This document shows, one piece after another, positions 1 to 64,000 of a stretch of 64,000 bases of DNA. The DNA comes from Zootoca vivipara. Its lineage: Eukaryota. The first letter of the stretch is position 1, and each line of letters starts with the position of its first letter. Location of the stretch: the NCBI RefSeq assembly GCF_963506605.1, contig NC_083284.1:28458001-28522000 (forward strand). The letters run 5' to 3'. The notes under the pieces were generated by a model, which ran no database searches, was not told the origin of the DNA, and saw only the letters and a program-made list of their open reading frames with translations. The translations under genes were made by a program, and so were the position numbers.

Positions 1-37
1 AATATGTATTTGCAGTAACTGCAATAAAATAAATTAT

Positions 38-388
38 TGTTGTGTATTGATTCAAAGGATATTATATCTGTATTACTATTGTCTGTATTTGCATTAGGGT
101 AAAGTAACTGCCTTTTGGTTCCAGAAGGTACAGCTACTATTGGTTCATTTAAGCTGCTTTATTTGGATCCTCTGTCTTATTGGTTTCCTCCAAAAGGCAG
201 CACTGTGATTGCCTGATATTGTTCCCTCCAAAATGTATCCCTTTCTAGCTAGTCCCCCGTCCTTATAAATGTAGCTTTCCTCTCCTCAGAGCTTAGTCTT
301 GTTTGCTTTAATAAAGAAGTGTTACTAGAGAACTGTCTCCAGCATATTATGTCAAGAGAGCTGAAATCACGAACCCCACGTCACAACA
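38..388 (+). mobile_element. Solo LTR (351 bp)
   Basis: Termini TGTTGTG...CACAACA (7-bp inverted repeat, TG..CA); 5-bp direct repeat ATTAT at 33-37 and 389-393; TATAAA at 264-269; AATAAA at 310-315. Confidence 0.8.
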
Positions 389-499
389 ATTATAATCCCA
401 GACCAGTTAACCACCAAGTTTAAACTGTCAAAAGAACAGACACTCTAAACAAAACAGAGGAATTGCTATTGTGCAAAAACAATTCTTAAATGATGTGGA

Positions 500-609
500 T
501 AGCTCAGTCGGTAGAGAATGAGGGCTGTGGGTTGACGCTCCACAATGGGCAAAATATTCCAGGGTGCCTAAATGATCCTTTTAGTCCCTTCCAACTCCAT
601 GATTCTATG
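500..609 (+). mobile_element. Degenerate tRNA-derived SINE with CR1-type tail
   Basis: A-box-like TAGCTCAGTCGGTAGAG head; ends gtcccttccaactccatgattctatg (CR1 3' motif). Confidence 0.65.
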
Positions 610-1180
610 TACACCATACAATCAGTAAACATACTAGGATGTCCTTAGCAAAGCAAGCAACAAAAAGCAAAAAAGCAACAATAATAAAATTGTCTGAGTG
701 AAATTTCACTAATTACTCAATCTTTAATTAATCAAAGATTGAGAAACCTTGTATGCAAATGTTTCTTGGACATACATTTACTCAGAAGTATGTCCCATTC
801 AGTTGGACTTACTCACAGGTAAGTGTGCAGCAGCAGTCAGTGGGAAGTACAGGCAGAGAAGTGTTGCTCACCTGGCTTCCCAACACTGAGCGCTGCTACC
901 AATTATTGAGGAGAGAGATATGAGGAGAACAACATAAGGCAGGTGGGGTTGCAGGTGCATGGAACTGGCTCCGCTACATCTGAGCTGCCCTCAGCTCCCG
1001 CACCTTGCCCCTTCCCCGATCTGAAGCTGGCAGTGGCATTTGGCCTTGGAAAGCCAGGTGAGAAATGCCTCCCTACCTGTGCCACCCCACTGACAGCTGC
1101 TGTTGGCGTGGGTATGATTGCACCTTTTGGGGTTTATCTTTGGATTAAATGCAAATAGATCAAAAGGAAACCCAACTCAC

Positions 1181-1285
1181 GTCACACTGGAAAGGCTTCT
1201 CCCCTGTGTGGGTTCTCATGTGCTCATCTAGGCCTCGTTTCTGACTGAAGGCTTTGTTGCACTCGGAGCACTGGTAAGGCTTTTC
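1181..1285 (-). CDS. PRDM5: PRDM5 exon 15, 105 nt
   Basis: acag|GAA acceptor, GAC|gtgagt donor; encodes [35 protein letters not shown]. Confidence 0.96.
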
Positions 1286-4200
1286 CTGTAACACAGTGAG
1301 CAAGAGAAGGAATTAAAGTGACTCGGTGAAGAGAGCAGGCTATTAACAGGACAGCATTCCATACTGGATGGCGAGGGCTTCGTATTAGTTTCACGAGACA
1401 AAGTTCAGTGCAGACACCGGCAAAATGAGCCTTTATAGCTGGTGGCAAAGCTCTAGAGGAAATGCCCTCTCTCAATATATCATTTGGTTATCAAAGTATG
1501 AAATCTATACAATCCAGTGTAACTGTTCCTACAATTATCATTCGTCATCATGATTGAGACAAAATTACAAATGCAAAATCACACCTAAAAACAATTCCAT
1601 CCAGTTATTTAGCTATTGTAACAACTTCAAAGAAACCTGTTAAGTTCCATATCTCCATCTTCAACTTTCCTCCTTGCCTAAATCTTAAATTATGTCCACT
1701 TCATACCATTTCAATAAAACCCAGCAGGTACAGTACAACGCTACACTCACTATGAATTGAGTTCAATGGAGCTTACTCTAGGATAAGTAGGTATATGATT
1801 GCAGCCCTTATCTCTCACTCCTTCCATTTTGGGGCTATCTACATTTTTGTAACGAAAATTTACTGAATACCCCCTCAAAATAATTCAGCAGCAATATGAG
1901 CTGTCTTCCACTTTAACAATTTCTCTGTCTTTCATAACCATGTTTTTCAGGGAAGTGGGTGTGTCTGTTTTTCCATAACTTTTAATATGAATAACTAAAA
2001 AACACAATGTCTCAGAAAACTTGATTTACAACCTATTTTCAAAAGAAACATTTTGATTGAAGCCATTTTAAGTCTGTCAACCATAATACCAATGACCACA
2101 AGTGCTAGGGTTTTCCAGAATCACAGAATTAAAGGTAGTTATCTGTGCATACGATATGGAAAGAAATTGTGGGAAGTCTATACACTGAAAGTTTGAGAGG
2201 CTGTGGGCGCGTTCTTCAGTTTAACTGACAATGCTGGACAGATATTCCTGTCAAGAACCCCTCCCATCCCCACACATCACCTATATTAATAATATTAATA
2301 TTTCTACAATACTTCAGTGTTAGTTTTAAACTCACCAAATGCATGATGAAATTACTACTCTGAATAAGAACTCCTCAATGTAGTCTCAACATACTCCTAA
2401 TGATGGAGCTCTTTTGTGTAAGTTTTTCCTTTCAGTGAAATGTTTATCCACTTTTGTGGCTTTTTAATATTTATTTTACTTTGGGTAACCAGCATTTTTT
2501 TATATAAAAAATACATCAGAATAGGTCTATTTCCTAGCAAACAAGATATTTAGAAAAGAATCTTGCGGGTCCTGTCTTCAGGCTTTTGCGTCAATAAGAT
2601 TTCCCCCCCTCCCTGACTACAGATTGAGTAAATACTCCACAGACAGGCCCCTGTAATTTTTACAGAAGTATATGTCTCAGGCATATGAAAAACAGGCATC
2701 ACCAACATAGCCTTAATTTGTTTTGTATTGTAGTTAATGCAAACCACATTTGGTGTAAGCCCTCTGAAAATCCATTTTATTATCTGCATGTGCTGCTCAG
2801 TAAAAAGCTCAAAATAAAGTGTAGTAAGCAGTTCCATATCTGAGATGCAAAGAAATGCAGATAAGTATACAGAACAATCACAGCCATGGGATTACTGATC
2901 ATGCCTCACAAATGTTTTGTTTATCGTTTGCCTGCACTGCGATTTGAAGATGCTGTCTCGTCCACTCTGGGTGAATGGCTCACTCCAGCTCTGAAAGTGA
3001 CTCATAAGAAGAGGACATTTGAAGGAGGAAACCCTTATGAAAAGGGGGGAAAAACTCTGAGAAGAAAACACTCCATTCCAAGAAAACAATTATCTGGGCT
3101 GAGGCCAACAGGAGCAAGCATTTTCATTGTCTTTTTTTCTGAGTTTAATGTACTTAAACCTATTTCTGTCAGAGACACTGCTTCAACTGCAGTATCCGGC
3201 AACTTCACTGCTAGCAGGGCAAACAGACAGAGCGACACACAAAGAAAAAGGAACCTATCACAGTGCAATGAGATTTTTTCCTAGTGCCACTCAACTCATC
3301 CGGCAAGCCAAGAGGACCAAAAATCTACCTGGCTTTAATCCAGATATCTTTCTAATGTAACCTCAGCCCAACCCACAGCTGCAATTTATGAAATAAGGCT
3401 GCCCCCTAAGTCTCCCATAACCTAGCATGTCATTTCTTTACCCATTCCTATGTAGGGCTGGTTCACACATCTTTCAGTGAATGTACATTATGTGGTTAGA
3501 TAGGGATGGAGTATGGCTCAAGGAAGGAGCGAAGAAAGAAAGACTGGTGGCAAGATAATTTCTTCAACCTAAAGTTTTAATATATGGCCAAGAGATGTGT
3601 TTTCAATGTGTTGGTTCACATAAAAGAGACAGGTTATAGAGTTTCCTTTATTACATATGCTTTGATTTATGATTGACATATTTTATATTTACTAAGCTAC
3701 TTAGCGACAGCGACAATGATCCATACCCACAACCCATTTTTATATTCCTGTCATCAATAAACGCAAACACATGGCATTCCTTTACTTTGGCGAGTGGAAG
3801 TAGTTGCTTCTATAATCTGATAGATGCTCCATAAACAGTTGGAATTTACAGTCCTAGCAGCCATTCAGTGCCTGTGAAATCCATTTTTTATTATCTTCCA
3901 GATGACCTTCTGTTTGTTGACAGTTAAGCCACCCCTCCCTTTCTTTTTCTGTGCTTTGAGATCTTTTCATCTTTCTTTTAATGTCTTTGGTGTCCCCATT
4001 GTCCTTGCTAATGGCATTAATTCTCTTCCCAAATTGTTGCTATAGTTTTTATCTTTATGTTTTGTATAGATTTACTAGTGTGGAGAACTTGCCAGGCGAC
4101 ATCTTTTTCCACATTGTTAATGTTCTCTTGGTGCCTGAAGTATCAGTTACTTGAAATAGAAACTTGGAGGGTTGTTATTATTTACAGTCCTTGCTTTTGT

Positions 4201-4326
4201 TTAGTGGAACATTTTCTTTAGAAGAGGAAAGGTTTGCAGAAATAAAAGTTGCTTCTTTGGGCTTACTCCAAGTTGGCTAAAATGTTCATACAGGCATGCA
4301 GTACCACCCTCTCAAGAGATCATACC

Positions 4327-4800
4327 GGCGACTTCCGGTGAGCTGCGGTCATCGAAGGAAGCGCGGGATAGCCCTCCGGGGAATCCCGAACTTAACGGAG
4401 CCTTTAGAGGTCACGCGAAGGCTACGCGGACCTCAAAAACCTCAGGGGGGGTTACCCTGAGTGTCGTGGCACCCAGCAGCGCCCTGCGTGCTCTCCTTCA
4501 CCCGGTTTTTACTGCGTGGGAGCCGGGAGAAGGATTGAGCTGCGGGCGCGAAGGGGGAGAGACCACTGACTCCGTTAAGTGCAGTCTCTGGCTTCCGATG
4601 GTAAGCAGCAAGCTTCCTTAAATTATAATTAATCTGAGGAATAAAGAAAGCTGAAATAAATTCTGGATTGAAGTTAACAATCGGATTGATGAAGCTGTGG
4701 GGCGCAAAAAGGGAGTCCGTCCCAACAGCGGGGAAAAATGGCGCAGAGAAGTGATCGTAGGAGCTGAGCGACGGAAAGTGAAACTATTTGCCTGCGGAGT
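4327..4800 (+). promoter_or_regulatory. L1 internal promoter / CpG-rich 5' UTR
   Basis: Dense CpGs versus AT-rich flanks; ETS-like ACTTCCGG near the 5' end; YY1-like AAAATGGCG at 4735-4743. Promoter function is inferred from known L1 biology. Confidence 0.6.
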
Positions 4801-5631
4801 GAGTTTTTCAGAAGTCCTTGATTACATTGTAACAAGGCAATTTCTTTAGGGTGGAAAAGAATTGCTTAGAGCTTTTATATTGTTACCTTGTCCCTTTCCT
4901 GGGGGTGGAACTGCAAGTGATCTGGGAACTTTATATTTTCTGCGCTCTAGCCCTGAATGCAGAGGAGCTTTGAGTTGCCTGAGTGCTTTGCCTGTATCGC
5001 TGCAGCACCGAAGGGGAGAAAGACGGAGGCTGCCCCTTTTGTTTTCTTTGCTATAATTAAGAACAAAGTAAAAACGTTTCCCACCAACTGAGAGGCTGGA
5101 AAGGGGGGGGTCGACTTTGGATTAAGCCAGCAAGTGGCTGAAGAGGGGTTTATTGCTGGGGGACTGCGGATCTGGGATTCTCCCTTATTTGGATTAAGCC
5201 TACAAGTGGCTGAAGTATTTGGCTTTTTTTTTCTCTTTCTTTTTTTTTTGGGTTTTATTGGAGCGAATTGTGGATTAAGCCTATAAGTGGCTGAAGAGTT
5301 GCGAGACTTGGCTTCTTTGTTTCAGGTTCCAAGGGTGCTTTGACTGCTGGAGGGATAAAGAAGGAACTTGCTAGAAGGGTTTGATTTATTGTAACTAGAA
5401 ACTGCTGGTTCTCTGTCTCTGGGAGTGGAAAAGTACTGGAAAGACTTGAGGTTTCAGAGTAATCCACCCAGTGGCAGACGGAATAACTGTTGATTCTAGG
5501 TATTGGAATTTATTACAGCGCCATCTGGGGGTGGTTGGATTATTGCAGGTAAATTGTAGGAATTTATTAATACTGGTCCCCCTAGTGGTGAAGAGGGGAA
5601 TTTCCCCTCTTTCCTGTTTTTTTGTAGAAGA

Positions 5632-6690
5632 ATGGCTGGTAAAGAAGAAAGGAAGGCAGCAAGCACACCAAAAGATAGAAGAGGTTCGAAGCAAGAAGAA
5701 GTCAAAGATTTAGAAGCTCTATGGCAAAAAATTAAAGATGAATTTAAACATAGTGAACAACGAATGGATAAGAAATTGGGAGAGATTGATAAGAAGATTG
5801 AAGGAGCGGTGGGAGAATTATCAACCCAAATAAAAGATCTGTCGGTGAGATCCAAAACAATGGAAGAAACAATCAAGAAGACCCAAAAAGAGGTAAAGGA
5901 GGTTAAAAAAGAGACTGACAAAGTGAAAGATAGTATGAAGAAAATGGACCGGGCACATGAACAAATGCTTGATAATTTGGCATTAATTGAAATGAAACAA
6001 AGGCAATTGAATTTGAAATTAAGGGGTATCCCTGAAGAATCAGGAGAAGATATTAAGTCAAGGATAATTGCCGAATTGGCGAAATGGATGGGAAAGACGG
6101 ATGAAGAAGTGAGCCAGACAATTGTGAATGTATTCAGAATTAAGGTAAAATCAGCAAAGGCCAAGGCAAGGAAAGCACCTGGTGACTGCGTGGTGGTTCT
6201 CAATACAATGGAGATGAAAAATGAGATTTTAAGTTTGAGCTTCACCAACAAGCTAATCATCGGAGGCAAGCCTATAATCGTGTTTAAAGAAATTCCTGGA
6301 AGATTTTTGAAAAAACGTGACAATTATAAAGCAATGGTGGCCCTGCTTAGGAAAAATGGAATCCAGCATAGATGGGAATACCCCGAAGGAATAATGTTTT
6401 TTTATAAAGAGAAAAGACATGTGCTGACAAGTATGCATGACATTGGGAAATTCTTGAGAAAGTACGAAAAATTCTTGGGAGAGCTGAGCCCAGACCTGGT
6501 TATCCTAGCTGAAGCGACCGCAGAAGAGGAAGAAGAACCAAAACCACAAAGAAGGAGAAGAAAGAAAAAAGAAGGAGAGGAAGAGAAATCAGAAGAAGAA
6601 GAACAGGAAAAAGAGGAAGAGGATAAAGAGTCAGAGAGTGAAGAAGAGGAAGAAGATAAAGATTTAAGTAAAGAACCCGACCAAGACTAG
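5632..6690 (+). CDS. L1 ORF1p (coiled coil, RRM, CTD, acidic tail), 352 aa
   Basis: Heptad-rich N-terminal half, NLKLRGIPE RRM-start motif, WEYP CTD motif; sits directly upstream of ORF2. Confidence 0.9.
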   Translation: MAGKEERKAASTPKDRRGSKQEEVKDLEALWQKIKDEFKHSEQRMDKKLGEIDKKIEGAVGELSTQIKDLSVRSKTMEETIKKTQKEVKEVKKETDKVKDSMKKMDRAHEQMLDNLALIEMKQRQLNLKLRGIPEESGEDIKSRIIAELAKWMGKTDEEVSQTIVNVFRIKVKSAKAKARKAPGDCVVVLNTMEMKNEILSLSFTNKLIIGGKPIIVFKEIPGRFLKKRDNYKAMVALLRKNGIQHRWEYPEGIMFFYKEKRHVLTSMHDIGKFLRKYEKFLGELSPDLVILAEATAEEEEEPKPQRRRRKKKEGEEEKSEEEEQEKEEEDKESESEEEEEDKDLSKEPDQD

Positions 6691-6724
6691 ATAAAATCTT
6701 ATCTTCCTGATATTAGGAAGTAAA

Positions 6725-9700
6725 ATGGCATCATTGAAGATACATACTTGGAATGTACATGGATTGAATAATAAAGCGAAAAGAAATAAAATTGATCATA
6801 TTTTGAAGAAGAAAAATTTGGATATAATCTGTCTTCAGGAAACACATGTGGCGAAAAAACATAATTATATTCTTAGAAATAAAAGGTTGGGTAAAGAATT
6901 TATTAATTCAGTAGAAAATAAAAAGAGAGGAGTGGTTTTGTATATAAAAGACAAATTGGAACCAAATTTGATGTTTAAAGATGAAGAAGGAAGAGTGATA
7001 GCGGTCCAAATATCGACCCATGGAGAAAAAATGTTGGTGGTGGGAATTTATGCACCGAATGAGAACAAAGCGGAATTTTACAAGAATTTGGAAGAAAGGT
7101 TAGTAGAGTATATGGACCAAAAGATAGTGCTTATGGGTGATTTCAACGGAGTGACAGTACCAGAATTGGACAGGACAAAGAAAAGGAAGAATGAAGGCAA
7201 GTTACCAAAATCCTTCTTTGAATTGGTAGAAAACCTGGGCCTAGTGGATATTTGGAGGTTAAAGCATCCTACGCTTAAACAGTTTACATTCTTCTCAGAA
7301 CCAAATCAAAGTTCTGGAAGAATAGATCATATATGGATCTCCAAAGAACTAGTACCCAGGGTGAGTAAAATAGAGATAATACCACGAACACTATCAGATC
7401 ACAATTCAATATTCATGGAAATGAAAAGCAAAGATCAGAATTCCTTTAGGTGGAGAATGAATGAGGAGCTTTTCGAAGATAAAGAGGTGGTAGTAAAAGC
7501 TAAGAATATCCTGAAAGATTATTTTCATTGGAATTTACATAAAGACACTGGGCTTGATATGGTATGGGATGCAAGTAAAGCAGTAATGAGAGGCTTTCTA
7601 ATACAGCAAAATAGTTTCCTGAAACGAAAGAAAGAAAAGAAGAAGGAGGAAATCCTGAAGTGTCTCATGGAAAATGAGAAAAACCTGATAGATAAACCAG
7701 AGAATCAACAAATCAAATATAACATAAAGATGCTACAGACACAATTCTCCATGTTGATCAGTCAGGAGATAGAATGGAAAATAAAGCAGATGAGACAAAA
7801 AAATTTTGAATTAGCGAACAAAACAGGAAAATTATTGGCATGGCAATTAAGGAAACGTCAAAATCAAAATACGATAGTGAAGATAAATATGGAAGGAAAA
7901 GTGACTGAGGAGCCAAAGGAAATAAAGAAAGCCTTTCAAAAGTTTTATAAAGAGTTGTATTGTAAAAAGAAAGAAGAGGAGAAGAAGATCAGTGATTATT
8001 TAAGCAAACATGGATTGAAACAAATCCCAGAAGAGGAAAGAAAGAAACTCAATAATAGGATAACAAGGCAAGAAGTACACCAGGCAATAATGAGAATGAA
8101 AGTAGGAAAAGCCCCAGGACCAGATGGATTATCAGCAAAATATTATAAAGTTTTAAATGAACAGCTGATACCGATTTTAGAAGAAGTGATGAATGATATT
8201 CTTGCAGGAGGAAAGATCCCAAATACATGGAAGGAAGCGTATATTACATTGATTCCAAAACCAGGAGCGGATGGCTTAGAAGTCAGAAATTATAGACCAA
8301 TTTCTTTATTGAACAACGATTATAAGCTGTTTGCAGATATTATGTCCAAGAGATTGAAAGAAGTTTTGAATGAAATGATATATAAGGACCAAGCTGGTTT
8401 TCTTCCTGGTAGACAGTTAAAGGACAACGTCAGACATATAATAGATGTAATAGAATATCTGGAAACCAAGATAGATAAGCCAGCAGTATTAATGTTTGTG
8501 GATGCGGAGAAAGCATTTGACAATATATCTTGGCAGTTTATGAAGAAAAATCTGGAATCAATGGTTGGCAAAGATTCTTTTTTGAATGGGATTGAGGCAA
8601 TATATTCAGAACAAAAAGCAAGATTGATAATTAATAACACATTAACGGAATATTTTGACATTACAAAAGGAACTAGACAGGGGTGTCCCTTATCCCCTTT
8701 ATTATTCATCATGGTCCTGGAAGTACTATTGAATAGATTAAGAGATCTTTCAACTATTAGAGGAATTAAAGTAGGTGCAAAGCAATTTAAAGTGAAAGCC
8801 TTCGCGGATGATTTGGTCTTAACTCTAGAAAATCCTAAGGAAAGTGTTGCAGCGGCTATAGAAGAAATTGAGAAATTTGGACAATTAGCAGGATTTAAAT
8901 TAAATAGACAGAAAACAAAGGTGATGGCAATGAATATGACGAAAGAGGAAAAGCAAGAGTTACACCTAAAATATGGGTTTGATGTGGCAAAAAAAGTAAA
9001 ATACCTTGGAATATGGATGACAGCAAAGAACATTAACTTATATAGTGATAATTATGAACCAGTATGGAGAGAAATAAAGAAAGACCTGGAAAGGTGGACT
9101 AATATGAACATGTCATTCTTAGGAAGAATAGCAGCAATTAAGATGAATATCCTACCTAAAATGTTATTCTTATTTCAAACTATACCTGTGGTGAAGGGTA
9201 CAAGACAATTTCAAGAATGGCAAAAGATTTTGTCAAGATTTCTCTGGCAGGGGAAAAAACCTAGAATAAAACATAAAATCTTGGTAGACAGAAAAGAAAG
9301 AGGTGGTTTCTCCCTGCCAGACTTAAGACTTTATTATGAAGCGTCTTGTATATGTTGGATTAAAGAGTGGATAACGTTGAAGAATACTGACCTGCTAGAT
9401 TTGGAAGGTTTTAACAATAGATTTGGGTGGCATGCATATTTATGTTATGACAAAAAGAAGTCTCATACTGGGTTTACCAATCATGTGATAAGAAGATCTC
9501 TGTACGAGGTGTGGGAAAGAAATAAAATGCTGTTAGAGACCAAAAAACCATGGTGGGTTTCACCAGCAGAGGTATTAACAGTGAAGAAAGTAAATATGGA
9601 GGGGAGGTGGGCCACTTATGAGGAAATTTTGATAAGAACTGATAAAGGATGGAGACTTAAACCCTATGAAGAAATTAAAGGAGTTTTAACAGGATGGATA

Positions 9701-10474
9701 CAATACCATCAAATAAATGATGTTCTTAGGGAAGACAGGAAAATAGGTTTTGAGGACAAAAGGTCCAAATTCCAAATAGAAGTGCTAGAAGGCAAAACAA
9801 AGCTTCTGTCAAAAATGTACAATTTGTTATTAGAATGGTATACGAAGGATGAGTTGACAAAAGAAGCGATGATCAAGTGGGCAAAAGATTTTGGGCACAA
9901 TATTGATTATGACGCGTGGTTGAAATTATGGACTCAAACGTTGAGATTTACAGCATGTACTGCTTTGAAAGAAAATGTGTATAAGATGATGTATAGATGG
10001 TATTTAACACCAGTTAAACTAGCCAAAATGTATAGAATGAGTGACAAAACTTGCTGGAAATGTAAAGAGAGAGATGGTGAATTTTATCATATGTGGTGGA
10101 CATGCGATAAGGTAAAAAGATTTTGGGAGATGTTATATAATGAGTTGAAAAAGATGTTTAGATATACTTTCCCAAAAAAACCTGAAGCATTTTTACTAGG
10201 AATAATGGGAGGAGAGATTAGAAAAGAAGATCAAGTATTGTTTATGTATGCGACAACCGCGGCTAGGACTTTGTTAGCCCAAAAATGGAAATTACAAGAA
10301 ATTCCAACGATTGAGGAGTGGCAGATTAAAATGATGGACTATGCTGAACTCGCAAGGATGACTTGCAAGATCCGCGACCAGGGGGAGACAAGGTTTCAAA
10401 AAGACTGGAGTAAATATGTGGATTATATGGAGAAAAACTGTAGATCTTTAAAAACACTTGCAGGATTGAAATAA
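6725..10474 (+). CDS. L1 ORF2p (APE endonuclease, reverse transcriptase, Cys-rich domain), 1249 aa
   Basis: TWNVHG, LQETH, GDFN, RIDHI, SDH endonuclease motifs; PGPDG, YRPISLLN, DAEKAFD, RQGCPLSP, FADD, KYLG RT motifs; CWKC..HMWWTC. Confidence 0.97.
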   Translation: MASLKIHTWNVHGLNNKAKRNKIDHILKKKNLDIICLQETHVAKKHNYILRNKRLGKEFINSVENKKRGVVLYIKDKLEPNLMFKDEEGRVIAVQISTHGEKMLVVGIYAPNENKAEFYKNLEERLVEYMDQKIVLMGDFNGVTVPELDRTKKRKNEGKLPKSFFELVENLGLVDIWRLKHPTLKQFTFFSEPNQSSGRIDHIWISKELVPRVSKIEIIPRTLSDHNSIFMEMKSKDQNSFRWRMNEELFEDKEVVVKAKNILKDYFHWNLHKDTGLDMVWDASKAVMRGFLIQQNSFLKRKKEKKKEEILKCLMENEKNLIDKPENQQIKYNIKMLQTQFSMLISQEIEWKIKQMRQKNFELANKTGKLLAWQLRKRQNQNTIVKINMEGKVTEEPKEIKKAFQKFYKELYCKKKEEEKKISDYLSKHGLKQIPEEERKKLNNRITRQEVHQAIMRMKVGKAPGPDGLSAKYYKVLNEQLIPILEEVMNDILAGGKIPNTWKEAYITLIPKPGADGLEVRNYRPISLLNNDYKLFADIMSKRLKEVLNEMIYKDQAGFLPGRQLKDNVRHIIDVIEYLETKIDKPAVLMFVDAEKAFDNISWQFMKKNLESMVGKDSFLNGIEAIYSEQKARLIINNTLTEYFDITKGTRQGCPLSPLLFIMVLEVLLNRLRDLSTIRGIKVGAKQFKVKAFADDLVLTLENPKESVAAAIEEIEKFGQLAGFKLNRQKTKVMAMNMTKEEKQELHLKYGFDVAKKVKYLGIWMTAKNINLYSDNYEPVWREIKKDLERWTNMNMSFLGRIAAIKMNILPKMLFLFQTIPVVKGTRQFQEWQKILSRFLWQGKKPRIKHKILVDRKERGGFSLPDLRLYYEASCICWIKEWITLKNTDLLDLEGFNNRFGWHAYLCYDKKKSHTGFTNHVIRRSLYEVWERNKMLLETKKPWWVSPAEVLTVKKVNMEGRWATYEEILIRTDKGWRLKPYEEIKGVLTGWIQYHQINDVLREDRKIGFEDKRSKFQIEVLEGKTKLLSKMYNLLLEWYTKDELTKEAMIKWAKDFGHNIDYDAWLKLWTQTLRFTACTALKENVYKMMYRWYLTPVKLAKMYRMSDKTCWKCKERDGEFYHMWWTCDKVKRFWEMLYNELKKMFRYTFPKKPEAFLLGIMGGEIRKEDQVLFMYATTAARTLLAQKWKLQEIPTIEEWQIKMMDYAELARMTCKIRDQGETRFQKDWSKYVDYMEKNCRSLKTLAGLK

Positions 10475-11517
10475 ATCCTATGAATTGACCAAACAGTCAA
10501 AAAGGAACTGCAAAAATGTAGTAAACAAGAAACTCGCATGAAGGGAGGGGGGGAAGTCGTAGCTCGGCAGAGCAAAATGTTAGATGAAAATTTATAATGT
10601 TGTGTATAAAAGAATGTTTTTTTTTATTATTTTAATCGGATAAATTGGAAATTGAATAAAAATTATTTAAAAAAAAAAAAATCAAGAGATCATACCAGCA
10701 CCTCAGAATGCATAAGCTTGTTCGTAAGTATCCCCACATGAAAATCTTCCTGCATGCGGAAAACTAAGGCAAAGTTTCCACAAATGAAGTGGTAAACCTC
10801 TATCTGTTCTGTACCAGTTCAGAATGCAGATTGCAGATGGCTGTCATGATTGAATATTATAAGATTATATTTTAAACTTTAACAGCACAATCGTAGGCAT
10901 ATCTACTCAGAAACAGGTCTCACAGAATTCAATGGGCCTTACTTGCACCCTAAGCATTTTTAATTTCTGTTTGCATGTTAATAATTTATTAGCTATATGA
11001 AGAAAAAAATAAGTTAAAATGTATTAATAAGCCTATGATTACAAATGAAGAAAAGTTTATTTTCAGACTAGCTCCCTTTGAAAATAAAAATGAGGATTTC
11101 AGGAGCACTACTTTGCTTCTTTTCTTTAAATGCCGAGAATTTTAATCTGGAAAGCATGTGTCTAAGTATTAAAATAAAAGGCAGATTTAAAACTTTTCCT
11201 TGGAGCAATAAAACGGATGTTCAATTAGTAATAATCCATAATCTTGTTTAAATTTCCAGGTTTAGAAGGGGGGGGGTGAACACCCCAGTTCTATAGACTT
11301 CATGTGCTTTTGCTTAAAGTTTTAAAGGATATCATTAAACATTAAAGATAACAACCATAACTAAAGAGCAATCAGTCAAAACATCAGATGCTGTCAGATT
11401 GTGTAGTCATTGGAGATGGAAATTATTGCAACATTGTCAGGAAACCTAGAACTTAGATCACTGGCAGAGCACGTGCATTGTATCTAGAAGGCTCTAAACT
11501 CAGACTCTAAGCTCAGA

Positions 11518-11566
11518 TGGGGTCACGAAGAGTCGGACATGACTAGACGACTAAACAACAACAACA
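11518..11566 (+). mobile_element. Extremely 5'-truncated BovB (RTE) 3' end
   Basis: TGGGGTCACGAAGAGTCGGACA...(CAA)n matches the 3' end of the BovB at 59105-60073; 9-bp TSD AAGCTCAGA (11509-11517, 11567-11575). Confidence 0.85.
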
Positions 11567-11819
11567 AAGCTCAGACTCCCAAATCTCAGTTTAAAAGATC
11601 ACGGCTATGAAGGCTTAGTGCTCTGCCTGTGCTAGATAGACCAATAGTCTGACTCGGGGCCAAACTAGACATGATGCTAGGTGTGTCATTAGAAAGACTA
11701 TCCGTTTTAAAAAGAATTAAAAGCAGCTGGGAATTTTTCTGCTATGATGCTGATGAATCCCCCACAATGCTGCTTATTAGCTGGGGAGATGCGTGAGAGA
11801 GAGAGACTAGTCGGATCTA

Positions 11820-12060
11820 TACGATACGTTTAAAGCACTCTTAAACCACTTCAACAGTCATGGCAGTAAAAAGTATACCATAGTAACCAAGTAAACTTGG
11901 GGGGGGGGAAGAGATGTAATTTGTTAAGGATGCTCAGAGTTATCAGCAGATCCCTCACAGAGCTACAATTCCCATCCACCTTAATAAACTACAGCTCCCA
12001 GGATACTTCATGGGAAGCCATTACTTTTAAAGGGGTGTGAGTGTGTTTTACACATTTGGT
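11820..12060. mobile_element. Degenerate palindromic MITE (same family as 54540-55432)
   Basis: Inverted arms ccacttcaacagtcatggc / gggaagccattacttttaaagggg; shared cacagagctacaattccc core. Confidence 0.55.
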
Positions 12061-12627
12061 GTGAATACGACCACCAACTAAAACCAAGGAGCAGTGTGGT
12101 ATGCTGATATAGTGAACATTTCAAAATAATTTACAATTCTTTAGTGTGTCCATGTATGAAAAGCAACCATGGAAAACATAAGATCCATGTGCATATATCT
12201 CTTGGGCTTTAAAACGAAAGAAAAAAGATGCACAGAATCCTGTCCTTCATAGCTCTCATGATACAACGAACTATGGCTTACTGGGACTGCATAGATATGG
12301 TAGCCCCGGAGAGAAGCTTGCCCTCCCTTTGCTCTTCTCCAGTCATTTAAGTACAGTGTATCACAGCAACTAAAGCAAGGTTTGGCTTAGCATCTTATAC
12401 AAAGCCAGGATCAACTATTTTATGATAAACATGTCAAACAGTCATCTATTCACTCAGACACTCAACGAGCAGGCTCTAGGTTGTGTTCTTGCTTGGTGTG
12501 AAGTGGAGGTGGTTTATTTGCATCACTGAAAACTCTTTGCAAGCTCCTCTTTTTTTTTGCAATGAAAGATCCATAAGGTGGCAAGAAATTACATAAAATC
12601 TCAGCGGATTATAAACAAGAAAGAAGA

Positions 12628-12863
12628 GTTTGGATTTGGTATCCCGCTTTATCACTACCCAAAGGAGTCTCAAAGCAGCTAACATTCTCCTTTCCCTTCC
12701 TCCCCCACAACAAACACTCTGTGAGGTGAGTGAGGCTGAGAGACTTCAAAGAAGTGTAACTAGCCCAAGGTCACCCAGCAGCTGCATGTGGAGGAGCAGA
12801 GATGCAAACCCGGTCCCCCAGATTAAGAGTCTACCGCTCTTAACCACTACACCACACTGGCTC
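12628..12863 (-). mobile_element. tRNA-derived MIR/CORE-like squamate SINE
   Basis: Minus strand begins gagccagtgtggtgtagtggttaagagc (A box); core gtgacttgggctagt..cagcctcactcacctcacag. Confidence 0.7.
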
Positions 12864-13183
12864 CCTGAAGACTTTCAGATTTTAGAAACAGAGTGTGTAA
12901 ACAACATGACGGGACTAAACTTGAAGGGTTCAAACAGACTTTTTGTCTCTGCTTTCTGTATTTGCAAATCACACATAACATGGCTACAAGGATTTCCAAT
13001 AGTGTTGTTTGTCACAGGCAATGAGGTACGTGACATTTCATCTTCTTATCTGACCATCAGTCATGATGTCTCAAACTTATTTAAACCATCATGCCACACA
13101 TGGCTTGAGTTAAATGACTGTGGAAATGCTCTGTTTTCTGTTTTAGAAACAAGGGTATTTGGATTAAATACGAAGGTTTGTTA

Positions 13184-13660
<477 letters not shown>

Positions 13661-15084
13661 TCAAGGCAGGGTTTACCAATGTTCTCCTATCCAGGCAATG
13701 ACCAGATCCAGACATGCTTCGCATCAGAAACGGTGCTGCACTGTGTCCCTTCAAACCATGACCTGGGTCTAAAAAAAATGTGGCCCAGGAAAAAGAACGT
13801 ACTGTCTTAGAAGATCAAAGAAGCACAGCATGTATGTCTGTCAAAGGCATATTTCTGTGGTCAAATGTTAATGTTCACTTCATACAAATGAGGGCCTCGT
13901 TCCCAGTAGGCTACTGATTGCATGGGAAAGATCCACACAATTGGCACAGTCCACATGGTTATAATAGACACACACACAGAGAGAGCCCTGCAATGAGCAA
14001 CTGTGCCACACTGAAACTATTCCCATGACACTGTCTCTGTGTGTGAAGGAGGCCAGAAAGGCTGGGGCATCTATGCTTTAATGTGACTGCGCACTTAAGA
14101 ACAAAAGAACACTAAGTTCTGCATCAAGCAGGGCAACTTCAAAGTACAGCTGCATGATGTTGTCTTAACAAGATATGAATATGACAATCCACCCCCCCCC
14201 CATACTCCTGGTGACAACAGTGCTGACTGGGGGGGGGACTTCTATAACGGTCACTTCATGGCCATTTTTTATGGATAGTCATTAATTGTATTCAAAAGTA
14301 CAGTATGTTTTCCTGACCTCACAGCTGTTCATCATTAGAGCCATCTGGGTGTCACCATCCAATTTAATTACCTCAACCCATTCTATTCATGTATCTTATT
14401 TAACTAAAAGCAGATCAGCTGGATTGCTCCTGCTGTGACTCCTGCTTCCTAACTTCTAGTTAGATGCCTTCAGTGGGTCATAGCCTACTGTATTCCCCCT
14501 CCTCGCAAAAATCAGGGCTATCATGCAAAACAAACAACGAAATGCAAAACATACAATATACCATTTCACTTTCATGCATGGCTGATAATATTACAGAACT
14601 TTCATCCCACATTTTCAAAAGCAAAAGGAAGTTGTATAATGCTGTGATACGACTGTTCTTTAAAAAGTTCATCAAAGGGAGTTTACCCTGATTACACCAC
14701 AATTCATCCCCTAGATTTTCAGTGCCACACATTTAACTGATTTTGGCAGCCACTGGGTTTCAGAAATAAAACTGCCTTGGCTGCCCTGCTGTATAATCCA
14801 TGTTTGGCATATGACAGAGCAATGTTGAATCCTCTCTATTCACTGGAATGTTTGGATGGATGTCAGTCCCTCTGACCATGGTATTCTTGTCTAGAATGAC
14901 CATGCTCCATTAGTTCCCCTCATACTTTGGCAGCGTTACTAAACTGTTAGTCTGATTTCCAGAATCCTTGAACCAGGCCTCAGCCATCTTATGATGTGGA
15001 GCCACATCATGAAAACTTTACATCCACACCATACATTTGAAGCAGTGTGATACCACTTTATGGGTCTTAGTAGATTAGCTATGT

Positions 15085-15620
15085 GGACCCAGGTGGCACT
15101 TTGGGTTAAACCACAGAGCCTAGGGCTTGCTGATCAGAAGGTCGGCGGTTCGAATCCCTGTGACGGGGTGAGCTCCCGTTGCTTGGTCCCAGCTCCTGCC
15201 AACCTAGCAGTTCGAAAGCACATCAAAGTGCAAGTAGATAAATAGGAACCGCTACAGCGGGAAGGTAAACGGCGTTTCCGTGTGCTGCTCTGGTTTGCCA
15301 GAAGCGGCTTTGTCATGCTGGCCACATGACCTGGAAGCTGTACTCCGGCTCCCTCGGCCAATAATGCGAGATGAGCGCGCAACCCCAGAGTCGGTCACGA
15401 CTGGACCTAATGGTCAGGGGTCCCCTTTACCTAACAACTGGGAAGCCATGACTGTTTCAAGTGGTATGATACTTATTTAAATGGTGTGAATGTAGCAAAA
15501 TAATAATAATTATGATATGGTTGCCTACTATAAATGAAGCGGATAATCCGGAGTGTTGCGCGCAACCCCAGAGTCGGTCACGACTGGACCTAATGGTCAG
15601 GGGTCCCTTTACCTTTACTT
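15085..15620 (+). mobile_element. Composite Sauria SINE: full SINE + 127 bp of foreign flank + second SINE 3' tail
   Basis: GGACCCAGGTGGC head, GGTTCGAATCC B box, (TTTACC) tail; 14-bp TSD TAGATTAGCTATGT (15071-15084, 15621-15634). Confidence 0.92.
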
Positions 15621-18600
15621 TAGATTAGCTATGTATGCTTTAACACTGCTGGGAATAAAGTCACCCGAAGAACCAAGGGTATGGGAAGAGTAGTGTACTT
15701 GTAAAATACGATTGCCTCTCTCTTTTCCCACTATCCCATCACCCTGCCTTAGCTCATTAACTCTGAATAAAAGGATTTGAGCAAATATTTTTTAACAAAG
15801 CCCGAAAGCTGTCCCAAGCGCTCCAATTTTCCCATTTCACATCTGTTTGAAACGTGACACTATCTCTTGTGACCCTTGATGTCACTAATCCATGCTGTCA
15901 TCCTTTGGACACTGCAGGAGCTGTTGGGACTCAAACATTTAATTAATCCAGTTGACATTTTAATGTTCTGAGGCTTTTTGCATTTCAAGGGGAAAGTTTG
16001 GAAAGATTCATAAGCAGATGACTGCTGACAGGGCAGTGCTGAGATTCCCGCCCCCCCCTTTCATTCTTTGTTTACAGAGAAGAGCTTTGCTTTAATGGGG
16101 TGGCTTTAGGGCTGATAAGAACGCTGTTCTCAATGTCCTTTGTAACCTTAGCATTTGTAGCTCTTGAAGAATATGGCTTGGATCTCGACTCACATGAGGA
16201 GGAACCATCTCAACCAACAACCCACTCCACTGCAGTCCCCTTACACAATATCCTACATAATTACAAAGGGTCTCCCAACCCCAAAATTCTGAGGGGCTGC
16301 AGGGGAAAGATGAAGGTGAGAATTCCCCATTCAATGAATGCGAAAGTTAGGATTCAAGAAACTGTCAGTAGATGCTGGTAGAGGGCGACACTGGCATCCG
16401 ATAACAAAATGTTATTCCTGCTTTGACCTGCATTGGATCATCCATCATATAGATGTGTCCTCATTCTTTTGTTGCTTAGCTCAGGATCCCATACAACAGA
16501 CAGTTTTAGCTCTTACAGCTAAATCATAGACCTCAGGATTAATTAGTGGATTAGTGAAATGCTGCTAAGACTGATGGAAGTGGTGTTTGTGTGTATATAT
16601 CAACTGCAAGTCTCTGTGTGTGTTTTTCTGGACACTGCTACATGTTGCTCAGCTTGGTCACAATTTGAATTCCTGCCACAGCTGCGGTGAAATGAAATTC
16701 ATCCTCCCAAGCAGCAATTAGCATTAGTGTCCCATTTTACACCAATGATATATTTTATTTTATTTTACTGCATCAGGAAACAAATTTTACAGAGACAGAA
16801 GCTGGGGAGAGAAGACTTAAACCCTCCACCCCAGCTCCCTGGTGAGCAGTATTTAAGTTTTAAAAACAGGCAAACAATGTGATTGCTCAGTTATCCAATT
16901 TATGAAGTACACAGAGATGCTTCAGAATAAGAATCTGTTGTGGTAGCACAGGATACAACAACTGCAGCCATAGGAATGCACAATGCTGACAATGAGAGCT
17001 GGAGATTTTTTTTTAAAAAAATGTTGGTTCCAGTTATTTTCAGTTTTCATAAGCAAAAGTTAACATTATTTCACAGTTGTTGAATATTTCTGCAGCTTAC
17101 TTTGTTATGGTTTGACAAAGGAGCTTTACAAAGAGCTTAAAATATTCCCTCATTTTTCAATCTCTATGTATAAGTAAGTACCATTAATTTCAGTGCTTTC
17201 AAAGCACTTTGAAATTACATTCTTAGGCCCATTTAAAATATGACTTTCAAGGTGCATAAACAATTCATTTATTTTTTAAAAAAACCAGATTTTTAACATT
17301 CCATTCCATTCCAACAATTGTCTGTTGTTGGATTTTTTAAAAACTGGGTTTTTAATTAAATCTCAGTACTAACATATTAAAATTTACACTTACATTGGTT
17401 TATAAAAATGTATCATGAGCACCCATCAGATTATCTTAAAATCCATTTAACCATTAAAAAAAAAATTTCATCATGGGAATAAATATCTAACAGGGCAATC
17501 CTATCAGACCCACATCACACTGACCAATGGCCAGGGCTGATTCAAGCTGTAATTCAACAAAACCAGGAGGGCACCATGTTGGCTAATCCATACATACAGG
17601 ATCAATCAATTGATGTGTTTTTATTTTTCACAAACCAAAATATGTTGTGAAATAAGTAATAAGCCAAAATTAACAGAAGTAGGCTTTGCATTGCCCACAA
17701 GCTGCATCTAGTCAGCCACGGCTTTTCCACTTCTGTATATTTCTCAAAGCATTATATGTGAATGAGCCCTTCGTGATCCTGCATGTGCCTGTTTATATAT
17801 TGGGAGTGGGAAGGAATTATGCAACACCTGAACAGACTGTGAAAATTCAAACCTTGTGGTATAATCCGAAATGGAGATTGTGTCTGTAACTCAGTTTTAT
17901 GCAGTTACATAAGAATTGGTTGTTTTCAACATGAAGATGTTTTGCATGCAATGATAAAGTTAGCCATGGCTTAGCATTATGACCACAAACTGCAGCAAGC
18001 TTTGGACTCATGTGTTCCCTGCCCATCCTCCAGGGCTGCCACAAAGTGTTCAGAAGCATCCAATCCCACTTTAGATCAACCACAGTTTAGCATCATGTCC
18101 AGCCTCCCAATGGTGCCTAAGCTTAACTGTCTTAAAACTATGGTTTGAAGTTGGCTTGTTTCAACAAACTACAGAATAAGGAAGATTCAGCACAGTTTGC
18201 CGGGTTCAGATGGCACTCGAAAATGGAAACAAAGGCTTCTAGATCTTCATGGCTGCGCCAGCGAAAGAGAGGTGAGAAGGAAGCACATGAACACTAGTCT
18301 TCCGCTTGTAAAACTGGTGGTGAGTCTGATAAAACAGATTTTCTTTATAGAACTGAAACAGATTGGGTTTCACCAGACTTCATCACTCCCACACTACATC
18401 GTTGCTGATAAAAAGAGAAATCCAGAATATCAATCCTGAATTCTGAATGTTTTAAATCAGAGTATATCCTAAATCAGATAACAGGAGGAAGAGAAGCATC
18501 AGCAATCCAGCACTACAGTACCAAACCACGACCACAGCCTATCTACAAAATCAAGGTAATTCTCCTGGGCAGGAGGTCATGGGAGGTGAAGGAGACGGGG

Positions 18601-20454
18601 CCATCTGGATCACACATTCAACACCCCCTGCCAGGTGATCAATAGAGCAGTCCAGAAAGGAAGCTGTAAGAGAGCTTTTCTAATCAGAGATAGTGTGAGG
18701 TGACGACAGCAGGCAATAACAAGTATGAATGGACAAAAGGTTAAGGTAACGGAGAACAGCAAAAGTTTGTTAGATACTTAGAGAATGCTGTACAAAAGTA
18801 TTCGTTTACACTTTTAGCTAATTTAGAAAAGTCAGCTGCAGCAATAGAGCTCTTGTTGCAATCACTGAAAATTTTACTTTGTCTGATTGCATAGGATAGA
18901 TGCTTATTTTATTTTATTTCTTGTCAGGAGAAAAACAACAACCCAACACTACACAAAGCTTTTCATTGAAGACAATAGCCGAGTTCTCACTGGCAAGTAG
19001 ACAAATCTGTACCAGTATGTTAGCGCTGCACATGCATGACTCAATGGCCTGTGCTTTCAATAAATTTATAATATAGTACAACCCAGCTATCCAAACAGAC
19101 CAAGAAACATCAAAAATAGGGGTGATGTTTTTCTAAGCTCACATAGGATATGAGAGATGCACTTTGTTGACAGATAGCCAAGTGATTGAAATAAATGAGG
19201 TTAGGAAAAGGGATTTTTGCCTATTTCGTTATGTAAACCTTTTGTTTATAAAATGTTCAGTGAAGAAACAAAACCAGAACATGCAAATAATGCTCAAATT
19301 TTGCAAACCAAATAGATATAAATTATCCAAATCAGCTCCAGTTCCATATTGAGCTTGAAATATATTCTGGCTCAGAAAACTGGGTTTGGGAGGGGAGAGC
19401 TTTCATGAATTTGCGAAGTACTGGCAGTTAGATAGATGTCTTAAAAAGAAACATCAGATGGTAGTATAACACTGAAATATTGAGTTATGGCAACAAACAA
19501 ACAAACGTAATGAATTCAACTGTAATACAATCCTGGTTCCATCTATGTATGGTTACTGTAATAGAAACAGCACTACATACTTGGGATGTCTTCAGGAAAT
19601 AAGTAAACTTGACAAAGCCACTTAACTATATTTCTTTGGAAATAAGTCACACTTTCTTTAGTAATACCTTCCCCCTTAGGACTCCAATTTATATTTTGGG
19701 GTACAATAAAAAAACAATTTAAGTTATATCTGACCCCATTGATTTCAAATGAATTTAGCATGTTTTCTTTGTTGGATTTGAGGTCCCCTGGGTTTTTAAT
19801 GGGATGGAATCAGTATTTCTGACCACCCCCTCTTAAAAAAAAACACAAAGGAAGGAAGGAAGATTAAAATCTGTGACCCCTGTGAACCCAGTGCTGGTTC
19901 TGTTTCCAGCTCCTCACAATATTCAACCTATTGGGTGTTGTAATTCATTTGATCTAAAGAAGTCACTAGCAATCTAGCCAAGCATCCTTTGAAAGAATGT
20001 GACTCTCTCATCCACTAGTAGCAAACCAACAGGAGGCTGACAGCTGCCTGAGACTTTACAGGTACTTTTGAAGATTTAACTGTCGCGGGGAGATAAAATA
20101 GACAATGATGTACAACCCCAAAGTGCTAGGAATGCAGAACTCTTTAACTTTGTGGCTTATTAGAATGAAAGTATTTTTTATAGACAACAGATTCTTTCTT
20201 TTAAAAGGAAAGAAAAATCACCCAAGTGTTTGTTATAAAGCGAGGCTGCAGTAAGATCAAGGAAATTTACTATGTGGCAGTGTCCAAGATGAAGGATACT
20301 GTGACTTTAGGGAACCCAGAAAAAATAAGAAGAAATGAGAATATTTACTATTGGAATCATTATTTATTAGATTTCTTGCCTGCCCATCACAGTGAAGTTC
20401 TAGGGCAGGTTACAATTTTAAAATACAATATTAAAATCAGTTTAAAACAAATTA

Positions 20455-20733
20455 CAGTGGTGCCTCGCTTAACGAATGCCCTGCTTAACGAAATTTCCGC
20501 TTAACGAAAGGATTTTTCGAGTGGAGGTTGCCTTGCTAGACGAATTCATTTTATGAAAAATTCGTCTAGCGAATCGCGGTTTCCCATAGGAATGCATTGA
20601 AATTCAATTAATGCTTTCCTATGGGCAAAAAAAAAAAAAATTCAATGCATTCCTATGGGATTCGCTAGACAAATTTTTCGTTATAAGAAAAGACCCATGG
20701 GACAAATTAAATTCGTCTAGCGAGGCACCACTG
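20455..20733. mobile_element. Tc1/mariner (Tigger-like) MITE
   Basis: TIRs CAGTGGTGCCTCGCT...AGCGAGGCACCACTG, flanked by TA on both sides; internal palindromes. Confidence 0.85.
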
Positions 20734-20929
20734 TAGAGTCAAAGACCACAGTAAAGAAGTCCGCCTTAAGCATACTACAAAAACTGCACAATGATGGGGA
20801 GAGGCAAATCCACTCCTTAGGGGCTGCCAGAGACAACAACTTATCCTGGACCACCAGTCCCCAAACTTCTGAAGGTGATGGAACTATCAAGAGGGCTGAC
20901 TCTGCTGGAACTCCAGCTACTAATGTGAT

Positions 20930-21120
20930 TTCTGCACTTCAGAATAGTTTCTGAATCTTGTTCAAGGGCAGTTTCCACGTGGAGTGCATTGCAGTAATCT
21001 AGTCTGTGAGTTACTAGAGTTGCCAAGTCATCTCTGCTCAAAAGAGGCCAAAGCTGGCGAACCAGCCAGTGAAGGAAATAGGCAATCCTAGGCACTGAGA
21101 CAATCTGAGTCCTCAATAGC
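20930..21120 (-). mobile_element. Degenerate L2-like LINE RT fragment
   Basis: Translates as LVRQLWPLLSRDDLATLVTHRLDYCNAL (SRLDYCN motif of L2). Confidence 0.65.
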
Positions 21121-21339
21121 AATGTTGCATCTCTTCTCCTGCAGTCAGTGTCAGAAATATTAAAGACTTTTTTATTTCAGTAGGATAAATTTACTCCTTT
21201 AAAATTTTGATCAAGTCAATAAGGATTCAGGACTGGAAGGAAATTGACCACACTATTGCCTATTTTGACCGGTGTCAGCTTTCCAAAACTCTTTCCGTTC
21301 CTTATTATACCATTCAGGAGAGTCAGGAAATAGTACCTG

Positions 21340-21600
21340 CTGCAGACTGCAGCCACATGTATTATGAGTGATAAGGCAAGAAATACTGGTAACACACCAA
21401 TGCTATGCGAACTTCACTGGCTGACTACTTACTACTGGGCTGCATTGAATGCATTCACTCCAACGTATAAAGTCCTGAACAATTTAGGACCCAAATACTT
21501 GATGGAGAACATCTCCCCTTATCTGTCCTGCAGGCCACAGGGGAAGCCCATCTCATGGTTCCTTCTGCAAACATTTCTTGTAAGATAGGGCCTTCTTGGT
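21340..21600 (+). mobile_element. Degenerate L2-like LINE fragment
   Basis: TPMLCELHWL...TYKVLNNLGPKYL matches the L2 C-terminal ITPVL..LHWLP..YKALNGLGP.YL motif. Confidence 0.6.
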
Positions 21601-22560
21601 GGTGACTTGTTCACTATGGAACTTGTTCACTATGGAGATAAGGATGCCACACTCACATACCAATGTCAGCTTATGATACATCTGCTGACACAAGTCTTTG
21701 GGTGAGGCTAGTGAATTAGCATGGTTATTTGCAGTGCTTCTACTTAATTGCTTTCTCCACTACCGCCCCAGTATGCTGATCGTATCAGTGGAATTTAACC
21801 ATTGTTGCTGATTTGATGTTTTCCTATGTTTGAAGTTTTCCTTTGTTTTTACAGTATTGGGTTTTATCTGGGATTTTTTTTGTGGAGACTGGTATGTAAA
21901 TTGAATTTAGAAATAATAATAATCATCAGTGCAACATATCAGTATATAAGGAGATTAATTAGCCAAGATGCAGAGTACATATCTAAGGTAGCTAACTGAG
22001 TTTTGAAGAGTCCAATCTCAAGTTTGTTCATCAGAAAAACAAGGAATTTGAGACTTCTTCGGTCATAACCCCTTGCAGATGATCTTGGGTCATTCACAAT
22101 TCACTTTGTTTCTCTATGAGAAACATTCTCTGCCTAACCAGGATAACAACTGTGTTATTGTTTACACAATTACTTATCAGCAAGGTGAGTCAAGGATTCT
22201 TTTTTGGGTTGCTTTCTTCACTTTGAACTCAATTAACTTGCCTCTGGGATAGACCCTGAATTGTGCAAACAACTCTGAGATTAAAGTGTGTTGGGGAGCA
22301 ACTTCTTATAAGATCCCCCTCTTGTAAACAAGACCTATGTTAGAAATAATAAAATATTAAATTTCACTTTCCTTACTAAAGCACATGTTAAGCATAAGGA
22401 CTGTTTGGAAATATATGAATTAAGGTCCTCCTAATACATCAATGCTACTTCATTTCTACTGCTGAATCCAGTTGAAGCATCTTCAAAACCCTCCATGACT
22501 CTGTCCTCCCTTATATCTATGCTTTTATATCTCAGTGCATCACTGCTCATGGTTATTATG

Positions 22561-22800
22561 CTAATAATAATAATAATAATGATGATAATAATAATAATAT
22601 TTATACTCTGCCCATCTGGCTGGGTTTTCCCACCCACTCTGGGTGGCTCACAGCATATATTGAAACATAATAAAACATCAAACATTGAAAACTTCCCTAA
22701 ACAGGGCTGCCTTCAGATGTCTTCAAAAAGTAAGATAGTTGTTTATTTCCTTGACACCTGAAGGGAGGGCACCATTACCAAGTAGGCCCTCTGCCTGGTT
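22561..22800 (-). mobile_element. L2-like LINE 3' end with (AAT)n tail
   Basis: gcccatctggctggg / cagggctgccttcagatgtctt block also seen at 26141-26380, 34485-34586 and 54990-55255. Confidence 0.65.
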
Positions 22801-25469
22801 CTCTAGCTCCACTGCTGAAATATTCAGGCCATTTGTCACATGCTGAAACATTTAGGCCGGTTCATTGGAGTTTTACCCTTGACGTGAATCCCAAGAAAAA
22901 GTTACAATATCTAGGAAGCCAATCTTCTGTTCGCGGTAACAACGAGAGGTGATACAGAATGTAATATTCTGCAAACATTTCAATGGCAATTAGTTTACTG
23001 ATGTGTTCCTTTAAGCCAGGCCTGCTTTAGTTGGGACCCATGAAGTGGAACACAATATAGTATGCTACCTCTGTCCTGCTGCGGGGTTGACAGCCCTCAT
23101 TTTTGCAAAGGAATAAATACATTTAACTGAGCTGCAGTTGGGTCGACATATGTGGATGGAGGAATCCGTTTGGCTTAAGGGGTCACACATTGTGTATGTC
23201 TGCTTTAGGGTCACAGCCTTCTAATACTCTGCAAATTAATACTGGGCCAAACCACTTTATAATGAGCAAACCTGTGTGGTTGCCTGGGGACAAAATGGAT
23301 GTTAGCCCCTTTTACAAAACCACAACCTAATCCTACATATGTTTACTGAGAATAAAGTTCAAGTATGTTCAGTGGAGCTTACTCTCTGGTAAACAAGCAT
23401 AGGATTGCAGCCTCAGCTGCATATGGATCTCATCAGGATATGTTTGCAAAAGTCATGGTGTAATGAGAGACATATTCCATGTGAATTCCCTAATGTAAAA
23501 AATGCTCTGCCCACGGAAAATTATGGTGCCAGAGTAAAGGATCCTAACCGAACCTTCTCCCCTAATGTTTCAATTTTATGTGTGCGGATTCTGTGATAAG
23601 CATGCAAACATGCAATCGTCTGCCTTTATTCTGAATATAAATCAAATATATTTCCTAAAAGCTTCTACTAGATTTTATGTCCTTGCACAAGGCTCACCCC
23701 TTTAGCAAAGACTAAGAGTGTAGGAAGAAGTATGTTGATTAGACCAAAGGCCCTCTTGGTCCAGCATTCTTTTTGCACAGTGGTCAATCACAGATTTACT
23801 TTCAAACCTGAAAGTTTAGTAAAAAAAAAAAAACACCTAAATGTATAAACAGATCACATTGCTGCACATCAAGCAAGGAAGAGCCTTCCAGAGAAGCAAA
23901 ACTGTAGACAAATTAGATTTCCAAGTGAAATGGTGGAGGAGGATAGGAGAAACAGACATACTTGTTGACTACCATCCATCAAATAACAGAGGTTGAGGAA
24001 AATGTGAACATGCTTAGTTTTCCTGCCTTGCAAAGAGTGATACTACCAGGCTAATCTCTGAGAAGAACATGGTTGCCATTAGTAACAAGATTTACTAGAC
24101 CAGTACATACTGGCAAATGACCATGAATTCTTGGGGCTATGTTATGGATGTTTCCCAATCACACTCAAATCTAGTGTTTGTCCCCCCAATATGGATGGGC
24201 AGAATTTGTTTGTCTCTTGTCCTCCAAGATCAAATTTTCTTAAATTTCTTTAAGGTGACAGCTTTCAAGGATTATACTGTAAATGTTGCACAGGCAGACA
24301 CCCAGCTGTTGACAGGATGGTGCAGACAGCAAAGCATTGCTAGCCGGCTTCCTACCACCAAGCATCATCAAGAGGAACATCAGATTGGCTCCACTGCTGC
24401 GCCCACTTTGAGCTTCGCACAATTGAACCCTCCCCCCTCTCAATAACTGGCAGCAATGCTTGGCAGTTGAGAAACCCTGCTCTGCCCCATCCCTCACTGT
24501 GCACAGGTAGAAAAGGCTACAACAGGAGGACAAGATTAAAGCACAACACCCACATGTTTGCTGCAATGCTCAAGTCTCGGGATAGTCAACACATAATTCA
24601 TTGCACTTTATTCTGGAGATATGAAACTTAATCCTACATCAATCATGACATTTTAAGGTCTAAATTAGGTATTAAGAAATATGAAGATGCTACTGCCCTG
24701 ATGGATCCACCATTTAGTACAATGTTACTAGCTTCCTATACTGCAAATGTGTTAATGTGCAGCTACATACAGAGGGCCAGATAATATCCTCTTACAAAAC
24801 TTTTGTCCCAGCATTATTCGCCTGCATCACAGTGACCAGCAAACAAGGATTCTGTGACCATCTGTGGAGTCCTTACCCTCCAGTTAGGAACTACAAGTTC
24901 AGCCCTTTCCAAGAAGTAGATTCTGTTTCAGCTACACAATCTAAATTTTCATTGGAATAATCAGTATTCAGCCCTGGTTATAGTCAGAATTACAAACAGG
25001 ACCAAACAAGTAAACAGCTTTAATCTTAACAGGTGGCCGTGAGAGATGGAAGTGATTAAGACTTATCAAACATATTAGGAAGCCAAGTGATTAAGTGCAC
25101 ATGTTCTGTCATCTTCCTGCAAGCCAAATTTGTTTATGCAAAACCGAACAGAATGTCATAAGAAGACTATTTGTTAACAAGCGCTTTGCATGTCAAACAC
25201 CAATCCTCACCCTTTTAAGTTGGAAACCAAACATCACAAAAACACTCAGCAGCTTGCCAATTACTCGAATACGTAGTCTGTGGTAAACAGAATTCTCTAG
25301 GGCATCCACTTTGTTTTCGAAATTTGTGTCTTCTATGTTCTGTCAGATCTATAGATAAGTAGAACTACTTCATATTAGGTGACAGAGACACATACAGCCA
25401 GTTGTAAGAACATGATGGCACTGAGGGATTGCCAGCAAAATCTACAAGTAGGGAACTGGAGCTGTGAGC

Positions 25470-25810
25470 TGTGTGTGGCAGCAGTGAAAAAGGTGAATTT
25501 CATGTTAGGGATCATAAGGAAGGGAGCTGAAAGGCAAACTGCAAATATCAAAATGCCATCATACAAATCTATAGTGCATCCACATTTGGAATACATTTGG
25601 TCTCCTCACCTCCAAAAGGGATATTGTGGAGTTGGAGAAAGATCAGAAAAGGACAACGAAAATGTTCAAGGGTATGCAGCAACACCCTTATGAGAAAAAG
25701 CTACAACTATTGGGGAATTTTAGTTTCAAGAAAAGACGAATAAGAGGAGGCCTATATAAAATGGGCACAATATGGAGAAAGTGGACAGATAAAACTTTTT
25801 ATCCCTCTTG
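25470..25810 (+). mobile_element. Old CR1 LINE RT fragment
   Basis: CVAAVKKVNFMLGIIRKG, YKSIVHPHLEY, ELEKDQKRTTKM..PYEKKL in shifted frames. Confidence 0.75.
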
Positions 25811-25909
25811 TTATTTTTTGTGACTGTAAGGTTTTTTACAATATTGTATTTTAATGTTGTATTTTAATTTTTGTAACCCACCCCGGGACCTTAGGAGGAA
25901 GGGCAAGTA

Positions 25910-25953
<44 letters not shown>
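25910..25953. repeat. (AAT)n microsatellite
   Basis: Seen directly. Confidence 0.95.
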
Positions 25954-25954
<1 letters not shown>

Positions 25955-26140
25955 CACCTTGAGGAACTATTTTTATTGATCATTTTAATATTTCTCTTAG
26001 AAGTATTGTAAGAATCAAGCAGCATATAACGGTTATTAAACAAATACATTATTTTGTATGTCACAAATCTTCCAACTTTTAGCTGCATTGGATGTCCACT
26101 CAGTAATTCATCATTTTCTTGAAGAGTTACAAATTCAACC

Positions 26141-26380
26141 AGGCAGAGGGCCTTCTCGGTAGTGGCACCCACCCTGTGGAATGCCCTCCCATCAGATGTC
26201 AAGGAAATAAACAACTATCTGACTTTTAGAAGACATCTGAAGGCAGCCCTGTACAGGGAAGTTTTTAAAGTCTGGTGTTTTATCACATTTATTATTATAT
26301 TATTATTATCATTAGTTCTGTTCGGAGCCGCATAATAATACTAATACTAATACTAACAACAACAACAGCAGCAGCAGCAC
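26141..26380 (+). mobile_element. L2-like LINE 3' fragment
   Basis: Reverse complement of the blocks at 22690-22800 and 55130-55255. Confidence 0.65.
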
Positions 26381-27079
26381 AGACTAGGACATAAGTTCTC
26401 CAGAATTTTGAGATTTTAAAGTATCTCTGAATGTTAGTGCAACATCAACATGCATCAGTATGTGTAATATGGTGCTGTTTTCCAACCACATGTGTCACAA
26501 TGTCATGCATCACAACATGTTCCTTGCTTACTACAGCTGAGTGACATACAGCCACTGCAGGCTGCAACACAAGCAGAAGAACAGGCAGCAGCAGCAACAT
26601 GCATAATGCAGGTCTAAAACAGAAGGGCCCATGTAGCTGTTCCTTGCGAAGAACTTTTACTCAGGAAAAAAAGCTTTTGCCTGACATTCAAGAGAAACAG
26701 TGGCCAAAAGTCAACTAGCTAAATCAGAAAGGAGCACTCAAACAAGAGTGAAAAAGATATGTTGAACAAGGGAATAAACTACATAGATGTTTCTTAAAGC
26801 ATGGTTGGTGTTTGCATGGTTTCAAATGTCAACGTTTAAACTGATTGGTTCCTTTGGCAAAGAGTAACTAAAGGGTTAAAGTAAAATTCCAGGAGCACCT
26901 GCACTGCAAACTGTATTGTGAAAATATTAAAGTATGGTGAGTAGAAGTTAGGGTTCTCTATAATGATTATCCTATTGGATTTCATTTTTTAAGCAACTAA
27001 TTCCAAATTTCGGCACCAGTGATTTTTACAGGGGAGTTATGGCAACTTTCGTTTAATACAAATAGGCAAGTCTACACTA

Positions 27080-27235
<156 letters not shown>

Positions 27236-28094
27236 CTACCGGGAAGAAGGGGGAAGGAGGGAAAAGAGAAGAGTTAACTTAGCTGCGAAAGAAAACATAA
27301 TGTTTATTATTCTTATTGCTCCAAGAGTCTAATTTCTTTAGCTTCCATTACATATCACACTATAATATCAAACTCAGGTTTTAAGAGTTTAATAATGGTT
27401 ACACTTTAAGATTACAATTACTCTTTAGGATAATACAACAAAATGCCTGAATGAATACTGCTACTCTACTCATTGCAAAACAAACCAGGTTATCTAACTT
27501 AACTATAGGCCAAATTTGTTTTTTATTTCTCAAATGGTTTGGCTCATAAAAATTCAATTAATCTTTATTGGTTCTTGAAACTGCTTGCGGCAGAAGAAAA
27601 GGGTCCTTGTTACTTCCATATTTGCACTACAGTTTTTATAGCAAACACTGGCTTGATTTCTTAATGATAACCTTAAGTTCACTTAAAACTTCTGTTTGTG
27701 TCCAGTTCTACTAATGCTATTGTTCAATAAAATTGTTAAAGAGACTTTGGCCCACAAAACCCTTTTACTATAGTCGGAAAAGAAGATTTTGAGCATTATA
27801 AAAACTATTGTGAGAAAGACAACTACTTGAAAGATTCATTGCAACTAGATAGTAATGAGAAAGTACTTTTTTTTTACACAACTTTGACTGTAGTTTATGT
27901 TCATTCCAAAGGGACTTAATCCAGCAATCTTGTTTAAAAGAACATTTTGGAATTTTCGTGAATATGAGATGGAATGCTGGACCTAGCCACAGTAAAATAC
28001 AATGGGAAGAATTCAGGCAAGGACATTTGATTGATTTAAGTAGGAAACTTAAGGTTTTTTGATGTCCCCAAAATATAGCTTGCCCAGATGACAC

Positions 28095-28240
28095 CATAGA
28101 ATCATAGAATATAGTTGGAAGGGACTGTGAGGGTCATCTAATCCAACCCTCTGCAGCAATGCAGGAATCTTTTCGCCCAATGGGAGGCTTGAACCCACGA
28201 CCCTGAGATTAAGAGTCTCATGTTCTACCAACTCAGTTAC
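28095..28240 (-). mobile_element. tRNA-Lys(CTT)-derived SINE with CR1 tail
   Basis: Minus strand gactcttaatctcagggtcgtgggttcaagcc (tRNA-Lys-like arm), then ggttggattagatgacc...ccttccaact..attctatgattctatg. Confidence 0.8.
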
Positions 28241-28447
28241 AGGTATATATTTACGACTCCAACAGCCTCTGCCAGTGAAATAAAGTGGTGAGAAGTAAAA
28301 GAGGCGACCACTGCTGGGTGACAACTGTGAGGGGACAGCAACACCACACTCTCGGTAGGAGCCATCATAAGGTAGCTGCAAAGGCTACACTGGCTACCAA
28401 TTTCATTCAAAGTGTTAGTGATTCCCTTTAAAACTCTAAACAGCTTA

Positions 28448-28830
28448 CAGGTGAAACTCGGAAAATTAGAATATCGTCGAAAAGTGCATTTATTTCAGTA
28501 ATGCAACTTATTATTTTTTACTTTTCTTTTAATTTTTACAAAAGCTTTCTTCTGGAAATTTCATAGTAATAAAACAAAGTTACAATAATACAACTTCATC
28601 ACTATTACATTTCATTAATTACATTCCATCACTATTACATTTCATTAATTACATTCCATTTATTATTGAGCCGCCTAATGACAAATAATTACAATTACAA
28701 CAAATAAAGGCTTGATATATTTTGCTTTGCATGTCATGCATCTATCTCATATATTGGTTTCACCTTTTAAGTTGCATTATTGAAATAAATGCACTTTTCG
28801 GCGATATTCTAATTTTCCAAGTTTCACCTG
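28448..28830. mobile_element. Tc1-like MITE inserted in an L2 remnant
   Basis: ~60-bp TIRs CAGGTGAAACTCGGAAAATTAGAATATCG.../...CGATATTCTAATTTTCCAAGTTTCACCTG; TA flanks; internal ~30-bp tandem duplication. Confidence 0.88.
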
Positions 28831-30139
28831 TAGGTCCAGTGTACCTTATGAATGGCCTCTTCCCTTACTACCCTGTCCACCTCTATAGATCAGAAGGACA
28901 TCGCCACCTAGGGTGGAAACTCAGCTGCCTGGGACAAGAGCAAAGGCCTTCTCAGCGACTGCACTCAGATTATGGAACACTCCTGCCCCACAAACTAGAT
29001 TTGGCACCTTTTTATTTGGATAGAGTTTGAAGCTCTAATATATAGAAATCAAAGCCAAGGACACCACAATGCAGACACTGGCTGCTTCTGGCCACTCAAA
29101 TGGGTACTGTCTTGAAAAGTTCAGGCAGACTGTGTTTGTTTGAATGCAGAATCTTCCAGTTCAGTCACTTCCAGCTCTTTTCACAGTAAGGACCAATGAA
29201 TATGAATTATAGGGCAAAAACTCAACATATATTCCTGATCTCTCCATGGATACAACTGTAAGAAGAAATATCCTCTGAATGGAGGTTTAGGCTTATGTGT
29301 ACTAGTTCAGGATTTTATTTTATTTTTAAAATCAATATAGTTAACTTTTTTCCATTACAAAACATGTAACTGTTAAAAGTTTAATCAAAACCATAAGTTT
29401 ACCTGCCAGTTAGGTAAGGCGGCAGATGATAATGACCTTCTAGATACTTCTTTTAATCCTAATAAATCCTGCCACTAGCTCCTGCATGACTAGTGGATAA
29501 ACAATGTCAATATTTACTCTGTTTATCGAAAGTCGGGATTTACAGAGTGAGGGGGAGACAGTGTTGACTTAGCTCATCTTATCAAATGCAACAGCACAAA
29601 ACAATAATGAAATCAAAGTGAAGGCAAATACAAACCCGTCAATACTTCAAACTCAAGACCACAGCCTTGGCCCTAAGAGGGCATGCAACGTGAAATGACT
29701 TAACAAAGAAGGGAAGAGTTGAGCATTTCCCCCAAGAAGCTATGTACTTTGAGTCATTGGGCTTTTTCAATAGCTGTCAGCAGGTATACGAAGGCAATGG
29801 AAGAAGAAGAAATGTTGAAAGAATGATTTATTCCAGCCTTTCATACCCTTCTGGGGCCCTGATTCAGAGACACAGTTAACCACATGCTCAATTTTAACGT
29901 AATGCTGAAGTTTTCAATCTTGACACTGCAGTGTTTTTCAGAGCTTTTAAATAATTGCATAATAAATGTATTTTCCAAAGCGAAAGTCCTTTAGTCAGAT
30001 GGTTCCTACTGGGACATCAAGACATACTAGCTTTCAAGTAAGACTTTTACTCAAAATAATAAATTTACATTGCATAAGTCAAGTGATTTGCGCTATTTGT
30101 GATGTCAAACCACTGCATTAGCAGCATTGAAATGATATC

Positions 30140-31650
30140 CACCTGGGTGCTTGCCCAGATGACAAGACACCCCTCTCAGCCTTGCTGGTGTGGTCCAAAG
30201 GAAAGCAGAGCAATGCATTTGGCACCAGCTTGGCTACAGGAGTTGCTGGATGGAGGAAAGCAAGGCACTCTCCAACTGCTGTCCAACTCCACTCTGGATT
30301 TGTATAGGGTTTACTCTTTAGCTCCCTCCCTCCACAAGATATCGCTCAAGGCAGCAGAGGTTTAGGATCAGAGTTTTCCTTCTCCTGGATGGGCTACCTT
30401 CCCAGGTCAATGAGCCCCACCTGCCTCTCACTTAGAATCATAGAGTTGGAAGAGACCACAAGGGCCATCCAGTCCAACCCCCTGCCAAGCAGGAAACACC
30501 ATCAAAGCATTCTTGACATATGGCTGTCAAGCCTCTGCTTAAAGACCTCCAAAGAAGGAGACTCCACCACACTCCTTGGTAGCAAATTCCACTGCCGAAC
30601 AGCTCTTACTGTCAGGAAGTTCTTCCTAATGTTTAGGTGGAATCTTCTTTCTTGAAGTTTGAATCCATTGCTCCGTGTCCGCTTCTCTGGAGCAGCAGAA
30701 AACAATCTTTCTCCCTCCTCCATATGACATCCTTTCATATATTTGAACATGGCTATCATATCACCCCTTAACCTTCTCTTCTCCAGGCTAAACATACCCA
30801 GCTCCCTAAGCCGTTCCTCATAAGGCATCGTTTCCAGGCCTTTGACCATTTTGGTTGCCCTCTTCTGGACACGTTCCAGCTTCTCAGTATCCTTCTTGAA
30901 CTGTGGTGCCCAGAACTGGACACAGTACTCCAGGTGAGGTCTGACCAGAGCAGAATACAGTGGTACTATTACTTCCCTAGATCTAGATGCTATACTCCTA
31001 TTGATGCAGCCCAGAATTGCATTGGCTTTTTTAGCTGCTGCATCACACTGCTGACTCATGTCAAGTCTGTGGTCTACCAAGACTCCTAGATCCTTTTCAC
31101 ATGTACTGCTCTCAAGCCAGGTGTCACCCATCCTGTATTTGTGCCTTTCATTTTTTTTGCCCAAGTGTAGTACCTTACATTTCTCCTTGTTAAAATTCAT
31201 CTTGTTTGCTTTGGCCCAGTTGTCTAATCTGTTAAGGTCATTTTGAAGTGTGATCCTGTCCTCTGGGGTATTAGCCACCGCTCCCAATTTGGTGTCGTCT
31301 GCAAACTTGCTCAGGATGCCCTCAAGCCCATCATCCAAGTCATTGATAAAGATGTTGAATAAGACTGGGCCCAAGACAGAACCCTGTGGCACCCCACTAG
31401 TCACTACTCTCCAGGATGAGGAGGAGCCATTGATGAGCACCCTTTGGGTTCAGTCAGTAAGCCAGTTACAAATCCACTGAATGGTAGCATTGTCTAGCCC
31501 GCATTTTACCAGCTTCTTTACAAGAATATCATGGGGCACCTTGTCAAAGGCCTTGCTGAAATCAAGATAGGCTACATCCACAGCGTTCCCTTCATCCCTT
31601 CAGCATGTGCAGAAAGCACCTTCTTGACCCTTGGAACCACTATGGGTCGC
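30140..31650 (-). mobile_element. Older repeat (RTE-like 5' sequence) interrupted by the CR1
   Basis: ggtagcccatccaggagaaggaaaactctg motif resembles RTE-clade 5' regions; sequence appears to resume after the CR1 (ccttcagcatgtgcagaaa). Confidence 0.35.
30433..31596 (-). mobile_element. Young 5'-truncated CR1 LINE (RT C-terminus + 3' UTR)
   Basis: [38 protein letters not shown] motifs; ORF 30502-31440; one TGA (likely from CGA) just upstream; ends ccttccaactctatgattcta. Confidence 0.95.
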
Positions 31651-32863
31651 GTTAATTAATGAGAAACTAAACTGCTCTTAGTGCTGTGTCATCTTGCTTA
31701 TGAGTGCATCTCGAATGAATGAATGAATGAATGAATGAATTCATAGTGGCATCTCTAATGCATGTTCCCCAAAGGGAATTTGGACTTGCATTTCCTCCAC
31801 AGCAAGCCCTCCACCAAACTTCATGGCAAACTACTTTTGAAGTCAATGTTACATCATGCCCAAGCCTTCCAAAGGATTCCAGCAACTCTGCCAAGTTGCA
31901 TGCAACCATTCTTTAGGAATTTGTTTTGAAAATATACACCACTAGGATTTATAAAGATTTCAAACAGGATATCATGGGATAAGCTTATTAAATTACCGTT
32001 GACAATTTTTGAACTTCACCTGTACTCCTATATGGAAAAGGCTTCAATTCTCATTTTGACTAGAAAATGTCTACTCATATGTAAGCCCCATTGAGTTCAA
32101 TGGAACTTAGTCTCAGATACTGTATATATTTGCTGCAGCATGTTATAAAGTTTTACACTACCCCACAGTGAGACACCTTAACTTACACAGTGCACATGAT
32201 AGATGCCTTTATGGTTCTGTAAATGGCATACAATTTCAGAATGTACTAGACCAATATAACTTTCACTCCATGACACTAGGGAAATAAATGCTAAATTCTT
32301 GTGAATTAAGAGAAGTTGGTTTAGAAATATTATACACTGGTTGATGATAATGCTGACAGATTCCACATAGAAAACTACTAACATACTCTTTGCATCCACA
32401 TTTGCAATGTTTCCCGAACCAATCAATTAAAATAACACAAGTTCTTGCATATATTTTTCTCTGAAGGAAATGAACAATCCTATTGTTATCAGAATAAGGA
32501 ATGAGAGTGAGATATGAGGAAGAAATTGTAGTAAGTCGCATTCAAAGGAACAAAGATTGTTGGGGAGTCTTAAAACAGCTCCACTGATTCTTAAATAAGA
32601 TTGGACCACACAAATAAGCTTGAAGGTCTTCATTGCTTGCTTTTCAAAACTGTGTTTACAACTACCTTAATTCTAGTATTTGCATATGCTAGCACTTTTC
32701 ATAAGTATTTATTACTCTGTTGGTATGGACAATCCACAGTTGAAAGTATTTACCTTAAAATAAATTCCATTATCTGTAAATTCAAAGGTAAGCATAGTAC
32801 ACACTGAACGAATTTAACCTATTACAATGACCTCAGTTGTTACAAACTACGTGTTATACTTAC

Positions 32864-33024
32864 TTTTTTATGACTCTTAAGCACAGACGGTGTCACAAAG
32901 GCTTTGTCACACAAATCACATTTGTATTTCTTATGGCCATCATGAACTACTTGTATGTGAACATTCAATGTGTCCTTCCTTTTGAATGTTGCATCACAGT
33001 GATCACACTTAAAGGTTCTTTCAC
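32864..33024 (-). CDS. PRDM5: PRDM5 exon 12, 161 nt
   Basis: caag|GT acceptor (AAG type), AAA|gtaagt donor; encodes (S)[53 protein letters not shown]. Confidence 0.94.
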
Positions 33025-33114
33025 CTTGTAGAGGGAAAAAAGGAATAAAGCTTTGTTAGTACCGGTAGTAGACTTAGCTTAACTTCCACTATCATACTAA
33101 GTCCTAACTTCATA

Positions 33115-33357
33115 CAGTCATAGCTTGGTTTTTGAACGCCTTGTAACTCGAACGTTTTGGCTCCCGAGCGCCACAAACCCAGAAGTGAATGTTTCGGTTT
33201 ATGAACTTCTTTTTGGAAGCCGAACGTCCGATGTGGCTTCCGATTGAGTGCAGGAAGCTACTGCAGCCAATCAGAAGCTGCACCTTGGTTTTTGAATGTT
33301 TTCAGAAGTCAAACGGACTTCCTAAGCAGATTTCATTCGAGGACCAAGTTACGACGG
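33115..33357. mobile_element. Degenerate Tigger-like MITE
   Basis: TA-CAGTCATAGCTTGG ... CCAAGTTACGACGG-TA imperfect TIRs. Confidence 0.65.
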
Positions 33358-33752
33358 TATAATCCTCCTGCTACAATTTCTTGAGAGATGTCCAAGAAAG
33401 CACATTTCTCAGGCATCCACTTTAGAAATCTACACTCAGTGCATTCCAGGTATATCTTGGATGTATTTTCCTATTCTATAAATTACTCAAGTGAAGACGA
33501 ATTTGCACATTTCTCAGCAATGAAAAAGTTAAGGCGGCATACAGCTAAAACAGAAAAAGCTAAAAATGTAGATAGGAAGTGTTGGTCATCGCTATTTATA
33601 TATTTGGGCCTGATTGACCATTCTGAAACCTCTGAAAAATGTAAACTCACAAAAAGTAATGCAAGCTGCAGACAGCCCCATACTCTTGTGAATACAACAA
33701 AACATAAAATGCAAGCAGATATACAGTACTAATTTTATTGTATTGCATAGTA

Positions 33753-33842
33753 GTTTTAAAAATATATTGTTATTAAAGATTTCTTCATTTACAAAAATAT
33801 GTGCATTGTCTCTTTTTTCAAGTTGTACTTTCTACAGATCAG
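33753..33842 (-). mobile_element. 90-bp retro-insertion (probable LINE 3' UTR end)
   Basis: 19-bp direct repeat TTTATTGTATTGCATAGTA at 33734-33752 and 33843-33861; A-rich end on the minus strand. Confidence 0.6.
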
Positions 33843-34535
33843 TTTATTGTATTGCATAGTATTGTGTTGGTTTTGTTTTATTGACAGTTGGGTATTAGAC
33901 ATCTAAAAAAATTTTATAGAGAAACGGAGACTATGAAATTTTGAAGTGAATGAATAATTAACTGCTTCAGCACAATATTGGACCAGGGGTAGTGTTTGGC
34001 ATTTTACAGGATTTCGCTTACTCTATAGGAGTGAGGGGCCTAGTTAACAAGAGAATCATTCAATACCTTCAGAAACTTGTTACAAGCACAATTATGCTGT
34101 ACAAACATGGCACATTTTCTTCGTTTCTGTACATGCCACCTTTGAGTCTCAAAGGATTATCTAAGAATCTCAGGTCTTCTATGAGTCATACAAAAGATAC
34201 ACAACCAAATCTCAACTCGCATGCTTGGGCACCAGAGGAACAACGATCAGGATGATCAGGCATCAAGGAGATTTTAAAAAATGCCTAATGGATTTCAAGG
34301 TGGAGAAACAGATTTTGAAGACTATAGGGAATTCTTTGACTTTCACAGCCACAACTTTTAGTTTTGTTTGAATTGCTTCTTAGTTGTAGCAGTGGGGAAT
34401 GGTACTGAAATGTTTTTGTTTGTTGAACAGACCCCCAAATTCACATGGGATACTGCAGTACTCTAGCTGTTTTTATTTATGCTGTAAGCCTCCCAGAGTG
34501 GCTGGGGAAACCCAGCCAGATGGGCAGGGTATGAA

Positions 34536-34586
<51 letters not shown>

Positions 34587-34934
34587 GGCTAAAGCTTGTC
34601 ATGTAACACAGGGATGTAGAGAGCAACATCACATAAAAATGTATCATGTTACAATAATAATACTTAGCATTTATATAATGCTTTTAAAGTGTTCACAATG
34701 CTTTATGTATCAAGTTGTAATCCTTCCCGCAATTCTTTAAGGCAGATCATCTGAGGCTACCATTCTTGAGGAGCTAACTTATGACTAAGGCAACCAAGTT
34801 CAGGACACAGATGAAATTTGAATCATGAGGTACATTTCTGCATAAGGACTTTAATTCTTCCCCAATGACGTCACCTTCTATATCACCCTCAAATATCCAT
34901 GAATACAATTATATTCCCCTTCATGTGTGCTAAA

Positions 34935-35090
34935 ATAGGAACACAGGAAACTGCCTTATCCCAAGATGGTCTATCTAGCTCAGTATTTTCCACTCTGACT
35001 GGCAGCAGCTCTCCAGGGTTTCAGACAGGAGCTTTTCCTGTCCAACCTGGAGACTCCAGGGATCGAACCATCTGACCTATGGACCTTCCC
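34935..35090 (-). mobile_element. Degenerate tRNA-derived SINE
   Basis: GGTTCGATCCCTGG B-box-like on minus strand; tail ataaggcagtttcctgtgttcctat. Confidence 0.5.
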
Positions 35091-35797
35091 TATGCTAATC
35101 ACAGGCAGCACAAAGGACTGAATTGGAATATACATAAAACTCTCTGTAGAGATCCACATTCCTAGGGTGAATGTCCTAGACTAGGTGTTCACCACATGAA
35201 TTATGGTCATTAGGAGTTTACCAACCATTGCCTGCCAATGACATACCTTGAAAAAAGGAACGCTCATTACAAAATGGGCAGGATTTACTGGTGAATGGTA
35301 CTAAGCAGTAAGGTCAGGAGGGGCAGGATACTCACCACTGGGGTTTTATACAAGTGAGACAAAGTGCGCTGTATAAATTTGCCTATTCCTGGGTAAGGAG
35401 TAGATGGAAGAGCTGAGAAAACAGGCACGTCAATTTTGAGCATTGAATCAGGATTACATCTTCTGAAGAACTCGTTCATATTGCCCACATTAACAGAAGG
35501 ACTCAACACCCAGGGGTGTTTGTTAAATAATAAACACATTTCTCTTCCTGTAGCTCTCAGTCTAATGGTATATTAAAGGTAATTTTTCTATTGAATCAAA
35601 TAGACAAAGACTCCGTTCCCTGCCAAAGATAGAATGCATCACTAGTTTGTTGATAAACTACATGCCACTTTGCTAGTCATGGTTAGAGTTTTAAAATCCG
35701 CTATCTAAATCTCCCTCCCCCTCTCTCTGTGTGTGTGCATTTAGTGAAAAGACCCTACACCAGACAGTCTTCTAAACTAACAGTGCATTTACTCTCA

Positions 35798-36007
<210 letters not shown>

Positions 36008-37567
36008 TCATTACAATAATTGCGGCTAACCTTGCTGGCTGAGTTCAGAAGAGATATTGCCTCGGTCCACCAAAAAAGCAACAAAGGTTTAAAACCACAT
36101 GCTCCTGTGATGGAGAAGCTTATGTTTGGTTGAGAAATGTACATATAAACGTGGCCATAGAAATAAAAAACGCACTCAAGATTTTTTTTGGTGGTTCAGA
36201 TGCCGAACATGAAAGAATGACATCTCCTCGCTTAATTGCAGCCTACTTTTCTGCCAGCTGCTTAGCTCTATTTTCTGAAGCTTAAAAAATGAAGTTAGAA
36301 CTCAAATCCTGTCTCTCAGTTCAACCTTGTTTATTTTTTTGAAACTGAGATCAGTAGTATCAAAATTTTGGTGAGTAGATTTTGTTGTTGCCACATTTGA
36401 AGTGCTTCATGGCTGAAATAAGCTTCAAATCATAAATAAAACATAAAGCCTGAAAGGACACCCCCACCCCCATCAGACGTCTTCTTGGATTTCCTCCTGG
36501 AAAATGTATAATACACTGGAATAATCGGGTTGTTAAGATATTTCTGTGTTTTTAATTTTCTCTCATTTCCAGATACATGAAAGAGGTTTGTTGTTGTTTA
36601 ATGCTCTTGGGTAGATCTAGAACTGTACTTACTTTAACCGAAAATCAGTAGATTTCTGTTAACTAGGAGCACAGTGAGAATTGTTTCATTATAGTTCAGA
36701 GTGCATGACTACTGCACAAATTTATATTCAAATGCAGTATTTTGCTTAAGGTAAAAATGAATACGCAACACAAATTCTATGTATCCGCACATAGGGCAGG
36801 GTGGGAGAGATGTAAAATTCCATTAAATGTAAAATGCAAAATTATTCAAAGGCATTGCTCGTGACTTAGACCAGTAACAGAACCTGTAAGGACTGCATTC
36901 CACCAAAGTTTTGTAGTCACTTTCACTGATATTCTCCCAAGGATTTCTGAAGTTGACCAAGGTTAACATACGGCTCAAGCAAGAACCTCTTGCCCTACTA
37001 GAACACAGCTGCTTTCCCTCATGTTTGCCTCACTTACAGATTTACCCAACCAACAAGCTTTTTCAGACATAATTTATTATAAAAAATATGAAGCCAAAAC
37101 ACCACCTGCGGTTCTGAAATTCTTCGAAAAATGAAGTAGTTTTGCAGTATCAAAGAGTTCCTTCAGAAAAATTCAGCTACATAAAAAATTAATGGGTTGT
37201 ATCTATTGGAAGGGGTCTTTCAATTCCTGAAAGTAAAGGCCTAATAATGGAATGGGGATAGACAATTTTCTTCACCGATTTCCTCTTCCCCTGCTGCACC
37301 CTGCAATTCTTCTTACACTGGCTAGAGAGCCCCCAACCCTCCAGAACAGAATTTAAGGGAACTGGGAGCTCCAGAATAAAGAGATAAGTGGTGAAAATTG
37401 CCTCCCTTGCTTTCTGTTCATGGATGCAAAAGCTCTTCCGTAACTGGAAGGGAACCATTGGATACAACCCAATGAAAAGGCCACCAGTGAATTGAACAAG
37501 CATGAGTTGTGTCCTGGGTTTGTTGCTGTTATTAAGTTTACACTTTTGTATCTGGATACATCTATTT

Positions 37568-37570
<3 letters not shown>

Positions 37571-37613
<43 letters not shown>
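37571..37613. repeat. (TA)n microsatellite
   Basis: Seen directly. Confidence 0.95.
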
Positions 37614-37615
<2 letters not shown>

Positions 37616-37779
37616 CTTTTATTTATAAAATAAACTCAGAAAAGCTCACAAAAAACAGCAGTTCAAAATTAATAGAATCAGTTCCATACAATAAAACCAA
37701 GAGAAATATAAAACAATTCAGCACTGAAACAGGAAGACAAAGCTCTAAGCCACATTAAAAGCTTGATTTTTTTTTTTTA

Positions 37780-38165
37780 GTCCTAGGAAGTCACCTAAAG
37801 CATAGGAGAGAGGAAGCCAACTGAATGTCCTCTCTAGGGAGAGGAGGCCCACAATGCAGATGCTGCAACAAAAAAAAGGCGCTGCTTGGTCTTTTATGCT
37901 TCTGAAACTGGTGAGACACAGGGCCTCCAGTACTGAGCACAGTCGACAGACAGCATTACATGGGACAAGACAGCCCTGCAAATACCCTGCTCCCAAACCA
38001 TTTAAGTCTTTGTAGGTTAGGACCAGGACTTTGCATTGTGTGCAGAAACCAACTGGAAACAAGTGCAAATGAATCAAAGGTAGTTTTGCACCCCATGAAG
38101 ATTCTCCAGGCTCTGCAGAGCAAGGCACACATAGAGCACACCACTGTAATCTGGATTGTATTTGA
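37780..38165 (-). mobile_element. Degenerate L2-like LINE fragment
   Basis: KVLVLTYKDLNGLGAGYL motif in ORF 37745-38305. Confidence 0.6.
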
Positions 38166-38168
38166 CTA

Positions 38169-38394
38169 CAGTGGTACCTTGGGTTACAAACACTTCGGGT
38201 TACAGACTCAGCTAACCCAGAAGCAGTACCTTGGGTTAAGAACTTTGGCCCAGAATGAGAACAGAAATTGCGTGTCAGCGGCACGGCGTCAGCGGGAGGC
38301 CCCATTAGCTAAAGTGGTACCTCAGGTTAAGAATGGTTTTAGGTTAAGAACAGACCTCCGGAACGAATTAAGTTCGTAACCAGAGGTACCACTG
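38169..38394. mobile_element. Tigger-like MITE
   Basis: TA-CAGTGGTACCT..GGTTAC ... GTAACC..AGGTACCACTG-TA. Confidence 0.85.
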
Positions 38395-39534
38395 TACAAA
38401 AAAAAAAAATACAGATTAAAACATGAAGCTAAACTATCCCAATAAGTATCTCTTAAATAAATGAAGTTTAAAATTGCTTCTGGGCTTTGACAAACTTTAA
38501 GGAGGGGGATATTTCATAGCTAGAGAACAGCCACTAGAAACATTATGTGCCTTGCTGTTCTCCCTTAATGCACTAAGAACACCTTTAAAGAGAAGCCCCT
38601 GGCAGATCATAGGAATTGTGATCGATAATAGATTGCCAAGGCATAGAAACAGAGAATAGAGAGTAGAACAAGGCATAGAAACAGAGAATAGAGCTTCTTT
38701 CACATATAATGCACCATCTGCCCATAGGTTTTGCTGCAAAGTAACTGTTGCCTTTTCCCCATTACAGATATGCATTCTAGACTAGCTGCAGAAGGACAGA
38801 AAGGAAAGGCAGAGTGGGACTTTCTGCTCAAGTGCATCTGGGAACTACTGCCCACACCATTTTCCCACCCTGAGCTCCTTTGGGAGGAAGGTCAGGATAT
38901 AAATTTTAAAAATAAAACAAGTTAAAAACCACAACATGGTTCTTCACTTTGCATTCACCCCGCACCCTCCACAAACAATTCTGGAAAATGCTTAGTGGCA
39001 AAGGGGGACTTGAGTTGCTTTAGGTTTTCCTGAGACAGCTCAAGCAAACCAGAAACAGCATGCCTTCTGCATGTACAGCAGCATACTTTCCTGCTGAGAA
39101 GCATAGGATTTGCTTTCTCAGCCTCTTCACAATAATCAGGAGGCAGAAGAAACTAAAATGACCATGCTCCCCTGTTGACGTTTTCTGATAATCTATGGCA
39201 GGGGATGTGAAAACTCTTCATCCAGAAAAACATTGAGCCATACTTTCAAAGTTGCTCCTCCATTGCATAGAACAAAATATTGTGTTATCAGTTAACAACA
39301 CTTTTTTTAAAATGGATGTGGCCTCCACAAAAGGCTGGATGCTATTCTCCAAAGTCCACATCTTTGTTAGGGCTATTGGTGTGGCTCTTTAACAGCAGTT
39401 GCTACAGAAAAGCCAAATCAAGTCTGGACATAAAGAGACTGAACTACCTTCTCACCTCAACAGGTGGTTCCTCCAGAACAGGGTTGAGACATTTGGTTGA
39501 TACTTTGCTGTGGGGAAGCTTGCATGGCTGCTGA

Positions 39535-39565
<31 letters not shown>

Positions 39566-42500
39566 AGGCTTCAGTCTCTAGGGCTGTTAATCTGGCACCA
39601 TGCATGAGTGAAAAATCCCCCGCCCCCATTTAAAAACACACTTGGGGCTTGCTTAGGTGATCAGCTATCTGGCTTTTTGAACATCTTAAAGAGAATTTAC
39701 TTCTGATTTCTTTTAATCTGATCAGAAGCTAAATCAAACTGAGAGCATAGAAAGTACCCCCAGAAGTATTTGGACTTGCCTTGTCTCTTGTGCAAAAAAT
39801 AAAGTGGGGAAACTGTAGGCCTTGAATCACTCTGGGATTTATTTCCTGCATGAAGAATGGTTAATTCAGCTGTATCAACTCTGCTTTCTTTATATGGTAT
39901 CCAGATGCAAAAGAGGGCAGGACTCCTACACCTTTAGAAAAATGAATTTCAGCATGTGTAGTTTGCACTCTAGACCTGCTGAAATTCCCTCTCCTATGCC
40001 ACTATTAAAAGGTGCAGGAATCTTGTCTTCATTTGCATCTGGTCACCCTATTCCTAGATCATGTAAACAAGCCCTTAAGTTTCATTCAGAATAGCTGCAG
40101 AGTTTCTCTTGCTTTGCCACTTAACAGCCCTCTGTTGGCTTTTCTAAACCACTATTCTGAACACCAAAACCACTGTCACTCCCTTACAAGAATTATCAGG
40201 CCAATTTTAAATGTTACAAACTCCCAAAAGCATTGTGAGTAGCATTTAAAAGCTTGTCATTCCTTCCATTTACCAAAATGTGCCCAGTGCTTTCACACCA
40301 CCAGCAGCAATGCACATCCCAAGCAATTGCTGGCCCTTGTACAAATTTGACCTTGTGCAAATTTGAGCCAATAGCTACATAGTGTAAGAGGCTTTTAGAT
40401 GTTATGCCTAGCATACAAAGCATGAGGATAAACACTTCAGCCTTCACACGGGAGCTATAATGTTTCAATTGGCTCTCAGTTAACTACATGTGAAACTTTG
40501 TTAACTGTGCTCACATTTGAAGGAACTATATTGATCGAGAGTTTTGACTAATTTCTCTTCCTAACAGAAGCCCACATGAGTGAAATCATGTAGAATTTCC
40601 AAAGCCAATTTGCAGTACTGATTGACTGCTGTTTGAAGACACATCTCTTCTAGGTTATAAGTGAAGCAGCTTGTTCTACAACACTAGAAGACTGAACAGT
40701 TCCTCACAGTAGACCAGTAGACAGAGTACATTGTAATACTGTAAATGTAAAGATGGTTGAACTGCATTCATTTGGCCACTCTTTTGGGAGCTATGCAGAG
40801 TTAGGAACATCAAAAGAATTAGAGGCTCAGTACTGCAGTACTGTTTATTTTCCTTCAGATTTCGTGTAATTTCTATTCTTCTTCTTTCTTTTTTTTGCTC
40901 CCTTTCAATTACTTCCAACATTATAAATATGCAATAACAAGGGATGTAAAAAAAATGCACCCAGTTTTACAAATGCAAATGATTCTGACTTTGTACCTCC
41001 TTCTTGATTGCTGTTAATGACAATATTGACCCTGCCAGCTCTTGGGCGGATCAAGAGGAGATCTCCAGACTATGACCTATTTCAAGCTCTTTTTGCCCTA
41101 TTTCAAGCTCTTTTGAAGACACCGTATCAGAGGATGGGAATTCATCAGGGGTCTCTTATACAGCCCAACCGCGCTTCCACAACTCTTAGGGAATCAAATA
41201 TGCAAACTATTCCTGAAGTAGTCTAGTCATATTCTGTACTAAACCAATTCAACATGCACAGTGATATAAAGCAGCTCTCAAAGAAATAAAAAGAATTTAT
41301 GATGCCCAAGCACTAACCAAATATTACAAATGAGTAGTATGTTTGTTATATGTGAGGAAACATGATCCATGAAACCATTGTGAAGGTCTCAAACATCTTC
41401 TACAGCCTATCTGTAATGTGAAGCTGTGGCCTGATATATTAGAAAACCTTAAAGGGTATATACAGGTAGCCTTTAGATCCAATTTCTTAAAGAGATTCTC
41501 CTCTCCCGCATCAGGTAGAGGCACCCAGTCTCATTAGGGGTGTCTCGGATAACTGACCTCTCTGCATGCAGCAGGGTTTTTAAGTTGTTTTGATTGGGAG
41601 TAGTTGACAAGAATGCATATGTTTTTATTAGACACTCTGTCTTATGCATGTGGAGTGTTCAATAAAGCACTTCTTTTTTATGGCAAAGCTGTAGGGACAC
41701 TGTGCTTTCCTCTCTGCCCGCCTTGCATCCCCATGGCCCCTTTACTCAGGGTTTGCTAATGTCTCCACAGTTACTAGTTAAACATAAAAGGCATCTGCCA
41801 GGGTGGTGGGGCAATGGATCAGGAAAGCAAAGCTGGGAACATTTATTGTACAAAACTAGCTTGTTATCCTACGCCACAAATCAGTGCCTCCCCGCCTGTT
41901 ATTGTTGCAAAAACCCTGTGGGGTAGGATTAGGCTGAGAGTGTGTGGCTGACCTAGTCACTTATAAAGCAATCCAAACGATAGGAAGCCAGGGCAATTTT
42001 TTTCCAAACTTGGTTCAGGAGTGGGACTACTGCCAACTGTGTCAGCTTGCACCACCCTTGACTTACACCAACCTTTCTGCTCAAGTAAATTTTATTGGGT
42101 GAATAGGTCACATGATCAAGCTAAACTAAGTTTCAAGTGGAGTAAGTCACACCCCAGAATCCTCCTTTTATGGGACTTACCTGGGATTTGGATGAGCCCT
42201 GATCCCAGGATGTGAACAAAAGCACATAGTCAGCCAAATATAAATGTTTGAGAAACCATTTTTAATGTGGCTGGTTTGCGTAATTTTATGGTTTTGTGCA
42301 AATCGAAGGAGCAAAATTAAGAAATGTCTAAGGCTACGCTTTGTTGAGGAACATGCTAGAATGTACGTAAAAGGAAATGAAAGCACTAGGGAAGTAGTGG
42401 CCATGCAAAGGGGAAGAGCAGAAAGTGGTGATCGATTCACCTACCCCAAAGCACTGCAACAAATAGTCTGTGACCCCGAGTGAAGCGGTTTGAGGGCAAA

Positions 42501-45178
42501 TTCCCCCCAATTCATTAGATTATCCCTATATGGCTAAACCCACATTTACAGGGGGAAAGCATCAGGGTTGGTGTTGTTGGAAGGCAGCGTCATGTAGATT
42601 GTGCAAATTAAATAGGAATGTTAACAGCTGCAGACACACAGTAAACTTCATTGTAGACAAGCCCTGCACTATACAAAGTGAAATAATGAAAGTGTGTACA
42701 ACCAAGATGCTATTGTTAGTCATTTTATAATCTGAGGTGATAAGCATCATTGCAGTGCAAGTGTTTTATATGCTACACATGGATGGCTGGGCCAGCTCAA
42801 AATGAAATCAAGTCCTTGTTGTGAAAAGACTATGTTAAACCACATCAGTTGCAGCACGGGGTAAACTTGGAAAATAGTCAAACACACACTTCGAGTCAGC
42901 CAAGTTTGTTCTGATACTCCAGCACACCACCAGATGATGTATCCATAAAAAAATATATCCATAGGCGTCAAGGCAACCTTTGCCCAAAGCATATAATAAA
43001 ACCCTCCCAGAGGGCACAATCCCTATGTCCTGTTTTTCATTAAATATTCTTAAGAGAAATGATTCTAATACCAATTCAGTGCAAAGACCGCAAGATTATC
43101 ATGGATTTATATTTGACGGTATCAAATTTGAAAAACATGTTTTTTGTTAGAGGAGTTGGATTTTGCTCTTCTGACCAAGCCATGCCTGTTGCAGACGGAT
43201 AATAAAGCACCAAAGTTGCTGCTTTGATATGATTTGTTAGATGTGTTTTGGAATTTTTGGTAACTACTGGATCAAATCAGGCTTGGGGATCAGGAGATGT
43301 CTGCTACTAAGCAGGCCTTTGATATGGTTCATCTAGCCCAGTATTCTGCAGAAGTCACCAAAGGAGCTCTTTCCCCAATTCAGCTAAAAATCATTAACCT
43401 GAGCACAGGAGCTGAACTGTGTATGCTCTGCCACTAAACTATGGCTTTCCCCTTCTTAAAACCACACAGAAACACGAGATTTATCCGACTAGGTCTTATC
43501 TCTAATGCACAGTTCTGTTAACTATACAAATATTTTTATTTGTAGAACTCACTGACAAGGTCCAAAACATTTTGGCCACTAAACTACACTTTTGCTTCCC
43601 GCATTTCCCTCCCATTTATCCCCCCCCCCAAAGGAGGTGCCCTCCAAATGTGAATGGACTGCAATCCCCATCATTGGGAGTAGTGGTCTAAAACATCGAA
43701 AGGCTGGAGAAGGCTGCTATAATATAACCTGTTTTCTGGGAGAAGCACAGGAACAAGCAGCATATGTTTGAACAGGTTCAACAGATTTTTATAATGTCTT
43801 TACTGTATTCCCATTTCTGTTTTGTAACATTTTATGACACCTTGTAAGCCACTCTGTAAAGATTTTGCTAAAGGTATACATTTCCTAAATCAGATAAATA
43901 AAACAAATGGGAACAATTTCTCCAGGTAAATCCATAGATTAAAGAGAAGATTTCCAGATAAACCTGTTTATATGACTCAGAACCAGACTTGAACCCCAGC
44001 CCCTGATGAAGCCCTTTCACAAATGAAGCACTACTCAGAGTAGCACAAAATGCATACATATACAGATTACAAGTGGGTACCTCAGATTTCCCTGAGGTAG
44101 TGTCAAACCTTCACCTTGACAGTACCATTTCAAATGGCAGGTGGGCATGACAGAATGCTCTTCCATATAAAAAAAAATATCCCCAAACAAAACCTGCATA
44201 GAGAAAGCTAGACATGAGAGGGGAGTGTTGTTGCCCAGCCCTTGACATGCTACTTCTCTATCACAGTACTTTGTGATTTGTTATTGTTATGAAGGAAGGT
44301 TTGAACATGGGAGCCTCCACATATAGACTGAAATACTACACTCTGTGATGGGGGTCTACTTTTTGCAACAGAAGTTGTACATAGGTGAGATGAGATAAAG
44401 TTGTCTGCTTCCCAGCTAACCTAGTTGCAATATGTTGCTTCAGAAACTTTTTTCCACAACTCAGCTCACTTTTGGTGGTGGAGCCAGACTGCAAGAAAAG
44501 TGTATGAAGTCAGTCTGTTTTGGACCACAGTCACAAACAGCTCATGAACCCTAACTGCTACAGCTCACTGATGTATTTAATTGTACATAGCCATAGCCAA
44601 TATATGGTAATTAGCAGGTATTTTCATATCAGATGCTGTGTCTCAGGCACCACCGTGTATAGCTTCTTACTACAGAATTATTATCTTCAAATGCTAAAAA
44701 TTTGAAAACTTGTAATGTTTCAGTTCTGAGCTTAAAACTAAGAACTTTAGTAAACTTAAGAGAAAATGAATGAATTACAGTTCCTTTTCACTTGCCATCT
44801 GGTTTCTGAGCTTCCAGCCCAAATTGCTATCATGTTTCCCAGTCTTATCTTTGAAACCATAAGGGTTTAAAAGAGAAAAAAGAAAACTGAGATTCATGAG
44901 CTTCTGTAACAGGCACTGTAGCTCATTTAGTGTAGTTTATGCCAATTTTTACTTGCTGTTTTAATGATGTGGAACAATTGAAGGGTTTTGAGGGAGCACT
45001 GCTTGCTCTTTTAAAGCTTCACCCCTTAAAATTGTATAAATAGGGCTGAAATCTCTCTGAGCCTGTCTATAGCTCAGAGGCAGAATTTCCAGTTGTTGGA
45101 GGCAACTTAGCTTTCCACCTTCTACCCTAACCTACAGATGCAGAATTAACTATGCAGAATATACGCATTTGCATAATC

Positions 45179-45314
45179 CAGGCATCCTCAAACTCGGCCC
45201 TCCAGCTGTTTTGGGACTACAACTCCCATCATCCCTAGCTAACAGGACCAGTGGTCAGGGATGATGGGAATTGTAGTCCCAAAACAGCTGGAAGGCCAAG
45301 TTTGGGGATGCCTG
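45179..45314. mobile_element. hAT-type palindromic MITE (136 bp)
   Basis: Near-perfect hairpin CAGGCATCC..CAGCTGTTTTGGGACTACAA / TTGTAGTCCCAAAACAGCTG..GGATGCCTG; 8-bp flanks GCATAATC / GCTGAATC (6/8 match). Confidence 0.8.
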
Positions 45315-47089
45315 GCTGAATCTGTATAATACATGCAAATTGAGTCAATTATTCTTATTGATGCAGCATTCAGGTTTTTATCTTTTTCAGCACTTAATAT
45401 TCTCAGACTTGTTTCTACTCATTCAGACCGATGGTCTGTCATAGGAATGGGCAGAAAGGGGGTCCCAATCCCTTGGTGAACCACAAGCCAATGTGCCGGG
45501 GGCCATCTTGTGTCTGCTGTTTGCAGCAGTACTTGCAAACATAGAAGCCAACTCCTAGGAGCCGAGGGGGCTTTTGCCCCCCCCCCAATAAAATATCTGA
45601 GGGGTGGTGTGCATGCACCACATCATGTGATCAATTATGCACGATGGGGCTTACCTTGGCCCCCTCAATATCTTATCCACGTTGACACCCCTGCTTGCGA
45701 ATGTAGGAGTTGATTTATCTTGCTTTGAATCAAGCTAGGCACTTCTTAAGCAAACATGCCTATTCTTGATCACTCAACGAAGATCAGTAATACCCAGCTT
45801 TGTAAAAGCACACTGTTGGGCCAGGAGTGTTCAAGGAAGATAGAAAGAAAAGCATACGATGCAAACTGAAGCAAGTCCATCCCTGATCTACTTGGTCCAA
45901 TATTGTTAATGAGCTTGAAACCCAGGGGTTCAGAGACGGAGGATGGGGCCCATCCCAGCTCTGCTGCTTGAGCTTTCCAAAATGGAAATGCCATCATTCA
46001 ATCTTCACACCTCATACATAAAAATACACTGATGTGGACATATTTCCATGACTCTCGAAGCAATTTCAGGGGCAAGGTCCACACTAGGTTTTCAATATTT
46101 ATTGAATAAATAATGCTTCAGGACGCAGAGATTTCTGGGGGGGATGGGAAATGTTTTTCGCCTCCTTTCTCTCTCCTTCTCTCTTTAATTTAAAGTTGAC
46201 TTCTCAGAATAGCTTTCATTCACTTTGCTCTCAATGTAGCTAGTTTGTAAGTTGTATTTTTTTAAAAGGTCATTACATATGTAAGCTATTGATCCTGATA
46301 TGCAAGCTCTTCTGTCTTTCAACAGGCTCATGCATCCTGTCTGCCTTAGAAAGAACAGTCATCGTTGTTTCACCCTGTTAGAAGCATTCTGGTTATTATT
46401 ATTACTTTCATATGATTTATGGCTGAAAACACAAAAGATGGTGCAAAGATCCGGTGCCAGATTCCCAGATGGCATATAACATGAGCCAAACTGTGAAAAA
46501 TATGTAAGTATTGGTATATCTATTTCATCAAAGTGTTGGCGCAAGGGGCGGGTGGAGGGAAGGAGCAATGGGGTTTCAAAGACTAAGCAGGAAACCAGCC
46601 AGATAATTTTTTACAGTCTTGCAATTCTGAAGCAGCAGCAGCAGTCAAGGGTGCAGCCGTGCTATTGAAAATGTAACCCAGGGTCAAACGTAATGACAGG
46701 CATTATCAAAATTAGGGCAGGCAGATTGGAGCTTAAATCACACAGCCAGGAGTCGTTTAGTGGAGCCTGAATGTGAGGTCCCTCTATACTTTGGGGGCCG
46801 AGTTTTCGTCTGTTGCTGAAATCATGTCTAACTGAAATGTCGTCAGCGCAAACTTTAATGGCTCTCCTGATATTGTCTGCCACAAAGATAAAAAAAATGA
46901 CTGCAACATCACGATAGATAGATATAGTTAAGAAGTTACTCTTTTTAAAATAATAATCCCTAAATGAACAAAATCAAAACAAGTATGCAATCCGTTGAAC
47001 TAGTTTGGACTGATTAAAAAGAAAGAAACTATCACAAAGGACCCGTTTATTATCTAGATATCTAGGCTATTGCAAAGGAACACTAGCTA

Positions 47090-47500
<411 letters not shown>

Positions 47501-49002
47501 TCAACCCAATTAAGATTAAACCAATTAGAAAGACATCTAATGCCCTTTATGTTACACAGTTAAGTCGCTTCGTAAAAGATGAGCCATGGCGCATCTCGAG
47601 AAATTGGCACGTTCTTTGCAACAATCATGGCTAAAACTAAACTCTGATTAATTAGCTTAAATCAAAAGAGAATGACTTCAAAGAGGCAAAGCCTGTTGCC
47701 AGACTACAAATGTGAAAGAGGGCATGACAGTTTAAATGTTTTAAAACTTAATTAACAATATACATAGCAGATTTGTTTTAAAACAACCAGAGTTGGTGTG
47801 TATACGCTTTTTGTGTTTCAGTTGCTAGATGAAGCCTAGCACTACAATGTATAATATCCTAATCCAGAATCTCAAAACTCAGCTAAATGCCCCTGAGATA
47901 CAGTCCTTTTTGTTGGCTTATTTGAACAAATGCACTTCAAGCATGCAATGAAATGGAGATAGCAGCTAAACATCAACCATTTTAGCAATGTTGAAACCCT
48001 GTATTAAAGCATTTAGGAAGGGAACAGAAATTCAGGTTTTGATTGCACCTTTTTCCAATTATTGAATGAAAGATGTGGAAATGCCAGAGCTTAATGAACA
48101 GAAATAAGTGGCAGAGTCCAATCAGACAAAACAGTGTTTCTTGCAAATTCTACATGGCTTCTCCTCTGCCAGTTCCATCAAGATCCAGGCAGGATGAAGT
48201 ATTGATAAGGAGTCCCTGCTCAGGCTATTGCCTAAAGGTTTATATGGTCTGCTTTAGAAACAATGGAAGCATCTTGTTGATACCTAGAATCCAATAGATA
48301 ATTTAAATACCTTCCCATTTATTTCAACCCAAGGAAACGTCCAGGGGAAAAGTCATTTCTTCAAGCCATTATTTTCTACCAAACAATGAGTCTACTAGAT
48401 TTTTTAAAAAATAACTATTCGATCAAGTTTCAAGGCAAATATCATGATGCAAGTGTGTCCAAGAAGAAGAAAAAAGATATGTGAAAGCAGGAGCCTATAT
48501 AATAAACTTGGGGTTTTCCTAAAAGGAAACGCTCAACCTATTAATTGTAAAATATTCGGATTATATGCGTTGGCTGAAATTCTCAAACCAATTAAAGCAG
48601 CCCTATGAGCTAAATCATTTTTAGGCTGCCAAATCTCCAAACACACTTACAATGGAAGCAAGAGTAACAAGGAAGTGTTCGGAGCTGCAGGATATGTCTT
48701 ATTCATGTGAACAGCCATCTTAAATCAGGGGTGAATAAATTGAACCTACAAATCGCATTATTCCTGACCTGAAGGGCAGTGGAATCCAACAACATCTGGA
48801 GGGCCACAGACTTCCCGCCACTGTCTTAAATTGACAAAACTACGGTAGGTTATGGAGCCAACTACCAAAGAGCCTCATTATTAGGTCTTATCTGTTTGTT
48901 AATGCAAAGCCCAATACAGCAACAAAAATCTATACAATAGCAATTCAAGGTGTTATGCGAAGCTTGATTTAATTAAAAGAAAAAAGAAGAAAAGGTTTTT
49001 AC

Positions 49003-49087
49003 CTGAGTGAGTAATCATATGGCGTTTTAGCTGGTTAGCTGAAATAAATTTCTTGTCACATTCCTGACACTCAAAGATCTCATGAAC
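49003..49087 (-). CDS. PRDM5: PRDM5 exon 9, 85 nt
   Basis: gcag|GTT acceptor, G|gtaaaa donor; encodes [28 protein letters not shown]. Confidence 0.95.
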
Positions 49088-52000
49088 CTGCAATATGAGT
49101 ATTTAATGATAATTAAGTATGTGTCTCACACAAGATCACACATCTTAAGCTAATAAAAGAACACCTCAAATAGACTGTAATTATTCCTTTAGCTCGGAGC
49201 TATGCTAATACTCATGGATGTACTTCCTTCCTTAACCCCTTTGCTTAACAACCGCATTTCCAAAATTAAAAAGTTCATTCCAGCAAACAAAAATTACCTC
49301 ACAGTCCACAATCCATAACCCACTCTTTAAAAAATTAAAAATCAACATTTCTAGGACTACTGTAAAATATGTGTTCACCCCCCAAAATAATTCTCTCAGA
49401 ATAGGCAATTTTTATACATAACCTTTTTCCTTCCAGCATAAAGCCTGAAAATACAGAGAACATTTCAATAATGTGCACTGACTTCTAAGAATAATATAAT
49501 TATAGTCTAATGTACTCATAAACACCAGTCATACTTACCAGAGAGTAAGCCCTGTTGAATACAGTGGCAGTCATTTCTTAGTAAACTTGCGTAAGAATTG
49601 CACTGGAAATCATTCTCTTGGCTACTATCATATTTTCCAAAGTAGCAATGATTTTAAAATTGTAAATATAACTCTATACTGTATTACTGTTCTTTGAGTA
49701 CCAAGCTTCTGGACAAAGATGTCTGGGGACAAAAAACACTAATTGTCCGAATTGCTTGAGCCTAATGAACATATTTCTTCATTTTTTAAAAGTGACAGTT
49801 TTAGAAATCTTCATTTGTCTTATTAAAAAGGACAAAAATTAATTTGCCAAACTTTCCAAAGGTGAACTTGACATAGATTAACTTTGCATGATAACCAACT
49901 AGGCGATAACCACAGTATAGATTTTAGCACCTTAGTTCCAGTAATTTCAATGAGGGTAGTAAAGTATGACTAAATTCAAAACTAGATGATATATTTGACC
50001 TCTTTCTCTACATTTGCTTTTCTTCTCTGCTTTCCAAGAAGCCTGTTGTTCCAAATGTTGCTGCAGACATAATTTTTATGTGGTTTTCACATTTCTATGA
50101 AAAGCTTCCTTACATTTAATAATTTGTTCCAGATAGACCTTTGTGGAACTTGAAACTCATCAAATGCCCAATGTTTAATATAATCAAGAGTCTGCTCCGA
50201 ATTCCCACCTCTGCACTAGGACTGGGGTCAGAAGGACAGTTACAGCACCATAAATTTTGCATGGTGTCATAATCTGGGTACAGCATCATGCCTCGACAGA
50301 GGATTCTTTTTAATTTCTCAAAAATGTAGGCCTGTACATTATGAGAATGAGCTACAGCAAAATCCAGACTTGCATTGCCCCCTCCCCCTCTGGGTGCAGC
50401 TACAGTGATAAATTCAGATATTTTTGCTTCCATTTTAGATGAACCACCACTTGTTGTAAAACCCGAACCCAAACTGTGGTTATTCTTAACTATGTTAGCC
50501 AGAGTTAGGAACTGGACATAATAGGAAACTGAGGGTTATCTAAAGTGGATGTGGAAGTTTCTAATCTCCTCAAAGAGGAAAATAGAAGACAAAACATTAA
50601 TTATGTTTAAATATTTTGCTGTTTGCTGACCTGGGCTCTTTGGGGAGGAATGATGGCGTACAAATTTAACCAGGGAACTGCAAAAGGTGCCCAGGGTTCA
50701 GGACCTTTTTCCTATTTGCTTTTTTATTGTTGAGGTAATATTCTCCCTTGTTAGGCAAAGGAGACAGACACATTAAAAGCTGCTGCCATCACACCTGGTT
50801 TGTCATTTAATCTACTGGTTTGGTGAATAGATAGGTGTCCTTTGCCCTTCAAAAAACCCCAAACCAAAAAAACCTTATGAGTGCAGCAGCAACATGAAAA
50901 TCAACCAAAAAACAGTTGGAAGAATATCAAGAGGAAAGTATAATTACAAGAACAAGTACGGTAACACTCTCTGAAATACTTGCATAGCAATGTTTAGGGA
51001 TACCCCTCAGACTGGGTAATTCCTGACAGACTTTGACTTACAGTCCATAAATCTGCCTGATTGTTTTTCCTTAGAACTCAGCTAATACTATAAGCCCCTG
51101 AAGAGATTCACTAATCCAAGCAATGTGATCTGACCTTTCAAACTTTTAAGACAATTCGAAATAGCTGGCTAGTTCTAGGCTTTATGCGGGAATTAACCTC
51201 ACAAATATATGTCTGTGAAAGAGATTTCTCATTCTGTATCACTACCCTCCCAAAACTGTTCCTGGATTTGGATCAGGTTTTTTGCCTATGAAGGTAGCTA
51301 TTAAACAAACTGCTTAGAAATAATATTAAAATTTTGAAGGACAGGTAAATTAGTATACAGGTAAGCTAGAGTCTGCACTGGAAACAAAAGAATCATCATA
51401 GGTGTGAAATTTAAGGGATGTTTTCAGTTGGCATTTGGTTTTCAAGTCACAGGAACCCATTAATACAGTGGTAGCACACATTTCTGTATGCTGATGCAGA
51501 CCTGCATTTAGGTGAACTTGTTCAGACATACAGTCTGTATTTGGCATGGTTCTCCCAGCAGCAAATGCTTACAATGGTGGAACCCTATGTGGTCATCGAT
51601 GCAGCTGGTTCACCACATAATCTCAATGTCATAGATTTAAGTAGAACTTAATTGTACAGCTCAAAGGAATGATTTTCCAGTCTATGGCTTTTTGTACAGC
51701 TTTCTGGGATATTTGTAAAATAAAGAGTGAAACACAACCACCTTTCTTCTTATAAGACCAGATCTTAAACCAGGTTTTACGAGCAATGAGCTCCTACCCC
51801 CGATGTGATACTCAGCTAGAAACAAAGTAAAAAATCCTCAAACATTCCTTTCTGAAGACTGTCTTCAGCTGAAAGGTCAGAAGAAGATTAATGCAAACAA
51901 TATATTTTTAAGGGTTTTAAAAAGAAAATCTACAGAAGATTTTCATCTCCCTTTCCAGTACAGTATCATACTGTAATAAATGCAGCCTAAATAATAGAAT

Positions 52001-53333
52001 CTGTCTTACCAGCTGTGCCTTATTTGCCATATAAAACTCTCACTAAAGCTATTTTTACGTTAATAAAATATACCCAAAATCTCCCCTGTCTCCCCCCCCA
52101 AAAAAAACCTTTATACGGTACTAGCATACAGTGGCTTGGAGTAAGCATGGGGGCAACATTGCTGAGTTGCAGAGAGATTTGTTATTTATGCTGCTGCTTG
52201 GATTCTTAGAATAGGTGCTATGCCTTGGTGTTGCTGCAAAACAAGATATAAAGTCTGGCAATTAATAATACTGGCAAAGAATAAAGCCAGGCAGCAGTAG
52301 AAACCTGACAAACACCCAAGCAAACTGAAGTGAAATTCAGGCAGGTTTATTAACGCCATTAAAGGGTGCTTATTAATGCAATTAAATTGCCCTATGAATT
52401 TGAAGCAAGTGTCTTTGTGTCTTCAGTGTCCTCATGAGAAACAACTGCAAGTTCTTCTACACATCCAAAGGATGCCCCCAAAATGTGATTTAGTTTAGGT
52501 CAACTAAAAATAGTTTAGATGCACTTTTTGAATAGAAAATATTTATACAGTATAAGTGCAGAATTTGGTATTAGACAGAAAAGTTGGGAACGTCACTTTT
52601 CATTTTAAAAATCTGTTTCTAAGAATTAAGAGTACCTGAGTGGCTTCCAAATGTGTGGTGGATACCTAGAAAAATCTCAAAATGCCAGAGGTATTTTGAA
52701 CAAGATTTGTGGGATCAGGGCTATTGTGTCCCCTCAATCCGTCACAAGCGGAAGCAAAGTGCATTTTGCATGCCAGGTAAACAGATACCTATTTGCAGAG
52801 ATACCTGTTTGCTTCGTTTCCATAATTTGTGAAGGTTAGAGCAGTAACCTTTTCTTTTCTTTTCTTTTAGATCCTGATTATTTTTGTTGCATGCTACTTG
52901 CTGCTTTGACGCTTAGCATTAATAGCCTTTAGCAGTACAAACAATATGCAGTGGGCTTCTGTTAAAAGAAATTAATTCCTTATGTGGATTTGCCAGTTAT
53001 CCAATTATTCTTTTAGGGTGTTTTAAGTTTAATGGGTTCAGAATATATTCAGTGTTCTACATGGAATTTGACTGGAAAGTGAAAAACGTAACAGAAAGCT
53101 AAAGTACTGAGCACAGCAAACGAAAGAAAAGAAGAGAAATACAAGATCATTTTCTTTTCATTTACTGTGTGGTTGTGAAAATAAAAAAGCTCAGGATCTA
53201 AGCAGACTACTGTCTTTGTGAACATGAGAAAAATGATAGTCTGAATTTCAGCAGCTCTCTAGCGACCCTCCTCTATGGCCTTCTACCTCGGCAGAGTCAC
53301 AACCTGCTGGGGGTCAGCCTTCATTTTACTGAC

Positions 53334-53413
53334 CTTTCGATGCTCTTGAAGATTTGTTGCTGAAGAACACCTCTTATTGCACACTGAACACATCAGCCTC
53401 TTCCTAGAGTTTC
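53334..53413 (-). CDS. PRDM5: PRDM5 exon 8, 80 nt
   Basis: ttag|GA acceptor, AAG|gtcagt donor; encodes (G)[26 protein letters not shown]. Confidence 0.95.
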
Positions 53414-54592
53414 CTAAGCCAGAAACAAAAAATACCACCAACAGCTTTAATAAAGAAGTACAAAGGAAGAGGCCAAATGTTTTCACTGCCTGTGCCATTT
53501 TTCACAGGCCATTTGATGGACACAAGAATTTTACACTTTTACCCCACCTCAAATGTATTATGTTACAGGACAGCTCTGTGGGTGCCCTACAGAAGTTTTT
53601 TTCCCCTGTGGAATGTAGCTCCAAGAAAGTTTTGGCTGCTAAATAAATAAATAAATAAAGCGATCCAATTATATTATATCACCTAATATAATCAATAAGA
53701 ACATATCTATTTATTAGCCTCCAGTTCAGAATGCAACAACAGTTTAGTTATTAATTACTGATTATCTGCTGTGTTTACAATAAGCAATTATGAGGAATAA
53801 ATCCATAGTTTAGCTTTCACCTAGCTTGTGCCCTCCAAATGTTTTAGGCTACAACTCCCAAACATCTGAAGGGAACCAGGTTGGCGAAGGCAGCCACAGT
53901 CCATAGTTTACAATGATTTTTGTCCCATAGGCTTAAATGAGTCTCAGTGAATTCAGGCAATGCTGTGGAAGAGTTGAAACAGTGTCCAGAGTCAGGAATA
54001 GACTGGATGAGGGCCAATAAACTGAAGATCGTTTCAGACTTCAGACAGTGATACAGAAGATGAATAAAAATGTGCTGTGCTTTCTCTACCCCTGCTCCCA
54101 ATAATGTTTATTTTAAAGTTATGTTTTTATTATGAATTTTTTTGGATTGGATCATATGTGTGATCTTTGCTGTCTATTTCGGCAGTTTCTTGCAAACTGC
54201 CTTGTGTATAGTAATGTGGAAAGGCAGTATACAAATTAAGAGTGGAAAGAAATGGAAAATGTTCCCTTGCCAACTTCCCCCCAGAAACTCCCTCAGCTCT
54301 CGGCATTGTACCTTTGCCACCAGAGGGGGCAGAAGACATACCAGCTTGACCTAAGTCCAGTCAAGAAATAGAGGGTGACCTCTTTAATCAAAGTTACACC
54401 CTGGAAGAGATGTGTCCTGCAGGGCTATTTCAGCCTTCAACAAGTTTCAGACCAGCACTGAAGCAACACTCCGGATTATCCGCTTCATTTATAGTAGGCA
54501 ACCATATCATAATTATTATTATTTTGCTACATTCACACCATTTAAATAAGTATCATACCACTTGAAACAGTCATGGCTTCCCAGTTGTTAGG

Positions 54593-54936
54593 TAAAGGGG
54601 ACCCCTGACCATTAGGTCCAGTCGTGACCGACTCTGGGGTTGCGCGCTCATCTCACATTATTGGCCGAGGGAGCCGGAGTACAGCTTCCAGGTCATGTGG
54701 CCAGCATGACAAAGTCGCTTCTGGCAAACCAGAGCAGCACATGGAAACGCCGTTTACCTTCCCGCTGTAGCGGTTCCTATTTATCTACTTGCATTTTGAC
54801 GTGCTTTCGAACTGCTAGGTTGGCAGGAGCTGGGACCAAGCAACGGGAGCTCACCCCGTCACAGGGATTCGAACCGCCGACCTTCTGATCAGCAAGCCCT
54901 AGGCTCAGTGGTTTAACCACAGCACCACCTGGGTCC
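54593..54936 (-). mobile_element. Full-length Sauria SINE
   Basis: ~97% identical to 15085-15430 in reverse orientation; TSD CCAGTTGTTAGG at 54581-54592 and 54937-54948. Confidence 0.93.
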
Positions 54937-54989
54937 CCAGTTGTTAGGAGACCCCTATTTCCTTCCGAAAGCTATAATGTCAACAACAA

Positions 54990-55001
54990 CAACAATTAAT
55001 A

Positions 55002-55053
<52 letters not shown>

Positions 55054-55255
55054 TTCTACCCCACCCATCTGGCTGGGTGGCTTTCAACGGAACATTAAAC
55101 ATTAAAAACAGAACAAAACTTCAAACATTAAAAACTTCCCTAAACAGGGCTGTGTTCAGATGTCTTCTAAAAGTCAGATAGTTGTTTATTTCCATAACAT
55201 CTTATGGGAGAGCGTTCCACAGGGCAGGCGCCACTACCGAGAAGGCCCTCTGCAA
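54990..55255 (-). mobile_element. L2-like LINE 3' end with (AAT)n tail
   Basis: Same family as 22561-22800. Confidence 0.65.
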
Positions 55256-57272
55256 TTACCAGAGTTCCCTGGGATGAGGGCCTAACTATTAAGCCACTCT
55301 AAGAACTGTAGCTCTGTCAGGGAGATAGGTGTCTCTTAACAACTCTCAGCACCCTTGACAAACTGCTGTTCTTAGGATTCTTTGGGAATCCTAAGTCATG
55401 AGTGTTTTAAATGGTATGATACCCCTTTAAACATGTAGAGCAGATGGGGCCTCAGTCTTGCACCCAGCTCCAATAGTGCTATTGTCCCAGGTTCTGGTGC
55501 TAAACTACCATTTGTCTCACTGTTGTATTTTCTCCCTGCCAAGTTCTACAAGTAAGGGCTAGCTAGTGGGGTTTTTTTGGAGGTTCAGGCATGAGCAGGA
55601 AACAAGGTTTCCAATTCCATTAGTTTCAGAAAGTTTACACGTATCTCTTAGATTTTCCTGTCATAAATAAATTGAAAGCACAGCAAAACCTCTTCTGATT
55701 TGAATCTGTAATACATGTTTTCCTCTGCCCTTTAACATAATTAACTAATACGTACCAAGAAACGTTTCCACTCATCCCAATTATGCTCCAGGCTAATCTG
55801 TGAGCAACTGCCAACATTACATGTCTGTTCTATGTCTTAAAAGCAAAACGGTGGCCAAAATTATGCATCTTTACAAAGCTGGAAAAGTCAAATGTGCAAG
55901 TATCCTCGTGAAACTTTTTAAAAACTCCCTCAAAAATCCACAGTAAGAAGAAAACCAATTAATTTTTTATTACCCTTAGCACAACTTGAGCTAAGGTCCA
56001 GTATGAGGAGTGCTAAGGCTCGATTAGTCTGCAAGGGTTGTTTAGAAATAATAATAGAAACAACAGTGAAAACTTTGATCTAGAATTTTTGAACAATAAT
56101 GCACTTCCACCATACATGCATGTAATCCCCAGGCTTCCAACACCCTTTCCAGTACAGAAGGAAAGACAGCCTGTGGTTTATTTTAGCTAGTCTTATTGGT
56201 GTCCAATACCAGTGGAAGATGATTTTGAGGGAGGCATGCAGATACTGTGCTTAAAGGGTGACTTTGCCAGACAGTCTCCCACCTGTGAGCCTCTTATCTT
56301 TTCTCTTAACTCTGCCTGCCTTAACTTTCATAATTTCCCATATTATGGTCCGATATTACACTATAGATTAGGGAGGCTGCCCCTTGGAAGTCATAGTTTG
56401 ATTTAAAGCATAGAGACACAGATGTAGTGAAGGATCATTAGCCCTCCCCTGTGCACTCCACGTAGCATGCAAAAGTGTAACCTTGTAATGCTCTGAACCA
56501 TGTCTGTCCAACAGTTTCAAAACGGAAGCACATAAGGATATCCAGTTTCACCTAGTCCAGCACTTTGTCTTCAACAATAACTACCCAGTTGTTCTTAGGA
56601 AGCCCACAATGATTGTCAGAGGGGATTTTGGGGGGGGGAGGTGAATGGTCATCTGTGAAACTGGCCAGTCAGTGTCTCACAGGCTACAGGCTCACCTGGC
56701 AGCAGTGGCTGGATCTGTGAAAACCGCTCATCATGTTAAAATCCCCCCTCCCAGTCACTGCCACTCAGGTAAGCCCAGCACACAGCCAGGGGAATAGCAG
56801 GAAGAACCAAACTGGCACGGACATCAGTTCTGGTTGTCCTGCTATGATGCAGCTACCCAAGAACATGAGAAGAGCCCTGTTAGATCAGGTCAAAGGTCCA
56901 TCTTTGGCCAACATCCTGTTCTCACAGTGGCCAATCAGATGCCCACAGAAAGCCCACAAGCAGGATCTGAATGCAACAGCGCACTCCCCAATTGTAAATC
57001 CCAGCATACTGCCTCTGAGAAGGGTACTCTGGGCTGACACCAGCCCAGGTGATAGTGATAAAACATGTGCTTGTGTTTCTTTCCACAAACTGGTACTCAA
57101 GTGCCCTGCTTCTGAACATGGAGCTCTCATTCTCTTCCTCTGAACACTTTGGTTTTCTCAGTTAATAGCCACAGATAGGCCGGCATTTTCTTGAATCCAG
57201 ATTCAGCTCAGGAAATGTGAACACTGGGAAGTGATTCCCTAAACACTGGTGATTTCAACATTTTATGCTTAC

Positions 57273-57394
57273 CAGTGTGCACATTTTCCTTGTGTTTTTT
57301 CAGAGCATCCTTGCTCTTGAACCTCTTCCCGCAGCTGTCAGCCTTGCATACGAACCTGGCATCACCTCGGCATGCTTCTTTGTGTTGCTCGTAG
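57273..57394 (-). CDS. PRDM5: PRDM5 exon 7, 122 nt
   Basis: tcag|C acceptor, G|gtaag donor; encodes [40 protein letters not shown](G). Confidence 0.95.
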
Positions 57395-57690
57395 CTGATG
57401 TTGGAGAGTTGGAGAGTAGGGAAAAAATAATACATCAAGAAATAAGATACTTCCCCCCTCTCCAAAAAGAATCAGCCTCTCAGCAGGCATTTTGAGTGCG
57501 CTTAACACATGCTGCGCAGAAGACTTCTGGGGTCACTTCATGCATAACCTACTGCAGGTAGGCATGAAAGCATTTCTCGTCTTGCACAGTTAGGGTTCAG
57601 AAAACAACTAAGAAACTTGAAAAGCAAGCAAGCATGCAAAAGGGAGGTCAGCAGCAGGATGAGAGCAGTCCAGTAATTCTGACATGGAAC

Positions 57691-57783
57691 CTCAATTCTG
57701 AGCTGAAGGATGTGTTGCAAACAGAACACTGAAAACTTCTTGAACGATCTCCCGGGTTGACATTCTCTGTGCACTGGAGAACA
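57691..57783 (-). CDS. PRDM5: PRDM5 exon 6, 93 nt, symmetric phase 2-2
   Basis: atag|T acceptor, AG|gttcca donor (weak); encodes (H)VLQCTENVNPGDRSRSFQCSVCNTSFSSEL(S). Confidence 0.88.
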
Positions 57784-58843
57784 CTATCAGGAAAGACAAA
57801 AGAAAATACATGCATTTGCTTAAATTGTGTGGGTGTTTGATGCCATCCACATTTATGCTATGTTTGTTTGTTTTCCAAAATAAAACAGAAGTCAAACATT
57901 CCAAGGTCAATTAGATTTCAGGGGTTGACTGGCTTTCCACAAATCCTGGGATATTTGTCCAAGGGGAAAGCATATAGGCATTATTGAAGGAAATTGTGAA
58001 TATTATGATGAGCCACTTAATTTGTGGTTTAGCCATCTTAATACAATAATGTATGGTCTTTAAATTTAGTAATCTGAATTTTCAAAGTTTATAGTTAAAT
58101 TATATACTTTTTGTTGTTTTTAATTTACTAGGTGTCTTGAAGAGGGGACCATGACCACAACACAAATCAACATTCAAGTTATAGGGCTAGATCTGCAAAA
58201 TCTATTTTGGACTACAACTCCCATCAGCCCAGCCAAAACAATATTTTCTTATTGTTGTTCTTTTTTGGGTGGTTTCCATATTTTTAAGGCTGCAGAATGC
58301 AATAGTATTTTTCTGTGGTAATCTGACAAAAAAAATTGCCCCTGAAGAAGGAAAACTATTTCTGAAACATGTTGGGATTAACAGCTACAGTGTAAACCTC
58401 TGAAAACCCTTTGTTCTTTTTCTCTTCCACAAACATTAACACAACTGATTCACAATGGATCTCTAGAGATCCACTGCATTCCAGTGAACTACTTACATGT
58501 ACATTGTTTATAATACACACCAGTATATAGAAAACTTCTAAAATTCCTGCTTTCATGGGAAATCATGCCCGTTTTATTTAAACGGTTGCCTTTTACAAAG
58601 ATTGTGCCTCAGAATGCAAATCAATGGGGGAGAAAATGTTCCATTTCTGCTGGAAAGAGGAGCTGTGTATAATTTCCTTGTATAATTTCCAGTGGTCTGC
58701 TGCAGCTCCAATGTACAATATTTACTTAAGAAATTTTCCTCTGCACTTCAAACACATTCCAGGGTTGCTTTTTCAAAAACAAAATACACAATTAAAATAT
58801 GGAATATTTTCACATGCTGAATCCCCTGAAGAGAAACAAAATG

Positions 58844-58846
<3 letters not shown>

Positions 58847-58926
<80 letters not shown>
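58847..58926. repeat. Compound (CT)n(AT)n microsatellite
   Basis: Seen directly. Confidence 0.95.
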
Positions 58927-59104
58927 GGACGCCAGACTTAATAACCTCTCACAAATTGTTTTCCTATAGCTGCTTTATGTATACCTTTAAAACACAGTAT
59001 CTTTTCTCATTTTAATTTGTTACAAATAGGCTTCAAGTTTGATCTTCTTGTTATGCAATTTTATTTGCTATTAATTCAATTTTAATTGTTCTCTTATGTT
59101 TTCA

Positions 59105-60073
59105 TGTTGTTGTTGTTTAGTCGTTTAGTCGTGTCCGACTCTTCGTGACCCCATGGACCAGAGCACGCCAGGCACTCCTGTCTTGCACTGCCTCCCGCAG
59201 TTTGGTCAAACTCATGTTCGTAGCTTCGAGAACACTGTCCAACCATCTTGTCCTCTGTCGTCCCCTTCTCCTAGTGCCCTCAATCTTTCCCAAAATCAGG
59301 GTCTTTTCCAAGGATTCTTCTCTTCTCATGAGGTGGCCAAAGTATTGGAGCCTCAGCTTCAGGATCTGTCCTTCCAGGGAGCACTCAGGGCTGATTTCCT
59401 TAAGAATGGATAGGTTTGATCTTCTAGCAGTCCATGGGACTCTCAAGAGTCTCCTCCAGCACCATAATTCAAAAGCATCAATTCTTCGGCGATCAGCCTT
59501 CTTTATGGTCCAGCTCCCACTTCCATACATCACTACTGGGAAAACCATAGCTTTAACTATACGGACCTTTGTCGGCAAGGTGATGTCTCTGCTTTTTAAG
59601 ATGCTGTCTAGGTTTGTCATTGCTTTTCTCCCAAGAACCAGGCGTCTTTTAATTTCGTGACTGCTGTCACCATCTGCAGTGATCAAGGAGCCCAAGAAAG
59701 TAAAATCTCTCACTGCCTCCATTTCTTCCCCTTCTATTTGCCAGGAGGTGATGGGACCAGTGGCCATGATCTTGGTTTTTTTGATGTTGAGCTTCAGACC
59801 ATATTTTGCGCTCTCCTCTTTCACCCTCATTAAAAGGTTCTTTAATTCCTCCTCGCTTTCTGCCATCAAGGTTGTGTCATCTGCATATCTGAGGTTGTTG
59901 ATATTTCTTCCGGCAATCTTAATTCCGGCTTGGGATTCATCTAGTCCAGCCTTTCGCATGATGAATTCTGCATATAAGTTAAATAAGCAGGGAGACAATA
60001 TACAACCTTGTTGTACTCCTTTCCCAATTTTGAACCAATCAGTTGTTCCATATCCAGTTCTAACTGTAGCTTC
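59105..60073 (-). mobile_element. 5'-truncated BovB (RTE-clade) LINE with uninterrupted RT C-terminus
   Basis: EATVRTGYGTTDWFKIGKGVQQGCILSPCLFNLY, NLRYADDTTL, FELWCWRRLLRVPW, HGVTKSRTRLND*; (CAA)n tail. Confidence 0.95.
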
Positions 60074-60574
60074 ATAGAAGCATAGAATTGGAAGGGGCTG
60101 TGTGTGTCATCTGGTTTAACCCCCTGCAATGCAGAACCCACACATTCGTAGCTATAATGATGTTCCCCAAGCTTGTTGCATTATCCAAAATGTTCAGCGA
60201 AAACAGCCAACGTGGGCTGTGGTACTTTGAAGGAATGCTTGGAGACTAACATGAAAGCCTACCCAGAAGAAAACTCCTGCTCCAATACTTCCGTTTCATA
60301 GACAACACAGGACAAACTCAGGTTTCTCACTGAGGGAACATTCAGCAGGAAGTCAAATCCTGGCTTCTCTGAGAAGTACCCCTGCTGCAGCGCATCTGTC
60401 TGCACACAACTTCTGTCATATTCCAGGTATAAGATGTTTTCATTCAAAAATGTACATTTTAAAGTAGTCTAAAAATGTTTGCCAACTTTGCAATTCACCC
60501 ATCCCTAAAGAAAAGAAATTCAAGTTAATGATCTGAGTGACATAGAATCGTATTTTATGATGTTCTAGACTTAC

Positions 60575-60749
60575 TGCCTCTGCAGAGCTTGCTTAACTGG
60601 GAATTTCTTCCCACAATTCCTGCATTTGAATTCCTTTTCCTCACTGGGTTTTTGGTGCAATGTCTGAAGGTGTTCAGCGAGGATTTCCTGGCTGGCAAAA
60701 CTGGATTCACAGTTAGGGCAGGCATGGTCCTCTTTGCAACTAAAAGAAT
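60575..60749 (-). CDS. PRDM5: PRDM5 exon 5 (ZF1, start of ZF2), 175 nt
   Basis: gcag|AT acceptor, CA|gtaag donor; encodes (D)[57 protein letters not shown](H). Confidence 0.95.
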
Positions 60750-61673
60750 CTGCATGGCAAAGAAGAAAAATTCAAAAAATCATTTCCTGCGTATAACATG
60801 TTTGGAAAATTATATTCTAAGAAAATGCTCTAGTGAAGGAGGAGTCACCAATATTTTCAAAGCTGTGGTGAGTTCATATTACTGCAGAAAGAAACATGAT
60901 TAATTCAGCTGACATCTGAAAACAGCAAAGAAATCTAATTATGTTTGTTCATTTCTGTGCAACCTATTTTTCTGCATCACTTTGCCTTGGTGTAACCCTC
61001 TAGCATACATTGCTATAATAATTCTGCACACAGTTGGAAAGAGAACTGGTGCTCTTTATATTATAAAGGGCTGTAAGTTTCCGTTTCCTAAGTGGCAACT
61101 CTTTTGAAAAGACTGCTGTGTTGCTGAAGTGACTGAGATGAGGCAATGTTGCTGTGTTGCTGAAGTGACTGAGATGAGATCAACTTTCACGGAAGAGTTT
61201 TTGTGGTGACACAACCTAAAAGAACTTGGGGGAGAGGGACAGTGATCTGTTTTATTATATCATTTATGTAAATTCTATCACTTATGATTTTTTTTGAGTT
61301 TTATGTTATTTCATTAAACAAAGGATAAGTCCTTTGCTGTGAGCGCCTTCTAAGACGCTTAAGAAAGAACCTTAAATATATATTTTAAAACTGAAATAAT
61401 CTTATAAAAAAGTCACATAGAGAGGTGTGATTTTTTCCCAGTAATGTGTAAGAATAGAATCCTGTTTCGTAGTTATGGAAGCAGAAAGGTGTGAAGTCTG
61501 AAGTAATCTTGATAGCTTGCAAAGGTTGCCATTTGTAAACTGTTCCGAAAACTGAAATTACAAAAATCCTCAACTATACAGAAAAGGTGCCCCTTGTTTT
61601 CCTAAATTAAGAAATGACTGTGTCCTTTTAAACAGATGCGCATCATTTCCATTCAGCTTCAATCCATCCATAC

Positions 61674-61872
61674 CTTTCTCACTAGTTTGTTGCAATTCCT
61701 TATGGCTGCTGTTACCATTGTTGCTGATGATGCGGTCATCTTCTTCCTGGTTAGTAATTACTTCCTCCTCTTCTTCCTCTACCTCTTCCATGTCGCTGTC
61801 AAGGTAACCAATCAGCAATTCTGTATCTGTTTCAATATCCTCAACAGCTAAGTAGAAAATATTTTCTCCTTC
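61674..61872 (-). CDS. PRDM5: PRDM5 exon 4 (C-terminal part of PR/SET domain + acidic linker), 199 nt
   Basis: cag|GAA acceptor, AAAG|gtatgg donor; encodes [37 protein letters not shown]...TSEK; phase 0 to 1. Confidence 0.93.
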
Positions 61873-62248
61873 CTGTTGGGGAAAGCAAGAGATTGGACAG
61901 TCCCTTTTGGAAAGCATACCGCTAAATTAATTTTTAAAAGCATCAAGAAATACAAGTTAAGTTTCTGAGTGGATACAAGAACAAGTAATTTTTGTCAGAT
62001 ACAAGGTGGAATTCATAGTAGTGTTGAGCAGGGTATGCATGAGCTGAACAAGGTCTGCTTGTGCAATAGGACTTTCCCGCCTCTTCTTCCTCTGTGGAAG
62101 CCCTAAACCCATTCTGAGGGTTTCCCCAGCTCCCTACAGCAGATTTGGGGGGCATACAGGTGGAAGGGGGGGGTCCCACTGCATGACTACAGCTCATTCT
62201 GATCAGCCAATTTACTTGAATCTCTTCCATTGTTTTGAAAATAATATA

Positions 62249-62509
62249 CAGTCATACCTCTGGTTACGTTCGCTGACTGTTGCGTACATCACGGGTTACG
62301 AACACGCCGAACCCGGAAGTGCCAGAACGGGTTACTTCCGGGTTTGGTGATTCACGCATGTGCAGATGCGCCAAATGACGTCACGTGCATGTGCAGAAGC
62401 GCCGAATCGCGCGGCGAGCATGCGCAGATTCGGCGCTTCAGGTTGAGTACTGCTCTGGATTCGAACGGGGCTCTGGAATGGATCCCGTTCGCATCCAGAG
62501 GTACCACTG
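62249..62509. mobile_element. Tigger-like MITE (CpG-rich)
   Basis: TA-CAGTCATACCTCTGG ... CCAGAGGTACCACTG-TA. Confidence 0.8.
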
Positions 62510-64000
62510 TACAGTATTGCTCAAAAGGTCCAGCAGGAACAACACAGACTTGTTGCACTTTTTAAAAAGTTTGTGCCATAGTAAATATATTAGTCTTTAA
62601 GATACCACAAGCCTGACTTTTCCTGTCAGACACAATTGAGCTTGTTATGTATTTATTTACTATTTGCAAACTTATAAACCAATTCACAATCAAAGGTTCC
62701 AGAGCAGTGTATGATAGAAGGAAAAGTAAGATAAAATACAAAAAAAACCCTGTAGACTCAATGAACTAGCAGCAATAAAACCATTTCTGCAATTCAACTG
62801 TACAATTAATAGTCCATAAAATGTCTGAGTCACATTTTAGGAAAAGCCTTCTTAAACAAAAATGTCTTCAGCTGCTGCCTAAATATCAGAATACTAGTTG
62901 TGTGCCTAATTTCAGTTGGTAACTGATTTCCAGACGGCTGCAATCATGTATCCTGTGGAAGCCCACCTACTAATTTTACATGCTTTTGAAGACATAAAGA
63001 TGTTTGTTTTGCAATATATCAAGCTCAGCACCAGCACCCTAGGCAGCTAGCAGGTCCCTTGAGATGTCAGGACACTGTCTGCAAGCCACCCACTGACATT
63101 TTCCAGGGTGCCATGGAGTTGCGCTATGGAACTGTGAGAGCTTACAATGCCACTTCCCAGCCCCCCATGGACTACTCCTGCTGCTTCCAACACCATGGCC
63201 AGGTATTTCCAATGTGACCTATATCTACATAAGAGGAGGTCCATGTGCCCTGGGTCCTCTCAAAACATGGAGCCAGTGCTGCAGTGTGCCTTGTGCTCTG
63301 TATCTATAGCTTTGTTGGAATTTGCAAGGCTCTTGCTTCTGCCCACCTCTCATTTACATGGGCCTGCTTTCATATGGTTCAGTCAACGGTTTTATGGTAA
63401 TGCAGACTTAGGCAACAGTTATCAGATGAGCAAAGTGCTTTGGGTTCTACCAAAGGAAAATCACATTTACCTAGCAAATGCTGCCAAGTGCTGTCGTAAA
63501 TCATAATTCTTATCTGATCAACATCCAGTAAAGTTAATTGAGCCTTGCTTACACGGTGTACATAGCCATATATTTTGTGACAAGCTTTGCGAGGCTACAG
63601 CAAGATAAGGATTTTTAATTTGCAATATGCTAAGATTCATTGAAACTGCCAACAGGGGATATCTTACTTCTAAAGCTTAGATAGGTCTGTAATGGATTAA
63701 AATGACTTATTTATGAAATGGAAAAGTCAATTTAATTTGAAAAACTTGTCAAAAGCAACAGTGTTCAAGGACCAGACAAATTTTTGCTCTTACATCAGTG
63801 ATGGAATGGGGAGAAGAAAATTAATTACATATTTTCTTCAAGATGTGTATTTCGCAGCGGAGTTCAGATAGCTATCAGAATATCTTGCCTTCATGAAAGA
63901 GTTACTTTTTCCTCTTATAGCACTGTTGCATGTCCCAGGGAATTTTAATTTACCACAATAAAAACTTAAAATAAATCAAGTTATAGGACATTCCCCCCCT

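Follow-up and report, generated by a model that had tools for sequence, protein, structure and literature searches.

How does a lizard SINE come to carry, inside its own target-site duplication (TSD), a perfect copy of the DNA flanking another SINE of the same gene? The question is raised by a composite element in the window (the whole 64,000-nucleotide stretch of the Zootoca vivipara genome that was analysed), for which an earlier note had offered two answers. In the first, a Pol III read-through transcript of the other SINE was carried along by 3' transduction, with a template switch of the reverse transcriptase (RT); in the second, a DNA break inside a pre-existing SINE was repaired by copying from a nearby homologous SINE and beyond it into its flank.

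A composite SINE within a single TSD

The recipient, as we call the composite, is an intronic element consisting of a full SINE (15085-15432), 127 bp of foreign DNA and a second SINE 3' end, all lying inside one 14-bp TSD, TAGATTAGCTATGT (Table 1). The anatomy described in the earlier note, with its coordinates, holds. The second 3' end begins with 47 nt of SINE body before its tail, so that the copied flank is not joined directly to the tail, and the net gain of the recipient amounts to 183 bp. The further remark that a normal SINE is restored when 15375-15557 is deleted holds by construction, and we give it no evidential value.

Table 1. Features of the recipient and donor SINEs and of their host gene (positions in the window).
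Feature	Position	Strand	Remarks
Recipient 5' TSD	15071-15084	+	Starts with TA; TTT run about 11 nt upstream
SINE 5' body proper to the recipient, of an older lineage	15085-15307	+	9 differences from the donor; presumed B-box-like motif at 15147-15157
SINE 3' part, putatively donor-derived for the most part	15308-15432	+	CpG difference at 15367; exact from 15368
127-bp copy of the flank downstream of the donor, with the remainder of the donor's TSD	15433-15559	+	Identical
Closing junction, imperfect match to SINE 15361-15376	15543-15559	+	11/17, one gap; ends in GC
Second SINE 3' end, TTTACC-type tail	15558-15620	+	Presumably the recipient's original end
Recipient 3' TSD	15621-15634	+	Empty site in organism B
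Donor's downstream flank, template of the 127 bp	54463-54589	-	Exact match to the recipient
Donor SINE, youngest subfamily	54590-54936	-	Own TSD at 54580-54592 and 54936-54948
Host gene, PRDM5-like	1231-61926	-	PR-domain end near 61.8 kb; zinc-finger exons
PRDM5-like zinc-finger exons	near 60.7, 57.7, 49.1, 47.4, 35.9, 33.0, 27.2, 13.5 and 1.3 kb	-	

The 3' tail is of the (ACCTTT)n type, a feature of Sauria/Squam1 SINEs (PMC13295347 section 3.3), and the TSD of the recipient bears the Tn-TA signature described in the same paper; for the donor a TA start is possible and the TTT lies about 21 nt upstream, a poor fit. The family name used here rests on these tail and TSD features together with the label given in the earlier note. 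When Rfam was searched for a tRNA-related head or another RNA there were no matches at E ≤ 1, and among 11 short matches in 1.66 Mb to the SINE 3' end, a part that Sauria/Squam1 SINEs have in common with the Bov-B LINE, no clear LINE partner was seen. The motif in the 5' body that we take to be B-box-like was judged by eye.

The two SINEs are intronic and belong to a single PRDM5-like gene on the minus strand, in keeping with the earlier claim that they share a gene; 28 of 29 residues of its PR domain are identical to the PRDM5 PR domain of PDB 6xaz. The nearest exon found has its acceptor at 13548, about 1.5 kb from the recipient. This is a single intronic event with no effect shown on the gene, and the structure is probably a neutral scar. 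Recipient 15085-15559 and donor 54463-54936 make up a 475-bp inverted pair, 98% complementary, in the pre-mRNA around at least five exons; speculatively, such a pair could favour double-stranded RNA, editing or back-splicing.

Several other elements were seen in the surroundings. One intron of the PRDM5-like gene holds, in antisense orientation and 4.4 kb from the recipient, a full-length L1-like LINE of about 6.35 kb (4327-10681, plus strand) with a 15-bp TSD (4312-4326 and 10682-10696) and a poly(A). Its ORF1 (376 aa between stops) and its ORF2 (1259 aa, with endonuclease and RT) are open, and the element looks recently active. Two young RT-coding families are represented by truncated copies (59105-60073 and 30433-30995), and several copies of 98-99% identity lie within the surrounding 1.66 Mb. 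Contig G000:C9 also holds three very young LTR elements of 4.9-5.8 kb (window-relative 174404-179320, 194163-199970 and 409808-414768), with direct repeats 99.7-100% identical, TG...CA ends and 5-bp TSDs, and a cluster of near-identical direct duplications at window-relative -145751 to -137391 (1486 bp at 99.6%, 773 bp and 471 bp).

The donor is the nearest close copy

From 15368 to 15559 the recipient is the reverse complement of 54463-54654 with 0 differences, which bears out the 192 bp of perfect identity noted before and sets the minimum copied tract at that length. Over the 283 bp upstream of this exact tract, donor and recipient differ at 10 places (9 substitutions and 1 indel), where about 10 had been counted in the 5' SINE body. 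Since the SINE at 54.6 kb has a 13-bp TSD of its own it is a regular insertion and the donor, and the direction of transfer proposed in the earlier note, from donor to recipient, is supported.

When the 1.44-Gb genome was searched with the 127 bp there were 2 full-length matches among the best 40 of 252 candidates, as many as the earlier note had predicted, and the other 38 of these 40 were partial, matching an old repeat in the first ~65 bp. A search with the unique part of the flank plus the junction returned the two loci and no others (2/2 candidates), and the junction was spanned by the recipient only.

An established composite subfamily is ruled out by this count of 2/2 for the unique part of the flank. 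Ruled out as well are a nested insertion with a 58-bp TSD, because donor letters and the TSD of the donor are found in the first copy (at L248, which is truly nested, the TSD is short and normal), and an inversion between the two SINEs, because matching TSDs are kept at both. The extra C in the donor's tail is not private to the donor and was dropped as a marker: it is present in 26 of 28 copies chosen by likeness to that 3' stretch, and in 1 of 54 in another set chosen by likeness to both elements.

An old repeat has left fragments both upstream of the recipient (15020-15060) and, in inverted orientation, within the copied flank (15445-15500); they are not collinear with the pairing, and no role is shown for them.

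The donor is also the closest of its kind in distance. In the 1.66 Mb around the window there are 17 copies at least 94% alike, including the recipient, and of the 16 others the donor is the nearest at 39 kb, the next being 51 kb away; the probability that a random donor would lie within 40 kb is P ~6e-5. A survey of the same 1.66 Mb covered 198 ends of 99 SINE pieces (89 merged loci), and unique flank was common to the donor-recipient pair only, so that such a composite is found at 1 of 89 local SINE loci. The same survey gave two other matches, one between two pieces of one diverged copy, which is SINE-internal, and one between two older SINEs on G000:C9 (window-relative -691489 to -691050 and -465021 to -464599), which have a common internal insertion of about 100 bp, 83-87% alike, and probably represent an old subfamily. 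Around young copies genome-wide, 5 of 81 loci have a second same-strand SINE piece within 400 bp, and these we judged, from coordinates and ends alone, to be neighbours or nested insertions. Young SINEs inserted into or adjoining older copies of the same family were seen at L248, L012, L254 and L042.

The 5' body of the recipient belongs to an older lineage

We compared the recipient with two sets of copies: 25 local copies, chosen only by position and at least 90% identity, and 54 copies drawn from the recipient and donor searches, hence chosen by likeness to both. In the search with the recipient body, 13 copies outscored the donor among the best 40 of 680; in the search with the donor, the recipient was absent from the best 40 of 2098 candidates. 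The donor resembles the 5' body of the recipient less closely than 11 of the 54 copies do, and the nearest copy of the donor differs from the donor at 2 sites. The states T15101, G15103, A15222, G15228 and G15280 are shared by the recipient, in varying combinations, with L012, L014, L015, L019, L021 and L022, the same six copies with which it is grouped in a tree (support 87/91, with the bootstrap unsettled).

G15103, A15115, G15228 and G15280 occur in 10, 11, 12 and 14 of the 25 local copies, respectively, and together in 4 of them, the older ones; the donor has none, so descent of the recipient's body from the donor would need four reversions. Judged from these comparisons, the 5' body is not donor-descended; it belongs to an older lineage and has kept four ancestral subfamily states lost in the donor. 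Within the recipient there is a contiguous switch of subfamily-diagnostic states, a feature of SINE-SINE gene conversion. The differences from the donor cluster in the 5' part (P=0.012 for a 3'-anchored perfect run of at least 192 bp with CpG sites shuffled apart, and P=0.046 for such a run anywhere), and this clustering is modest evidence on its own.

Where the copied tract begins is less sharply defined. G15340 and T15344 are common to donor and recipient. T15344 is found in none of the 25 local copies, none of the 28 copies chosen by the 3' stretch (the set used for the extra C) and none of the 6 in the recipient's group, and in 20 of the 54 copies chosen by likeness to both elements; the pair of states occurs in 6 of those 54, 4 of them with G15103, which makes the start of the tract uncertain. 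The likelier reading of these letters is that the tract starts somewhere in 15308-15340 and would measure about 220-250 bp, the donor having since changed at one CpG, 54655.

The closing junction and the proposed mechanism

The earlier note had described the junction that closes the copied piece as a 2-nt GC microhomology. The GC is shared, and the likeness is longer: beyond it, the final 17 nt copied from the flank agree with SINE 15361-15376 at 11 of 17 positions with one gap (13/18 with three gaps by hand count). A score this high was reached by 0.1-1% of 1500 random flank/SINE pairs across five scoring schemes, and among random pairs already sharing the last 2 nt, 1-6 of 93 equalled the real match. 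The match is borderline for microhomeology as defined in the excerpted text of PMC6902434 (70%, 2-nt gap). It fits a right end that retained sequence upstream of 15375, meaning a break further 5', in agreement with the start of the tract. The DNA fold of 15340-15432 (z=-2.2) places the junction between two hairpins, and it was given no weight.

Repair of DNA within a pre-existing SINE, the second answer of the earlier note, is supported by the older-lineage 5' body, by a donor that is the nearest close copy and by the imperfect match at the closing junction. We consider it likely that a break or stall in a resident SINE led to pairing with the nearest highly similar paralog, over-copying into the flank of that paralog and rejoining by microhomeology. 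The recipient would first have inserted as a normal SINE. A break or stalled fork at about 15308-15345 would then have left a 3' end on the left side to pair with the nearest copy of at least 94% identity, 39 kb off and inverted; some 220-250 nt would have been synthesised, taking the new strand past the tail and TSD of the donor and on for 127 bp of the flank; and this strand would have rejoined the right end via the 17-nt imperfect match ending in GC, bypassing the homology of the tail and leaving two 3' ends. One-sided invasion was reportedly observed in mammalian cells by Tremblay in 2000 and by Richardson and Jasin, also in 2000. The product would be the same whether it came from one-sided synthesis-dependent strand annealing (SDSA) combined with end joining or from template switching during replication, and the two are inseparable here.

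Could the template have been RNA instead? The right end of the break would in that case have been primed at the 17-nt match on nascent PRDM5-like pre-mRNA (or on read-through RNA of the donor), reverse transcription would have crossed flank and tail to reach the SINE body, and resolution by homology would have followed. Both loci lie in one transcription unit, donor and host gene share a strand, so that the pre-mRNA is the right template for the right end, and the L1-like element with open ORFs is close by. That strand fit has a 50% prior, however, and about 300 bp of 97% homology is a likelier starting point than a 17-nt imperfect match. Moreover, the copied piece ends without a TA, a separate TSD or an (ACCTTT)n tail, unlike Sauria SINE insertions, which have TA and their own tail (PMC13295347 sections 3 and 4.1). 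We regard RNA-templated repair in cis as improbable. If true, the locus would be a germline fossil, a SINE of a downstream intron patched off the nascent transcript with sequence of an upstream intron, with SINE homology as the guide.

An empty site in a related species and the contig evidence

Of 24 listed runs, four were compared as contigs: three from the same species, belonging to three studies (X1, X16 and X18), and one from a related species, organism B (X5). In organism B, whose flanks are about 3-6% diverged, one contig joins 15070 to 15621, giving a clean empty site with one TSD copy. In X1, X16 and X18, contigs reach into the SINE from either outer flank and are unbroken at the point where the path of an empty allele would diverge. 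A plain, unconverted SINE in the same TSD was seen in none of these three runs, and organism B is without the SINE altogether.

The composite structure is present in the assembly; for its inner junction the contig evidence is mixed, and this bears on the possibility of an assembly or polishing artefact. No bridge of the inner junction was found among the contigs listed for any run, and in X16 and X18 a contig passes 15559 unbroken and continues for 357 nt into the donor flank, which we infer to reflect either a sample without the junction or graph cleaning that cut a low-depth edge into a repeat of million-fold depth. Polishing, too, could have erased differences between the two copies. Against an artefact, a 116-bp contig of X1 stops precisely at 15559, the point of divergence between donor and recipient paths, and so implies a branch. 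The depths, which repeats may have inflated, are 1.86x single copy for the tail-to-flank contig of X16 and, for the flank contig, 1.38x in X16 and 1.35x in X18 (1.19 being expected for two loci and 1.0 for one), and they lean towards two loci. In X1 the 5' contig stops at 15097 instead of 15114 and the flank contig has a depth of 1.26x, a weak hint that this sample has two alleles. Taken with the break in X1 and these depths, an artefact seems improbable to us.

Retrotransposition as an alternative source

A single retrotransposition, the first answer of the earlier note, would have RT primed on the tail of one SINE RNA and then switched to a read-through transcript of the donor. Everything indeed lies within one TSD, the outgroup is empty, and the 127 bp contain no TTTT, as had been remarked. 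The first TTTT lies 330 nt past the donor, 203 nt beyond the end of the copied piece, so Pol III read-through would not end at 15559. The body, being of another lineage, would need the four reversions to ancestral states or a third template, and landing 39 kb from the source is left unexplained. The 11/17 likeness at the closing junction and the absence of a SINE tail where the copied piece stops also speak against simple 3' transduction. On these grounds, such an origin is disfavoured and we hold it to be very unlikely. The mosaic would also be explained if the element had arisen long ago by transduction from the donor and an older-lineage copy had afterwards converted its 5' body. Partial SINE conversions are reported for Alu in excerpts of PMC554112, but this scenario takes two rare events, accounts neither for the 39-kb proximity nor for the second tail, and is highly improbable.

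Comparison with known systems

The class of mechanism favoured here, repair within a resident SINE, is already known from mammals. Going by the excerpts of Pace et al. 2009 (Pace, Sen, Batzer and Feschotte; PMC2671141), 824 repair-mediated duplications lie inside human TEs, with a mean of 162 bp and donors at <5 kb; others occur in chicken, zebrafish and mammals, and 58 of 1136 were intrachromosomal with a donor farther than 5 kb. The lizard case resembles them in being a short single-locus copy inside a TE (183 bp net), more than 50 bp long and with one other genomic place on the same chromosome, and in having microhomology at a breakpoint and no poly(A) tail; SDSA was the route that Pace et al. 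proposed. It is unlike them in that the donor lies at 39 kb rather than in their confident class of <5 kb, and in that one junction is long paralog homology, so that the host SINE is part-converted and its 3' end doubled. Because the donor falls outside the operational cut-off of 5 kb, the case works like a repair-mediated duplication without being a member of that set. Table 3 of the same paper lists no squamate. In the main text of open papers our searches turned up no account of a squamate SINE having made such a capture, and two lizard SINE papers (PMC10670947 and PMC10702118) describe, in their excerpted text, shared flanks and SINE-derived tandem repeats and give no such mechanism there.

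Three other systems share part of the picture, as far as the excerpts of their sources go. In the Alu-Alu and LINE-LINE template switches at PLP1 (PMC6902434) there is likewise a chimeric-repeat junction of opposed copies, together with an imperfect short junction over a long distance; those are large pathogenic human copy gains, whereas here the excursion is about 0.2 kb and returns into the same SINE. In L1/SVA 3' transduction (PMC9311842) an element and its downstream flank reappear inside a TSD, as the whole unit does here; unlike there, the body does not descend from the source locus, no tail directly follows the flank and the copy does not end at a terminator. A SINE with the flank of another SINE inside its TSD can mimic 3' transduction, and the pattern could be searched for genome-wide to learn how far ectopic repair reaches and whether shared transcription plays a part.

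The third system, gene conversion in Alu Ye (PMC554112), also replaced the 3' part of an older element from another subfamily while the TSD was kept, but in the excerpted account its donor could not be named and no flank was gained. After SINE-SINE conversion the donor can normally not be traced. In this case the over-run identifies it and gives its distance and orientation, the tract length and the closing junction, making this a clean natural example in a lizard and a real, well-resolved single event that is unusually easy to trace.
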